64,000 nt of DNA, taken from positions 7,883 to 71,882 of the forward strand of contig JAJZIM010000008.1 of assembly GCA_021810565.1 (NCBI GenBank), written 5' to 3'. Positions 1 through 64,000 of this stretch are shown here, piece after piece. The stretch is from Bacillota bacterium. Lineage in GTDB: Bacteria; Bacillota; Sulfobacillia; JAJZIM01. A program made the translations under genes and the position numbers. Within the stretch, counting starts at the first letter, position 1. Each line of letters begins with the position of its first letter. The notes beneath the pieces were generated by a model. The model was not told the origin of the DNA and did no database searches. It saw nothing but the letters and a program-made list of their open reading frames with translations.

Positions 1-241
1 GGTTGAAGCGGTTGCCTTGCTCATACGGCGAGATGTGCATCCGGTGCAGGAAGACCTCGCCTCCCTCCACCGCCGCATAGGCGTCGCGCAGGTTAACGCG
101 CCCCATGCGGATGGATTTGATCTCCGTCCCCGTCAGCGCCAGCCCCGCCTCGACGGTCTCCAGGACGTGATACTCATGGTAGGCTTTTCGGTTCTCCGCC
201 ACCACGCGGCGGGAGCCAGCCTGGGAACCGCGCTGCTGCAA
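1..241 (-). CDS. smpB: SsrA-binding protein SmpB (5' part, runs off window edge)
   Basis: Not in the ORF track. Hand translation from TTG at 241 gives ...[68 protein letters not shown], which carries the SmpB signatures. GGAG RBS upstream. Confidence 0.95.
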
Positions 242-283
242 GACTACCGCTCCGTTCCGGATGCGGAGGCGCTCCGCCGCCTT

Positions 284-312
284 ATGATACCATCCCCGGG
301 ACGCGCCGTCAA
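284..312 (-). promoter_or_regulatory. sigmaA-type promoter for smpB
   Basis: TTGACG-N17-TATCAT on the minus strand. Confidence 0.6.
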
Positions 313-344
313 GCTCAGATGCCTCTTTATCCCACTGTGCCCGG

Positions 345-581
345 TTATTTCATCATGATGCCCAGAATCAGGGATACCAGCAAGAACAGCACCGAGAACC
401 CGGTGGTGAAGCGGCTAAGGATCTCGTCCAGGCCCCGCTTCTTGCCGAACACGTTCTCGCCCGCCCCGGCGATGGCTCCGGACAGACCCGCGCTGTGCCC
501 GGATTGCAGCAGCACCGTCGCCACCAAACCGGCGCACATGATGAAGTCCACGCCGATCAACAATATCTCCCAGATGCTCAT
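345..581 (-). CDS. secG: preprotein translocase subunit SecG
   Basis: 78 aa, two TM segments, [17 protein letters not shown] motif, directly downstream of eno. Confidence 0.93.
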
Positions 582-627
582 CCGACCACCTCCCCCGCTC
601 CCATGTTAAATCCCCCGCCCCCGGCTG

Positions 628-4160
<3,533 letters not shown>

Positions 4161-4164
<4 letters not shown>

Positions 4165-5348
4165 GGTGCGTCCTCCAGGCAGGCCACCCCCGGCAGCTCG
4201 CGTCCCTCCAGGAACTTGAGCGCCGCGCCGCCGCCCGTGCACAGATGGGACATGCGCTCGGCGACCCCCGCCTTGCGCACCGCCGCCGTGGCGTCGCCCC
4301 CGCCCACCACGGTGAGCCCCGGGTTGGCCGCCATGGCCCGAGCCACGCCGTAGGTGCCCTGTTCGAAACCGGGCACCTCGAACACCCCCAGAGGCCCGTT
4401 CCAAAAGACCGACCGCGCCCGGGCGATCACCTGCTCATACTCGCGCAGCGTCTGCGGTCCGATGTCCAAGGCCTGCCAGTCGTCGGGCATGCCGTCCACC
4501 GGCACCGCCCGGCGCGGCACCCCCTCCCGCGGCTCGGGCGCCACCACCATATCCACGGGCAGATGCACCTGCACGCCCCGCTCGGCGGCTTCCCGCAGCA
4601 GGTCTCCCGCCACGGCCAAAGCGTCCGTCTCCACCAGGGAAGATCCCATGTGCAGCCCGCTGGCCGCCAGGAAGGTGTTGGCCAGGCCGCCGCCCACCAG
4701 AGCCTCGTCCACCTTGCGCCACAAGCTTTTTAGCACCCCGATCTTGTCGGACACCTTCGCACCTCCCACCACCAGCAGGAACGGACGGGGCGGCTCCGAC
4801 AAGAACTCGCTCAGGTAGGCCAGCTCCTTCTCCAGCAGGAAGCCCGCCACCGCCGGCAAAAAGGCGCTCACGCCGACCACCGAGGCGTGCTGACGGTGCA
4901 CCACCCCGAAGGCGTCCTGGACGAAGACGTCTGCCAGTTGGGCCAGCCGCCGGGCAAACTCCGGCTCGTTGGCCTCCTCCTCCGGGTGGAAGCGCAGGTT
5001 CTCCAAGAGCAGCACCTCCCCCGGGTGCAACCGCTCGACCGCGTCCCGGGCTTCGGGACCTACGCACTGGTCGATCTTGCGCACCGGGCAATCCAAAAGC
5101 TCGGCCAAGCGGCGCGCCGCCGGATCCAGGCGCAGGGCCTCCACCACCCGGCCCTTGGGCCGGTCCATGTGGGAGGCCAGGATCACCCGGCAGCCCCGCT
5201 CCCGCAGGTAGCGGATGGTGGGCAGACTGGCCCGCAGGCGACCGTCGTCCTCCACCGTAAGGTCCGGGTTGAGGGGCACGTTGAAGTCCACGCGGACGAG
5301 GACGCGCTTGCCGTCCAGCGCCACCTCCCGCAGGGTCTTTTTCCGCAT
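4161..5348 (-). CDS. pgk: phosphoglycerate kinase
   Basis: MRKKTL start at 5348; RVDFNVP, LLENLRF, GGAKVSDKI, WNGPLGVFE, GGGD. Confidence 0.98.
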
Positions 5349-6358
5349 TATAGGCCTTGCTCCCCGATGAACTCGACCAGGTCCACCAGGCGGGTGGAGT
5401 AGCCCCACTCGTTGTCGTACCAGGCCACCACCTTGACCAAGTCGGCCACCGCCATGGTGGACAAGGCATCCACCACGCTGGAGAGGCTGGTGCCCCGGAA
5501 ATCGCTGGACACCAAAGGCTCGCGGCTGACCCCCAGGATCCCCTGCAGGGGACCGGTGGCGGCCGCCCGCTCCATGGCGTCGTTCACCTCGTCCACCTCG
5601 GCGGGTCGGCGCAGGGTCGCCACCAGGTCCACCACCGACACCGAGGGGGTGGGGACCCGGAAGGACATCCCGTTCATGCGTCCCTCTAGTTGCGGCAAAA
5701 CCTTGCCGATGGCCCGGGCGGCCCCCGTGGTGGTGGGGATGATGTTCACGGCCGCGGCCCGGGCGCGCCGCAGGTCCTTGTGGGGAAGATCCAGGATCCG
5801 CTGGTCGTTGGTGTAGGAGTGGATGGTGGTCATGAGACCGCGCTCGATGCCGAAGGCGTCGTCCAGGACCTTGGCCACCGGAGCCAGCCCGTTGGTGGTG
5901 CAAGAGGCGTTGGAGATCACGTGGTGCCGAGCCGGGTCATAGCGGTCCTGGTTCACCCCCATCACCACCGTCAGGTCCTCCCCCTTGGCGGGGGCGGAGA
6001 TGACCACCTTCTTGGCACCGCCAGAATTCAGGTGCGCCGCGGCCTTCTCCCGCTGGGTGAACAAGCCGGTGGACTCCACCACCACCTCCACCCCCAGGCT
6101 GCTCCACGGCAGGGCGCCCGGATCCCGCTCCGCCAAAATGCGCACGGTGCGCCCCTGCACCCGGATGGCCCCCTCCAGGGCCTCCACGTCGGCCGCCAAG
6201 GTGCCGTAGGTGGAATCGTACTTGAGCAGATGGGCCAGGGTGGCCGGACTGGTCAGGTCATTCACCGCCACTATCTCCATCCCCGGCCGGCCCATGGCGA
6301 TCCGAAAGAAGCGCCGGCCGATGGAGCCAAAGCCGTTGATGCCTACCCGCAATGGCAC
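5348..6358 (-). CDS. gap: type I glyceraldehyde-3-phosphate dehydrogenase
   Basis: GINGFG, LLKYDS, SNASCTTN, WYDNEWGYS. Confidence 0.99.
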   Translation of the reverse strand: MPLRVGINGFGSIGRRFFRIAMGRPGMEIVAVNDLTSPATLAHLLKYDSTYGTLAADVEALEGAIRVQGRTVRILAERDPGALPWSSLGVEVVVESTGLFTQREKAAAHLNSGGAKKVVISAPAKGEDLTVVMGVNQDRYDPARHHVISNASCTTNGLAPVAKVLDDAFGIERGLMTTIHSYTNDQRILDLPHKDLRRARAAAVNIIPTTTGAARAIGKVLPQLEGRMNGMSFRVPTPSVSVVDLVATLRRPAEVDEVNDAMERAAATGPLQGILGVSREPLVSSDFRGTSLSSVVDALSTMAVADLVKVVAWYDNEWGYSTRLVDLVEFIGEQGL

Positions 6359-6396
6359 GCAGCTACTCCCCCTTCCGTTGTTGACCTTCGCGCCTA

Positions 6397-6426
6397 ATTA
6401 TACCGTCATAACGTGGAACACCGCAA
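6397..6426 (-). promoter_or_regulatory. putative sigmaA promoter of the gap operon
   Basis: TTGCGG-N18-TATAAT, about 40 nt upstream of gap. Confidence 0.45.
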
Positions 6427-6690
6427 CCCGCAACAAACCGGCCTCCCCCGCTCGGCGTCCGACCCCTCTTCCCGCCGAGCCCGGAAGCCCTGTCCCCTCC
6501 GCCACCGTCCGGCGTGATCCCCACCGAGACAGACGGGGGCGCAACTAACCGGACACGAACCTCCCGGCCGACCCGGGGCTGCGTCCAATCCCGGCCCGGC
6601 TCCCGCCGCGGCCCTTGGGCTAGAATGACAAGGCCTCGCCTTTATGATATGATACAAGGTGGCTGCGAGGATTATGGAAAACTGGGGGGC

Positions 6691-7107
6691 ATGGCCGTGC
6701 CCGCGTGGGTCTTCGAAGCTACCCTGGCCTTGATCGCCGCCCTGTTCCTGACCACCAGCATCCTCCTGGGCATGCTGGTGGGACAATTGCGCCGCAGCGC
6801 CCGCACCGTAGAGTCCCTGGCCCAGGAGGCGGTCAGCCAGATGGCCGCGACCCTGCGCAGCATGGAGACGACCTCGGAGGAGTTGCGGGAGGCGGGCCGA
6901 GACGCCAGGCGGCAGCTGGAGGAGGTGCAGCACATGTTGCGCACCGCCGATGCCGTGCTGGACAACGTCCGCTTCACCACCCGGCTAGTGCAGACCAGGA
7001 TCGGTCCGCCGCTGATCCAGGCGGCCAGCCTGCTTTCCGGCATCGGGCAGGGCCTGTCCTTTTTGGCCAAGAGAGGCGAGAAGAAAGGGGTGCACGAGGA
7101 TGTCTGA
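6691..7107 (+). CDS. DUF948/YtxG-like membrane-anchored coiled-coil protein
   Basis: N-terminal TM followed by heptad-like helical region; overlaps a YtxH-like gene; start at ATG 6691 after a G-run RBS (the track ORF starts further upstream). Confidence 0.7.
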   Translation: MAVPAWVFEATLALIAALFLTTSILLGMLVGQLRRSARTVESLAQEAVSQMAATLRSMETTSEELREAGRDARRQLEEVQHMLRTADAVLDNVRFTTRLVQTRIGPPLIQAASLLSGIGQGLSFLAKRGEKKGVHEDV

Positions 7108-7444
7108 TCGTGGTGGCAGTGGGGTCGGTTTCCTGGCGGGGGTCTTGGTGGGAGGGTTGGCGGGAGCCGCTTTGGGCCTCTTGCTCGCGCCCCAGACCGG
7201 CGCCGAGACCCGCAACCAGCTCGGCGAGCGGGGCAAGGCCCTGGGCCAGCAGGCCCGGGAGCTGGCCGACCGGACGCGGGATGTCTCCACCGACTTGGCC
7301 AACCGTGCCCGCAAGGTACTGAACCAGGAGCGGGAGGCGGCGCGCCAGGTGGTCGCCGCCGGCGCCGAGTCGCGGCGCCAAGAGAAGGAGGTCCTGGAGC
7401 GGGAGTTCAAGGAGACCGTGGATCGCCTGGCTCCGGAGAGTTGA
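7100..7444 (+). CDS. YtxH-domain general stress protein
   Basis: FLAGVLVGGLAGAALGLLLAPQTGAETR signature. Confidence 0.85.
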   Translation: MSDRGGSGVGFLAGVLVGGLAGAALGLLLAPQTGAETRNQLGERGKALGQQARELADRTRDVSTDLANRARKVLNQEREAARQVVAAGAESRRQEKEVLEREFKETVDRLAPES

Positions 7445-7461
7445 AGCGGCGCCCTCGGGAC

Positions 7462-7489
7462 AGCCCCGCCCACGGCGGGGCTTTTGCTT
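7462..7489 (+). terminator. intrinsic terminator
   Basis: AGCCCCGCC-cac-GGCGGGGCT followed by TTTGCTT. Confidence 0.75.
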
Positions 7490-7649
7490 GCCCACCTGTC
7501 GAAGTCAGATCCCTCGTGGGGGGAGCAAAATATGATATTTCGATGCCTAAATACAACATCCCATGCAAATATCACAATGTTTGTCATTCAGGCAGGAATT
7601 ACGCCAAAGTGATGGAACATATACTAAAAGCCCATGAGCGATGGGCACC

Positions 7650-7724
7650 CCGGCGGGTCATCGAGGAGGCTCGACCCGATCTCGCCCCGCCGGCGGCACA
7701 AACTTCGCGAGATCGGGATGGGGG
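7650..7724 (+). promoter_or_regulatory. conserved structured 5' leader (candidate pseudoknot), copy 1
   Basis: CCGGCGGG 7650-7657 pairs with CCCGCCGG 7686-7693; CCCGATCTCG 7675-7684 pairs with CGAGATCGGG 7708-7717; GAGGAGG at 7663-7669; same layout upstream of the paralogue. Confidence 0.55.
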
Positions 7725-8324
7725 ATGATGATGAAGAAGCTTCCCGGATCGTGGTCCCTGCCGGCCCTGGTGGCCGCCGCCGCGCTCCTAGCCGGGTGCG
7801 GCGTTCCGCCGAGCGCCACCACCCCCGCCGCTCCGGCCAAGGCCAGCACCGCTGCGGTGCAGAAGGCCGTCGTGCAGCGGGTGGACACCTACTTCGCCAA
7901 CGAGGCGAAGGCGCCGTTGGGCGGCAGCTACCAGATCAGCACCGCGGCGCTGTACAAGGCCCTGCAGAAGAACCCGAACCAGTTCCTGCTGCTGGACGTG
8001 CGCATGCCCTCCGGCCCGGCGACCGCCCCCGGCTACGCGCAGGGCCATATCGGCGGAGCGGTCAACGTGCCCTACCCCGACTTGGCCAAGAACCTGAACA
8101 AGATCAAGAAGCTGGACCAGGGCCGTCCCATCGTGACCATCTGCTACACCGGCCAGTGGGCCAATCAGTCGGAGGCGATCCTGCGTCTTTTGGGCTACAA
8201 CGCTTACGCCCTCCATCTTTCCATGAGCGACTGGAACCAGAAGACCGACATCCTGCCCCCGAAGCACACGGTGCCCAACTATCCCCTGGTAACGGGGACC
8301 AAGCCGGGCACCTTCAAGCCTTAG
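7725..8324 (+). CDS. rhodanese-like domain lipoprotein, copy 1
   Basis: Lipobox LLAGC; rhodanese motifs LLLDVR, YAQGHIGGAVNVP, active-site ICYTGQ, LRLLGY; start at one of the ATGs 7725/7728/7731. Confidence 0.88.
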   Translation: MMMKKLPGSWSLPALVAAAALLAGCGVPPSATTPAAPAKASTAAVQKAVVQRVDTYFANEAKAPLGGSYQISTAALYKALQKNPNQFLLLDVRMPSGPATAPGYAQGHIGGAVNVPYPDLAKNLNKIKKLDQGRPIVTICYTGQWANQSEAILRLLGYNAYALHLSMSDWNQKTDILPPKHTVPNYPLVTGTKPGTFKP

Positions 8325-8365
8325 TTCACCCATACCTCCTGGGGCCGCCGATGCGGCCCCCTTTT
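8221..8365 (+). repeat. near-identical direct repeat with 9607-9751 (rhodanese 3' end, 3' UTR and terminator)
   Basis: Hand alignment at offset 1386 shows 5 mismatches in 145 nt. Confidence 0.9.
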
Positions 8366-8368
8366 TTT
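8341..8368 (+). terminator. intrinsic terminator
   Basis: GGGGCCGC-cgat-GCGGCCCC, then C and T7. Confidence 0.85.
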
Positions 8369-8653
8369 CGTCCTGAAAGCCGGTCGTACACGGGAAACGA
8401 GCCGGTTCGGCCCCGGCGAGCCCACCCCGGATTGGCGCAACCTTTTGCCTTATTCAATGATTAAATCGGATATTTCAATGCGCCAATGCTTGATTCCCCG
8501 TGCAATTTTGACATGCAATTTTTATTATGTGTCTTTTTTCTGCAGGTTTTTTTGCTTCAGCACAGAATAACTCGGTGGCAGAGTGAGAGGAAGGATGAGG
8601 ATGCTATTCGCGGTTCCCGGCGATTGCCCTGAAAACCACGGGAGGTGCCGGGA

Positions 8654-8925
8654 ATGGCCGATGGCAAAATGGCACCGTTGGAGCTTTTGCGCACCCTGGC
8701 CGAGGACGAGGATACCGACTTCCCGCGCGAAGGGGTGCGGCTGGAGGGTGCGCGAAAAAACCGGCGCCGCACGCCATGAGCGCACCAAAGAGCGGGGCAA
8801 TCCCCGCAACGGCAGGCGGCCCAGGGACTGGGACACCCGGCTGGGCAAGAGCGTCTCGGGGATCCCCAAGATGCCCAGTGACGACCGTTTGCCGAACTTC
8901 CGGGAGCCCCGCCGCATAGTGGAAG
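8654..8925 (+). mobile_element. degenerate IS256-family transposase N-terminal remnant (frameshifted pseudogene)
   Basis: GGAGGT RBS, then MADGKMAPLELLRTLAEDEDTDFPREGVRL; after a frameshift EKTGAARHERTKERGNPRNGRRPRDWDTRLG..IPK...LPNFREPRR, matching the IS256 ER..RNG.R.R...TR.G....IPK pattern; no DDE domain follows. Confidence 0.7.
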
Positions 8926-9028
8926 GAGGTGGATTCGGCAGACACCGCAGCCTGATGGCCATCGCTCACGTCTCGCGAACCACAGACGGCTTTTCCCCCC
9001 TTTGACGAAATGCAACCAAGAACCAAGC

Positions 9029-9110
9029 CTGCCGGCGGTGAATTGAGGAGGAAAGACCCCGATCTCGCCCCGCCGGACAGACCCAAGACAGAGATCGGGA
9101 TGGGGCAAAG
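9029..9110 (+). promoter_or_regulatory. conserved structured 5' leader (candidate pseudoknot), copy 2
   Basis: CTG-CCGGCGG 9029-9038 pairs with CCGCCGG-a-CAG 9070-9080; CCCGATCTC 9058-9066 pairs with GAGATCGGG 9091-9099; GAGGAGG at 9045-9051. Confidence 0.55.
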
Positions 9111-9710
9111 ATGAAGATCAAGAGAACAATGGTTCTCCCTGCGCTATTGGCGGCGGCAGCCCTCTTGGCCAGTTGCGGCCCTCCCCCCGCCGTCGCGCCC
9201 TCCGCCCCCGCCCAGCCCAGCTCGGCAGCGGTGCAGACGGCCATCGCCCAGCGGGTCGAGTCCTACTACAACCACGCCTTCGACAACAAGACCATGGCCA
9301 CCTACCAGATCACCACCAAGCAACTGTACGGTGATCTGAAAGCCGACCCGAGCAAGTACTTTCTGGTGGACGTGCGCAAACCCAAGAACACCGTCAACTT
9401 CGGCATAACCGCTTATGGATACGACGGCAACCACATCCCCGGCGCGGTCAGCATCCCCTACGGCCCCGCGGTGGCCAAGGCCATCGCCGACAACGCGATC
9501 CCCAAGGACAAGACCATCGTCACCATCTGCTATACCGGGCAGTGGGCCAACCAGACGGCGGCGCTCCTGCGCCTATTGGGCTACCACGCCTACGCCCTGC
9601 ACCTGTCCATGAGCGACTGGAACCAGAAGACCGACGTCCTGCCCCCGAAGCACACGGTGCCCAACTATCCCCTGGTTACGGGGACCAAGCCGGGCACCTT
9701 CAAGCCTTAA
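9111..9710 (+). CDS. rhodanese-like domain lipoprotein, copy 2
   Basis: Lipobox LLASC; FLVDVR, GNHIPGAVSIP, ICYTGQWANQ; C-terminus nearly identical to copy 1. Confidence 0.88.
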   Translation: MKIKRTMVLPALLAAAALLASCGPPPAVAPSAPAQPSSAAVQTAIAQRVESYYNHAFDNKTMATYQITTKQLYGDLKADPSKYFLVDVRKPKNTVNFGITAYGYDGNHIPGAVSIPYGPAVAKAIADNAIPKDKTIVTICYTGQWANQTAALLRLLGYHAYALHLSMSDWNQKTDVLPPKHTVPNYPLVTGTKPGTFKP

Positions 9711-9726
9711 TTCGCCCATACCTCCT

Positions 9727-9751
9727 GGGGCCGCCGACGCGGCCCCCTTTT
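9727..9751 (+). terminator. intrinsic terminator (duplicate of 8341-8368)
   Basis: GGGGCCGC-cgac-GCGGCCCC, then CTTTT. Confidence 0.75.
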
Positions 9752-9788
9752 CATGCCGCAGTCCGCGGCAAAAAAACCCGCAGATACC

Positions 9789-10394
9789 CTACCGGCGCCC
9801 AGGCAGGGGCGGCATGGGAGGCCGCTCCCCGGTGCGCCAGCTGCCGGAAGGGGGCAGCTGGCCGAGGTCTACGGAGAAGCTCACGGGCCCGGAGGAGCCG
9901 TAGGCGGGCCCCTCCATCACGGCAAAGCACCGCATGACCCCCCGGGGCACCGGCAGCACGCAGCCGCCTACAGTCCGGATCCTCCCCCGGGGGGGCAGCG
10001 TCACCCTGTTCCCCGCCGGCAGGTACCTGGGAAGCCCTGCCGCAGGAGAAAGGGCGGTCCCCGCGGGCAGGCTCAGCACGAAGCCCGCCGGCACCGTCAT
10101 CCTCGCCCCCGAAGGCACCGGCCTGGGTCCCACCGCGCCGGGTGCATAAGCCAAACCGCCCTGCGCAAAGGTGATGACCACCGGCGCAGGTGAGCCTCCC
10201 CACCAGGCCTCGGGAGCCAGGCTCACCCCCCGGCTCAGGATGAACATCCGAGGCTTGCCGTAGCCCGAAACCGGCCTCGGTGCGGCGGCAGGGGTCTTGG
10301 TCTTCCCCGGAGCGCCCTTGGCCGCCCTACCGCCGCATCCGGTGGCGCCTAGCAGGAGGAAAAATCCGGTCAGGAGCAAGGCCAAGAGTCTCAC
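9789..10394 (-). CDS. hypothetical lipoprotein
   Basis: GGAGGAGG RBS; signal peptide with lipobox (LLLGATGC); Pro/Gly-rich; no family recognised. Confidence 0.6.
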   Translation of the reverse strand: MRLLALLLTGFFLLLGATGCGGRAAKGAPGKTKTPAAAPRPVSGYGKPRMFILSRGVSLAPEAWWGGSPAPVVITFAQGGLAYAPGAVGPRPVPSGARMTVPAGFVLSLPAGTALSPAAGLPRYLPAGNRVTLPPRGRIRTVGGCVLPVPRGVMRCFAVMEGPAYGSSGPVSFSVDLGQLPPSGSWRTGERPPMPPLPGRR

Positions 10395-10534
10395 CCGGCT
10401 CGCCTCCTCCCCCTCGGCTCGGCCCAGGTCGGCCCACCGGACGCCGATGCCCTCCGAAAAACCCGTGCCGGGCTTGCAAGGCCGGCGCCCGCTCCGGAAG
10501 GCGCGGCCGCATCTGCCGGAGTCCGCCGCGACCC

Positions 10535-11653
10535 TCAGCCCTCGGCCAAGAAGCGTCCCTTCTCGTAGACCAGCCGCCCGTCGGCGTACACCCGGCCCTC
10601 CCGGCGCAGGTCCACCACCAGGTCCCAGTGGAGGGCGGAGCGGTTCTCGCCCCCCGTTTCCGGGTAGGCCGCCCCCAAGGCCAAGTGCACCGTGCCGCCG
10701 ATCTTCTCGTCAAAGAGGGTGTTGCGGGTGTGGCGGGTGATGGCGTAGTTGTTGCCGAAAGAGAACTCCCCCAGCCGGCGAGAACCCTCGTCCAGGTCCA
10801 ACAGGGCGTGCAGGAACTTTTCCCCCTTGGCCGCGTGGGCCTCTTCCACCCGGCCGTCCCGGAAGACCAGCTCCACCCCCTCCACCTCCCGCCCGTCATG
10901 GATCGACGGAAAGCTGAAGCGCACCCGCCCCCGGGTGGCCTCCTCCAGCGGTCCGGTGAAGACCTCCCCGTCCGGCATGTTCTCGTGGCCGCAGCAGTTG
11001 ATCCAGCGCCGCCCCGCCACCCCCAGGGTGAGGTCCGTCCCGGGGGCCGTCAGGCGCACTTCGCGCACCTGGTTCAGCCACTCCACCAAGGCCTCCTGCT
11101 CTTGGGCGATGCGCCCCCACTCCGCCACCGGGTCGTCCCGGTCCACCAGGCAGGCGCGCAGCACGAAGTCCGCATACTCGGCCAGGGACATCTCCGCCTC
11201 CTGGGCGTCCGCCTGGGTGGGGTACTGCACGCCGCACCAGCGCAACTCGCCCCGCCCCGCCCGCTCCAGAAAGCGCTCCTGCAGGGGGCGCCGGGCCTGC
11301 CTGGCCCTGGCCTGCCGCGCCGGGTCCACCCCCGTCAAGGCGCGGGTGTTGTACTCGCCCCACACCCCCAGGGAGCAGTCGATGCGCTCCACCTCTTCCC
11401 GCTCCAGCGGCGACAGGAAGTCCAGCTGCTCCCCGCTGCCCGCTCGAAGCAACAGCTCGTCCAAGCCGTCCACCTCGATGCGGGTGAAGGGATGCCCTCC
11501 CACGCGCAGCACCGCCCGGTAGGCGGCCCGGACCAGGGGCGCGGCCAGGGCCGGCCCCGCGATGCGCACCAGGTCTCCGGGGCCCACCCCCAGGGAATAC
11601 TCCACCAGCACCCGGGCCAGCCGGTCCAGACGCGGATCCTCCAGCATCTCCAT
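10535..11653 (-). CDS. M29 family (AmpS/AmpT-like) aminopeptidase
   Basis: NMPDGEVFTGP, LGEFSFGNN, NTLFDEKIGGTVHLALGAAY, NRSALHWD; start may be 11647. Confidence 0.93.
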   Translation of the reverse strand: MEMLEDPRLDRLARVLVEYSLGVGPGDLVRIAGPALAAPLVRAAYRAVLRVGGHPFTRIEVDGLDELLLRAGSGEQLDFLSPLEREEVERIDCSLGVWGEYNTRALTGVDPARQARARQARRPLQERFLERAGRGELRWCGVQYPTQADAQEAEMSLAEYADFVLRACLVDRDDPVAEWGRIAQEQEALVEWLNQVREVRLTAPGTDLTLGVAGRRWINCCGHENMPDGEVFTGPLEEATRGRVRFSFPSIHDGREVEGVELVFRDGRVEEAHAAKGEKFLHALLDLDEGSRRLGEFSFGNNYAITRHTRNTLFDEKIGGTVHLALGAAYPETGGENRSALHWDLVVDLRREGRVYADGRLVYEKGRFLAEG

Positions 11654-11762
11654 CCCCCCGTTCGCCGCCCATTATATCCGAGGCGGCCCTCTCGCGCCAA
11701 GCCCTTGCCGGGGCGGGCTTTGCCGTGGTAAGATTTGGGGACATGCGGCGGAGGTGGACGGA

Positions 11763-12938
11763 TTGCTGAGATCCCAAGGGCCGGGCCCCCAGGCTTGGCG
11801 CGGCTCCCTGCCTTGGGCGTTCCTGGGCGCCCTGGGCTGGCTGTTCGTGTACGCCGACCGCGCCGTGCTGAGTCCCCTGCTCGCGACCTTCGGGCGGCTG
11901 TTCCACGTGGGCCCGGCCCAGCTGGGCCTGGTCTCCACCGTCTTCTTCCTCACCTACACCGCGATGCAGCTCCCGGCCGGCCGCCTGGCCGACCGATACT
12001 CGCCGCGCCTCGTCCTGGGCCTCGGCTATATCGGCTTCGGCGCCTGCGTCGCCTTGAGCGCCCTCTCCCCGTCCTACCTCTTCCTCCTGGCCTGCACCGC
12101 CCTGGCCGGCCTCCTCCAGGGCACCTACTATCCTACCCAATTCGCCGTCACCGCCCGCCGGATCGCGCCGGCCGGCCTGGCCCTGGCCAACGCCGTGATC
12201 ACCGCCGGCATGGGGATCGGCATCGCCGTGGGCTACCTGGTCGCCGCCGCCTGGGGAGCGGGAGGCTGGCAACGGCCGGTCTGGCTGTTGGGCCTGCTTA
12301 CCGTCGCCCTTGGCCTGGTGCTATGGCGGGCCACCCCCTGGGATCTGCGGCCCCCCCGGGACCGGCCGGCGGCCCCTCCGCCCTGGCGGGGCGCCTTCGG
12401 GCGCCTCCTGGTGGTCAATTTCTGCTCCCTGTACGCCTTCTTCTTCCTCCTGGCCTGGCTGCCCTACCTGCTCGCGCACTCCGTCCACCTGGCCGGCTGG
12501 AGCCTCGGCGCCCTGTCCGCCTGGCCCACCCTGCTGGCCGTGCCCGCCACCGTGCTGGTCAGCCGCGCCACGAGCGGCACCGCCCGGGTGCCCCGGATGC
12601 GCCGGCTGCTGCTGGCCGCGGCCTCGGGGGTCGCCCTCCTCCCCTGGGCCGGCGGCCTGGTGCCCGCCCTTTTGGGCCTCACCCTCTACGGAGTGTCCGG
12701 CAAGTTGGTCCTGGACCCGCTGATCCTAAGCGAGACCGCCGCCGCGGTCGACAGCCCCGGCTACGGTCAGGCCTTCGGTCGGCTCAATTTCGTGGGCATG
12801 CTGGCGGCCGTGGCCGCTCCGGGGTTGTCGGGCTGGCTGGTGGAGCGCACCGGCGGCTTCGCCGCGCCCTGCGCCGTGGCCGCCGCCCTCCTGTTGGCCG
12901 GCTGGTGGATCGCCCGGCGGCTTAAGGCCCCGGGGTGA
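11763..12938 (+). CDS. MFS transporter
   Basis: YADRAVLSP, motif A GRLADRYSPR, about 12 hydrophobic segments; TTG start after GGAGG; extended -10 TGGTAAGAT upstream. Confidence 0.88.
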   Translation: MLRSQGPGPQAWRGSLPWAFLGALGWLFVYADRAVLSPLLATFGRLFHVGPAQLGLVSTVFFLTYTAMQLPAGRLADRYSPRLVLGLGYIGFGACVALSALSPSYLFLLACTALAGLLQGTYYPTQFAVTARRIAPAGLALANAVITAGMGIGIAVGYLVAAAWGAGGWQRPVWLLGLLTVALGLVLWRATPWDLRPPRDRPAAPPPWRGAFGRLLVVNFCSLYAFFFLLAWLPYLLAHSVHLAGWSLGALSAWPTLLAVPATVLVSRATSGTARVPRMRRLLLAAASGVALLPWAGGLVPALLGLTLYGVSGKLVLDPLILSETAAAVDSPGYGQAFGRLNFVGMLAAVAAPGLSGWLVERTGGFAAPCAVAAALLLAGWWIARRLKAPG

Positions 12939-12954
12939 GCCACCGACCGGAGCG

Positions 12955-13632
12955 TCAGCCCATGGCGTAGGTGACCACCACCCGGGCGGTGTAGGTGAGC
13001 TTCCCCGGCGGCAGCACCGGCGCGGCGGCGCTGGTGGCCGCCCGCGCGAAGGTTAGGGGGAGGGTCTTGCCCGCCGTGGACGACTGCCGGATCTTGAGCG
13101 GCGCTCCCAGCGCCACTCCCTCGGCCTTGACCGCCGCCCGGGCGCGGCTGGCGGCATCCCGCAAGGCCGCGGCCAGGGCCGCATCCCGCACCGTGGTCGG
13201 ATCGGCCAGGGTGAAGCGCACCCCCTGGACCGAGTCGGCGCCGTGGGCCACCGCCACATCCAAGAGCTGCCCCAACCGCTTCAGATGACGCACCGTCACC
13301 GTCACCTGGTCGGAGGCCCGAAAGACCACGGCCCCGTGCGGCAGGTATTCCCGCTGCAGACTATACCAGGCGGTGCCCAGGTCGGCGGCGGCCACCCCGG
13401 CCTGGCCTAGGGCCGTCACCACCGCCCCCGCCCGGGCGGCATCCGCGGACTGGGCCGCCTGGGCGGTGGAGGCCGTCGCGGACACCCCCAGGGTCACCCG
13501 CGCCTCGTCGGGCACCGCCGAGGCCCGGCCCACCCCCCGCACGGTCACCACCTTCCCCCCCGCGCTGGGCGCGCCGCAGGCCGTGAGCAGTCCCAAGAGC
13601 GCCACGAGCGGCCACCATCGCCAAAGCTTCAT
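12955..13632 (-). CDS. SIMPL/DUF541 domain lipoprotein
   Basis: MKLWRWW..LLTAC lipobox; VTVRGVG...PDEARVTLGV, ALRDAASRARA, terminal ARVVVTY. Confidence 0.85.
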   Translation of the reverse strand: MKLWRWWPLVALLGLLTACGAPSAGGKVVTVRGVGRASAVPDEARVTLGVSATASTAQAAQSADAARAGAVVTALGQAGVAAADLGTAWYSLQREYLPHGAVVFRASDQVTVTVRHLKRLGQLLDVAVAHGADSVQGVRFTLADPTTVRDAALAAALRDAASRARAAVKAEGVALGAPLKIRQSSTAGKTLPLTFARAATSAAAPVLPPGKLTYTARVVVTYAMG

Positions 13633-13637
13633 CCCGC

Positions 13638-14312
13638 TTAACCTCCCACTTGGAAAGTGCATTCGGCCGTACGCAGGCCCAGGAAACGCCCGGCGGGGCT
13701 GTGGAAGCGCACCCCGACCCGGGCCGTGTGGCTGCCCGGGGAGGCGGAGCCCAGGCTCACCTGCCACCGCACGGTGCCGCCGGGAGGAAGGACCAGGCCG
13801 CCGGCGCCGGCCGGCACCGTCCGGGCCACCGTCCGCACCGCCGGCGGGTAGGGCCGCACCTCCACCGGGATGCGGCTCTCGTTGCGGATTTCCAAGGTCA
13901 GTCGCACCGCCTCTTTGGGAGCGAAGACCGCCCGGGCGGGAACCAGCCGCACCGACCAGGGCCCCCGGACCGGCGCAAAGGTGGCCTGGGCCCGCGGGGC
14001 CGCGACGGGCGCCCTCGGGGAGGCGGCCGGACCCGGCGCGGTCACCGGCCGGGGAAAAAGGAGCACGGCCGCGGCTGCGGCGGCCGCCAGGCCCAAGATC
14101 CACGGCGCGGGATGCGGGCGGCGCCGCGGGACAGGCGCTCCCAGGCGCCGGGCTAGCTGCCGCGCCAGCCGGTCCGGCACGGCCGGATCCACCGGTTCCC
14201 GCCCCAGCCGGCGGCAATGATCGGCCAGTCGGCTCAAGGCCACCAGCTCCTCGTCCGGCGTCCCTCGCCCCTGGAGCGCCTCCTCCAGCTGATCACCGCG
14301 CGATTTCCTCAA
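13638..14312 (-). CDS. putative anti-sigma factor (single TM, extracellular beta-rich domain)
   Basis: Overlaps the ECF sigma stop; short cytoplasmic N-terminus, TM (WILGLAAAAAAAVLLF), Ig-like C-terminus (VRLTLEIRN). Confidence 0.65.
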   Translation of the reverse strand: MRKSRGDQLEEALQGRGTPDEELVALSRLADHCRRLGREPVDPAVPDRLARQLARRLGAPVPRRRPHPAPWILGLAAAAAAAVLLFPRPVTAPGPAASPRAPVAAPRAQATFAPVRGPWSVRLVPARAVFAPKEAVRLTLEIRNESRIPVEVRPYPPAVRTVARTVPAGAGGLVLPPGGTVRWQVSLGSASPGSHTARVGVRFHSPAGRFLGLRTAECTFQVGG

Positions 14313-14848
14313 CGGCCGTCACCTTTCCCTTCCAGGATCCGCCGCAAGGCCTTGAGGCCGCGGTACTGCAGGGAGCGCACCGCCGGGGCCGCGCATCCCA
14401 GGATCCTGGCCGTGTCCTCCACGGAGCGCTCCTCCCAAAAGCGCAGGGTGAGCACGCGGCGCTGCTGGTCGGTCAGCCGCGCCAGGGCCTCGAGCAGCTC
14501 CTCGCGCTCCTCCCGCCGGTACGCCTCCTCCTCGGGGGAGGGATCGGCATCGGCCGGATCCTCGTCCAGGGGAACCGCCGGGCGTCGCCGGCGCCAGTCG
14601 GAGACCGCCAGGTTGCGCGCCACCCGGAGCAGCACCCCCACCAGGGGGACGCCCCGCTCCCGAAAGGAGGGCAGAACGGGCAGCACCCGCGCGTACACCT
14701 CCTGGGTCAGGTCCTCCGCCAGGGACGCATCGCCCACCCGGTGCCGCAGGTAGCGGTACACCGGCTGCCAGGTGCTGCGGCAAAGCTCCTCCAGGGCCGC
14801 GCGGTCTCCTCCCGCGGCGCGGGCCGCGAGACGCCAGTCCCCCTCCAA
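14309..14848 (-). CDS. ECF-family RNA polymerase sigma factor
   Basis: AEDLTQEVY, LRVARNLAVSDWRRR (region 2); LTDQQRRVLTLRF..SVEDTARILG..AVRSLQYRGLKALR (region 4). Confidence 0.93.
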   Translation of the reverse strand: MEGDWRLAARAAGGDRAALEELCRSTWQPVYRYLRHRVGDASLAEDLTQEVYARVLPVLPSFRERGVPLVGVLLRVARNLAVSDWRRRRPAVPLDEDPADADPSPEEEAYRREEREELLEALARLTDQQRRVLTLRFWEERSVEDTARILGCAAPAVRSLQYRGLKALRRILEGKGDGR

Positions 14849-14880
14849 GCCGCCACCTCCGAGTTGCCCTCCCCTGTAGG

Positions 14881-14909
14881 TACAACGCTGGGCGGGACCG
14901 CCGCGTGAC
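14881..14909 (-). promoter_or_regulatory. candidate ECF autoregulatory promoter
   Basis: GTCAC-N17-CGTTGTA just upstream of the sigma RBS, resembling AAC...CGT-type ECF promoters. Confidence 0.4.
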
Positions 14910-14926
14910 GGCCCCGCCCGTTTTTC

Positions 14927-15256
14927 TTAATCCGAGGCTCCGACCGCCTCTTCCCGCGGCCAGCGCTCTCCCCAATGCCGGATGGCGTCGATGACCTCCC
15001 CCAGGGTCTCCCCCTTGCGGGTGAGCCGGTAGACCACCCGCACCGGCACCTCGGCGTACACGGTGCGGGACAGGATCCCCTCCTCCTCCAGCTCCCGCAG
15101 CCTCAGGGCCAGGGTCTTGGGACTGACCTCCCCCAGGGAGCGGCGAAGCTCCCCGAAGCGGCGCGGCCCCTGCAGCAGGTCCCGCAGGATCAGGATGGTC
15201 CACTTCCCGCCGATGATCTTCAGCGCCCGCTCCACGGGACACCCGTTCCCGCCCAA
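14927..15256 (-). CDS. HxlR/DUF24 (MarR-type) redox-sensing transcriptional regulator
   Basis: CPVERALKIIGGKWTILILRDL, RRFGEL, SPKTLALRLRELE, VPVRVVYRLT. Confidence 0.92.
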   Translation of the reverse strand: MGGNGCPVERALKIIGGKWTILILRDLLQGPRRFGELRRSLGEVSPKTLALRLRELEEEGILSRTVYAEVPVRVVYRLTRKGETLGEVIDAIRHWGERWPREEAVGASD

Positions 15257-15307
15257 CTGGCCCGCCCCCTCTCACGGCTTCCCTTTTGGAAACCTGCTTT
15301 CATGAAT

Positions 15308-15345
15308 GTGCCTACTTCACACAGTATAGCACCCTGGGGTATAAT
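15308..15345 (+). promoter_or_regulatory. sigmaA promoter with candidate HxlR operator
   Basis: GTGCCTAC abutting TTCACA-N18-TATAAT; contains a TACT-N6-AGTA inverted repeat. Confidence 0.55.
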
Positions 15346-15368
15346 CCGGCAAGAGGGAGGTGAACCAG

Positions 15369-15524
15369 ATGTACGTTTGCGCCTTTTGCGGCCGCACCTC
15401 CGAGGAGAAGGAGCTGTGCTGCGGCCACTGGATGGCTCCCGAGGGTAGCTATGTGTGCAAGTCCTGCGGCAATGTCTCCGACCAGTCGGGGGAGTGCTGC
15501 GGACAGCCCATGGTGCGGGTCTGA
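15369..15524 (+). CDS. 51-aa tandem desulforedoxin-like cysteine-rich miniprotein
   Basis: Below the track cutoff. GGAGGTG RBS; MYVCAFCGRTSEEKELCCGHWMAPEGSYVCKSCGNVSDQSGECCGQPMVRV, i.e. two YxCxxCG-x8-CCGxxM units. Confidence 0.85.
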   Translation: MYVCAFCGRTSEEKELCCGHWMAPEGSYVCKSCGNVSDQSGECCGQPMVRV

Positions 15525-15580
15525 ACGGCGGGGGGCCTGACGGCCCCCTTCCCCTATCCCGGAAAGGACGGTGCCATCTA

Positions 15581-16360
15581 ATGAGCCTCACCCGCGCCCT
15601 TGTGGTCCCCCACGTTCCCACCCTGCTGATGGAGGAGGCCGCGGGCCGGGAGGGAGCCGTGGTGCGCGCCCTGCGTCGCACCGGGGAGACCCTGCGAGGC
15701 GAGGGGGTCACCCTGGCCGTGGTGGCCACCACCCACTGGCAGCCCTCCGGCCCCTTCCTGGTCGACCCCACGGCGCGCCACCCCACCGTGACGGATTTCT
15801 ACGGCTTTCCCGTGGAGCTCGCCTACGATCCCCCGGGAGAGCCCGCCCTGGCCCGAAAGTTGGTGGAGGCCGGGCAGGCGGTCGGGTTGCCGGTGGAAGA
15901 GGGATCCCACGGCGCCGACCACGGCGTCACCGTGCCGCTGCATTTCCTCTTCCCGGCGGCGGATGTGCCCACGGTCATCCTCTCCGTCTCCCGCCGCGAC
16001 CTGGGGGAGTGCCGATGGTGGGGCGAGGCGGTGGCGAGGGTTCTGGCGGCGGACCCGCGCGGCGCGGCGCTTTTGATCAGCGGCTGCCTGGCCCACGACC
16101 TGGCCGCCTTCCGGGCCGGACGGAGCGCCGACACCGAGCGCTTCGACGCCGCCGTGCTGGACCTCTTGCGCGGGGGACACTTCGAGCAGCTGGAGTCATT
16201 GAACCCGGAGCTGGTGTCCTTGGGCCGGCCCGAGGGGGAGCTGCGGGACCTGGCCTTGCTCGGCGGCGCCCTGGGCGGTGGGGCGCGAGGCGATCTCTTG
16301 GCCTACGACGGATCGCTGCCGGGAGTGGGCATGGCCGTGGTGGAGTTCTCGCCCGGATAG
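15581..16360 (+). CDS. LigB/DODA-type (class III) extradiol ring-cleavage dioxygenase
   Basis: PHVP, TTHW, DFYGFP..L.YDPPG.P.LA, DHGVTVPL, SGCLAH, FDAAV; AAGGA RBS. Confidence 0.85.
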   Translation: MSLTRALVVPHVPTLLMEEAAGREGAVVRALRRTGETLRGEGVTLAVVATTHWQPSGPFLVDPTARHPTVTDFYGFPVELAYDPPGEPALARKLVEAGQAVGLPVEEGSHGADHGVTVPLHFLFPAADVPTVILSVSRRDLGECRWWGEAVARVLAADPRGAALLISGCLAHDLAAFRAGRSADTERFDAAVLDLLRGGHFEQLESLNPELVSLGRPEGELRDLALLGGALGGGARGDLLAYDGSLPGVGMAVVEFSPG

Positions 16361-17097
16361 CTGACCAGCTCCAGGCAAAGCCCCCGGGCCGGAGCGGTGG
16401 GCCCGGCTACCCGACGGTCGCCGCCGGCCAGGATCCGGGCCGGACGCTCGATCTCCCAGGCCCCCTCTCCCACGCGGACCAGGGTCCCCACCAGGTTGCG
16501 CACCATGCGGTAGAGGAAGCCGTCGGCCTCGCACCAGAAGATGATCAGATCCCCCTCCCGCTCCACCTCCAGCCGTTTAACCTCCCGCACGGCGGTCTTG
16601 GCCGAACCGCCCGCGCTTCGATAGGCCCGGAAATCGTGGCGGCCCACGAGATCCCCGGCGGCGCGCCGCATCGCCGCCGCATCCAAGGGTCGGGGATGGT
16701 GCCATACCTGGCGGGATAGCAGGGGAGCGGGGGCGGCCCGATTGAGGATCCGATAGCTGTACAGCTTGCCCACGGCGTCCCGGCAGGCATCGAAGCCCTC
16801 CGGTGCCGTCGCGGCGGTGAGCACCGCCAAATCCCGGGGCAAAAGGCGGTTCAAGGCCCGGCCAAGCCGGCCCGTTGGCACGGTGGTGACCAGTCGGCAG
16901 CCCACCACCTGTCCCCGGGCATGCACCCCGGCGTCGGTGCGCCCCGCCGCCGTCACCGGCTGCGCCAGCCCTCCGATGACGGCCAGAGCCCGTTCCAGCT
17001 CCTCCTGCACCGTGCGCCGGCCCGGCTGGCGCACGAAGCCGTGAAAGTCGGTGCCGTCGTACTCCAAGACCAGCCGGTAGGTCCTTAGCCCAGCCAC
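16303..17097 (-). CDS. truA: tRNA pseudouridine(38-40) synthase
   Basis: EYDGTDFHG, AGRTDAGVHARGQV, FLYRMVRNLVG, TAPARGLCL; exact GTG start approximate. Confidence 0.96.
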   Translation of the reverse strand: MAGLRTYRLVLEYDGTDFHGFVRQPGRRTVQEELERALAVIGGLAQPVTAAGRTDAGVHARGQVVGCRLVTTVPTGRLGRALNRLLPRDLAVLTAATAPEGFDACRDAVGKLYSYRILNRAAPAPLLSRQVWHHPRPLDAAAMRRAAGDLVGRHDFRAYRSAGGSAKTAVREVKRLEVEREGDLIIFWCEADGFLYRMVRNLVGTLVRVGEGAWEIERPARILAGGDRRVAGPTAPARGLCLELVSYPGENSTTAMPTPGSDPS

Positions 17098-17867
17098 CAC
17101 ACCACCCCCGCCAGCGCCCCGCCCAGGACCAGGGCCACCCAATCCCGGGAAGCAAGCTTGAGCCGCCGCAGGCGGGAGCGGCGTCGGCCGGGCTGGTAGC
17201 CGCGCGCCTCCATGGCCACCGCCAGTTCCTCCGCCCGCCGGAAGGCCCCCACCAAGAGGGGCAAGGCCAGCGGCGCCAGCCGGCGCACCCGGGTGATCCC
17301 CCGGCCGCCGGAGGCGCCTCCCCGCGCCTGTTGGGCCCGGCGCACCCGCTCCGCCTCCTCCAAGAGGACCGGCACAAAGCGCAGGGCCACGGCGACCATC
17401 AAGGCGAACTCCTCCACCGGCAAGCGCAAGCGGCGCAGGGGGGACAAGAGCGCTCCCAATCCGTCGGCCAGCTCCAGGGGGGAGGTGCTCAGGGTGAGCA
17501 GGGAGCCCGTGAGCACCAGGAGGATCAGGCGGCCTCCCTCCAATGCGCTCTGGCGCACTCCGGCGGCCGTGACCGCCAGGGGGCCCTCTCGCAGCACCAC
17601 CCGGCCGGGGTCGGTGAAAAGATGCATCCCCGCGGTCGCCAGGATCAGCCAGAGCAGGGGCCGCAGGCCCCGCAACAGCAGCGCCGGCGGCAACCGGGAC
17701 GCGATGGACACCGCTGCCGCCGCGCCGGCCAGCACCAAGAGAGCCCGGGGACCGCCCGCCGCTGCCAGGCCGCCGAACGCAAAGGCCAGCACCAGCTTGG
17801 CCCGGGGATCCAGGCGGTGCAGGAGGGAATCGCCCGGATGCTCTGGCCCCGGGAACAGCTGGGACAT
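17085..17867 (-). CDS. ecfT: ECF transporter transmembrane component
   Basis: LHRLDPRAKL, ALRFVP, AQQARG, AMEARGY. Confidence 0.95.
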   Translation of the reverse strand: MSQLFPGPEHPGDSLLHRLDPRAKLVLAFAFGGLAAAGGPRALLVLAGAAAAVSIASRLPPALLLRGLRPLLWLILATAGMHLFTDPGRVVLREGPLAVTAAGVRQSALEGGRLILLVLTGSLLTLSTSPLELADGLGALLSPLRRLRLPVEEFALMVAVALRFVPVLLEEAERVRRAQQARGGASGGRGITRVRRLAPLALPLLVGAFRRAEELAVAMEARGYQPGRRRSRLRRLKLASRDWVALVLGGALAGVVWWLG

Positions 17868-17868
17868 C

Positions 17869-18705
17869 TCAGCCTACCTCCAGGGCCCGGAGGATGCGCT
17901 GGGCCGCCGCGGCGGCATCCAGGGCCGGCGACGCCAGGGCCAGCCCGCGCCGGATCAAAAGCTCCTGCACCCGCACCACCGGCGGCACCTCCAGCCCGCA
18001 CCGGCGCAGCAGGTCCGGTCGGGCCAGCACCGTCTCGGGGTCTCCCGCCAGGACCAGCCGCCCCGAGCGCAGCAGGGCCACCCGGTGGGCAAAGCGCAGC
18101 GCCTCCTCCATGCGGTGGGTGACCAGCACCACGCCCACCCCCTCCTCCCGGTTCAGGCGAGCCAAGAGCTCCAGCACCTCCCCGCACCCCCGCCAGTCCA
18201 GACCCGCCGTGGGCTCGTCCAGGCACACAAGCTCCGGCTCCATGGCCAGTACCCCGGCCAGGGCCGCCCGACGCCGCTCCCCGCCGGACAGGGCGAAGGG
18301 AGAGCGACGCGCGTGCTCCTCGCCCAGGCCCACCCGGGCCAGGGCGCGGCGCACCCGATCCGCCACCTGGGGCGCCGAAAGCCCCAGGTTGCGCGGCCCG
18401 AAGGCCACGTCCTCGGCCACCGTGTCGGCGAAGAGGGCGTCCTCGGGAAACTGCTCCGCCAGGGCCACCCGCCGACGCACCGCGTCCGCGGGAAGGGCTT
18501 TCCCGTCCCACCGCACCCGACCGGCGGTGGGCCGCAGCTGGGCGTTCAAGTGGCGCAAAAGCGTGGTCTTCCCCGACCCGGTGCAGCCCACCAGGGCCAG
18601 GAACTCCCCCGGGGCCAACTCCAGGTCCACCCCCTCCAGCGCCACCGTCTCCCGAGGCGTTCCGGGAAAGAAGCGGTGGCTGACCCGCTCCAGGGTCACG
18701 CGCAC
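17869..18705 (-). CDS. ecfA2: ECF transporter ATPase A2
   Basis: GCTGSGKTT, SPFALSGGERRRAALAG, LDEPTAGLD. Confidence 0.92.
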   Translation of the reverse strand: MRVTLERVSHRFFPGTPRETVALEGVDLELAPGEFLALVGCTGSGKTTLLRHLNAQLRPTAGRVRWDGKALPADAVRRRVALAEQFPEDALFADTVAEDVAFGPRNLGLSAPQVADRVRRALARVGLGEEHARRSPFALSGGERRRAALAGVLAMEPELVCLDEPTAGLDWRGCGEVLELLARLNREEGVGVVLVTHRMEEALRFAHRVALLRSGRLVLAGDPETVLARPDLLRRCGLEVPPVVRVQELLIRRGLALASPALDAAAAAQRILRALEVG

Positions 18706-19517
18706 CCGGACCGCCCCCCCCAAACCGCCGCCGCCAGCTCGCCCGCCCGCCGCGGCGCCGAGGGCACATCCATTCCCGCCACGGCCAGGTGCCGGGCCAG
18801 CTCCGCCAGGGGCAGGGGCGGCAGGTCGGGATCGGTGCCGTCCAGCACGCCGGCCGGCGGCCCTTCCCGCACCGCGCGGCCTGCCTTCATCACCACCACC
18901 CGGTCGGCCGCCGCCGCCTCCGCGGGATCGTGGGTCACCAGGAGCAGCGCCAGACCCCGGCGACGCACCTGCCGGCGCAGCACCGCCAGGACCAACCCCC
19001 GGGAACGCGGGTCCAGCATGGCCGTTGCCTCGTCCAGGATCAGCACCGCCGGCTCCATGGCCAGGGCGCCGGCCAGGGCCACCCGCGCCTGCTGCCCCCC
19101 CGACAGGAAACGCACCTCGCGCCGGGCCAGCTCGGTCAGGCCCGTGTCGGCCAGGGCCCGGTCCACCCGCCGGCGGATCTCCTCCGGGGCCAGGTCCAGG
19201 TTGCCCGGCCCGAAGGCCGTATCCTCCTCCACCACGGGGGCGACGACGGCGTTGGCTGGGTTGGGCCCCACGTAGGCCACCTGCCGGCGCACCCAGGCCA
19301 GGGAGGCCGGCTCCACCTTGACCCCCTCCACCCGCACCTCCCCGCCCGTGGGAAGGAGGAGGCCGTTCAGGAGCCTGGCCAGGGTGGACTTGCCCGAGCC
19401 GTTGGGGCCGACCAGGGCCACCACCTCGCCCCGCTCCAGGAAAAAGTCCACCCCGCCCAGGGCTTGCACCCCGCCGGGGTAGACGAAGCTGAGATCCGTG
19501 GCCGCGACGCGGGGCAA
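18696..19517 (-). CDS. ecfA1: ECF transporter ATPase A1
   Basis: GPNGSGKST, LSGGQQARVALAG, LDEATAMLDP. Confidence 0.92.
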   Translation of the reverse strand: MPRVAATDLSFVYPGGVQALGGVDFFLERGEVVALVGPNGSGKSTLARLLNGLLLPTGGEVRVEGVKVEPASLAWVRRQVAYVGPNPANAVVAPVVEEDTAFGPGNLDLAPEEIRRRVDRALADTGLTELARREVRFLSGGQQARVALAGALAMEPAVLILDEATAMLDPRSRGLVLAVLRRQVRRRGLALLLVTHDPAEAAAADRVVVMKAGRAVREGPPAGVLDGTDPDLPPLPLAELARHLAVAGMDVPSAPRRAGELAAAVWGGRSGCA

Positions 19518-19519
19518 GG

Positions 19520-19897
19520 CTACACCAGCTCCAGGATGGCCATGGGAGCGGCGTCGCCGCGCCGCGCCCCCACCTCCGTCACCCGGGTGTAGCCGCCGGA
19601 CTGCTCCTGGTAGCGCGGCCCCAGGACGGTGAACAGTTTCTTCAGCACCCGGTTCTTCTTGCCGGGGCGGTTGCTGGTCTCCTCGCCCACGTCCAGCAGG
19701 TAGGCGGCCGCCGCGCGCCGGGCGGCGAGGTCCCCCCGCCGGGCCAGGCTGATCATTTTCTCCGCCACGGACTGGACCTCCTTGGCCCGGGTCTTGGTGG
19801 TGAAGATCCGCTCGTGGTCCAATAGTTCCGTCACCAAGCCCCGCAGCAGGGCGCGGCGCGGCCCGCTGGCCTTGCTCAGCTTCGAGTACATGCCCAT
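19520..19897 (-). CDS. rplQ: 50S ribosomal protein L17
   Basis: ERIFTTKTRAKE, GGYTRV, RRGDAAPMA; start 19897 or 19891. Confidence 0.96.
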   Translation of the reverse strand: MGMYSKLSKASGPRRALLRGLVTELLDHERIFTTKTRAKEVQSVAEKMISLARRGDLAARRAAAAYLLDVGEETSNRPGKKNRVLKKLFTVLGPRYQEQSGGYTRVTEVGARRGDAAPMAILELV

Positions 19898-19901
19898 CTC
19901 C

Positions 19902-20846
19902 TCACTCCTCCTCCACGCGCAGAGCAAGCCCCACGGCCGCCAGCTTCTGCTTGACCTCTTCCAGGGACTTCTTGCCCAGATTGCGCACCTTCATCATCTC
20001 TTCATCGGTGCGAGAGGCCAGCTCCGCGACGGTGTTGATGCCCGCCCGCTTGAGGCAGTTGTACGAGCGCACGGACAGGTCCAGCTCCTCGATGGGCATC
20101 TCCAAGAGCCGGCTCTTGCGCCCGGCCTCCTCGTCGGAGTCCTCCGCGTCGGCCCCCTCGCCCTCGGTGAGGCTTAGGAACAGCTTCATCTGCTCCCGCA
20201 GCAGGCGCGCGCCCTGGGTGACGGCCTCCTCCGGTCGGATGGTGCCGTCGGTCCACACCTCCAGGGTCAGCTTGTCGTAGTCGGTGATCTGCCCCACCCG
20301 GGTGTCCTCCACGGTGTAGTTCACCCGTCGGATGGGGGTGAAGATGGAGTCGATGGGCACCACTCCGATGGGATTGTCCGGCTGCTTGTTGCGGTCCGCC
20401 GGCACATATCCCCGCCCCTGGGCCACCGTCAGCTCCATGGCCAGGTGCGCCCCCTCGTCCAGGGTGGCCAGGTGCAGCTCGGGGTTCATCACCTCCACGT
20501 CCGGATCCACCTGAATGTCCGCCGCCGTGACCTCCCGGGGCCCGTCCACCTCCACCCGCAGCAATTTGGGCTCCGAGGCGTAGAGTTTGAGGCACAGTTC
20601 CTTCAGGTTCAGGATGATGTCGGTGGTGTCCTCCACCACCCCGGGGATGGTGGAAAACTCATGCAGCACACCGTCGATGCGCACGGAGGTGACCGCCGCG
20701 CCCCGCAGGGACGAGAGCAGGATCCGGCGCAGGGAGTTGCCCAGGGTGATGCCGTAGCCCCGCTCGAGGGGCTCCAGCACGAACTTGCCGTAGCGGCCGT
20801 CGTCCCGGGCCACGCACTCTATCCTCGGCTTCTCAATTTCCACCAT
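19902..20846 (-). CDS. rpoA: RNA polymerase alpha subunit
   Basis: [35 protein letters not shown]. Confidence 0.99.
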
Positions 20847-20864
20847 CGGCCAGCCCTCCTCGGC

Positions 20865-21491
20865 TCACCGCGAGTACAGTTCCACGATCAGACGCTCCTG
20901 GATGGCGGCGTCCACGTCGGTGCGCTCCGGCAGGCGCACCACCCGCCCGGCCATGGCCTCGGCTTCCGCCTCCAGCCAGCCGGGGGTCTGCCTACCCTTG
21001 GTCGCCTCCGCGAGTTCCTTCAGGCGCGACACCTCGCGGCTCTTGTCGCGCACCGCCACCCGATCCGCCACCCGTACCTGAAAGGACGGGATATTGACCT
21101 TGCGCCCGTTCACCTGGAAGTGACCGTGGCGCACCAGCTGGCGCGCCTCCCGCCGGGAGCCGGCCAACCCCAGACGATAGACCACGTTGTCCAGGCGGCG
21201 CTCCAGGTAGGAGAGCAGGTTCTCCCCGGTCATCCCCTTGGCCCGCTCCGCCGTGGCGAAGTACTTGCGGAACTGGCGCTCCAGCACCCCGTACATGCGC
21301 TTGGTCTTCTGCTTCTCCCGCAGCTGCACCCCGTACTCGGACACCTTCTTGCGGCCCTGGCCGTGCTCGCCGGGGCCGTAGGCGTGTTTGTTCATGGGGC
21401 ACTTCTCCGTGTAGCAGCGGTCCGCCTTGAAGAAGAGCTTCACTCCCTCCCGGCGGCAAATGCGGCACACCGGACCCGTGTATCTGGCCAT
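20865..21491 (-). CDS. rpsD: 30S ribosomal protein S4 (Zn-binding type)
   Basis: [34 protein letters not shown]. Confidence 0.99.
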
Positions 21492-21507
21492 CTACTCACC
21501 TCCTCCG

Positions 21508-21897
21508 TCAGACCCGCCGCCGCTTGGGGGGCCGGCAGCCGTTGTGGGGGATCGGGGTCACGTCCTTGATCATGTTCACTTCCAGCCCCGCCGCCTGCAG
21601 CGAGCGGATGGCCGCCTCGCGACCGGATCCGGGACCCTTCACCATGACCTCCACCTCCCGCAGGCCGTGCTCCATGGCCTCCCGGGCGGCCGCCTCCCCC
21701 GCCATCTGGGCGGCGTAGGGGGTGCTCTTGCGGGATCCCTTGAAGCCCTTGGTCCCGGCCGAGGCCCAGGCCAGGGTGTTGCCGGCCGGGTCGGAGATGG
21801 TCACGATGGTGTTGTTGAAGGTGGACCGGACGTGGGCGATGCCCCGCTCCACATGCTTCTTTTCCTTCTTCTTTCCGCGGACGCTCTTACGCGGCAT
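21508..21897 (-). CDS. rpsK: 30S ribosomal protein S11
   Basis: [32 protein letters not shown]. Confidence 0.99.
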
Positions 21898-21915
21898 CAG
21901 TCATTCCCCTCCTCA

Positions 21916-22287
21916 TCACTTCTTCCGGCGCACTCCCACGGTGCGCCGCGGGCCCTTGCGGGTGCGGGCGTTGGTCTTGGTGCGCTGCCCGCGCACCGGC
22001 ATTCCCCGCCGGTGGCGAAGCCCCCGGTAGCAGCCGATGTCGATGAGGCGCCGGATGTTCAACTGCACCTCGGAGCGCAGCTCACCCTCCACCTTGTAGT
22101 GCTTGTCGATCTCCTCCCGCAACCGGGTGGCCTCGTCCTCCGTGAGGTTGCGCACCCGGGTGTCCGGGTTGATCCCCGTCCGGTCCAGGATCCTCCGGGC
22201 CAGGGACGACCCGATGCCGTATATGAGCGGCAGCGCCGCCTCCACCCGCTTCTCCCGGGGCAGGTCCACCCCTGCGATCCGTGCCAC
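21916..22287 (-). CDS. rpsM: 30S ribosomal protein S13
   Basis: [23 protein letters not shown]. Confidence 0.99.
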
Positions 22288-22305
22288 TTCCCATTACCTC
22301 CCTCT

Positions 22306-22419
22306 TCAGCCTTGCCGCTGCTTGTGCTTGGGGTTCTCGCAAATCACGATCACCGTGCCGTGCCGGCGGATGATCTTGCATTTCTCGCACATCTTCTTCA
22401 CCGATGGCCGCACCTTCAT
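22306..22419 (-). CDS. rpmJ: 50S ribosomal protein L36
   Basis: Hand translation [37 protein letters not shown] (below track cutoff). Confidence 0.98.
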
Positions 22420-22459
22420 CGTCCGCCACCTCCCTCCCGCTGACAGTGGGAAAAAGCCC

Positions 22460-22678
22460 TCACTTGAAGCGATATACGATGCGCCCCCGTGTCAGGTCGT
22501 AGGGAGACAGCTCCACGGTCACCCGGTCCCCCGGCAGGATCCGGATGAAATGCATGCGGATCTTCCCCGACACGTGCGCCAAAATCTTGTGTCCATTGGC
22601 CAACTCCACCCGGAACATCGCGTTGGGCAGCGGTTCGATCACCTTGCCCTCCACCTCGATGGTGTCATCCTTGGCCAT
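22460..22678 (-). CDS. infA: translation initiation factor IF-1
   Basis: [20 protein letters not shown]. Confidence 0.99.
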
Positions 22679-22985
22679 TTTGCCCTTCCCCCCCTCTCCG
22701 GCTCAGCATCGCCTCCAGGGCCTTCCTTACCTCTTGATCGCTCACCCGCACCCCTGAAGCCAGCTTGACCTCCAGCTCGGGGGACACCTGGGCGTGGGCC
22801 ACCAGATGCAGCACGTTCTTGCGCTTGGCGCCCTCCAGCCGCCGGCGCTTCCCGTCGGCCACCCGGACGAAGCGCTCCCCCTCCCGCCCCACCACCAGGA
22901 ACCAGGATCCGGCGTCCCTTCCCGCCCGGGAGCTCACCAGCTCTCCCAGGCGCAGGTCAGAAGACCTGCGGGGCATAATTTCCAT
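22665..22985 (-). CDS. KOW-motif L14E/L6E/L27E-like RNA-binding protein
   Basis: [21 protein letters not shown]; usual map-infA position in Bacillota. Confidence 0.85.
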
Positions 22986-23006
22986 TATCCCCCTTCCCTT
23001 CCCGCC

Positions 23007-23759
23007 CTATGCAGGGGCTGCAGTCAGGATCTCGGCCTCCCCCTCGGTCACGGCCACGGTGTGCTCGAAATGGGCGGAGAGGCTGCCGTCCGCGGTCACC
23101 GCCGTCCAGTGGTCGGGCCGCAGGGCCACCTCCCAGCCCCCGATGTTCACCATGGGCTCGATGGCCAGGGTCATCCCAGGACGCAGGCGCGGCCCCCGCC
23201 CCGGCGGTCCGAAGTTGGGGATCTGCGGCTCCTCGTGCATCGCCCGGCCGATGCCGTGGCCGACATAGTTGCGGACCACGGAGTAGCCGTGGGCCTCCAC
23301 AAACTGCTGCACCTCGTGGGAGACGTCGGAGAGCCGGTGGTCGGGCCGGACCACGGCGATGGCCCGCTCCAGGGCCTGTCGGGTCACCGCCAGCAGGCGC
23401 TGGGCCTCGGGGGAGATGCGGCCCACGGGGAAGGTGCAGGCGGCGTCGCCGTAGAAGCCGTTCCAGATCGCCCCTAGGTCGATGCTCACGATATCCCCCT
23501 CCCTAAGTCGGCGCGCTCCCGGGATGCCGTGGACCACCTCCTCGTTGACCGAGGTGCAGATGTGGGCGGGAAACTTCTGGTACCCCTTGAAGGCCGTCTG
23601 CGCCCCCTGGCTGCGGATGCTGTCCAGGGCCAAGAGCTCCAGTTCCCGGGTGGTCACTTCAGGGACCACCGCCTCCTGCAGCCGGGCCAGGGTGACGGCC
23701 ACGATGCGGCAGGCCTGGCGCATGAGGGTCAACTCCCGCTCCGACTTGAGGAAGATCAT
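23007..23759 (-). CDS. map: type I methionine aminopeptidase
   Basis: MIFLKSERE, SVNEEVVHGIP, GHGIG..MHEEP, SAHFEHT. Confidence 0.98.
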   Translation of the reverse strand: MIFLKSERELTLMRQACRIVAVTLARLQEAVVPEVTTRELELLALDSIRSQGAQTAFKGYQKFPAHICTSVNEEVVHGIPGARRLREGDIVSIDLGAIWNGFYGDAACTFPVGRISPEAQRLLAVTRQALERAIAVVRPDHRLSDVSHEVQQFVEAHGYSVVRNYVGHGIGRAMHEEPQIPNFGPPGRGPRLRPGMTLAIEPMVNIGGWEVALRPDHWTAVTADGSLSAHFEHTVAVTEGEAEILTAAPA

Positions 23760-24391
23760 CGCCCCAGGGCCGACGCGACCCGGTGGGACACCTCCTCCTC
23801 CGACCCGGTCCCGTCCACTTGGCGCAGCAGCCCGCGGTCCCGGTAGAACTGGGCCACCGGCGCGGTCTCCTGCCGATACACCTCCAGGCGGCGGCGCACC
23901 GTCTCCTCCCGGTCGTCGTCCCGCTGGTACAGCTCGCCGCCGCAACGGTCACAACGGCCGGGGATCCGGGGCGGGTGGAACTCCAGGTGGTAGACGGCAC
24001 CGCAGCTGCGGCACAGGCGCCGGGCGGTCAGGCGCCGCAGGATCAGCTCCTCGGGCACCTCCAGGAGGACCGCCGCGTCCAGCGGCGCCGCCAGGACCGC
24101 CAACTCCTCCTCCAGGGCCCGGGCCTGGGGCAGGGTGCGCGGGAAGCCGTCCAGGACGAAGCCCGTCTCCCCCTGCAGCCGCTCCCGCACCATCCCCACC
24201 ACCACCGCGTCGGGGACCAGTTCCCCCCGGTCCATGTAGGCCTGGGCCTCCCTCCCCAGCGGGGTGCCCTCCCGCACCGCCTGGCGGAACAGGTCGCCCG
24301 TGGACAGATGTGGTACGCCCAGGCGTCGGGCCAAAAGCGCCGCCTGGGTGCCTTTGCCGGCCCCCGGCGCTCCCAGAAAAAGCACACGCAT
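23756..24391 (-). CDS. adk: adenylate kinase (Zn-lid type)
   Basis: GAPGAGKGTQ, LDGFPRT, CxxC...CxxC lid. Confidence 0.99.
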   Translation of the reverse strand: MRVLFLGAPGAGKGTQAALLARRLGVPHLSTGDLFRQAVREGTPLGREAQAYMDRGELVPDAVVVGMVRERLQGETGFVLDGFPRTLPQARALEEELAVLAAPLDAAVLLEVPEELILRRLTARRLCRSCGAVYHLEFHPPRIPGRCDRCGGELYQRDDDREETVRRRLEVYRQETAPVAQFYRDRGLLRQVDGTGSEEEVSHRVASALGR

Positions 24392-24410
24392 CCTGCCCTT
24401 GTTCTCCTCC

Positions 24411-25685
24411 TTACCGCAAGAAGCCTTGGTAATGGCGCATGAGCAGGTGCGCCTCGATCTGCTTCATGGTCTCCAGGGCCACGCCCACCACGATCAAGAG
24501 CGCCGTGCCGCCGAAATACATCTGCAGGCCCGTCAGGTCGGTGAGGAAGTTGGGCAGCACCGCGATGAGGCCCAGGAACACCGCCCCCACCAGGGTGACC
24601 CGCACCATGATCCGCTCCAGGAACTGGGCGGTGGGCTTGCCCGGCCGGATCCCCGGCACGAACCCGCCGTACTTCTTCATGTTCTCCGCCACGTCCTTGG
24701 GGTTGAAGACCACCGCGGTGTAGAAGTAGGTGAAGAAGAAGACCAGCAGGAACTCTCCGGCGATGTAGGGGGCGCTGCCGAAGGACAGGTACCCCAGCAG
24801 GTTCTGCGCCCACGGGGCGTGGATGAACTGGGCCAGGGTCACGGGGAACATCATGATGGAGATGGCGAAGATCACCGGGATGACCCCCGCGGAGTTGACC
24901 TTCAAGGGGATGTGGGTGGTCTGCCCCCCGTAGATCCGCCGTCCCACCACCCGCTTGGCGTACTGGACCGGGATGCGCCGCTGCGCCTCCTGGAAGAGCA
25001 CCACCACGGCGATGATGCCCACCGCCGCCAGGAGCAGGAGCCCGGCATCGAACCCGCTCAGGGTGCCGGCCCGCAGGTAGCGGAACATGTCCTCGGCCCC
25101 CAGGGGGATCTGGGACACGATCCCCGCGAAGATGATCAAGGAGATGCCGTTGCCGATGCCCCGGTCGGTGATCATCTCCCCCAGCCACATCAGGAAGGCG
25201 GTGCCCGCCGTGAGGGACAAGGTGGACAGGACGACGGCCAGGATCCCCGGATGGTAGAAGGAGCCGGGGAGCCGGGAAACCCCCATGGTGATCCCGAAGG
25301 CCTCCACCAGGCCCAGGATGATGGTGCCGTAGCGGGTGTACTGGGTGATCTTCTTGCGCCCCTCCTCCCCCTCCTTGGCCAGCTGCTCCAGTTTGGGGAA
25401 GACCACCGTCAACAGCTGCATGATGATGGAGGCGTTGATGTAGGGCGTGATGCTCATGGCCAACACCGAGAAGGAGAAGAAGGCGCCGCCGGAAAACATG
25501 TTCAAGAGGCCGAAGAAGCCGCCGCCGGTGGTGAAGAACTTCTCCACCACCGCCTGGTTCACCCCCGGCACCGGGATATGGGAGCCGATGCGGAATACCA
25601 GGAACATGTAGGCGGTGAAGAGGATCCTTCTTCTCAGATCCCCCACCTTCATGGCGCTTTGCAGGGTGTTCAGCATCGCCGCCAT
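24411..25685 (-). CDS. secY: preprotein translocase subunit SecY
   Basis: ITPYINASII, GIGNGISLIIF, IPGIRPG-like motif, GGTALLIVVGV. Confidence 0.99.
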   Translation of the reverse strand: MAAMLNTLQSAMKVGDLRRRILFTAYMFLVFRIGSHIPVPGVNQAVVEKFFTTGGGFFGLLNMFSGGAFFSFSVLAMSITPYINASIIMQLLTVVFPKLEQLAKEGEEGRKKITQYTRYGTIILGLVEAFGITMGVSRLPGSFYHPGILAVVLSTLSLTAGTAFLMWLGEMITDRGIGNGISLIIFAGIVSQIPLGAEDMFRYLRAGTLSGFDAGLLLLAAVGIIAVVVLFQEAQRRIPVQYAKRVVGRRIYGGQTTHIPLKVNSAGVIPVIFAISIMMFPVTLAQFIHAPWAQNLLGYLSFGSAPYIAGEFLLVFFFTYFYTAVVFNPKDVAENMKKYGGFVPGIRPGKPTAQFLERIMVRVTLVGAVFLGLIAVLPNFLTDLTGLQMYFGGTALLIVVGVALETMKQIEAHLLMRHYQGFLR

Positions 25686-25689
25686 GGGC

Positions 25690-26139
25690 TCAGATCACCT
25701 CCACTTTGCCCCCGGCCGCCTCGATCTTCTCCCGCGCGGCGCGGGAAAAGGCATGGGCGCGCACGGTGAGGGGCCGATCCAGCTCACCCCCGCCCAGGAT
25801 CTTCACCCCGTCCCGCAAGGAGCGCAAGGTGCCGGTGGCCAGCAGGCTCTCGGGGCTGACCTCGCTGCCGGCCGGGAATTTCCCCAGACGCTCCAGGTTC
25901 ACCGTGGCATACTCGGTGCGGAAGATGTTGGTGAAGCCCCGCTTGGGCAGTCGCCGCTGCAGCGGCATCTGGCCTCCCTCGAAACCCGGACGCAGGCTGG
26001 CTCCGGCGCGGGCCTTCTGGCCCTTGTGGCCCTTGCCCGCCGTCTTGCCCAGGCCCGAGCCCACTCCCCGGCCCACCCGCTTGCGCTCCCGACGCGCCCC
26101 CGCCGGCGCACCCAGGTCATGCACCTGCACGGCCGTCAT
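25690..26139 (-). CDS. rplO: 50S ribosomal protein L15
   Basis: [27 protein letters not shown]. Confidence 0.98.
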
Positions 26140-26317
26140 CTCCTTCCGATTGCTCCACGCGCACCAGGTGGTCCACCTTGCGCAGCATGCCCCGCACCGT
26201 GGCGTCGTCGGGCCGCAGCACGCTCTGGCCGATGCGCCTGAGGCCCAAGGAACGCAGGGTGTCCCGCTGGCGCCGGGGGTACCCGATGCAACTTCTCACC
26301 CAGGTTATATGCAGCAT
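26117..26317 (-). CDS. rpmD: 50S ribosomal protein L30
   Basis: [35 protein letters not shown]; start uncertain. Confidence 0.93.
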
Positions 26318-26363
26318 TGACAACGGCCTTCGCCTTCGCTCCTTTCGGGAACCCGCCATCCCG

Positions 26364-26876
26364 TCATGCCGGTTCGACCTGGGTCACCCGCTCCGTCGCC
26401 TTGCCCCGCAGCGCGGCCACCTCCTCGGCGCTCTTGAGGCCCTTTAGCGCCGCAATGGCCGCGTGCACCACGTTGTGGGGCGACCGGGAGCCCAGGGACT
26501 TGGTCAACACGTCCCGCAGTCCCCCCAGCTCCATCACCGCCCGCACGGTTTCCCCGGCGATCACCCCGGTGCCGGGGGAGGCGGGCCGCACCAGCACCTG
26601 GCCGGCGCCGAAATGTCCCAGCATCGCGTGGGGCACCGTGGTCCCCACCCGGGGCACCCGGACCAGATGCTTCTTGGCGTCCTCGATCCCCTTCTTGATG
26701 GCGTCGGGGATCTCCGAGGCCTTGCCCAGCCCCGCTCCCACGCAGCTCTCGCCGTCTCCGACCACCACCAGCACGCTGAAGGAGAAGCGGCGTCCCCCCT
26801 TCACCACCTTGGCCACCCGGTTGATGGAGACCACCTTCTCCTTCAACTCCAGCTTGGCCGGATCGATCTTGCCCAT
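26364..26876 (-). CDS. rpsE: 30S ribosomal protein S5
   Basis: [25 protein letters not shown]. Confidence 0.98.
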
Positions 26877-26893
26877 CCTCCTCGTCACCCCCT

Positions 26894-27262
26894 TTAGAAC
26901 TCGAGTCCGCCCTGACGCGCCCCCTCGGCCAGGGCCGCCACCCGGCCGTGGTAGAGGTAGCCTCCCCGGTCGAAGACCACGGCGCTGATGCCCAGCTCCC
27001 TGGCCCGCCGCGCCAAAAGATCCCCCACCGCCCGGGCCACGGCCACCTTGCCGCCCTCCGGCTGCTTCCCCCGCAGCTCCGGCTCCAGGCTGGAGGCCCC
27101 CACCAGGGTGCGGCCCTCGCCGTCCAGGATGAGCTGGGCGTAGATGTGCCGCGCGCTACGGAAAACGGACAGCCGCGGCCGCCCCGCCGTGCCGCAAAGC
27201 TTGCGGCGCACCCGCCGGTGCCGGCGGTCCCGGGCCTCCCGGCGATCTTCCTGCTTGAACAT
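26894..27262 (-). CDS. rplR: 50S ribosomal protein L18
   Basis: [21 protein letters not shown]. Confidence 0.98.
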
Positions 27263-27276
27263 GTCTCGGCGTCCCC

Positions 27277-27816
27277 CTATTTCTTCCCCGTCTTGCCCAC
27301 CTTGCGGCGGACGACCTCCCCCGCGTAGCGGATCCCCTTGCCCTTGTAGGGCTCGGGCGGACGAACCTCCCGGATCCTCGCCGCCAGCTGTCCCACCAGC
27401 TCCTTGTCGTTCCCCTTGACCTGCACGGTGGTGGGGTTGGGCACCTCGATGGCGATGCCCTCCGGCGGAGCGATCTCCACGGGATGGGAGTAGCCCACGG
27501 TGAGCACCAGCCGGTCGCCCTGCTTGGCCGCCCGGTAGCCCACGCCGGCCAGCTCCAGGTTTTTCTGGAAGCCCGCCGTCACCCCCTGGACCATGTTCTG
27601 GATCAGGCTGCGGGTGAGCCCGTGCAGGGACCGGTGCAGTTTTCCGTCCGTGGGGCGCAGGACCAGGATCTGATCGGGCCGTATCTCCACGCGCATCTCC
27701 GGATGCAGCTTGCGCTCCAAAAGCCCGCGGGGACCGCGGACGGTGAGCCGATGTTCCGCCAACTGCACCTCGACCCCCGGCGGCAGCGCCACCGGCTGTT
27801 TACCCACGCGCGACAA
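27277..27816 (-). CDS. rplF: 50S ribosomal protein L6
   Basis: [25 protein letters not shown]. Confidence 0.98.
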
Positions 27817-27831
27817 GCCCTCCACCTCCTC

Positions 27832-28227
27832 CTACCAGATGTAGCAGAGCACCTCGCCGCCCACGCCCAGGCGCCGGGCCTCCTTGTCCGTCACGATGCC
27901 GCGGGAGGTGGACAGCACCGCCACGCCCAATCCCCCCAACACGCGGGGGATCTGATCCTTGCGGGCGTACACCCGAAGACCCGGACGGCTGATCCGCTTC
28001 AGCCCGCCGATGACCTTGGCCTTGTCCGCCCCGTACTTCAGGTGCATCCGCAGGACCCCCTGCTTGCCATCGTCCACCCACTCGTAGTCCCGGACGAAGC
28101 CCTCCTCCTTGAGGATGGCCGCCATGGCGCGCTTCACCCGGGAGCCGGGGATCTCCACCTTCTCGTGGCCCGCCCCGCTGGCGTTTCTGATCCGGGTCAG
28201 CATATCCGCGATGGGATCCGTAGTCAT
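27832..28227 (-). CDS. rpsH: 30S ribosomal protein S8
   Basis: [30 protein letters not shown]. Confidence 0.99.
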
Positions 28228-28249
28228 GAGCTTCCCCTCCCCTCGTGCC

Positions 28250-28435
28250 TCACCAACTGGCCTTGCGCACGCCGGGGATCTCGCCCCGGTGGGCCCGCTC
28301 CCTAAAGCACAGCCGGCACATCCCGAACTGGCGCATGAAGCCGTGCGGCCGCCCGCAGATCCGGCACCGATTGTAGGCGCGAACCTTGAATTTGGGCGAA
28401 CGCTGGGACTTTTCGATCAGAGCCTTCTTGGCCAC
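28250..28435 (-). CDS. rpsZ: 30S ribosomal protein S14 type Z (Zn-binding, 61 aa)
   Basis: GTG start AKKALI; [27 protein letters not shown]. Confidence 0.97.
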
Positions 28436-28446
28436 GTTTCTCCCCC

Positions 28447-28986
28447 CTAATCCCGGAAGGGCATCCCGAGGAGCCGCAACAGCTCGTGGGCCTCCTCGTC
28501 GCTCTTGGCCGTGGTGACGATGCAGACGTCCATGCCGCGGACCTTGTCGATCTTGTCGTAGTCTATCTCCGGAAAGATCAGCTGCTCCTTGAGCCCCAGG
28601 GAGTAGTTCCCCCGACCGTCGAAGCCCCGCGTGGACAGTCCCCGAAAATCGCGCACCCGCGGCAGGGCCAGGTTGATCAGCCGGTCCAAAAAGTCGTACA
28701 TGCGCTTGCCCCGGATGGTCACCCGGCAGCCGATGGGCATCCCCTTGCGCACCCGGAATGCGGCGATGGAGTGCTTGGCCCGGGTCACGGCCGGTCGCTG
28801 CCCGGTGATGAGCGCCAGGTCCTCCGCCGCCGCGTCCAGGGACTTGGGAGTCTGGGTGGCCTCCCCCACGCCCATGTTCACCACGACCTTGGCCACGCCG
28901 GGCACCTGCATCACGTTGCGGTACCCGAAGCGCTGCATCAGGGAGGAGACCACTTCCGTCCGGTATTTCTCCTGTAGCCTCGGCAC
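28447..28986 (-). CDS. rplE: 50S ribosomal protein L5
   Basis: [23 protein letters not shown]. Confidence 0.99.
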
Positions 28987-29001
28987 CTTGCGAATTCCCC
29001 C

Positions 29002-29316
29002 CTAACGATCCACGATCTCGCCGCAGCGCCGGCAGACCCGGGCGCTGGATCCGTCTTCCAGCAGGAGCCGCTTGACTCTGGTGGGCCGGTCGCACTTGGG
29101 GCACACCAGCATCACGTTGGATCCCGGCAGCGGGGCCTCCTTGTCGATGATGCCGCCCTGCATGACCTTGGGCGTGACCCGCTGATGCTTCTTCATCACG
29201 TTGATGCCCTCCACCAGGACCTTGCCCTTTCCCGGGAACGAGCGCAGCACCTTCCCGCGCTTGCCCAGGTCCTTGCCGGTGAGCACCTGCACCGTATCGC
29301 CTTTCTTCAAATGCAT
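29002..29316 (-). CDS. rplX: 50S ribosomal protein L24
   Basis: [22 protein letters not shown]. Confidence 0.98.
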
Positions 29317-29327
29317 CGGCGTCCCTC

Positions 29328-29696
29328 CTAAAGGACTTCCGGAGCCAGGGAGATGATCTTCATGAACTCGCGCTCCCTAAGCTCCCGGGCCACCGGCCCG
29401 AAGATGCGCGTCCCCCGCGGTTCCCGCTCGTCCCGCAGGATCACCGCCGCGTTGTCGTCGAAGCGGATGAAGGTGCCGTCCGACCGGGCCAGCCCCTTGT
29501 GGGAGCGCACCACCACGGCCCGCACCACGTCGCCCTTCTTCACCACCCCGCCCGGGGAGGCCACCTTCACCGCCGCCACGATGGTGTCGCCGATGTTGGC
29601 GTAGCGGCGGAAGGATCCCCCCAGGACGCGGATGCACATGAGCTCCTTGGCCCCGGTGTTGTCGGCCACCGTTAGGCGCGTCTGCGTCTGGATCAC
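29328..29696 (-). CDS. rplN: 50S ribosomal protein L14
   Basis: [27 protein letters not shown]. Confidence 0.99.
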
Positions 29697-29711
29697 CGGG
29701 TCCCCCCCCTT

Positions 29712-29972
29712 CTAAACCTGCGGGCGCTCCAGGATCTTCACCACCCGCCAGCGCTTGTCCTTGGACAGCGGCCGGGTCTCCTCCATCCGCACCGTGTCGC
29801 CCACCCGGCAGGCATTCTCCGGGTCGTGGGCCTTGTACCGGGCGGTGCGGCGGATCCGGCGCCCGTACAGCGGATGCGTGGTTATGCGCTCCACCGCCAC
29901 CACCACGGTTTTGTCCATCTTGTCGCTGACCACTCGACCCACCCGGGTCTTGCGCAAGCCTTGCGCCTCCAT
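29712..29972 (-). CDS. rpsQ: 30S ribosomal protein S17
   Basis: [23 protein letters not shown]. Confidence 0.99.
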
Positions 29973-29986
29973 CGCCTCGCCCCCTC

Positions 29987-30187
29987 TCAGGCTTCCCTCG
30001 CCAACTCCCGCTCCCGAAGGACCGTCTTAACCCGCGCGATATGCCGCTTCACATCCCGGATCCGCATCGCGTTGTCCAGTTGGCCCATGGCCAGCTGGAA
30101 GCGCAGGTTGAAGAGTTCCGTCTTCAGGTTGGACAGCTTCTCCGACAGTTCCGGTTCGGAGAGGCTATGCACCTCCCTGGCTTTCAT
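29987..30187 (-). CDS. rpmC: 50S ribosomal protein L29
   Basis: [20 protein letters not shown]. Confidence 0.98.
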
Positions 30188-30605
30188 GGACCTCCTCACC
30201 CTCTCTCTTGACGAACTTGGTCTTCACCGGCAGTTTCTGGGCCGCCAGGCGCATGGCCTCGCGGGCCACCTCCTCGGCCACCCCGGCCAACTCGAACATC
30301 ACCCGGCCCGGCTTCACCACCGCCACCCAGTACTCGGGCGAGCCCTTGCCGCTGCCCATCCGGGTCTCCGCCGGTTTGGTGGTGACCGGCTTGGAGGGGA
30401 AGATGGTGATCCACACCTTGCCGCCGCGGCGGATATGCCGGGTCAGGGCCACCCGGGCCGCCTCGATCTGTCGGTCCGTGATCCAGGCCGCCTCCAGGGA
30501 CTGCAGTCCGTACTCCCCCAGGGACACCTGGTTGCCCCGGATGGCGGTACCCTTCCGCCGCCCCCGCTGCACCTTGCGGTGTTTGACCCGCTTGGGCTGA
30601 AGCAT
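30165..30605 (-). CDS. rplP: 50S ribosomal protein L16
   Basis: [18 protein letters not shown]. Confidence 0.99.
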
Positions 30606-30608
30606 ATC

Positions 30609-31331
30609 TCATTCCCCCCCGGCCAGCGGCGGCCGCTTGCCGCGCGGCGGCCGGCGGTTGTCCCGGCGTTCCCGCCGCGGCTGCTCCTCGGGCGGCGCCT
30701 GGCCGGGCACCACCTCGCCGCGATAGATCCACACCTTGACCCCGATCTGGCCGTAGGTGGTCTTGGCCTCGGTGAAGCCGTAGTCCACGTCGGCGCGCAG
30801 GGTGTGCAGCGGGACGCTGCCCTCCCAGTACCACTCGCGCCGGGACATCTCCGCCCCGCCCAGGCGCCCCGAGGTCATGACCTTGATCCCCTTGGCCCCC
30901 ATGCGCATGCTGCGGCCTACGGCCTGGCGCATGGCCCGCTTGAAGGAGATGCGCTTCTCCAAGGAGGAGGCCACGGACTCGGCCACCAGCTGGGCGTTGA
31001 GTTCCGGAGAGCGCACCTCGACGATGTTCACCGACACGTGCTTGCCCGTGAGCGCCTCCAGGTTCCGGCGCAGGGCCTCCACCCCGCCGCCGCCCTTGCC
31101 GATGACCACCCCGGGCTTGGCCGTGTGCAGGGTCACCTTGACCCGGTTGGCCGCGCGCTCGATCTCCACCTGAGGCACCCCCGCCTGGCGCACTTGGGAG
31201 AGGACGTAGCCGCGCAGGCGAATGTCCTCGTGCAACAGGTCCGCAAAGTCGCGCTTTCTGGCGTACCACTTGGCGTCCCAGTCCCGGATGATCCCCAGGC
31301 GCAGCCCCTTGGGATGTATCTTCTGTCCCAT
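30609..31331 (-). CDS. rpsC: 30S ribosomal protein S3
   Basis: [31 protein letters not shown]. Confidence 0.99.
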
Positions 31332-31332
31332 G

Positions 31333-31683
31333 TCAGCTCCTCTCCCGCACCACTACGGTGACGTGGCTCGAGCGCTTCAGGATCGGGAAGGCCTGCCCCC
31401 GCTGGCGCGGATGGACCCGCTTCATGGTCGGCCCCGCGTCCACGAAGGCCCGGGCCACGTAGAGGGATCCCTCGTCCAGGTCCAGGTTGTGGACGGCGTT
31501 GGCCACCGCGGAGCGCAGGGTCTTCTCCACCACCCGGGCTCCCGCCTTGGGCACGAACTTCAGGATGGCCCGGGCCTCCTCCACCCGCTTGCCCCGGATC
31601 AGGTCCACCACCACCCGCACCTTGCGCGGGGCGATGCGCACGTAGCGCGCGTGCGCCGCCGCCTGCGTCTCTTCGTCCGCCAT
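31333..31683 (-). CDS. rplV: 50S ribosomal protein L22
   Basis: [30 protein letters not shown]. Confidence 0.98.
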
Positions 31684-31696
31684 CGGATTCCCCCCC

Positions 31697-31981
31697 CTAC
31701 TTCAGGGCCGTGGAGCGCTCGGTGTGCGCTCCGTGCCCCCGGAAGGTCCGGGTGGGCGCAAACTCCCCCAGCTTGTGCCCCACCATGTCCTCGTTGACGT
31801 ACACCGGAACGTGCTTGCGACCATCATAAACCGCCAGGGTGTGCCCCACCATTTCGGGGACCACGGTGGAAGCCCTGGCCCAGGTCTTGAGCACCCGCTT
31901 CTCGCCCTTCTGGTTCATCAGCTCCACTTTGCGCAACAGGTTCTGGTCCACATAGGGACCCTTCTTGACCGAACGGCTCAA
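31697..31981 (-). CDS. rpsS: 30S ribosomal protein S19
   Basis: [20 protein letters not shown]. Confidence 0.99.
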
Positions 31982-31994
31982 GAGCCTTCCCTCC

Positions 31995-32822
31995 TCACTT
32001 CCGCCGTTTGACGATGTACTTGTCGGAGTCCTTCTGCTTCTTGCGGGTCTTGTAGCCCAAGGTCGGCTTGCCCCAGGGCGTCACCGGCGACTTGCGTCCC
32101 ACCGGCGCCTTGCCCTCGCCGCCGCCGTGGGGATGGTCCACGGGGTTCATGGCCACGCCGCGCACGGCGGGGCGCTTGCCCTGCCAGCGGGAGCGGCCCG
32201 CCTTGCCGTAGGAGATGTTCTCATGGTCCAGGTTACCCACCTGGCCCACCGTGGCCCGGCAGGTCTCGAGCACCCGGCGCTGCTCTCCGGAGGGCAGGCG
32301 CAACAGGGCGTAGCCGCCCTCCCGGGCCATGATCTGGGCCGCCGCCCCGGCGGAGCGGACGATCTGGCCGCCCTTGCCCGGTTTGAGCTCCAGGTTGTGC
32401 ACCATGGTCCCGATGGGGATGTTCTTGAGGGGCAGGCAGTTGCCGGGGCGGATGTCCGCCGCGGGTCCGGAGGCGACCCGATCCCCCACCCCCAGGCCCA
32501 CGGGGGCCAGGATGTAGCGCTTCTCGCCGTCGGCGTAGATCAAAAGGGCGATGCGGGCCGAGCGGTTGGGGTCGTACTCCACCGCGGCCACCCGGGCCGG
32601 CACACCCTCCTTCTCCCGCTTGAAATCGATGATCCGGTAGCTTTGCTTGTGGCCGCCGCCGCGGTGGCGCACCGTCTGGCGGCCCTGGTTGTTGCGTCCG
32701 CCCCGCTCCGACAGGGGGCCCACCAGGGATTTCTCCGGCGTGCTCCGGGTCAGCTCCTCGAAGGTGGAGACGGTCTTCTGGCGCACCCCCGGCGACGTCG
32801 GCTTGAACTTCTTCAGGGCCAA
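31995..32822 (-). CDS. rplB: 50S ribosomal protein L2
   Basis: [21 protein letters not shown]. Confidence 0.99.
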
Positions 32823-32825
32823 GAC

Positions 32826-33110
32826 CTACACCCCCTCGAAGAACTGGATCTTCTCGCCCGGACGCAGGGTCACCACGGCCTTCTTCCAATCCGGCTGGTA
32901 GCCGGAAGTCTTGCCCTGGCGCCGGAACTTGCCGTGCATCCTGGCCGTGTTCACCGCGGCGACCTTCACCTTGAAGATCTCCTCCACTGCTTTCTTGATC
33001 TGCACCTTGTTGGCGCCGAGGGCCACCCGGAAGGTGTACCGGCCCTCGGCCATGAGCTGGTTGGTCTTCTCCGTGACTATCGGCCGGACCAGGATGTCCC
33101 GGCTGTCCAT
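32826..33110 (-). CDS. rplW: 50S ribosomal protein L23
   Basis: PIVTEKT, WKKAVVTL. Confidence 0.98.
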   Translation of the reverse strand: MDSRDILVRPIVTEKTNQLMAEGRYTFRVALGANKVQIKKAVEEIFKVKVAAVNTARMHGKFRRQGKTSGYQPDWKKAVVTLRPGEKIQFFEGV

Positions 33111-33122
33111 GGTCGTCTCCCC

Positions 33123-33743
33123 CTAACCCAGAAGTTCCCCCACCCGCAAGGCCGCCTCCCGGGTGAGGACGGTCTTGGGATGCGCCAAAACGTCGTACAC
33201 GCACAGGTCGTCCGCCACCACGGTGCGCACCCCCGGCAGGTTCCGCGCGGACAGCGCCACGTTGCGATCGGCGGCGGGAAGGATCAAGAGCGGGCGGGAC
33301 GCGCCGAGCTCGGCCAGCATCCCGGCCATCTCGCGGGTCTTGGGCTGGCTCATGACCAACTCGTCCAGCACCACCAGTTCCCCGTCGCGCAGCCGGGCCG
33401 ACAGCGCGCAGCACAGCGCCGCCCGCCGGGCCTTCTTGGGCATATCCTGCCGGAATTCCCGGGGCACCGGTCCGAAGGCCACGCCTCCGGAGCGCCAAAG
33501 CGGCGAGCGGATGCTGCCCTGGCGGGCCCGCCCGGTCCCCTTCTGGCGCCAGGGCTTCCTGCCGCCGCCGGCCACCGCGGCGCGGTTCTTCACCGCCGAG
33601 GTGCCTTGGCGCTGGTTGGCCAGGAAGCGCACCAGCGCTTGGTGCAAGAGCGCCTCGTTCACCGGTCGGCCGTACACCGCCTCCGGCAACTCCAGTTCCT
33701 CCACCGTCTCGCCCCGGCGGTTCACCACCGATACCTTGGGCAA
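33123..33743 (-). CDS. rplD: 50S ribosomal protein L4
   Basis: KPWRQKGTGRARQGSIRSP, SARNLP; TTG start after GGAGGTG. Confidence 0.98.
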   Translation of the reverse strand: MPKVSVVNRRGETVEELELPEAVYGRPVNEALLHQALVRFLANQRQGTSAVKNRAAVAGGGRKPWRQKGTGRARQGSIRSPLWRSGGVAFGPVPREFRQDMPKKARRAALCCALSARLRDGELVVLDELVMSQPKTREMAGMLAELGASRPLLILPAADRNVALSARNLPGVRTVVADDLCVYDVLAHPKTVLTREAALRVGELLG

Positions 33744-33748
33744 TGCCG

Positions 33749-34378
33749 TCACCTCCCCTTCCCGGACTTGGCCTGACGCACCAGCACCAGGCTGCCCCGC
33801 GCTCCCGGCACCGCGCCGCGGATCAGGAGCAGGTTGCGCTCGGGATCCACCCGCACCACCGTCAGGTTGCGCACCGTGACCCGCGTGTTCCCCAGGTGGC
33901 CGGGCATGCGGCGCCCCTTGTGGACGTGGCCGCCGCCCCCGGAGCTGCGCGGCGCCAGCGACCCCGGACCCCGGTGGTACTTGGAGCCGTGGGTCATGGG
34001 TCCGCGCCCGAAGCCCCAGCGGCGCACGCCGCCCTGAAACCCCTTGCCCCGGGAGGTGCCGACGACATCCACCCGCTCCCCGGGCTCGAAGACGTCGGCC
34101 CGCAGCTGTTGCCCCTCCTGGTACTGTTCCGCCTCGGCCGGCAGCTCGCGCAGGTAAGCCTGCGGTTCCAGCCCGGCCCGGGCAAAGTGGCCCGCGCGGG
34201 GCCGGTTCACCTTGGCCGCCTCGAAGCCCAACTGCACGGCGGCGTAGCCGTCCCGGCCCGCCGTCTTCACCTGGACCACCCGGCAGGGGCCGGCCTGAAT
34301 GGCCGTCACCGGGATCACCTTTCCCGTCTCGTCGAAGATCTGGCTCATGCCGATCTTCTTGCCTAGGATGCCTTTCAC
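33749..34378 (-). CDS. rplC: 50S ribosomal protein L3
   Basis: GKKIGMSQIF, GKGFQG, HGSKYHR, GAVPG. Confidence 0.99.
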   Translation of the reverse strand: MKGILGKKIGMSQIFDETGKVIPVTAIQAGPCRVVQVKTAGRDGYAAVQLGFEAAKVNRPRAGHFARAGLEPQAYLRELPAEAEQYQEGQQLRADVFEPGERVDVVGTSRGKGFQGGVRRWGFGRGPMTHGSKYHRGPGSLAPRSSGGGGHVHKGRRMPGHLGNTRVTVRNLTVVRVDPERNLLLIRGAVPGARGSLVLVRQAKSGKGR

Positions 34379-34406
34379 CCGCGTCGCCCTCCTACCTGGC
34401 CGTGGC

Positions 34407-34715
34407 CTAGAGCTTGATCTCGATGTCCACCCCGGCCGGCAGATCGAGACGCATCAGCGCGTCCACCGTCTTGGAGGAGGGCTCCAGGATGTCGATGAGG
34501 CGCTTGTGGGTGCGCATCTCGAACTGCTCCCGGATATCCTTCTCCCCGTTGGGGGCCACCAGCACCGTATAGATGCTCTTCTCCGTGGGCAGGGGGATGG
34601 GACCCGATACCCCCGCCCCGGTGCGCCGGGCCGTTTCCACGATCTTCTCCGCCGACTGGTCCAAGGCCCGATGATCGAAGGCCCGCAGCCGGATCCGGAT
34701 CTTCTGGGAAGCCAA
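34407..34715 (-). CDS. rpsJ: 30S ribosomal protein S10
   Basis: [32 protein letters not shown]. Confidence 0.99.
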
Positions 34716-34727
34716 AGCCGATACCCC

Positions 34728-35930
<1,203 letters not shown>

Positions 35931-35944
35931 TTCTTCCTTCCTCC

Positions 35945-38029
35945 TTACTGGCCGCCGCGAGCCTTGATGACCGTCTCGGCCACGTTCTTGGGCACCTCGT
36001 CGTAATGGGAGAACTGCATGGTGTAGGTTCCCCTGCCCTGGGTGCGCGAGCGCAGATCCGTCGCGTAGCCGAACATCTCCGCCAGGGGCACCAGGCCGCG
36101 GATGACCTGGGCTCCGGAGCGGGACTCCATGCCCTCGATGCGGCCGCGACGGGAGTTGATATCCCCCAGGACGTCCCCCATGTACTCCTCGGGAACCACC
36201 ACCTCCACCTTCATCACGGGCTCCAGGAGGACCATGCCCGCCTGGCGGGCGCCCTCCTTGAAGCCCAGGGATCCCGCGATTTTGAAGGCCATCTCGGAGG
36301 AGTCCACCTCGTGGTAGGAGCCGTCATACAAGGTGACGCGCATGTCCACCACCGGGTAGCCGGCCAACACCCCGTTCTCCATGGCCTCCCGAATGCCGGC
36401 CTCCACCGCCGGGATGTACTCCCGCGGGATGACTCCGCCCACGATATGGTTGACGAAATCGAAACCCTGCCCCCGCTCCAGGGGCTCCAGGGCCAGCACC
36501 ACATGTCCGTACTGCCCGCGTCCTCCCGTCTGCCGGATGTACTTGCCCTCGGCCTTGGCCACCTTGCCGCGCAGGGTCTCCTTGTAGGCCACCTGGGGAC
36601 GCCCCACGGCGGCCTCCACCTTGAACTCCCGCAGCATGCGGTCCACGATGATCTCCAGGTGCAACTCGCCCATGCCGGAGATGATGGTCTGCCCGGTGTC
36701 GGTGTCGGTGTGCATCCGGAAAGTGGGATCCTCCTCCGCCAGGCGCGTCAGGGCCACCCCCATCTTGTCCTGATCCGCCTTGGTCTTCGGCTCGATGGCC
36801 ACGGAGATCACCGGCTCCGGAAACTGCATGGCCTCCAACAGCACCGGCGCGCTCTCGTCGGACAGGGTGTCGCCGGTAGCCGTGTCCTTGAGCCCCACGG
36901 CGGCCACGATGTCGCCGGGGAAGGCCTCGGCGATCTCCTCCCGGTGGTTGGCGTGCATCCGCAGGATGCGCCCGATGCGCTCCTTCTTCTGCTTGGTGGC
37001 GTTCAGGACGTAGGATCCGGCCGTCAGCTTACCGGAGTACACCCGGAAGAAGCACAGCTTGCCCACGAAGGGATCGGCCATGATCTTGAAGGCCAGCGCC
37101 GCGAAGGGCTCCCCCTCCTTGGCGTGGCGCTCCACCTCTGCCGCCCCGTCTCCGGGTACGGTGCCCTGCACCGCCGGCACGTCCAGAGGCGAGGGCAGGT
37201 AGTCCACCACGGCGTCCAGAAGCCGCTGCACGCCCTTGTTGCGGTAGGACGAGCCGCACAGCACCGGGGTCAGCCGGCCGGCGATGGCCCCCTTGCGCAG
37301 GGCGGCGCGGATCTCCTCCCGCGTGATGGGCGCTCCCTCCAGGTACTTGCCCATCAGCTCCTCATCCACGTCGGCCACGGCCTCCAAGAGCTGCTCCCGA
37401 TATTTCGCCACCAGTTCCGCCATCTCGGCGGGGATCTGGTCTTCCTGGGCCTTGGTGCCCAGATCGTCCAGGTAGATGATCGCCCGCTCCTCGACCAGGT
37501 CCACCAGGCCGCGAAAATCATTCTCCGCCCCGATGGGCAGCTGCACGGCCACGGGGTTGGCCCGCAGGCGGCTCTTGAGCTGGTCCAACAGGCCGTAGAA
37601 GTCGGCCCCCACGATGTCCATCTTGTTCACGTAGGCGATGCGCGGCACGTGGTAGCGGTCGGCCTGACGCCACACCGTCTCCGACTGGGGCTCCACCCCG
37701 CCCTTGGCGCAGAAGATGGCCACCGCCCCGTCCAGGACGCGCAACGAGCGCTCCACCTCCACGGTGAAGTCCACGTGCCCGGGCGTGTCGATAATGTTGA
37801 TCCAGGCGTCGCGCCAGTGGCAGGTGGTGGCGGCGGAGGTGATGGTGATACCCCGCTCCTGCTCCTGCACCATCCAGTCCATGGTGGCGGTGCCCTCGTG
37901 GACCTCCCCCATGCGGTGCAGCCGCCCCGTGTAGTAGAGGATGCGCTCCGTGGTGGTGGTCTTACCGGCATCGATATGGGCCATGATGCCGATGTTGCGG
38001 ATATGTTCGGTGCTGTAGGGTCTGGACAT
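35945..38029 (-). CDS. fusA: elongation factor G
   Basis: [32 protein letters not shown]. Confidence 0.99.
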
Positions 38030-38041
38030 GGTCGACTCTCC

Positions 38042-38512
38042 TTACCAGCGGTAGTGGCTGAAGGCCCGGTTGGCCTCCGCCATGCGGTGCATCTCTTCCT
38101 TGCGGCGCACGGTGGCCCCGGTGTTGCCGGCGGCGTCCAGAAGCTCCGCCGCCAGCCGGTGCTCCATCCCCCGCTCGTTGCGGCCCCGGGCAAAGCTCAC
38201 CAGCCACCGGATGGCCAAGGACAGCCGCCGCTCCGGGCGCACCTCCATGGGCACCTGGTAGGTGGCGCCACCCACCCGACGGGGGCGCACCTCCAAAAGG
38301 GGCATGGTGTTCTTCACCGCCTGCTCCAGCATCTCCAGGGCGTTCTTGCCGGACTTCTCCTGGAGCTGGGTGAGCGCGTCGTAGACGATGTTCTGAGCCA
38401 GGTACCGCTTGCCGTCCAGCATCACCTTGTTGGTCAGGGCAGTCACCAGCTCACTCCCGTAGACGGGATCCGCCGACACGCTGCGCTTGGGAACCGGTCC
38501 TTTCCTGGGCAA
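38042..38512 (-). CDS. rpsG: 30S ribosomal protein S7
   Basis: TTG start PRKGPV; [24 protein letters not shown]. Confidence 0.99.
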
Positions 38513-38523
38513 ACCCAACCCCC

Positions 38524-38901
38524 CTACTTGCTGCCGGCCCGTTTGGCGCCGTACTTGGATCTTCCCTGGTTCCGCTTGGCTACCCCGGCCGTGTCCAAGG
38601 TCCCGCGGATGATGTGGTAGCGCACCCCCGGCAGGTCCTTGACCCGGCCGCCCCGCACCAGCACCACCGAGTGCTCCTGCAGATTGTGGCCGATCCCCGG
38701 GATGTAGGCCGTAACCTCGATCCCGTTGGTCAGGCGCACCCGGGCCACCTTGCGCAACGCCGAGTTCGGCTTCTTGGGGGTGGTGGTGTACACCCGGGTG
38801 CACACCCCCCGCCGCTGCGGGTTCTCCCGCAGAGCCGGGGCCGCGGACTTCGCGCCCACCTTCTTGCGGCCGTGGCGCACCAGTTGGTTGATGGTTGGCA
38901 T
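38524..38901 (-). CDS. rpsL: 30S ribosomal protein S12
   Basis: [29 protein letters not shown]. Confidence 0.99.
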
Positions 38902-38905
38902 CTCG

Positions 38906-39157
38906 TCACTCCTCGATTAAGGCTGCGGCGGCGGCACCCACTTTGATCCCACAGGCCCGGCCCAGGTCCTCCATGGACTCCACGAACTCCACTTCCACTC
39001 CCCGCGCCCGACTGGCCTCCAGGAGCTTCTTGACCACCCGCTCCTCGGCGTCCCGGGCGATGAACACCTTGCGGGCCTGGTCCCGCTCCACGGCCTTTTG
39101 GCTCTGCTTAAGCCCCACCGTCTTGCGACGGGCCGACTGCAAGCCTTCGAAGGACAA
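38906..39157 (-). CDS. L7Ae-like K-turn RNA-binding protein (YbxF/RulS family)
   Basis: [35 protein letters not shown]; canonical rpoC-rpsL position. Confidence 0.93.
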
Positions 39158-39194
39158 CAAAGCTCCCTCCCGTTCGAGGACGCACCAGAGCATT

Positions 39195-42100
39195 CTAGCA
39201 CCCGGTCTCCTGCTTGTCAACCACCCGTTCGGCGGCGCCGTTTACCGAAACCTGGATGTTGCGGTAGCGCGACATGCCCGTACCGGCGGGGACCAGCTTC
39301 CCGATGATCACGTTCTCCTTGAGGCCCAGCAGCGGATCCACCTTGCCCTTGATGGCGGCCTCGGTGAGCACCCGCGTGGTCTCCTGGAAGGAAGCCGCGG
39401 ACAGGAAGGAGTCCGTGGCCAGCGAGGCTTTGGTGATCCCCAAAAGGACCGGGTGGGCCACGGCGGGCTCGCCCCCCGCCGCCAGCACCCGGGCGTTCTC
39501 CGCCTCGAAGTCGAAGACGTCCGCCACGCCGCCGGGCAGAAGCTCCGTGACGCCGGGATCATCCACCTTGACCTTGCGCAGCATCTGGCGCACCATCACC
39601 TCGATATGCTTGTCGTTGATGTCCACCCCCTGCAGGCGGTAGACCCGCTGCACCTCGTAGAGCAGATACAGCTGCACCGAGCGCAAGCCCTTGATCCGCA
39701 ACAGCTCGTGCGGGTTGATGGAGCCCTCGGTGAGCTCGTCGCCGGCCCGAACCTGGTCGCCCTCGCTCACCTTCAGGCGGGCGCCGTAAGGGATCGGGTA
39801 GGAGACGAAGTCGCCCTCGGCGGACGCGATCTCCACCTCCCGGCGTCCCTTGCGTTCCACCAGACGCACCGTGCCGTCCATCTCGGTGATGATGGCCTGC
39901 CCCTTGGGCTTTCTGGCCTCGAACAGCTCCTCCACCCGGGGCAGGCCTTGGGTGATGTCCTCCCCCGCCACCCCGCCGGTGTGGAAGGTGCGCATGGTCA
40001 GCTGGGTGCCCGGCTCGCCGATGGACTGGGCCGCGATGATGCCCACCGCCTCCCCCACCTCCACCATGGAGCCGATGGCCAGGTTGCGGCCGTAGCAGGC
40101 GGCGCACACCCCGAACCGCGACTTGCAGGTGAGCACCGACCGGATGCGCACCTCGCGGATCCCTCCGGCCACCACCGCCTCGGCGGCCTCCTCGTCGATC
40201 AGCTGCCCCGCCCTGGCCAGCAGCTCCCCCGTGGTCGGGTCCCGGACGTCCTCGAAGGCCACCCGCCCCACGATCCGGTCGCTCAAGGACTCGATGCTCT
40301 CGTGGCCGTCGGAGATCTCCGTCACGGCCACGCCGTAGGGGGTGCCGCAATCCTCCTCCCGAACGATGACGTCTTGGGCCACGTCCACCAGCCGCCGGGT
40401 CAGGTAGCCCGAGTCGGCGGTGCGCAGGGCCGTGTCCGCCAAGCCCTTGCGGGCGCCGTGGGTGGAGGTGAAGTACTCCAGCACCGTCAGGCCCTCCCGG
40501 AAATTGGCCTTGATGGGCAACTCGATGATCCGTCCGGAGGGATCGGCCATCAGGCCCCGCATCCCGGCCAGCTGAGAGATCTGCTGGATGTTGCCGCGGG
40601 CTCCCGAGATGGCCATCATGTACACCGGGTTGAAACGGTCCAGGGTGGCCATCAGGGCCTCCGTCACCTTGTCCTTGGCCTCGTTCCAGATCTCGATGAC
40701 CTTCTGGTAGCGCTCCTCTTTGGAGATGAGGCCCCGCCGGTACTGGTTGTCGATCAGTTGCACCCGCTCCTCGGCCCGCTCCAGGATGCGCGCCTTGTCC
40801 GCGGGCACGGTCATGTCGGACACCGCGATGGTGGTGCCCGCCCGGGTGGCGTAGGAGAAGCCCAGCTGCTTGATGCCGTCCAGCACCCTGGCCGTGGCGG
40901 CGGTGCCGTGACGCCGGTAGCAGCGGGCCACGGTCTCCGAGAGGATCTTCTTGTCCACTCCCCGGTCGTAGTCCCGCAGGTCCTCGGGCAGGAACTCGTT
41001 GAAGATCAGCCGGCCCAGGGTGGTGGTGAGCCGGCGGCCTTGGTGGCGCACGGTGATCCGGGCGTGCAGGTCCAAGGCTCCGGCCTCGTGGGCCAGGATG
41101 GCCTCGTCCTGGCTGGCGAAGGCCTTCCCCTCCCCGACGGCCCCCTCCCGCAGCAGGGTCAGGTAATAGCAGCCGAGCACCATGTCCTGGGTGGGGGTGA
41201 CCACCGGCCGACCATCCTTGGGGTTCAGGATGTTGTGCGCGGAGAGCATGAGGATCCGGGCCTCGGCCTGGGACTCGGCCGCCAGAGGCACGTGGACCGC
41301 CATCTGGTCCCCGTCGAAGTCGGCGTTGTAGGCGGTGCACACCAGGGGATGGATCTGGATGGCCCGGCCCTCCACCAGGACCGGCTCGAAGGCCTGGATC
41401 CCCAGGCGGTGCAAAGTGGGCGCCCGGTTCAACAAAACGGGGTGGTCCCGGATGACCTCCTCCAGCACGTCCCACACCTCGTTCTTCACCCGCTCCACCA
41501 TCCGCTTGGCGGACTTGATGTTGTGGGCGAAGCCCTCCTGCACCAGCCGCTTCATCACGAAGGGCTTGAACAGCTCCAGGGCCATCTCCTTGGGCAGACC
41601 GCACTGGTTGAGGCGCAGGCGCGGCCCCACCACGATCACCGAGCGGCCGGAGTAGTCCACCCGCTTGCCGAGCAGGTTCTGGCGAAAGCGTCCCTGCTTG
41701 CCCTTCAGCATGTCGCTCAGGGACTTCAGGGGGCGGTTGCCCGGTCCGGTGACCGAGCGGCCCCGGCGCCCGTTGTCGATGAGGGCGTCCACGGCCTCCT
41801 GCAGCATGCGCTTCTCGTTGCGCACGATGATGTCCGGCGCCCCCAGATCCAACAGGCGCTTCAGGCGGTTGTTGCGGTTGATCACCCGCCGGTACAAGTC
41901 GTTCAGGTCGGAGGTGGCGAAGCGCCCGCCGTCCAGCTGCACCATGGGCCTAAGCTCCGGCGGGATCACCGGGATCACGTCCATGATCATCCACTCCGGA
42001 CGGTTCCCGGACTTGCGGAAGGCCTCCACCACCTCCAGGCGGCGGATGGCCCGCACCTTGCGCTGTCCCGAGGTGCCCTTGGCCTCCGAGCGAAGCGTCT

Positions 42101-42665
42101 GGGACAACTCCTCCAGGTCGATCTCCTCCAGGAGGCGCTTGATGGCCTCGGCGCCCATGCCGGCCTTGAAGGCGTGCGCGTAGCGCTCCCGGTACTCCCG
42201 GTACTCGTTCTCGGTCAACAGCTGATCCTTCATCAGCGGCGTGGTGCCGGGGTCGATCACCACGTAGGCGGCGAAATACAGCACCTTCTCCAGGGCGCGG
42301 GGCGACATGTCCAGCATCAGGCCCATGCGACTGGGAATACCCTTGAAGTACCATATATGGGATACTGGGGCGGCCAGCTCGATGTGCCCCATGCGCTCCC
42401 GGCGCACCTTGCTGCGGGTTACCTCCACGCCGCAGCGGTCACAGACGATGCCCTTATAGCGCACGCGCTTGTACTTGCCGCAGTGGCACTCCCAGTCCTT
42501 TTGCGGGCCGAAGATCTTCTCGCAGAACAGGCCCTCCCGCTCCGGCTTGAGGGTGCGGTAGTTGATGGTCTCCGGCTTTTTCACCTCTCCCTTGGACCAC
42601 TCCCGGATCAGCTCCGGCGAGGCGAGGCCGATGCGCATGGAGTCGAAATTGTTGACGTCCAACAT
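39195..42665 (-). CDS. rpoC: RNA polymerase beta' subunit
   Basis: [10 protein letters not shown]-terminal Zn ribbon, [11 protein letters not shown]. Confidence 0.99.
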
Positions 42666-42666
42666 C

Positions 42667-45600
42667 CTACTCCTCCTCCATATCCAAAGCGAGCGCGGAG
42701 GTGTCCTCGGCCACCAGTTCCGGGAACTCCTCTTCCTCCTCTTCCGCTGACGGCTCCAGCCGACGCGGCGCCGCCACCACGGGCTCCCCCTCGATGGCCA
42801 GCTCCAGGTCCTTGGCCGTCTCGGTCACGTCGTCTTCCAGCTCCTTGATCTCGATCTCCTGGTCGTTCTCCGCCAGGACCTTCACGTCCAGTCCCAGGCT
42901 CTGCAGCTCCTTGATCAGGACCTTGAAGGACTCCGGCACGCCCGGCTCCGGCACATTCTCCCCCTTGACGATGGCCTCGTAGGTGCGCACGCGGCCCACC
43001 ACGTCGTCGGACTTCACCGTCAGGAGCTCCTGCAGGGTGTAGGCGGCACCGTAGGCCTCCAGGGCCCACACCTCCATCTCCCCGAAACGCTGCCCGCCGA
43101 ACTGGGCCTTGCCCCCCAGGGGCTGCTGGGTCACCAGGGAGTAGGGGCCGGTGGAGCGGGCGTGGATCTTGTCGTCCACCAGGTGCGCCAGTTTCAGCAT
43201 GTAGATGTAGCCCACGGTGATGGGATTGTCGAAGGGCTCCCCCGTGCGCCCGTCGTAGAGCACCGTCTTGCCGTCGAGCGGCAACCCGGACTCCACCAGC
43301 TTCTCCATGACGTCCTCCTCGGTGGCCCCGTCGAAAACGGGCGTGGCCATGGCCATCCCCAGCACCGTGGCGGCCCAACCCAGGTGCGTCTCCAGGACCT
43401 GCCCGATGTTCATCCGGGAAGGCACTCCCAGGGGGTTGAGCACGATCTGGACCGGGATGCCGTCGGGCAGAAAGGGCATGTCCTCCTCGGGGAGGATCTT
43501 GGCGATGACGCCCTTGTTGCCGTGGCGGCCGGCCATCTTGTCGCCCTCGGAGATCTTGCGCTTCTGGGCGATGTACACCCGCACCAGCTCGTTGAGGCCG
43601 GGGGCCAGCTCGTCGCCGTTCTCCCGGGTGAACACCTTGACGTCCACCACGATGCCGCTCTCGCCGTGGGGCACCCGCAGGGAGGTGTCCCGCACCTCTC
43701 GGGCCTTCTCCCCGAAGATGGCCCGCAGGAGGCGCTCCTCCGCGGTGAGCTCCGTCTCCCCCTTGGGAGTGACCTTGCCCACCAGGATGTCCCCGGGGCG
43801 CACCTCGGCGCCGATGCGGATGATCCCCCGCTCGTCCAGGTCCTTCAGGACCTCCTCGCCCACGTTGGGGATGTCCCGGGTGATCTCCTCCGGGCCCAGC
43901 TTGGTGTCCCGGGCGTCGCACTCGTATTCCTCGATATGGATGGAGGTGAAGACGTCCTCTTTGACCAGCTTCTCGGAGATGAGGATGGCGTCCTCGTAGT
44001 TGTACCCCTCCCAGGGCATGAAGGCCACCAGGACGTTGCGCCCCAAGGCCAGCTCTCCCAGGTCGGTGGAGGGGCCGTCGGCGATGACCTCCCCCGCCGC
44101 CACCCGCTGCCCCATCAGCACGATGGGGCGCTGATTCATGCAGGTTCCCTGGTTGGAGCGGGCGAACTTGGTCAGCCGGTGCTCATGCATGTTGCCGGTG
44201 TCGTCCCGGATCAGGATGCGCCGGGCGCTGACCCGGATGATGGTGCCGGCGGTCTTGGCCACCTCCACCACTCCCGAGTCGAAGGCGGCCTTGTACTCCA
44301 TGCCCGTACCCACCAGGGGCGCCTCGGTGCGCAAAAGCGGCACCGCCTGACGCTGCATGTTGGAGCCCATGAGGGCCCGGTTGGCGTCGTCATTCTCCAA
44401 GAAGGGGATCAGGGCGGTGGCGATGGACACCACCTGCTTGGGTGAGACGTCCATGAAGTCCACCTCCGGCGCGGGAACCTCCAGGTTCTCGTGGCGGTAG
44501 CGGGCCAGCACCCGCGCCTCGGTGAAGTGGCCCTCCTCGTCCAGCTTGGCGTTGGCCTGGGCGATAACCGTCTCATCCTCTTCGTCCGCCGTCAGGTAGA
44601 CGATCTCGTCGGTGACCACGCCCCGCTCCTTGTCCACCTTGCGGTAGGGGGTCTCGATGAAGCCGAACTCGTTGATCCGGGCGTAGGTGGACAAAGACCC
44701 GATGAGGCCGATGTTGGGACCCTCGGGGGTCTCGATGGGGCACATGCGCCCGTAGTGGGAATGGTGCACGTCCCGCACCTCGAAGCCGGCCCGCTCCCGC
44801 GACAAGCCGCCCGGCCCCAGGGCCGACAGGCGCCGCTTGTGGGTCAGCTCCGCCAGGGGATTGGTCTGATCCATGAACTGGGACAGCTGGCTGGACCCGA
44901 AGAACTCCTTCACCGCCGCCACCACCGGGCGGATGTTGATGAGGGCCTGGGGGGTGATCACGTCCACGTCCTGGATGGTCATGCGCTCCCGCACCACCCG
45001 CTCCATGCGGGCCAGCCCGATGCGGAACTGGTTCTGCAGAAGCTCCCCCACCGAGCGCAGCCGCCGATTCCCCAAGTGGTCGATGTCGTCGGTGGTGCCA
45101 AGACCCCGGTTCAGGGTGACCAGGTAATTCAGACAGGCCACCACGTCGTCGCGGGTGAGCACCTTCTCCTCCCGGACGCCGTTGGAGATCACCCGCACCG
45201 GCCGGCGCTCCCGGCCGCGCACCAACACCGCGGTGACCCCGGCCGTCTCGAAGCGCTTCGCCAGGGCGCGGTCGATCAGCGTGCCGGCTTCGGCCAGCAG
45301 CTCTCCCGTGCCGGGGCTCACCACCGGCTCCATCAACTCGGTGCCGACGATCCGCCGGGGGATGGCCAGCTTCTTGTTCAGCTTGTAGCGGCCGACGGGG
45401 GCCAGGTCGTAGCGCTTGGGTTCGAAGAACAGCGAATCCAACAGGGTGCGCGCGTTGTCCACCGTCGGCGGCTCCCCGGGGCGCAGCCGCTTGTAGATCT
45501 CCACAAGGGCTTCCCCCTGGGTGTTGGTGCTGTCCTTCTCCAGGGTGGCCAGGACCATCTCGTCTTCCCCCAGGCAGTCGGTGATCTGGGAGTTCTCGGC

Positions 45601-46197
45601 GTAGCCCAGGGCCCGCAGCAGCACGGTGACCGGCACCTTCCGGGTGCGGTCCACCCGCACGTAGAGGACGTCTGCCGCGTCGTTCTCAAACTCCAGCCAG
45701 GCGCCCCGGTTGGGGATCACGGTGGCGGAGAATAGCAGCTTGCCGCTGGGATCCAACTGCTCGGAGTAGTAGACCCCGGGGGAGCGCACCAACTGGGAGA
45801 CGATGACCCGCTCCGCCCCGTTGATGATGAAGGTCCCCTGCTCGGTCATCAGCGGGAAGTCCCCCATGAAGACCTCCTGCTCCTTGACCTCCCCCGTCTC
45901 CTTGTTGATCAAGCGCACCCGCACCTTGAGGGGCGCGGCGTAGGTCACGTCCCGCTCCTTGCACTCCTCCACCGAGTACTTGGGCTCCCCCAATTGGTAG
46001 TCCACGAACTCCAGCACCAGGTTGCCCGTGAAATCCTGGATGGGCGATATATCCCGGAACATCTCCCGCAGACCCTTGTGCAGAAACCACTGGTAGGAGG
46101 TTTCCTGGATCTCGATGAGGTTGGGGATATCCAACACTTCCCTGATTCTGGAGAAAATCAGCCGCTCCCGCTTGCCGATCCTTACGGGGTGCGCCAT
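42667..46197 (-). CDS. rpoB: RNA polymerase beta subunit
   Basis: [34 protein letters not shown]. Confidence 0.99.
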
Positions 46198-46431
46198 GAA
46201 AACAAAACCCTCCTTCGCGAACCCGGTGCCACGCGAGAAGTTGCAGGGTCAAAAAAGGGAAAACGGCTCCCCCTCCTGGGTGCTCACCACCCCCCGAAAA
46301 GCAGACGGCGGGACAAAGAAACCAGGAGGCGACCAAAGCGTTCGGGCGCCTCCGCGTTTCTCAACCCGTGCCGAACAGGGCGGCCAGGGGCAGCCCCGTC
46401 AGTGTTCCCAGTATCCCCAATGCAAGTGTTT

Positions 46432-46460
46432 ATAATACCACCGGACAGGGGGGGTGTCAA
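46432..46460 (-). promoter_or_regulatory. sigmaA promoter of rpoBC
   Basis: TTGACA-N17-TATTAT with a TG extension. Confidence 0.75.
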
Positions 46461-46530
46461 GATCGGCCGCCGCTTTTTTTCGGCCCACGGCGAGGGGGGT
46501 GGGTAGGTCCCGCCCCCCTGACCTTCCGCG

Positions 46531-46923
46531 CTACTTTATCTCCGCGACGCCTCCCGCCTCGACCAGCTTGGCCTTGATCTCCTCGGCCTCCGGCTTGCCG
46601 ACCTTCTCCTTGATCGGCTTGGGCGCGCCGTCCACCAGGTCCTTAGCCTCCTTCAGACCCAGTCCCGTGATCTCGCGCACCACCTTGATCACCTGGATCT
46701 TCTTGTCGCCGGCCGAGGACAGGATGACGTCGAACTCCGTCTGCTCCTCCTCCACCGGGGCCGCCGCCGCCGGGGCGGGAGCCGCCGCGTAGGCCGCCAC
46801 CGGGGCCGCCGACACCCCGAACTCCTCCTCGAAGGCCTTTACCAACTGGGACAACTCGAGCACGGTCATACCCTTGACGATCCCCAGTACTTCCTCGGTC
46901 CGGTTCGCTTGCTTGGTCGCCAT
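46531..46923 (-). CDS. rplL: 50S ribosomal protein L7/L12
   Basis: [28 protein letters not shown]. Confidence 0.99.
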
Positions 46924-47029
46924 CTTCTTGCGCCCGGCCCGGGAACCCCGCTCCCCGGACCGGACTTCACACCTCCTGCTCGTAATTTCGTCGGCAACAT
47001 CCCTCGGGGCTGACCACGATCTCTCGGCG

Positions 47030-47554
47030 CTACCCGGCCGCCTCCCGGGCGTCGCGCACCGCCGCCAGAACGAAGACCGCCTGGCGCAGGGGCGCTTGCA
47101 GCACCGAGGCGAAGTTGGCGATGGGGGCGTTCAGGGCGCCGGCCACCCGGGCCAACAGTACCGGCCGCTCCGGCAGTCCGGCCAGTTCCCGCACCGCGTC
47201 GGGGCCCACCACCCGTCCCTCCAGGATCCCCGCCTTGACCTCCAACTCCCGATGCTCCCGGATGAACTCCACCAGCAGCTTGGCCGGCAGCACCGCATCC
47301 TGGGCGCTGAAGGCCAAGGCCGTGGGACCCTCCAGAAACTCCTCCAGGCCCTCCACTCCCACCTGGCGGGCCGCCAGGCGGATGAGGGTGTTCTTCACCA
47401 CCCGGTACTCCACACCGCTCTCCCGCAGCTTGCGCCGCAGTGCGGTGGTCGCTCCCACGCTGAGCCCGGCGAAGCGGGTGAGCACCACCCCCTGGGCGGC
47501 GGCCAGCTTCGCGGCCACCTCGGCCACCGTTCGTTCCTTCTCCGGCGTCGGCAA
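47030..47554 (-). CDS. rplJ: 50S ribosomal protein L10
   Basis: TTG start after AGGAGGTG; [21 protein letters not shown]. Confidence 0.98.
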
Positions 47555-47577
47555 TAGCGCACCTCCTGTTCCAAAAT

Positions 47578-47662
47578 CAAAAGGTCCTGCCCGCGAGGCA
47601 AGACCTGAGCGGTCCGGCCTCGGTGGGATATTGAGCGTCCGCGACGCACCCACTGTCTCAAG
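47578..47662 (-). promoter_or_regulatory. L10 leader (rplJ autoregulatory RNA)
   Basis: GAGACAGUGGG...AAUA.CCCACCGAGG matches the L10-leader core and is followed by a hairpin and U-run upstream of rplJ. Confidence 0.75.
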
Positions 47663-47693
47663 CCCGACGTGCGATGAAACCCGGCCGGGGCCG

Positions 47694-48404
47694 CTAGTCG
47701 CGCACCTTCGCCCCGCTGGCCCGCAGCGGGTCGACCTTCACCCCGGGTCCCATGGTGGTGGACAGGCTCACGCCCCGGACATACTGCCCCTTGGCCGCCG
47801 CCGGCTTGGCCTTCAAGAGGGCGTCCATCAGGGTAGCGAAGTTGTTGAGCAGATCCTCCTCCGAGAATGAGGCCTTGCCGATGGGGGCGTGGACGATCCC
47901 CGCCTTCTCCGTCCGGTACTCGATCTTGCCGGCCTTGATCTCCCGCACGGCACGCTCCACCTCGAAGGTGACGGTGCCCGTCTTGGGGTTGGGCATGAGG
48001 CCGCGCGGCCCCAGAATGCGTCCCAGCTTGCCCACCGCGGCCATCATGTCCGGGGTGGCCACCGCCACGTCGAAGTCGGTCCAGCCGCCCTCGACCTTGG
48101 CCGCCAGGTCCTCAGCCCCCACGAACTCGGCCCCCGCCTGCTCCGCCTCCTTGGCCTTCTCCCCCTTGGCGAACACGGCCACCCGCACCTTTTTGCCGGT
48201 GCCGGCGGGCAGGGAAACCGCTCCCCGCACCATCTGGTCGGCATGCTTGGGGTCCACCCCCAGCCGCACGGCCGCCTCCACCGTCTGGTCGAACCGTCCC
48301 CCGGCCGTCTGCTTGACCAGGGCCACGGCCTCCTCCGGCAGGTAGGCCCGCCGCAGATCCACCAGCTTGGCCGCGTCCTGATACCGCTTACCCCGCTTGG
48401 CCAT
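47694..48404 (-). CDS. rplA: 50S ribosomal protein L1
   Basis: [25 protein letters not shown]. Confidence 0.99.
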
Positions 48405-48421
48405 CCTCGCTTTACCTCCGT

Positions 48422-48847
48422 TCAGTCGCCGACCTCGATGCCCATGCTGCGGGCGGTGCCTTCCACCATGCGCATGGCCGCCTCGAGATCGGTGGTGTTG
48501 AGGTCCGGCAGCTTGAGCTGGGCGATCTCCTGCACCTTGTTCCGGGCCACCCGGCCCACCTTCTCCTTGTTGGGGACCCCCGAGGCCTTCTCCAGGCCGG
48601 CCGCCTTGAGCAAAAGCACCGACGCCGGCGGGGTCTTGGTCACGAAGGTGAAGGAACGGTCCTCGAAGACGGTGATCTCCACCGGCACGATCATGCCCGC
48701 CTGGGCCGCCGTCCGCTCGTTGTAGTCTTTGCAGAAGGCCATGATGTTCACCCCGTGGGGCCCCAGGGCCGAACCCACCGGCGGCGCCGGCGTGGCCTTG
48801 CCCGCCGGTATCTGCAGTTTGACCACCGCCGCTACTTTTTTGGCCAA
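48422..48847 (-). CDS. rplK: 50S ribosomal protein L11
   Basis: [18 protein letters not shown]. Confidence 0.99.
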
Positions 48848-48866
48848 CTTGCGATCCCTCCGCTCG

Positions 48867-49394
48867 CTATATTTCCTCGATCTGCGCCACGTCCACTTCC
48901 AGCGGCGTGTCCCGACCGAACATGGACACCATCAGCTTCAGCTTGCCCTTCTCGGCGTTGATCTCCTCCACCGTGCCCACGAAGCCGGAAAAGGGGCCGG
49001 AGATCACCTTCACCGACTGGCCCTCGCGCACGTTGATCTTGATCCTGGCCTCCTCCATGCCCATCTGCCGCATGATCACAGCCACCTCCTGGGGCGGCAA
49101 CGGCGTGGGCTTGGAGCCGGAGCCGACGAACCCGGTGACCCCGGGGGTGTTGCGCACCACGTACCAGGAGTCGTCGTCCATGATCATCTCCACCAGTACA
49201 TAGCCCGGAAAGATCTTCTTCTTGGTCAGGTGCCGCTTGCCGTCGCGGATCTCGATCTCGTCCTCCATGGGGACCAACACCCGGAAGATCTTGTCCTCCA
49301 TGTTCATGGACTCGACGCGCTTCTCCAGATTCTTCTTGACCTTGTTCTCGTAGCCGGAATAGGTGTGGATGACATACCAGTACTTGTTGTTCAT
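48867..49394 (-). CDS. nusG: transcription termination/antitermination factor NusG
   Basis: [23 protein letters not shown] motif, FGRDTP. Confidence 0.99.
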
Positions 49395-49434
49395 GAGCCG
49401 ACGGCGCGGGGCCGCGCCTTCCCCCCCCAGCCCC

Positions 49435-49638
49435 TCATTTGGTCAGGTAGGTGATGAGCTCGCCGAAGGCCACGTCCGCGATCCAGATCGTCACCCCCAC
49501 CACCAGCACGGACAAAAGCACCACCCCGGTGAAGACGGCGGTCTGGCGCCAGCCCAGCCAGATCACCTTCTTCATCTCCGCACGCACTTCCTTGAAGAAG
49601 CCCGCCGTCCGTTGCGGCAGGGGTACCCGTTGCTGCAT
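49435..49638 (-). CDS. secE: preprotein translocase subunit SecE
   Basis: FFKEVRAEMKKVIW plus one TM, upstream of nusG. Confidence 0.93.
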   Translation of the reverse strand: MQQRVPLPQRTAGFFKEVRAEMKKVIWLGWRQTAVFTGVVLLSVLVVGVTIWIADVAFGELITYLTK

Positions 49639-49690
49639 GCACCGTCACTGCCTTTTCCCAAAAAAAAATAGCTGCATCTTCCCGGAGGTT

Positions 49691-49767
49691 TGGCAGGGCC
49701 GGAGGGATTCGAACCCCCAACCCGCGGATTTGGAGTCCGCCGCTCTACCAGTTAGAGCTACGGCCCT
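49691..49767 (-). tRNA. tRNA-Trp (CCA)
   Basis: AGGGCCG acceptor stem, anticodon loop CT-CCA-AA, GGTTCGAATCC T-arm, encoded CCA end. Confidence 0.96.
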
Positions 49768-49781
49768 GCGTCTTTCCCCGC

Positions 49782-49931
49782 CTACCGCGTCTCGCGGTGC
49801 AGCGTGTGGGTCCGGCAGGAGGGACAATACTTGCGAAGCTCCAGCCGATTCGGGTCGTTCTTCTTGTTCTTGAAGCTGGCGTAGTTGCGATGCTTGCAAT
49901 CGGTGCAAGCCAGGGTGATCATGGTGCGCAT
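49782..49931 (-). CDS. rpmG: 50S ribosomal protein L33 (Zn-binding type)
   Basis: Hand translation [49 protein letters not shown]. Confidence 0.98.
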
Positions 49932-49961
49932 GTGTCCTCCCCCCTCCCGAGCCGCTATAAC

Positions 49962-49990
49962 AATTTAGCACTTGCCGCAGGGGCTGTCAA
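49962..49990 (-). promoter_or_regulatory. sigmaA promoter heading the rpmG-secE-nusG operon
   Basis: TTGACA-N17-TAAATT with a TG extension. Confidence 0.7.
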
Positions 49991-50011
49991 CTGTTTCGCC
50001 GATGAAAAGCA

Positions 50012-50087
50012 TGGCGCGCCTAGCAGGATTCGAACCTGCGCACCCGGCTCCGGAGGCCGGTGCTCTGATCCACTGAGCTATAGGCGC
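50012..50087 (-). tRNA. tRNA-Arg (CCG)
   Basis: GCGCCTA acceptor stem, anticodon loop CT-CCG-GA, GGTTCGAATCC, encoded CCA end. Confidence 0.96.
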
Positions 50088-51478
50088 GCTGGCGGAGCTG
50101 ATTCTAACACAGCTTCCCCTTCGGCGCAAGAGCCGCCCCACAGCCGCTCCAAGGCCGCCAGCACCTGCGGGTCCCACAGGGTGCCGGCACCCCGTCGCAG
50201 CACGGCCATGGCCTCCTCCCGGCTGAAGGCCGGCCGGTAGGGCCGCTCCTCCTGCAGGGCATGGAAGGCGTCCACCACCCCGACGATGCGGGCGCCCAGC
50301 GGGATATCCTCCCCGCGGCGCCCCTCGGGATAGCCCGAGCCGTCGTAGTGCTCGTGGTGGTGGCGCACGATGGGCACCACCCGCTCCATGCCCTCCATGC
50401 GCGCCACGATCCCGGCCCCGATCACGGGGTGGCGGCGCATGACCTCCCACTCCGCCTCGTCCAGAAGGCCTTGCTTGTTCAGCACCGCGCCGGGAATGCC
50501 GATCTTTCCCACGTCGTGCAGGATACCGCCCCAGCGCACCGCCTCCGCCTCTTCCGGTGCCAGCCCCAGCTGCTCGGCCAGGCGCGCCGCATCCGCGGCC
50601 ATGCCGTCGCTGTGCCCGCCGGTGATGTGGTCCTTGGCCTCCACCGCGTTGGCCAGGGCCATCACCGCGCTCTCCCGCAGCCGGTTGAGCCGCCGCCAGT
50701 CCGAGCGCAACTCCTCCAGCATCCGTCCGAAGTCGGCGCTGAGGCTCTCCACCTCGTCCCGGGTGGCCAGCACGGGCACCTGAAGGTCCAAGCGTCCCGC
50801 GGCGACCTCCCGGGCGGCCCGCGCCAGCCGGCGCATGGGCACGGCGGTGGTCCAATGGACCATGGCCGCCTGCAGCAGCACCAGGAACAAAAGCACCCCG
50901 CCGCCGGCCAAGAGTCCCCACCGAAACTCGGCAGTCTCCCGCTCCAGGGCGGTCAGGGCGGCCTCGTTGCGCATGCGGATCAGGGAGGACAGGGCGTGCA
51001 CCTGGTTTTGGAGGAAGCGGTAGCGCGCGAGCTCGGTGCCGTTGAGCAGGGCGTAGGCCTGGCGCACCTTCCCCCGGCTCAACAGGGCGAAGACCTGATC
51101 CTCCTGGGCGGCAAAGGCTGCGGCGTCCCGCCGCAAGAGGGCGTAGGCGCGATGATCGGAGGGCAGCACGTGGTAACCCAGCTCCTCCAGCGACGCCGAG
51201 AGCTCCCGCCGGGGCACCGCCGCATCGGCGGCCTCGGCCGCGGGACCGGACGCCCCCAGGGAGGCCGCCCGGAACTGGTCCACCCGCAACTCGGCCAAGT
51301 CGCCGCGGATTTGCCCCAGGTAGTACATGGCCATGACCTGGTTGTAGCCGGCGCGCAGGTCGGTCATGGCCGCGTCCTGGGCGCGCACCGCCAGGAAGCC
51401 CAGCCCCACGAGCACCACCGTCAGGATGCTCACCGCCACCAGGTTCTTTGTGCTGAGGCTAAGACGCCACCGCGCCAT
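50078..51478 (-). CDS. membrane sensor-HAMP-HD-GYP cyclic-dinucleotide phosphodiesterase
   Basis: Two TMs flanking a four-helix-bundle-like extracellular domain; HAMP (PMRRLARAAREVAAG..DEV); LHDVGKIG, HHEHYDGSGYP. Confidence 0.9.
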   Translation of the reverse strand: MARWRLSLSTKNLVAVSILTVVLVGLGFLAVRAQDAAMTDLRAGYNQVMAMYYLGQIRGDLAELRVDQFRAASLGASGPAAEAADAAVPRRELSASLEELGYHVLPSDHRAYALLRRDAAAFAAQEDQVFALLSRGKVRQAYALLNGTELARYRFLQNQVHALSSLIRMRNEAALTALERETAEFRWGLLAGGGVLLFLVLLQAAMVHWTTAVPMRRLARAAREVAAGRLDLQVPVLATRDEVESLSADFGRMLEELRSDWRRLNRLRESAVMALANAVEAKDHITGGHSDGMAADAARLAEQLGLAPEEAEAVRWGGILHDVGKIGIPGAVLNKQGLLDEAEWEVMRRHPVIGAGIVARMEGMERVVPIVRHHHEHYDGSGYPEGRRGEDIPLGARIVGVVDAFHALQEERPYRPAFSREEAMAVLRRGAGTLWDPQVLAALERLWGGSCAEGEAVLESAPPARL

Positions 51479-51564
51479 GCCGTACCCCCGTTCCCGACCG
51501 TTACCACGCCTTTGTCACATTCGCCCTTGAAAGGCGCGGGACCTGCCGCAGGGCCGGCGAACGG

Positions 51565-51837
51565 CTAGCGCCGCTCCAGGAGCAGGAAGGCCCCCAACAG
51601 CACGAAGGCGGCCCCCGCCGCCACGCGAAGGAGGGATCCGGGCAGCCGCGCGGCCAGGAAGGCTCCCAGGGCCACCCCCAGCAGGGAGGAGGACACCAGG
51701 GCCAGCGCGGCCCCGGCGAACACCGCCGCGGGAGCCCGGTAGCGGGCCGCCAGGAGCAGCGTGGTCAGTTGGGTCTTGTCTCCCAGCTCCGCCAGGAACA
51801 CCAGACCGAAGGCGGTGCCCAAAGCCCGCCATTCCAC
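51565..51837 (-). CDS. TMEM165/GDT1 (UPF0016) family Ca2+/Mn2+ transporter, single-repeat form
   Basis: FLAELGDKTQL motif, 90 aa, three TMs. Confidence 0.92.
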   Translation of the reverse strand: MEWRALGTAFGLVFLAELGDKTQLTTLLLAARYRAPAAVFAGAALALVSSSLLGVALGAFLAARLPGSLLRVAAGAAFVLLGAFLLLERR

Positions 51838-51856
51838 CCCATCACCCCCGCCACCC

Positions 51857-51885
51857 GTATATGTCGGCCCCGCCGGCGGATATGC
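51857..51885 (-). promoter_or_regulatory. candidate sporulation-sigma (sigmaE/G-like) promoter
   Basis: GCATATC-N15-CATATAC, 20 nt upstream of the TMEM165 start. Confidence 0.4.
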
Positions 51886-53787
51886 TCAGGGCTTGCCCGC
51901 GGCGGTCGTGGGAGCCGGGGTGGTCTTGGTCGTGGTCTTGGTCGCCGCCGGCTTGGGCTTCGTCAGGTGGAAATAGTAGCGGTAGATGGCCTTGGCCACC
52001 GGCGCCACCTGCACCCCGTAGTACCCGCCCTCCACGTTCACTTCGACGGCGATTTGGGGGTTGTTGGCGGGGGCGTAGGACAGGTAGAAGGCGTTGTTGG
52101 GACCGTTGGTCTGGGCGGTGCCGGTCTTGCCCGCCACCGGGATGGGGAAGCCGGCAAAGACCCCGCCGGCGGTGCCCCCGATGTTGGTTAGGGAGGAGTC
52201 CATGGGACCGGGGTGGGTCTCCAGCTCCATGCCCCGGTGGATGGCCGCCCAGTCGGCCGCCGGCAGGGACACCCGGCCCGCCACCTGGGGATGGAACTGG
52301 CGCACCACCTGGCCGCCGGGGGCGATGATCTTTTGCACGATGTAGGGACGGTAGCGCACGCCGCTGTCGGCGATGGATGCCGCGTAGTCGGCCAGTTGCA
52401 GCACGGTGGCCTGGTCGAAGCCCTGGCCGATGGCCATGTTGTAGTTGTAGCCGGGGTACCAGGGATGGCCGAAGATCTGTTCCACCCAGGCGGCGCTGGG
52501 CACGAAGCCGGCGGTCTCCCCCGGCAGGTCGATGCCCGTGGGGTGGCCCAAACCCATGGCCCAAGCCCAGCGGGCCATGGCGTCGACCCCCGTGCGGTGA
52601 CCCACGGCGTAGAAGAAGGTGTCGCAGGATTGGGCGATGGCCTTGGCCAGGTTGTTGGGCCCGGTGCTATAGGGCAGCCAGTTGTGGGGGTAGGGCGGAC
52701 GCCAGTAGGTGGGCAGGCCCATGATGATGGTGCTGGGGGTGATGGCCCCCGAGGCCAGACCGGCCACCGCCGTGGCCAGCTTCCAGTTGGAGCCGGGGGC
52801 GTAGGCGTCGGAGATGGCCCGGTTCACCATGCGGGAGGGGTGGCTCACGATGATCTTGCCGATCTCCCGGTTCACCTGGGGGGTGCGCCGCTGGACGAAG
52901 AGGTTGGGGTTGTAGCTGGGCAGGTCCACCATGGCCAGCACCTGGCCGGTGTGCACGTCCAGCACCACCACCGACCCGGCGGTGGCCGGTCCCTTGGCCC
53001 CGAAGGTTCCCCGGATGTAGCTCATCTGCTTGGCCAGGGCCTGGTAGGCCACCTCCTGCAGACCCTGGCTGATGGTGAGCTGCAGGGTGTCCCCGGGCAC
53101 CGGCGGCTTGCGGCCCAAGAGCTTGATGGGGTGACCAAGCCGGTTGACCTCCACCTCTTGACCGCCGGGCTTGCCCCGCAGGTAGGACTGGTACTGGAGT
53201 TCCAGGCCGGTCTGACCCACGATGCTGGTCTGCCGGTAGTGCTGTCCCTTCCATGCCGCCAGTTGCTGCGGGCTGATGTCTCCCACGTAGCCGAATACCT
53301 GCGCCCCCACGTCCCCCATGAGGTAGTCGCGCACCGGCTGCGGCTCCAGGAGGATGCCCGGCAGGGAGTTCTTGTGCTCCTCCAGGGCGGTGTATTCTCG
53401 GGCGGACAGGTCCAGGTGCAGCGGCACGGGGCCGTTGATCCCCCAGTGGCTGCGGGACAGTCTGCTCCACAATTTGGTGGTGCTCTGCCCGAAGATGGTG
53501 GCCAGCTCGGAGACCTCCGCCTGGGAGGGCTTCTTGCCCATGTTGAAATAGAAGGCGCCGGTCGCGATGCGGCTCGTCACCAGCACCTTGCCGGTATGGG
53601 AAACTATCTGACCCCGCGGGGCGGCGATGGGCAGCACCTCGATGGGGGTCTCCTCCGCCAGCCGTTTGTAGTGGGCGCCCTGCAGGATCTGCATGAAGGC
53701 CAGGCGGCCCAACAGCAGCACCAACACCAAGGCGATGGCCGCCCCCAGAAAGACGGCCCGACGGCTGAACAGCTCCTTCGTGACCAA
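51886..53787 (-). CDS. class B penicillin-binding protein (PBP2/MrdA-like)
   Basis: N-terminal TM; APRGQI, GQTGLE; SxxK (GSNWK), SCD, KTGTAQ. Confidence 0.92.
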   Translation of the reverse strand: MVTKELFSRRAVFLGAAIALVLVLLLGRLAFMQILQGAHYKRLAEETPIEVLPIAAPRGQIVSHTGKVLVTSRIATGAFYFNMGKKPSQAEVSELATIFGQSTTKLWSRLSRSHWGINGPVPLHLDLSAREYTALEEHKNSLPGILLEPQPVRDYLMGDVGAQVFGYVGDISPQQLAAWKGQHYRQTSIVGQTGLELQYQSYLRGKPGGQEVEVNRLGHPIKLLGRKPPVPGDTLQLTISQGLQEVAYQALAKQMSYIRGTFGAKGPATAGSVVVLDVHTGQVLAMVDLPSYNPNLFVQRRTPQVNREIGKIIVSHPSRMVNRAISDAYAPGSNWKLATAVAGLASGAITPSTIIMGLPTYWRPPYPHNWLPYSTGPNNLAKAIAQSCDTFFYAVGHRTGVDAMARWAWAMGLGHPTGIDLPGETAGFVPSAAWVEQIFGHPWYPGYNYNMAIGQGFDQATVLQLADYAASIADSGVRYRPYIVQKIIAPGGQVVRQFHPQVAGRVSLPAADWAAIHRGMELETHPGPMDSSLTNIGGTAGGVFAGFPIPVAGKTGTAQTNGPNNAFYLSYAPANNPQIAVEVNVEGGYYGVQVAPVAKAIYRYYFHLTKPKPAATKTTTKTTPAPTTAAGKP

Positions 53788-53868
53788 AGGCCAACACCTC
53801 GCCCGCCATTATAGCACGTCGGGGCGGCCCCTCTTTGCGCCGGCTCAGGTCTGCGGATCCGAAAAACT

Positions 53869-54300
53869 TCAGCGGTTGATCAGCACGGGAACCTTGGCCA
53901 ACTGACTGACCCGGCTGCTGACGCTGCCGATGAGCAGGTTGTAGGCCTGGCCGTGGCCGCGGCTGCCGACCACGATCAGGTCGCAGCCCTCCTCCTCGGC
54001 CGTCTGACAGATGGTGGCCGCCACCGAGCCTTCCGCCAGCTTCCCCTGGGCCGCCACCCCTTCCCCGGCGGCCACGGCCACCGCCTCCTCCAGGATCTTG
54101 CGGTAGGCGTCCCGCACCTCCCGCAGCACCTCGTCGGTGACCACCGGCATGGACAGGGCGGTTCCCGCGAACAGGTTCTGGGGCACCACGGTCAGCACCA
54201 AGAGCTGGGAACCGCAAAGCTGGGCCAGGCGCGCGGCCTGTCCCACCGCCCGCGCGGCGCACTCGGAACCGTCCGAGGCCGCCAGGATCCGCTTGTACAT
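53869..54300 (-). CDS. universal stress protein (UspA family)
   Basis: MYKRILAASDGS, DLIVVGSRG, IGSVS..V...AKVPVL. Confidence 0.95.
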   Translation of the reverse strand: MYKRILAASDGSECAARAVGQAARLAQLCGSQLLVLTVVPQNLFAGTALSMPVVTDEVLREVRDAYRKILEEAVAVAAGEGVAAQGKLAEGSVAATICQTAEEEGCDLIVVGSRGHGQAYNLLIGSVSSRVSQLAKVPVLINR

Positions 54301-54692
54301 CAGTCGTCCTCCACCCGTCGGGCGTCCACCCAGTCCTCGATGGCCTCCTCGCTGTAGCCGAAAAGCTTGCCCTCCACCCAATGGTAGAAGACCTGCCGAT
54401 CCCCGGGCGCCACGTCCAGTACCTCGAGCTGCTCCTGGAGCCGCCGCCACACCCGCAGCACCGTCTCCTGATGGGCGTGGCGCACGAAATAGCAGGCCAC
54501 ACCCGCCGGGGCGGGGAACTCCAGGTAGCGGATCCCCAGGTTCAGGGCCAGGTTCAAGAGATCGTTGCGCAGGGCGTTCAGCTGGGCGTCATCGACCGCG
54601 AAGTTGCCCAGGTGGGCCACCGGCTTGATTCCTAAAGACACGCACTCCGCGTAGATCTGAGCCCGTCCCAGGTCCAGCTCCTTATGACCCAC
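54300..54692 (-). CDS. hypothetical protein (GKLFGYSEEAI motif)
   Basis: Fills the gap between fur and uspA with overlaps at both ends; GGAGGTG RBS; protein-like composition. Confidence 0.75.
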   Translation of the reverse strand: MGHKELDLGRAQIYAECVSLGIKPVAHLGNFAVDDAQLNALRNDLLNLALNLGIRYLEFPAPAGVACYFVRHAHQETVLRVWRRLQEQLEVLDVAPGDRQVFYHWVEGKLFGYSEEAIEDWVDARRVEDD

Positions 54693-55155
54693 GCCGCCCC
54701 ACCTCCCCGCTTTCCCGTCGGCACTGGGCGCAGATCCCGTAGAACTTCAGCTGGTGGTCCAGCACCCGAAAGCCGGTGGTGCCCTCGATGGACGCCTCCA
54801 GGCTGTCCAGGAGGTCGTCGGCAAAGCCGGACACCTGGCCGCACTTGACGCAGATCAGGTGATGGTGGTGGTGCTGGTGGAGGTCCCCCTCCGACACCTC
54901 GTAGCGGGTGCACCCGTCCCCGAAATTGATCTTGTGCAGCACGTCCAGCCCCGAGAGCAGCTCCAGGGTGCGGTAGACCGTGGCCAAGCCGATCTCGGGA
55001 TACTGGGTCTTCACCAGGCGGTACACGTCCTCCGCCGACAGGTGCTGCCCCGCGTGGTCCAAGAAGGCACGCAGAATGATCTGGCGCTGCGGGGTCAGCT
55101 TGTAGTCCTGCCCCTGCAACCGATCGTAGATCTCCTGGAGCATGCCGCTGACCAC
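54682..55155 (-). CDS. fur: Fur family transcriptional regulator
   Basis: KLTPQR, HLSAEDVY, GLATVYRTL, HHHHHLICVKCG, YGICAQC. Confidence 0.93.
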   Translation of the reverse strand: MVSGMLQEIYDRLQGQDYKLTPQRQIILRAFLDHAGQHLSAEDVYRLVKTQYPEIGLATVYRTLELLSGLDVLHKINFGDGCTRYEVSEGDLHQHHHHHLICVKCGQVSGFADDLLDSLEASIEGTTGFRVLDHQLKFYGICAQCRRESGEVGRRGS

Positions 55156-55191
55156 ATCCTCGCCCCCCGGTTATCGCGGTTCTCAACCTCG

Positions 55192-55221
55192 ATTATACGT
55201 TTGCCCGGCGGCCCCTGTCAA
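55192..55221 (-). promoter_or_regulatory. sigmaA promoter of the fur operon
   Basis: Perfect TTGACA-N18-TATAAT. Confidence 0.8.
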
Positions 55222-55226
55222 CGCGG

Positions 55227-56162
55227 TCAGACCAGCAGGGCCAGGAGGGCCTTCTGGGCGTGCAGCCGGTTTTCCGCCTGGTCGAAGACGGCGGACGCGG
55301 GACCGTCGATGACCTCGGCCGCCACCTCCTCGCCCCGGTGGGCGGGCAGGCAGTGCAGAAAGACGGCGTCGGGCTTGGCCCGGCTCATCAGGGCGGCGTC
55401 CACCTGGTAGGGGCGAAAGGCCGCCCGGCGCCCCTCCCGCTCGCTCTCCTGGCCCATGCTGGTCCACACGTCGGTGTACACGGCGTCGGCCCCCGCCACC
55501 GCCGCCGCCGGGTCGGTGCCCACCTCCAGGCGCGCCCCGGTCTCCCGGGCGTCCTCCCGGGCCGCGCGCAACACCTCCGGGTCGGGGGCGAAACCCGGAG
55601 GATGGGCCACCCGCACGTCCACCCCCGTCTTGGCTCCGGCGAACAAGAGGGAGTGGGCCACGTTGTTGCCGTCCCCCACGTAGGAAAGCCGCAGCCCCGC
55701 CAGCTCTCCCTTGCGCTCCCGCAGGGTCAGCAGGTCCGCCAAGGCCTGGCAGGGGTGCAGCCGGTCGGTCAGGCCGTTAATCACCGGCACCGTCGCGTGG
55801 CGGGCCAGCTCCTCCGCCTCGGCGTGGGCGAAGGTGCGGATCATGACCGCCGCCACGTAGCGGGACAGCACCCGCGCCGTATCGGCGACGGTCTCTCCCC
55901 GGCCCAGCTGCAGGTCGGCCGCGTTCAGATACAGGGGCTGTCCCCCCAACTGGCCCACCGCCACCTCGAAGGAGATCCGGGTGCGGGTGGAGGGCTTCTG
56001 GAACACCAGGGCCACCGCCTTGCCCCTAAGCGGATGACAATCGGCCCCCTGATCCCCTTTGAGCTGGGCGGCCAAGTCCAAAAGGAGCGCGACCTCGGCC
56101 GGGGTGAAGTCGTGCAGGCTCAGAAAATCGCGGCCCCGCAGGGCGTCGGAAAGCCCGGTCAA
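55227..56162 (-). CDS. argF: ornithine carbamoyltransferase
   Basis: STRT, HPCQ, DVWTSMG, HCLP, QAENRLH. Confidence 0.98.
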   Translation of the reverse strand: MTGLSDALRGRDFLSLHDFTPAEVALLLDLAAQLKGDQGADCHPLRGKAVALVFQKPSTRTRISFEVAVGQLGGQPLYLNAADLQLGRGETVADTARVLSRYVAAVMIRTFAHAEAEELARHATVPVINGLTDRLHPCQALADLLTLRERKGELAGLRLSYVGDGNNVAHSLLFAGAKTGVDVRVAHPPGFAPDPEVLRAAREDARETGARLEVGTDPAAAVAGADAVYTDVWTSMGQESEREGRRAAFRPYQVDAALMSRAKPDAVFLHCLPAHRGEEVAAEVIDGPASAVFDQAENRLHAQKALLALLV

Positions 56163-56252
56163 GGGATCACTCCTTTCGCGCCTTCGCGGCGGCCGCCCCC
56201 CCTGAGCCCGACGGGTGGGATCGGGAACCCAGTTGCCTCCAGGGGACCGCCG

Positions 56253-57125
56253 TTAGGAGATCTTCTTGTTTGCCTCCACTTTCTCAACTCTTCTAAAGGC
56301 GGCCATACCGCCCCGGTCAAGCAGACTGGGTTCATGCCATTCCATTTGAAAGCCACCGGCAGTTAGATATTCTTGAATCTTATTCCAGCCATTGCCGGGA
56401 ACCGGATGATACTCCAACACGATGCTCCGGATTTTTTCAAGGGTCGAAGGAGAGGCATTGAACAAGATCTCATATTCCGCGCCCTCACAGTCGAGTTTAA
56501 GCACATCGACCTCGCTGTCCAGCTTGTCCACGAGACGATCAAAGGCCAACCCCTGCACCGTACAGGTCTTTCCTCCATCCAAGGGTATCAGCACGGAGTT
56601 TTTGGCGGACCCATCTTTCCCCTCGAAAAGTGCGGTCTCCCTGTCTTCGGCCAGAACCGCCGCTTCAATTAGCTGGACTCTTTCTTGTACGCCGTTTCTT
56701 TCAATGTTTTTCCGCAGATACTGGAAGGTTTTCGGCGAGGGTTCACAGCATATGCAGCGGCATGTTGGAAATTTCTCCAACATCGCCAGGCTAAAAGCCC
56801 CCACATGCGCACCGACATCAAGGATGGTCAGCGGGTGGTTAGGTATAGTTTGCTGGCTGAATTCTTTTAAGTGATAGCTATCATACACAAATATTTCGAA
56901 CACCGGGGCCATTGCGCCAATTCTATTGGGGCATGAAACATAACTTCCCTGGGCTGTAACAATATTGAGATCCCCAGGGCTTGCTTTCAATTTCCTCAAG
57001 GCTACGGCCATAAGTACCGACAGCCAATTATTGAAACCTTTTTTCACCGCGCCAACCCGGTGTATCCGCCTTCTCCAGGTGAAAAGTACCTTTCCCCGAC
57101 GGGAGTTCTTAGCCATTCCCATCAT
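56253..57125 (-). CDS. FkbM family methyltransferase (low GC)
   Basis: ILDVGAHVGAFS, CEPSP, VLKLDCEGAEYEIL, LEYH; start 57125/57122/57116 after GGAGG. Confidence 0.9.
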   Translation of the reverse strand: MMGMAKNSRRGKVLFTWRRRIHRVGAVKKGFNNWLSVLMAVALRKLKASPGDLNIVTAQGSYVSCPNRIGAMAPVFEIFVYDSYHLKEFSQQTIPNHPLTILDVGAHVGAFSLAMLEKFPTCRCICCEPSPKTFQYLRKNIERNGVQERVQLIEAAVLAEDRETALFEGKDGSAKNSVLIPLDGGKTCTVQGLAFDRLVDKLDSEVDVLKLDCEGAEYEILFNASPSTLEKIRSIVLEYHPVPGNGWNKIQEYLTAGGFQMEWHEPSLLDRGGMAAFRRVEKVEANKKIS

Positions 57126-57758
57126 GCCTCCGTAACTACGCAAGAGTGCCAGCCAAACGATAAAGCGATAAGGGTCTGCCTAAGTTCCGGACAAGGAGCG
57201 AGTCCCAAGACCAATGACAACCATTCGGCCTAAGAAGCCCAGCGTCGCTCTTCGGGTTCCGGTAATTCCTACCGCTTAATGCCCCGCTATAAGAAAACTA
57301 GGCTGGCAGCCACTCCTAGTGCAATTGTGCTAAGCTATTTTTCTAGGATCCTCAACTCTTCTTCGTTCACCCAATCTTGCGACTAAAGCTGAGGCAACCG
57401 CAGATAACCCGCCCACCATTTCCGCCGCAACGCCGACTGCAAAGGTGCCGCCGACGGGGGGTCACGTCCCGATGGCGTCCGCGCATTGATCAGCGCCCTG
57501 GCGCCAATCACCCTCGCGACCAACGGCCGCGGGAGCATGAAGCACCATTGGGGAGGATGGGACTGCCAGCCGACAGACGGCTTGCTTTCCCAAAATTCGC
57601 GTGGCTCTTCGCAGGAGGGTTGTCCCTCTCGTGAGCAATCGTAACTCATACCGGCGCCGGTTACAAGTACTCTCGGGATTTTCTTGTCGATGGAACGCTC
57701 GGGTGGTCGAAGCTTCGTCCCGCGGGGGGCGTCCCTTGGCCGCTCAGGGCGCCCGGCT

Positions 57759-58766
57759 TCAGGCGTGCACCGTGCCCCGGAAGGGCAGGGGCGCGCCGCA
57801 CGCGGCGCACCGGCCGCCGCGGCAGGCCAGGTTGGTCACCGCGTAGCCGCTACGGGACAAAAGGGGGGTGTCGCACGCCGGGCAGCGGGTGACCTCTTCC
57901 CCGACCACGTTGCCCAGGTACACGTAGCGCAGGTGCCGACGGGCCACCTCCCGGGCCGCCTCCAGGGTCGAGCGCGGCGTGGGGGGCAGGGTGAGCTTGT
58001 GCTGGGGGAAGTAGCGCGACAGGTGCAGCGGCAGGTCGGGGCTGAGCCCGGCCAGAAAGCGCGCCACCTGCTCCACCTCCTGCGGCGAGTCGTTCAGGCC
58101 GGTGACCAAAAGGGTGGTGGCCTCCAGGTGGGCGCCGAAGCGTTGAACGGTGCGCACCGTCTCCAGCACCGGATCCCGTTTCCCCTGGCACAGCTTACGG
58201 TAGTAGTCGGGGGAGAAGCCCTTCACGTCGATGTTCCAGGCGTCGATGAGGGGCAACAGCTCCGCCAGGGGCGCCGGGTTGACGTAGCCGTTGGTCACCA
58301 TGACGTTGGCCAGTCCCTCCCCGCGGGCCTGCGCGGCGGTATCCCGCACGTACTCGAAGGCCATGAGCGGCTCGGCGTAGGTGTAGGCGATGCCGACGCA
58401 GTCGGGAGCGCTTTCCCGGGCCCGGCGGGCCGCCGCCACCAAGGCCTGGGGGGACACCTCCCGGGTGGGCGGGGCGCCGTGGGCGAGATCCCAATTCTGA
58501 CAGAAGGCGCAGCCCAGGTTGCAGCCGGGCAGGCCTATCGAGAGCAGGGAGGAGCCGGGATGGAAGTGAAACAGGGGCTTCTTCTCGGTGGGATCCAGGT
58601 GCAAGGCCCCCGCCCGGCCGTAGTTGTCCACCCACAGCCTGCCGCCCCGGTTCACCCGCACGCCGCAGTAGCCGCGCTGGCCCTCCTTCAGGCGGCAGTA
58701 GCGGGGACAAAGCTCGCAGCGCACCCGCTCCCCCGCCCGCTCCCAATAGGCGGCCTCCCGCTCCAT
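57759..58766 (-). CDS. amrS: AmmeMemoRadiSam system radical SAM enzyme
   Basis: CELCPRYC..CGVR, DPTEKKPLFHFHPG, CxxxCxxC (CNLGCAFCQNW), LRYVYLGN, C-terminal CxxC pairs. Confidence 0.93.
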   Translation of the reverse strand: MEREAAYWERAGERVRCELCPRYCRLKEGQRGYCGVRVNRGGRLWVDNYGRAGALHLDPTEKKPLFHFHPGSSLLSIGLPGCNLGCAFCQNWDLAHGAPPTREVSPQALVAAARRARESAPDCVGIAYTYAEPLMAFEYVRDTAAQARGEGLANVMVTNGYVNPAPLAELLPLIDAWNIDVKGFSPDYYRKLCQGKRDPVLETVRTVQRFGAHLEATTLLVTGLNDSPQEVEQVARFLAGLSPDLPLHLSRYFPQHKLTLPPTPRSTLEAAREVARRHLRYVYLGNVVGEEVTRCPACDTPLLSRSGYAVTNLACRGGRCAACGAPLPFRGTVHA

Positions 58767-58773
58767 GGCCCGG

Positions 58774-59640
58774 CTACCGGACCGCCCCGCAGCAGCGCTT
58801 GTACTTCTTGCCGCTGCCGCAGGGGCACGGGTCGTTGCGTCCCGCCGCCGGCCGCGCGGCGGTAGAGGGGGGCGCCGCCTGGAAATAGCGGGCTTTGATG
58901 TTCCGGGCCGCCTCCTGCATCCGGGCCTGGCGTTTCCGGAGCAGGCGGCGCAACGGCTGCCGGCGGCGAAGCTGCTCCATCACCCGATCGGCCGACAACT
59001 GGGGTGCGGGCGCTTGCGCCACCTGGTAATCCCTCATCTCCGGCCGGGTGGACACATGCAGCACTGCCTTTCCCCCACCGGCGCCAAGCTCATAGAAGGT
59101 CAGGGATATCGGGCAGCCGCCGCACGACATGCAGTACTGGTCGACGATGAAATACTCCTTGCCGTCCAACTGCACGCGCATCTCCATATCCCCGGGAGTT
59201 GAACCAAAGATGTTATAATATGGCACCTTAATGCCTTGCCTTATATCTTCTAGAATTTTTTGGTCGATATTTTCTAGGTAGTTCCGATCGCCATCCTTCT
59301 TGGCCTGCCGCACGTTGTCCCGCAATATCTTCTTCATTTCGTCCGGCAGATGCGTGACGAAACTATCGATGATTTCCTTATAACTCTGAGGTTCTCCGTA
59401 ATTTTCTATATCTGATGCCTGCCAAGCCTCGGTATTTAGCCGAAAACTGAATAATGGTTTCTTCCTCCCTGTGTCTTTGGCCGCATATGCAGTAAACGAC
59501 ACCTCTTGGCATGGACAGTTAGGATTCGTGCAATATAGGTCATCGAACACCAAGGCATCCGGGTAGCTTTTAGACCGGGAAAAGATGTGCCCGCGGCCTT
59601 TCCGAGCCGTCATATCCATGGATGGCACCTGCTTTTCCAA
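58774..59640 (-). CDS. SEC-C motif domain protein
   Basis: C-terminal GRNDPCPCGSGKKYKRCCG; two internal YC-x-rich units; AAGGAGG RBS. Confidence 0.8.
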   Translation of the reverse strand: MEKQVPSMDMTARKGRGHIFSRSKSYPDALVFDDLYCTNPNCPCQEVSFTAYAAKDTGRKKPLFSFRLNTEAWQASDIENYGEPQSYKEIIDSFVTHLPDEMKKILRDNVRQAKKDGDRNYLENIDQKILEDIRQGIKVPYYNIFGSTPGDMEMRVQLDGKEYFIVDQYCMSCGGCPISLTFYELGAGGGKAVLHVSTRPEMRDYQVAQAPAPQLSADRVMEQLRRRQPLRRLLRKRQARMQEAARNIKARYFQAAPPSTAARPAAGRNDPCPCGSGKKYKRCCGAVR

Positions 59641-59676
59641 CCGTTCCGCCTCCTTGAAGGCACTGTCGCGCTTCCC

Positions 59677-60423
59677 TTAGGATCCATCCTGCCCGGCCAG
59701 CAGGGCCGCGAGTTCCCTCGCATTCGTCACGGCGAACCCCGCCGCGTCGTTGTTGAAGTATACGTACACGGTGCGCCCAGCCCCGCGCCAGGCGCGGATC
59801 TTGGCCGCCCAATGAGCCAGCTCCGCGTCGGTGTAGCAGGAGCCGAACATCTCCCGGGAGCCGTGCAGGCGCACATACACGAAGTCCGCGGTCACCTCCT
59901 CCGCCTTGGGATAGCGGGGCGAGTCGGCCACTACCCAGGCCGCGCCCCGGGCCCGCAGGAGGTCGTACACCTCCGGGCGGCACCACCCGGCATGGCGAAA
60001 CTCCAAGGCCAGCGGGTGTGCGCCCGCCGCGGCCAAGAAGGCCTCCAGGGCGGCCAAGTTGCCCGAGTCGGCGGCGAAGCCCGGCGGAAACTGCAGCAAC
60101 AAGGGCCCCAGCTTCTCCTGTAGACGGGCGGCGCCCTCGAGAAAGTTCGCCCACAGCCCCTCCACTCCCCGTAGCCGGCGCAGGTGGGTGATAGCGCGCG
60201 ATGCCTTTACCGCAAACACGAAGCCCTCCGGCGTCTGGTCATGCCAGGCGGCGTAGGTGGCGGGCCGGGGCAGGTGGTAGAAAGAGTAGTTCACCTCGAC
60301 GGTGGGAAAGTGCGCCGCGTAGTGGCGCAGCCGGTCGGCGGGACGCACATCCGCGTAGAAGACGTCCCGCCAGTGCCCGTAGGCCCAACCGGAGGTGCCG
60401 AGGTAGAGGCCGGGGGCGCCCAC
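59677..60423 (-). CDS. DUF72 family protein
   Basis: GTSGWAY, VEVNYSFY, FAVKA, LQFPP, EFRH, YVRLHG, YFNND. Confidence 0.95.
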   Translation of the reverse strand: MGAPGLYLGTSGWAYGHWRDVFYADVRPADRLRHYAAHFPTVEVNYSFYHLPRPATYAAWHDQTPEGFVFAVKASRAITHLRRLRGVEGLWANFLEGAARLQEKLGPLLLQFPPGFAADSGNLAALEAFLAAAGAHPLALEFRHAGWCRPEVYDLLRARGAAWVVADSPRYPKAEEVTADFVYVRLHGSREMFGSCYTDAELAHWAAKIRAWRGAGRTVYVYFNNDAAGFAVTNARELAALLAGQDGS

Positions 60424-60432
60424 GGCCCTACC

Positions 60433-60684
60433 CTACCGGGATCTGCCCAGCTCGATCAGGCCGCGCAGACAATCGGCGCACAGGCTGCGGCCGGCGAACT
60501 CCTTCGTCGCCGGGGCACTGCAGATGACGCACCGGGGGACCTCCTTCTCCAGAACGATGGCCTCCCCGTCCACCCCGATGGCCAGCGGCTGGTGGTCCTC
60601 GAAGCCCAGATCCCGACGGATGCTGCGGGGGATCACGAAGCGGCCCAGATGGTCCGTCCGCCGCACGTAGCCCGTCGCCGTCAA
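60433..60684 (-). CDS. AbrB family transcriptional regulator with C-terminal Cys4 domain, copy B
   Basis: TGYVRRTDHLGRFVIP, IVLEK, CVIC...LCADC; TTG start after GAGGGGG. Confidence 0.85.
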   Translation of the reverse strand: MTATGYVRRTDHLGRFVIPRSIRRDLGFEDHQPLAIGVDGEAIVLEKEVPRCVICSAPATKEFAGRSLCADCLRGLIELGRSR

Positions 60685-60718
60685 AGCCAACACCCCCTCT
60701 GTATAGTCGCGACCCGCC

Positions 60719-60967
60719 TCAGGGCCGTCCCAGCCCTGCCAAGCCGTGCAGGCAGTCGGCGCACAGACCTTTGCCGGCGAACTCCTCCGTCGCCGGTGCG
60801 CCGCAGATGACGCACCGGGCGACCTCCTTCTCCAAGACGATGCTGTCGCCGTCCACCGCCACCGCCAAGGGCTGGTGGCTCGCGAAGCCCAAGGCTCGGC
60901 GGATGCCCTGGGGAATCACGAAGCGCCCCATGTGGTCCGTCCGGCGCACGAAGCCAGTCACCTTCAA
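60719..60967 (-). CDS. AbrB family transcriptional regulator with C-terminal Cys4 domain, copy A
   Basis: MKVTGFVRRTDHMGRFVIP, CVICG...LCADC; GGAGGTG RBS; overlaps the amrA stop. Confidence 0.87.
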   Translation of the reverse strand: MKVTGFVRRTDHMGRFVIPQGIRRALGFASHQPLAVAVDGDSIVLEKEVARCVICGAPATEEFAGKGLCADCLHGLAGLGRP

Positions 60968-61518
60968 AAGGCCCCACCTCCCCCCGGCCGCTCATCCTCC
61001 AAGTGGCGCTCCGCCGCAAACCGCCACACCTGGATCCCCTCCTCGCCCGGGTCCAAACCGGCCTTCTGGCAGACCAGGGCCATTTGGCGCTCCACGGTGT
61101 CCACCCCCGCCAGATCCGGCAGGAGCAACGCCGAACGGTCTCCCTTGCGCACCACCACCCCGTAGCGCCGGGGATCAAGCTCCCGCCGCGGCTCGGCCAC
61201 CGGCTCCAACGGCCCCAGCACGTCGACCGAGAGGGTCAGGCCGGGCAGTTCCGCGGCACCCACCGGCGGGAAGCGCGGGTCGGCCACGCCGGCCCGGACG
61301 GCGTTGCGGATGACCTCCTCCGCCAGGTTGTCTTGGGTGGGGGCGTAGGTGCCGATGCACCCCCGCAGGTGCTCCCCCGCGTGCAGGGTCACGAAGGCCC
61401 CCGCCCGGACAGACAGCTCCGCAGGCAGCGGTTGCGGCGTCGACAGCAGCCGCCCGGTGCGCAGGTAGTGCTCCAGGCTCTGCCTGGCCAGGCGCGTGTG
61501 CACGCTCAGCTTGTCCAC
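60964..61518 (-). CDS. amrA: AmmeMemoRadiSam system protein A (AMMECR1 family)
   Basis: GAFVTL, LRGCIGT, DPRFPPV, LDPRRYGV, LLLPDL; start approximate. Confidence 0.92.
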   Translation of the reverse strand: MDKLSVHTRLARQSLEHYLRTGRLLSTPQPLPAELSVRAGAFVTLHAGEHLRGCIGTYAPTQDNLAEEVIRNAVRAGVADPRFPPVGAAELPGLTLSVDVLGPLEPVAEPRRELDPRRYGVVVRKGDRSALLLPDLAGVDTVERQMALVCQKAGLDPGEEGIQVWRFAAERHLEDERPGGGGAF

Positions 61519-61579
61519 CCCCCAAGCAGCCGCCTTCGTCCGAGAAGTTCGCCCCCCGGGCCGGATTCTCCTGCCGCCC

Positions 61580-62305
61580 TCAGCCGGGGGCGGCGCCCTC
61601 GGCGAAGTAGCGCGCGAGCCCCAGGAAGACACCCCAGGCCAGTTTGTTCTGATAGGCGGGGTCCAAGAGATCTCTGGCCTCTGCGGGGTGGGACAGAAAG
61701 CCGATCTCCACCGTGACGGCCGGCATGCGCGCCTTTTTCAGCAGGAAGATGTCCGCTCCCGTCACCACCTGGCGGCGGGAGCCGGTCACCTCGCGGAACG
61801 CCTGCTGGATCAACTCGGCCAACCGCCGGCTCTGCGGCAGGGCGGCCCGATTCACGAACACCTGGGCGCCCTGCTGACCGGGGTGGGAGAAGTAGTTGGC
61901 GTGGATGCTCACCAGCACGTCGGCCCCGGCGGCGTTGGCCAACTGCGCCCGGTGGGCCAGGTCACGCCGCTGGCGGAAGGGCTTGCCGCTGGGGGCTTCC
62001 CGCCCGGTCCGGGTCATGATCACCCGGGCACCGGCGCGCGCCAGGAGCTGGCGCAGGTCCTGGGCCACGGCCAGCACCACCTCCCGCTCCACCACCCCGT
62101 GCCCCGCGGCTCCCGGGTCGATGCCCCCGTGGCCCGCATCCACCACGATGGTCCGACCGGCCAGGGCATCAGCGGCAAATTGCAGGCGCAGGTCCTGCAC
62201 CCCGGCCTCCACCCCGAAGGCCAAGAGCACCAGCATCCCGGCAATGAAGACGACCATGAACGGGCTGCAATGAAAGGCATGCAGGACCACGGTGGCTCGG
62301 CGCAT
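61580..62305 (-). CDS. cwlD: N-acetylmuramoyl-L-alanine amidase (Amidase_3, CwlD-like)
   Basis: N-terminal TM; VVDAGHGGIDPG, SIHAN, GAQVF, VEIGFLSHPAE, YQNKLA. Confidence 0.8.
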   Translation of the reverse strand: MRRATVVLHAFHCSPFMVVFIAGMLVLLAFGVEAGVQDLRLQFAADALAGRTIVVDAGHGGIDPGAAGHGVVEREVVLAVAQDLRQLLARAGARVIMTRTGREAPSGKPFRQRRDLAHRAQLANAAGADVLVSIHANYFSHPGQQGAQVFVNRAALPQSRRLAELIQQAFREVTGSRRQVVTGADIFLLKKARMPAVTVEIGFLSHPAEARDLLDPAYQNKLAWGVFLGLARYFAEGAAPG

Positions 62306-62336
62306 CCGCATACCTCCCGCCGGCTTCCTCGCAGAA

Positions 62337-62365
62337 AGCTTATGCCGGCGGGGGCAAACCAGAAC
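62337..62365 (-). promoter_or_regulatory. candidate sigmaE-like promoter of cwlD
   Basis: GTTCTGG-N14-CATAAGCT; cwlD is under sporulation-sigma control in Bacillus. Confidence 0.45.
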
Positions 62366-62417
62366 CGGCGCCTCGGCCGAGCCGCGAGGGAAGCGGAGCG
62401 GGTCTTCCCAGAGGCCA

Positions 62418-62547
62418 GGCGAAAAGAGCGGTTGCGGGCAGCGGCGTGGCGGCGCACCTCGGTTCCACCGGTTCGGCTCGTCGCCGCTTCGACCAGATTC
62501 CGCCCGGTCAAAGGGATCGATCCGTCGGACTTCCCGCCGCTTTCGCC
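62418..62547 (-). ncRNA. candidate structured RNA (unassigned)
   Basis: Long closing stem GGCGAAA..GCGG/CCGC..UUUCGCC enclosing inner hairpins that pair better with G-U on the minus strand. Confidence 0.3.
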
Positions 62548-62607
62548 ATTGCAAGGCCCACGACCACGCCGCCCTCGCAAAGAAGGCGGCGTCGTGTCCT
62601 CGCCAAC

Positions 62608-63015
62608 CTATGATAGATCGGAGACAGCCTCAGGTCCCACCCGTTCCTCGTACTCCCGCCGGGCCTGCTCCACCTCGTGGAAGTGTTCCTGCCCCCAGTG
62701 GCCCACGGCCTGCAGCGCCTTCACCATGGTGCCGCCCAGGAACGTCAGCCTGTATTCGACCTTGGGCGGCACCACGGGATACACCTTGCGCTCCACGAAA
62801 CCGTTATATTCCAGGCGGCGCAGGGTGTGGGTGAGCATCTTTTGGGAAATGCCGCCTATCAGGTGCTGCAGCTCGTTGTACCGGACGGGTCTTCCCGACA
62901 TCCCCGCCAGAATGTAGACGATGATCACCGTCCACTTGTCGGCGACGAGTTCCAACACCTGCTGCGAGCCGCAGCTGGCGCACAGGATCTCCGGCTCCTT
63001 TTGTTCGCGTACCAT
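62608..63015 (-). CDS. HxlR/DUF24 family transcriptional regulator
   Basis: CASC, LELVADKWTVII, RYNELQ, ISQKMLTHTLRRLE, VPPKVEYRLT. Confidence 0.92.
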   Translation of the reverse strand: MVREQKEPEILCASCGSQQVLELVADKWTVIIVYILAGMSGRPVRYNELQHLIGGISQKMLTHTLRRLEYNGFVERKVYPVVPPKVEYRLTFLGGTMVKALQAVGHWGQEHFHEVEQARREYEERVGPEAVSDLS

Positions 63016-63037
63016 GAAGTAAGTATACCCCCTTTCC

Positions 63038-63074
63038 GTGTGTACTTGCAATATGGATTGCATGATTCCATACT
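63038..63074 (+). promoter_or_regulatory. sigmaA-like promoter of tusA with candidate HxlR operator
   Basis: GTGTGTAC abutting TTGCAA-N17-CATACT; inverted repeat AAGTATAC...GTGTACTT at 63021-63047. Confidence 0.5.
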
Positions 63075-63099
63075 GGGGTCAGGGAAGGGGGTGAGCTAG

Positions 63100-63333
63100 A
63101 TGACCGCAGACCGTACCCTGGACGCGTCGGGACTGTGCTGCCCCGTGCCGGTGTTGAAGACCAAGGCGGCCATGGAGACCTTGGCGGTCAGCCAAGTGCT
63201 GGAGGTGATCGCCACCGACGCCGGAGCCCGCGCGGACCTCGCGGCTTGGTGCAGGCGCACGGGCCAGACCCTGGTGCAAACGGACGAAACACCCGACGGG
63301 AAGCTGCAGTTCTTCATCCGGAAGACGAAGTGA
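63100..63333 (+). CDS. TusA/SirA family sulfur carrier protein
   Basis: LDASGLCCPVPV, LEVIATD, DLAAWC..TG, FFIRK. Confidence 0.93.
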   Translation: MTADRTLDASGLCCPVPVLKTKAAMETLAVSQVLEVIATDAGARADLAAWCRRTGQTLVQTDETPDGKLQFFIRKTK

Positions 63334-63426
63334 GACCGACCGTAGCCAAGGATCGGTAACCCTTCGGGCCGGCGGCCATGGACCGCCGGCCATTGCCGCC
63401 TCCGCCGCCTTTTCTCCATCTCTTGC

Positions 63427-63897
63427 CTAGCGTTCTTCCAACGGCGGCAGGACCTCGGTCCGCGCGGAGCCGAAGAGGGCCGCGGCAGCCTGGGCCTGGC
63501 GCAAATCGGCGGTGCAAAAGCGCAGCATGCCGCCGTGGCGACGAACCTGGCGTTCCACCACCATTGCGGTGCCCAGGTGGATGGCATCCATGGTGCGCAA
63601 CAGGAAACGGCGGCAGATGGCCAGGGCCTCCTGCCGCACGGCGGCCGTCAGGCCCACCTGACTGGTGCCGTCCAAAATCCTCCCTCCGATCCCGAAAAGA
63701 CGCTCCCGCTCCTCCTCCGGCATCATGCCCCGATGAAAACGCGCAAATATGGCTGCCGGCACCTCCACGGCAGCCACCGTCGAGACCACGGGCACTCCGG
63801 CCATTGCCCGCTCCACCGGCGCCAGGTCGCCTTCCCCGGTGCATAGCCGGATGATGGCGCTGGAGTCCAGGCAGGTGACGGTCAACCGTGGTGTCAA
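63427..63897 (-). CDS. PIN domain (VapC-like) toxin
   Basis: CLDSSAII, VEV, RTMDAIHLGTA, FCTAD.RQ; start uncertain (frame is open to the window edge). Confidence 0.82.
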   Translation of the reverse strand: MTPRLTVTCLDSSAIIRLCTGEGDLAPVERAMAGVPVVSTVAAVEVPAAIFARFHRGMMPEEERERLFGIGGRILDGTSQVGLTAAVRQEALAICRRFLLRTMDAIHLGTAMVVERQVRRHGGMLRFCTADLRQAQAAAALFGSARTEVLPPLEER

Positions 63898-64000
63898 CAG
63901 TTGCCATGCCTCAGGCCGGCAAGGCCTGAAACCGCGACAACTGTCGTTCGTGCCGCCCCTGCGCGGGGACCGTTTCCGGGCCGATCCTCCGGTGCGCCAG

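Follow-up and report, generated by a model that had tools for sequence, protein, structure and literature searches.

A shared pseudoknot-order motif in the leaders of two rhodanese lipoprotein genes: a candidate lineage-restricted RNA control element

Introduction

Small H-type pseudoknot riboswitches include the guanidine-III (ykkC-III), SAM-II, SAM-V, preQ1-II and fluoride classes, all of which are Rfam families. Their aptamers keep invariant bases in the loops and junction flanks, and the guanidine-III riboswitch is associated with guanidine-handling genes. To our knowledge, the described riboswitch classes are widespread.

In split initiation, as presented in an excerpt of PMC3014915 (which credits Nivinskas et al. 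1999 and Malys and Nivinskas 2009), a hairpin cuts the spacing between the Shine-Dalgarno (SD) sequence and the start codon in phage T4 genes 38 and 25 (from 22 to 5 nt and from 27 to 11 nt). In the STAB-SD of Bacillus thuringiensis cry3A, an orphan SD in the 5'-UTR stabilizes the mRNA (Agaisse and Lereclus 1996, as quoted in an excerpt of PMC12970973). A related 5' stabilizer is described in part of PMC5737220 for B. subtilis hbs, together with a 5'-UTR/3'-UTR pairing that masks the SD; an excerpt of PMC3868564 gives the same kind of masking for Staphylococcus aureus icaR.

Here, we analyse the leaders of two paralogous genes for rhodanese-domain lipoproteins in a 64,000-nt stretch of DNA (the window, to which all coordinates refer) from an uncultured mine-waste lineage of Bacillota. 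Both leaders contain a perfect SD-like GAGGAGG about 50 nt upstream of the gene start, and two interleaved inverted repeats.

Results

Two leaders share an ordered motif

The same blocks occur in the same order, and with the same spacing, in both leaders: A (CCGGCGG), GAGGAGG, B (CCCGATCTC), GCC, A' (CCGCCGG), a linker, B' (GAGATCGGG) and ATGGGG (Table 1). A and A' are exact reverse complements, as are B and B'; the A-B-A'-B' order is the topology of a pseudoknot. All stem pairs are perfect Watson-Crick pairs, with no G-U. From the start of B to the end of B', leader 1 spans 43 nt and leader 2 spans 42 nt, and the loops would measure 18/19, 3/3 and 15/14 nt (leader 1/leader 2), with an A/C-rich loop 3 in each. 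The helices are extended differently in the two copies: in leader 1, B:B' is 11 bp long (100% complementary) and A:A' is extendable to 8 bp, and in leader 2, A:A' is lengthened by CUG/CAG across a bulge. ATGGGG(G) lies directly 3' of B' in both leaders, so that the motif adjoins the start region. In its block order, complementarity, B-to-B' span, copy-specific extensions and position by the start, the motif is as the initial annotation described it. The sequence GATC is found within B and also within B'.

Table 1. Features of the two rhodanese units and their leaders (window coordinates).
Feature	Position	Strand	Remarks
AT-rich promoter/operator-like region before leader 1	7528..7600	+	inverted repeat TGATATTTCGATG / CATGCAAATATCA (7533-7545 / 7562-7574)
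Leader 1	7650..7724	+	
Leader 1, segment A (CCGGCGG)	7650..7656, extendable to 7657	+	5' arm of putative helix A:A'; identical in leader 2
Leader 1, orphan SD-like GAGGAGG	7663..7669	+	16S 3' tail carries CCUCC
Leader 1, segment B (CCCGATCTC)	7675..7683; 7675..7685 with 2-nt copy-specific extension	+	5' arm of putative helix B:B'
Leader 1, segment A' (CCGCCGG)	7687..7693	+	3' arm of putative helix A:A'
Leader 1, segment B' (GAGATCGGG)	7709..7717; 7707..7717 with extension	+	3' arm of putative helix B:B'
Leader 1, ATGGGGG	7718..7724	+	G-run is the sole SD-like element near gene 1 start
Gene 1, rhodanese-domain lipoprotein (MMMKKL...LLAGC)	7725..8324	+	PF00581, E 2.6e-16
ACCTCCT, gene 1 3' UTR	8334..8340	+	just before terminator; complementary to leader AGGAGG
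Paralogous copy of AT-rich region, before leader 2	8463..8550	+	
Degenerate IS256/Mutator-family transposase remnant	8583..9005	+	PF00872 E 8.5e-4, NF033543 E 0.0014, both below cut-off
Leader 2	9032..9105	+	
Leader 2, segment A	9032..9038	+	
Leader 2, orphan GAGGAGG	9045..9051	+	
Leader 2, segment B	9058..9066	+	
Leader 2, segment A'	9070..9076	+	
Leader 2, segment B'	9091..9099	+	
Leader 2, ATGGGG	9100..9105	+	heads 4-codon upstream frame 9100..9114 (ATG GGG CAA AGA TGA)
Gene 2, rhodanese-domain lipoprotein (MKIKRTMVLPALLAAAALLASC)	9111..9710	+	PF00581, E 7.9e-14
ACCTCCT, gene 2 3' UTR	9720..9726	+	within gene-conversion tract

Gene 1 has three candidate starts (ATG 7725, 7728 and 7731). Paralogous AT-rich, promoter-like regions precede both units, and we therefore infer that the leaders lie inside the transcript, downstream of the likely promoters. 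Positions 7533-7587 are unchanged in a strain that is ~5% diverged (contig of sequencing run X13), among the 34 of 45 differences listed. A promoter scan of 7400-9800 returned 0 sites. Two candidate promoter elements were rejected: a -10 box, TATACT (7620-7625), is changed at two positions in X13, and a sigma-54-like TGGGCACC before leader 1 has no counterpart before leader 2. An intrinsic terminator or attenuator is likewise ruled out, there being no U-run 3' of B'. The transposase remnant, recognized by weak fragment matches only, sits between the AT-rich region copy and leader 2. Both this insertion and the empty promoter scan count against an RNA-level role. Neither the ORF list nor a domain search revealed a regulator gene near the two units. 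Elsewhere in the genome there is a gene for the 5'-to-3' exonuclease RNase J (TIGR00649, score 661 bits, cut-off 400; G000:C78).

Blocks are identical while linkers have diverged

Comparison of leader 1 with leader 2 shows identity at 48/48 block positions and at 8/27 linker positions, a contrast with some circularity, since it was as conserved segments that the blocks were picked; diverged linkers between retained paired segments had been noted at the outset. When leader 1 alone is instead used to define the stems, identity reaches 32/32 for stem columns and 24/43 for the rest of the core (Fisher p 4.6e-6). The adjoining signal-peptide codons of genes 1 and 2 differ at 10/15 third positions, such that synonymous sites are saturated.

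Strain data provide a second comparison. The X13 contig covers leader 1 only (there is no read cover over 9010-9760), and carries four leader-1 changes among the 34 of 45 differences listed: 7670 C>T, an additional T after 7670, 7673 G>C and 7704 T>C. All four lie in linkers, with a probability of ~0.014 for that outcome among the differences listed. Both leaders are unchanged in runs X1, X5 and X9, whose strains are nearly identical to the source. Since the blocks are identical, the linkers and synonymous sites have diverged, and the X13 leader changes fall in linkers only, we conclude that the blocks are under purifying selection.

A genuine gene-conversion tract exists at this locus: the last ~140 nt of the two genes plus the terminator are uniformly ~97% identical. 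Leader identity is block-wise rather than uniform, and so, judging from these alignments, gene conversion cannot explain it. Within the proposed stems, covariation is zero in the two leader copies; because 16/16 pairs never vary, base-pairing is unproven.

The motif is restricted to one lineage, as far as found

Rfam 15 (4227 models) was searched against 7400-9300 on both strands with permissive filters, and no family reached its gathering threshold. Three matches were obtained at E<=10 (best E 0.48), none of which lies over the motif on the leaders' strand; all score far below gathering (mir-484, 20.4 bits vs 40; isrJ, 19 vs 37; RsmY, 15.4 vs 57). Neither guanidine-III nor any other small pseudoknot riboswitch model of Rfam matched this interval at E<=10. 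Among the matches listed in a literature search on rhodanese, riboswitch and pseudoknot, no title pointed to a related account.

An 18-mer search of the source genome (G000) recovered two exact matches, namely the two leaders; allowing up to 3 mismatches gave 33 matches, a noise-level count given the 24 of the reversed control. With only two copies in the genome, the end of a mobile element and a repeat family are both ruled out. A covariance model built from the two sequences (B:B' pairing only) scored the leaders at 113 and 102.8 bits, and returned one further G000 match of 20.9 bits. Across 149 relatives, the same model gave noise only and nothing credible (21 genomes with matches at E 0.033-0.9 per genome). 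The blocks are kept neither in the covariance matches of the three best relatives nor in the 20.9-bit match. An exact two-gap pattern, run over genome contigs, matched four times in unrelated taxa, and none of these matches has A, GAGGAGG or ATGGGG.

In protein searches, G000 alone matched at E<=1e-25 among 401 genomes of the phylum; among 210 genomes of the class, G001, G092 and G077 matched besides G000, and a further search took in 61 relatives. Public data also contain related proteins: P0003 (68% identity, 9.4-kb contig), P0004 (63%) and P0006 (61%), together with P0008 and P0009, which match the gene 2 query at 54% and 50% and have gene 1-like sequence motifs. The motif is missing from the leaders of three homologues, namely the G001 orthologue (73% identity), the G092 orthologue (67%) and a third paralogue (51%); instead, each has a canonical SD placed 7-8 nt before its start (AAAGGAG, GGGAGG, GGAAGGAGG). 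The initial annotation named a lack of conservation in homologous leaders as counting against it, and such a lack is what these leaders show. A protein-guided search of metagenome contigs yielded 12 loci, all at 30-38% identity and uninformative because they are too distant. On these searches, the motif appears to be restricted, as far as found, to one uncultured mine-waste bacterial lineage. The third paralogue adjoins an ArsR-type gene, and palindromes are present at the G092 promoter.

Local start sites are weak, and the strong SD is distant

The 16S tail ends ...GGATCACCTCCTT, carrying CCUCC. Reliance on SDs is the norm in this organism: among its 2435 coding-like frames, GGAGG is found close to a candidate start in 1475, and just 288 are devoid of an SD core. 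At 5-10 nt, where most genes here carry the canonical GGAGG, genes 1 and 2 have none. Indeed, no GGAG, GAGG or AGGA occurs within 15 nt of either start, where a G-run (GGGGG in gene 1, GGGG in gene 2) is all that is found.

The perfect GAGGAGG has no ATG, GTG or TTG 3-13 nt to its 3' side in either leader. From its end to ATG 7718 or ATG 9100 the linear distance is 48 nt; with B:B' looped out, this would become 5 nt in leader 1, 6 nt in leader 2 and 6 nt in the X13 variant. The real starts would then lie 12-18 nt (leader 1) or 17 nt (leader 2) away, spacings that are too long and unequal. ATG 7718 belongs to a frame other than that of gene 1 (ORF 7634..8464), which stays open for 248 codons, and gene 1 would suffer if an efficient split site operated there. 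The frame headed by ATG 9100 has four codons and ends on an ATGA overlap with the ATG of gene 2 (9111). Across this genome, the SD-hairpin-start geometry is not enriched (GGAGG, 86 sites; controls GGTGG, 97, and GGCGG, 148).

Two coding explanations of the blocks were rejected. An upstream frame opened by GAGGAGG has no canonical start within 13 nt, and the frames from hypothetical ATC starts differ between the copies. An N-terminal protein extension is excluded by the in-frame TGA at 9039-9041, before gene 2.

Topology and folding energy are ordinary

We counted perfect repeats interleaved in pairs (one of 9 bp or more, the other of 7 bp or more, loop limits as in the leaders) in the source genome, which has 68% G+C. 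There are 76 distinct pairs, mostly within genes; the interleaved topology alone is therefore not more than chance. The conservation pattern, unlike the topology, exceeds chance.

Nested folding energies are also ordinary (z +0.57 and -1.24). The predicted energy is -14.5/-15.8 kcal/mol for hairpin B by itself and -14.0 for the duplex of helix A, before any pseudoknot penalty, compared with nested optima of -35.7/-29.0 kcal/mol; leaders 1 and 2 prefer different nested folds. In the leader 2 optimum, B pairs imperfectly with GAGGAGG, and alternative folds of similar energy exist. By modelled thermodynamics, nested folds do about as well as the bare pseudoknot, which is not preferred to them.

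Discussion

Among the closest parallels to the leaders are the split initiation sites of T4. There, according to the excerpt cited, a strong SD too distant in the linear sequence is brought close by a stable intervening structure, as B:B' would bring GAGGAGG to 5-6 nt, and the arrangement is likewise confined to a narrow lineage whose more distant relatives have ordinary sites. In the leaders, looping out B:B' would shorten the spacing to ATG 7718 and ATG 9100 into the ~5-11 nt range of split initiation. Unlike in T4 genes 38 and 25, as described there, the codon so positioned is the gene start in neither leader (in leader 1 it does not share the reading frame of gene 1, and in leader 2 it opens a 4-codon frame before gene 2). 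The leaders also differ from the excerpted T4 cases in looping out 42-43 nt, in having a second, interleaved helix, and in belonging to cellular rather than phage genes. Of the options in the initial annotation, a distant SD brought to the start is the best geometric fit; the part that does not hold is that the ideally placed codon is not the start of the gene.

As with STAB-SD in the excerpted account, the leaders place a perfect SD, complementary to the 16S tail, in a Bacillota 5' UTR with no start at initiation distance, and the host has RNase J, as STAB-SD hosts do. This likeness would explain the conservation of GAGGAGG. The STAB-SD of that account is without the flanking interleaved helices that the leaders have, and its SD-to-start distance is ~125 nt in cry3A, compared with ~50 nt here. 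A resemblance to icaR and hbs, as excerpted, lies in the ACCUCCU of both 3' UTRs, which is complementary to leader AGGAGG and a possible pairing partner for it. Unlike the icaR and hbs pairings, this predicted one, a mere lead, involves 6 bp only, and it represents a single evolutionary instance because gene conversion homogenizes the 3' ends: the gene 2 copy, lying inside the conversion tract, is no independent one.

Taking these comparisons together with the conservation pattern, we give about an even chance to the reading that the shared segment is a lineage-restricted, cis-acting structured 5'-UTR RNA element acting on translation initiation and/or mRNA stability. What the analysis shows is the layout of the leaders, their block-wise conservation, their weak local SDs and the lack of the motif in the other genomes searched; helix formation, and any effect on expression, we infer. 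A specific mechanism by which such an element might work can be outlined, albeit tentatively and with more doubt than confidence. The local start sites of genes 1 and 2, with a G-run in place of GGAGG, would be weak; the perfect GAGGAGG ~50 nt upstream would serve as a landing site for the 30S subunit; and helix B:B' (9-11 bp) would loop out the intervening 43/42 nt, buttressed by A:A' either in a simultaneous H-type pseudoknot or as a competing hairpin. A 30S subunit on GAGGAGG would then be placed 5-6 nt from ATGGGG and the start region, a juxtaposition by which the weak local site could be made to initiate more often, or only under control (as a standby or split ribosome site). In addition, bound GAGGAGG might shield the 5' region from RNase J in the manner of STAB-SD.

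Three other accounts of the motif have to be weighed. One, which we regard as unlikely, is that it has no dedicated function: the identity would be a leftover of duplication or patchy gene conversion, and the interleaved repeats a coincidence of G+C-rich DNA. Gene conversion is active here (the ~97% identical 3' ~140 nt), the genome holds 76 interleaved repeats of such size, nested folding energy is ordinary and the motif is missing from all other homologues. What this account struggles with is the distribution of identity: 48/48 against 8/27, with three random-level linkers between perfect blocks, is unlike the outcome of one or two conversion tracts; every stem defined in one copy is kept in the other; and the 5%-diverged X13 sequence is altered in the leader linkers only, among the differences listed. 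Another, quite improbable in our judgement, places the function in the DNA, with the inverted repeats as protein sites (operators, or sites for DNA looping) controlling transcription. Perfect palindromic partners without G-U are compatible with DNA recognition, as is GATC in both B and B', and homologues seem to be under DNA-level control (the ArsR-type neighbour, the G092 palindromes). Against this, the half-sites are 33-37 bp apart and interleaved, and would thus call for a pair of distinct proteins at an unusual spacing; another inverted repeat, AT-rich and operator-like, is already present upstream, kept in both units and in X13; and no regulator gene is nearby. Moreover, GAGGAGG and ATGGGG, both conserved next to the start codon, are non-palindromic, strand-asymmetric signals of the translation type, and therefore fit an RNA rather than a DNA function.

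The initial annotation favoured a riboswitch-like device, by which a sulfur metabolite or a regulator protein would control translation of the exported sulfurtransferases through a new small pseudoknot. In common with small pseudoknot riboswitches, the leaders have a compact pseudoknot topology by a ribosome-binding site and an A-rich third loop (A/C-rich in both copies), along with two conserved helices, sterically feasible loops (18/19, 3 and 15/14 nt) and alternative folds of similar energy, including the imperfect B:GAGGAGG pairing of the leader 2 optimum; with no Rfam match, such a device would be new if real. The loops and junction flanks, however, where an aptamer would be expected to hold its invariant sites, are those that have diverged (8/27 identical), and phylogenetic breadth is lacking: a single genome has two copies, and no copy turned up in the 149 relatives or in the orthologous leaders. 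To this are added zero covariation, no expression platform by which the local start site would clearly be blocked, and nothing in the analysis that points to a ligand. Membership of the guanidine-III class is not supported, given the lack of a match at E<=10 and the rhodanese lipoprotein genes downstream; an exported-rhodanese context is unlike that of any of these small riboswitch classes. The leader is an interesting candidate RNA control element, but the riboswitch reading is not supported, and we consider it very improbable. Equally slim is the chance of a narrow new pseudoknot RNA class in which a sulfur signal or protein would decide between an SD-masking fold (A:A' enclosing GAGGAGG:B) and an SD-presenting pseudoknot.

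The value of the locus is limited because it concerns one lineage only, the structure is unprovable by comparison, and the organism is uncultured. Should the helices form and the orphan SD work, the structured 5'-UTR element would offer a case, in a cell and not a phage, of RNA folding that builds a ribosome site. If so, it would combine a folded ribosome site with a pseudoknot, before genes for periplasm-facing sulfur chemistry, and provide an example from a poorly known mine-waste bacterial group. If the switch reading were true, an uncultured Bacillota lineage of acid mines would use the element to control how much exported sulfurtransferase it makes.

Two rhodanese genes share a leader with interleaved complementary blocks

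The two rhodanese-domain lipoprotein genes are co-directional within the window, and each is accompanied by a leader and an intrinsic terminator (see table). The leaders share the same order of elements: (i) block A (CCGGCGG), 6 nt, GAGGAGG, 5 or 6 nt (leader 1 or 2), block B (CCCGATCTC) and GCC, followed by (ii) block A' (CCGCCGG), 15 or 14 nt, block B' (GAGATCGGG) and ATGGGG. In both leaders, A and A' are exact reverse complements, as are B and B', and the order A-B-A'-B' gives a pseudoknot topology. The B-to-B' span is 43 nt in leader 1 and 42 nt in leader 2; B:B' extends to as many as 11 bp in leader 1, and A:A' of leader 2 is lengthened by CUG/CAG over a bulge. The initial annotation's description of both leaders—blocks, order, pairing and topology—is confirmed as written. 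The YtxH-like gene on the 5' side is set apart from the rhodanese genes by its own terminator.

Features of the rhodanese gene region (window coordinates)
Feature	Position	Strand	Remarks
Membrane protein gene	6514-7107		No family match; overlaps YtxH-like gene from 5' side
YtxH-like protein gene	7100-7444		PF12732, E 4.1e-15
Terminator of YtxH-like gene	7462-7482		
AT-rich region	7528-7600		5' of leader 1
Inverted repeat TGATATTTCGATG / CATGCAAATATCA	7533-7574		Within AT-rich region
Leader 1	7650-7724	+	Directly 5' of gene 1 start
Gene 1, rhodanese-domain lipoprotein	7725-8324	+	PF00581 (Pfam), E 2.6e-16
3' tract shared with gene 2	8229-8365		
ACCTCCT, gene 1	8334-8340		3' UTR, immediately 5' of terminator
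Intrinsic terminator of gene 1	8341-8360		
Paralogous copy of AT-rich region	8463-8550		Inverted repeat part 8467-8524
IS256/Mutator transposase fragment	8583-9005		Degenerate; weak matches, E ~1e-3, below cut-offs
Leader 2	9032-9105	+	Directly 5' of gene 2 start
Gene 2, rhodanese-domain lipoprotein	9111-9710	+	PF00581 (Pfam), E 7.9e-14
3' tract shared with gene 1	9615-9751		
ACCTCCT, gene 2	9720-9726		3' UTR, immediately 5' of terminator
Intrinsic terminator of gene 2	9727-9746		

The leader motif is confined to one lineage

Exactly two copies of the motif occur in the organism's own genome, as judged by an 18-mer pattern and by R1, a covariance model built from the two leaders with B:B' as its only helix. 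Across 149 further genomes of the class, R1 returned nothing credible (best E 0.033 per genome), and the four top-scoring weak alignments, of which one comes from the own genome and three from these relatives, preserve neither the helix nor the blocks. A search for the exact two-gap pattern in one genome per species (~185,000 species) gave four matches, in unrelated taxa and with the rest of the motif absent. The element is confined to one uncultured lineage, found in metagenomes from mine drainage, tailings and sediment. The rhodanese protein subfamily is itself rare: a collection of 5.8 billion proteins contains 9 at E<=1e-20, and orthologues turned up in 3 of the 209 further genomes searched within the class and in none of 400 other genomes of the phylum.

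Three homologous leaders were read, and the motif is present in none; each has a canonical Shine-Dalgarno (SD) sequence instead. The orthologue in relative G001 (73% identity, same order) carries AAAGGAG 7 nt 5' of its ATG, with TTGACA-N18-TTAAAT upstream, and that in relative G092 (67% identity) carries GGGAGG 8 nt 5' of its ATG, with TTGACC-N17-TATTAT upstream. The third homologue, a further paralogue in the own genome (51% identity), has GGAAGGAGG 5' of a GTG. A lack of conservation in homologous leaders is one of the outcomes that the initial annotation had named as refuting its proposal. G092 falls in the same class as the organism studied here, and its protein is identical to one named by NCBI from Candidatus Hydrogenisulfobacillus filiaventi.

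The G001 leader (locus L010, ~2225-2200, minus strand) and window positions 7626-7649 share AAAAG-N11-TGGGCACC in register, which may be a trace of common leader ancestry 5' of segment A; at this site, G001 has the SD GGGAGG with in-frame GTG/TTG codons. Downstream of both the third paralogue (G000:C67, L025) and the G001 orthologue (G001:C234) lies a gene encoding a large polytopic membrane protein with a CxxCH haem-binding motif at its end, and in G092 (G092:C1, L052) an apparent membrane-protein start, only, follows the stop codon of the orthologue. On its 5' side, the third paralogue also has a DsrE-like gene together with an ArsR-type regulator. Taken together, these neighbours suggest a module for sulfur oxidation or persulfide handling, a context that the two rhodanese genes of the window have lost.

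Leader blocks appear to be under purifying selection

Pseudoknot topology alone is not unusual. The own genome, at 68% G+C, contains 76 distinct, mostly intragenic, interleaved perfect repeat pairs (one pair of at least 9 bp, the other of at least 7 bp, with loop limits similar to those of the leaders). The nested minimum-energy folds are also ordinary for their composition: 143 of 200 shuffles are equally or more stable for leader 1 (z +0.57) and 24 of 200 for leader 2 (z -1.24).

The pattern of conservation, by contrast, is unusual. Over a 75-column core, the blocks of the two leaders are identical at 48/48 positions and the linkers at 8/27, the random level. This comparison is partly circular, so the stems were also defined on leader 1 alone: 32/32 stem positions are identical in leader 2, and 24/43 of the remaining core columns (Fisher p 4.6e-6). 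Nearby neutral sites have reached saturation: 10 of 15 aligned signal-peptide codons differ at the third position. The gene bodies share ~50-75% DNA identity, and the gene 2 protein is closer to that of G001 (72%) than to that of gene 1 (61%); the paralogues are therefore old. Gene conversion does operate between them, and has recently made the final ~140 nt plus terminator uniformly ~97% identical, a tract unlike the pattern in the leaders. The shared leader and similar signal peptides probably spread between the old paralogues later, and were then held by selection.

Among public metagenome contigs, one from run X13 (a ~5%-diverged strain) spans 7461-8365 and shows 45 differences plus 1 gap. 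The listing covers 34 of these 45 differences, and 18 of the 34 sit in the 189 nt 5' of leader 1. The listed changes within the leader number four (7670 C>T, +T after 7670, 7673 G>C, 7704 T>C), and every one falls in a linker (chance ~0.014). From these comparisons we conclude that the blocks are under purifying selection. At 8365, gene 1 of the X13 contig runs directly into sequence like the downstream flank of gene 2; either this strain has a single gene left by a deletion between the identical 3' tracts, or the repeat was collapsed in assembly.

The blocks probably act in RNA, and not as a riboswitch

The inverted repeat in the AT-rich region is a candidate operator/promoter for a regulator; 7533-7587 are unchanged in X13, whereas the flanks are heavily changed. 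The paralogous copy of this region is separated from leader 2 by the transposase fragment, an IS remnant that may have severed gene 2 from its original promoter. Parts of the fragment are matched by short X13 contigs at identities of 80-90%, as a multi-copy element would be. The duplicated units each seem to be made up of a promoter/operator region, leader, gene and terminator. A simple promoter scan of 7400-9800 gave no sites.

Lying 3' of the likely promoter, the blocks would fall within the 5' UTR. Next to the start codon they carry GAGGAGG and the G-run, signals that are strand-asymmetric and of the translation type. The repeats could instead be bound as DNA, but their half-sites are interleaved and 33-37 bp apart, which is awkward for DNA-binding proteins; on these three grounds RNA function is favoured, and action at the DNA level is improbable. 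Within RNA, the initial annotation proposed a riboswitch-like translational switch. The Rfam search that it called for places the leaders in no known family, and the conserved element is both real and unlisted. The riboswitch reading itself fails on phylogenetic breadth and on covariation (16/16 stem pairs are invariant in the two leaders, leaving none to score); there is no evidence for it. No relevant literature was found joining rhodanese, riboswitch and pseudoknot. A new sulfur-responsive pseudoknot switch is very unlikely.

A proposed structured leader with an upstream Shine-Dalgarno sequence

The organism, whose 16S rRNA ends in ...CACCUCCUU, is a heavy SD user: in a rough gene model, GGAGG occurs near the candidate start in 1475 of 2435 coding-like frames, and only 288 of the frames have no SD core. 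Genes 1 and 2 belong to this minority, the sole purine-rich element near their starts being GGGGG or GGGG. A perfect GAGGAGG lies ~50 nt 5' of each start, with no start codon behind it. If B:B' forms, this GAGGAGG would lie 5 nt from the conserved ATG of ATGGGG in leader 1, and 6 nt from it in leader 2 and in X13. In the reading favoured here, the orphan GAGGAGG would serve as a ribosome landing site that B:B' presents next to the weak start region, with A:A' as buttress or competitor of B:B'. We rate this specific mechanism as less likely than not; that the leaders are a structured 5' UTR element of this general kind is an evenly balanced proposition.

The same geometry is described for T4 genes 38 and 25, whose split initiation regions contain a hairpin that shortens the distance from 22 to 5 nt and from 27 to 11 nt (PMC3014915). 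The leaders differ in that the ATG at the ideal distance is not the start of either gene. In leader 1 it lies in a different frame from gene 1 (open for 248 codons), and in leader 2 it opens a frame of 4 codons that ends in a TGA overlapping the true ATG of gene 2; looped-out spacing to the true starts is 12-18 nt (gene 1) and 17 nt (gene 2). In the own genome, GGAGG shows no excess of SD-hairpin-start geometry, with 86 such sites against 97 and 148 for the control motifs. The fit to split initiation is thus incomplete.

ViennaRNA folding, which covers nested structures and leaves pseudoknots unscored, gives -14.5/-15.8 kcal/mol for hairpin B alone (leader 1/2), -14.0 for the helix A duplex and -35.7/-29.0 for the nested optima. 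Hairpin B plus helix A is no better than these optima, even before a pseudoknot penalty. The optimum uses B:B' in leader 1, and A:A' with GAGGAGG paired to B in leader 2.

The ACCTCCT preceding each terminator has the same sequence as the anti-SD stretch in the 16S tail; it also complements the leader AGGAGG, making 5'/3'-UTR pairing or SD mimicry possible. The G001, G092 and third-paralogue homologues have neither this terminator nor ACCTCCT.

A second precedent is STAB-SD, an orphan SD located in the 5' UTR of a Bacillota mRNA, where binding of the 30S subunit prevents exonucleolytic decay from the 5' end (PMC12970973). The leaders are alike in having an orphan SD, and an RNase J gene is present in the own genome. 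Such a role would account for conservation of GAGGAGG, but not for the two helices. In their proposed action, the leaders come closest to split initiation regions and STAB-SD elements, sharing only some defining features of each. We class them as structured leaders that are specific to one lineage and carry an SD far upstream of the start; they may act on initiation, mRNA stability, or both.
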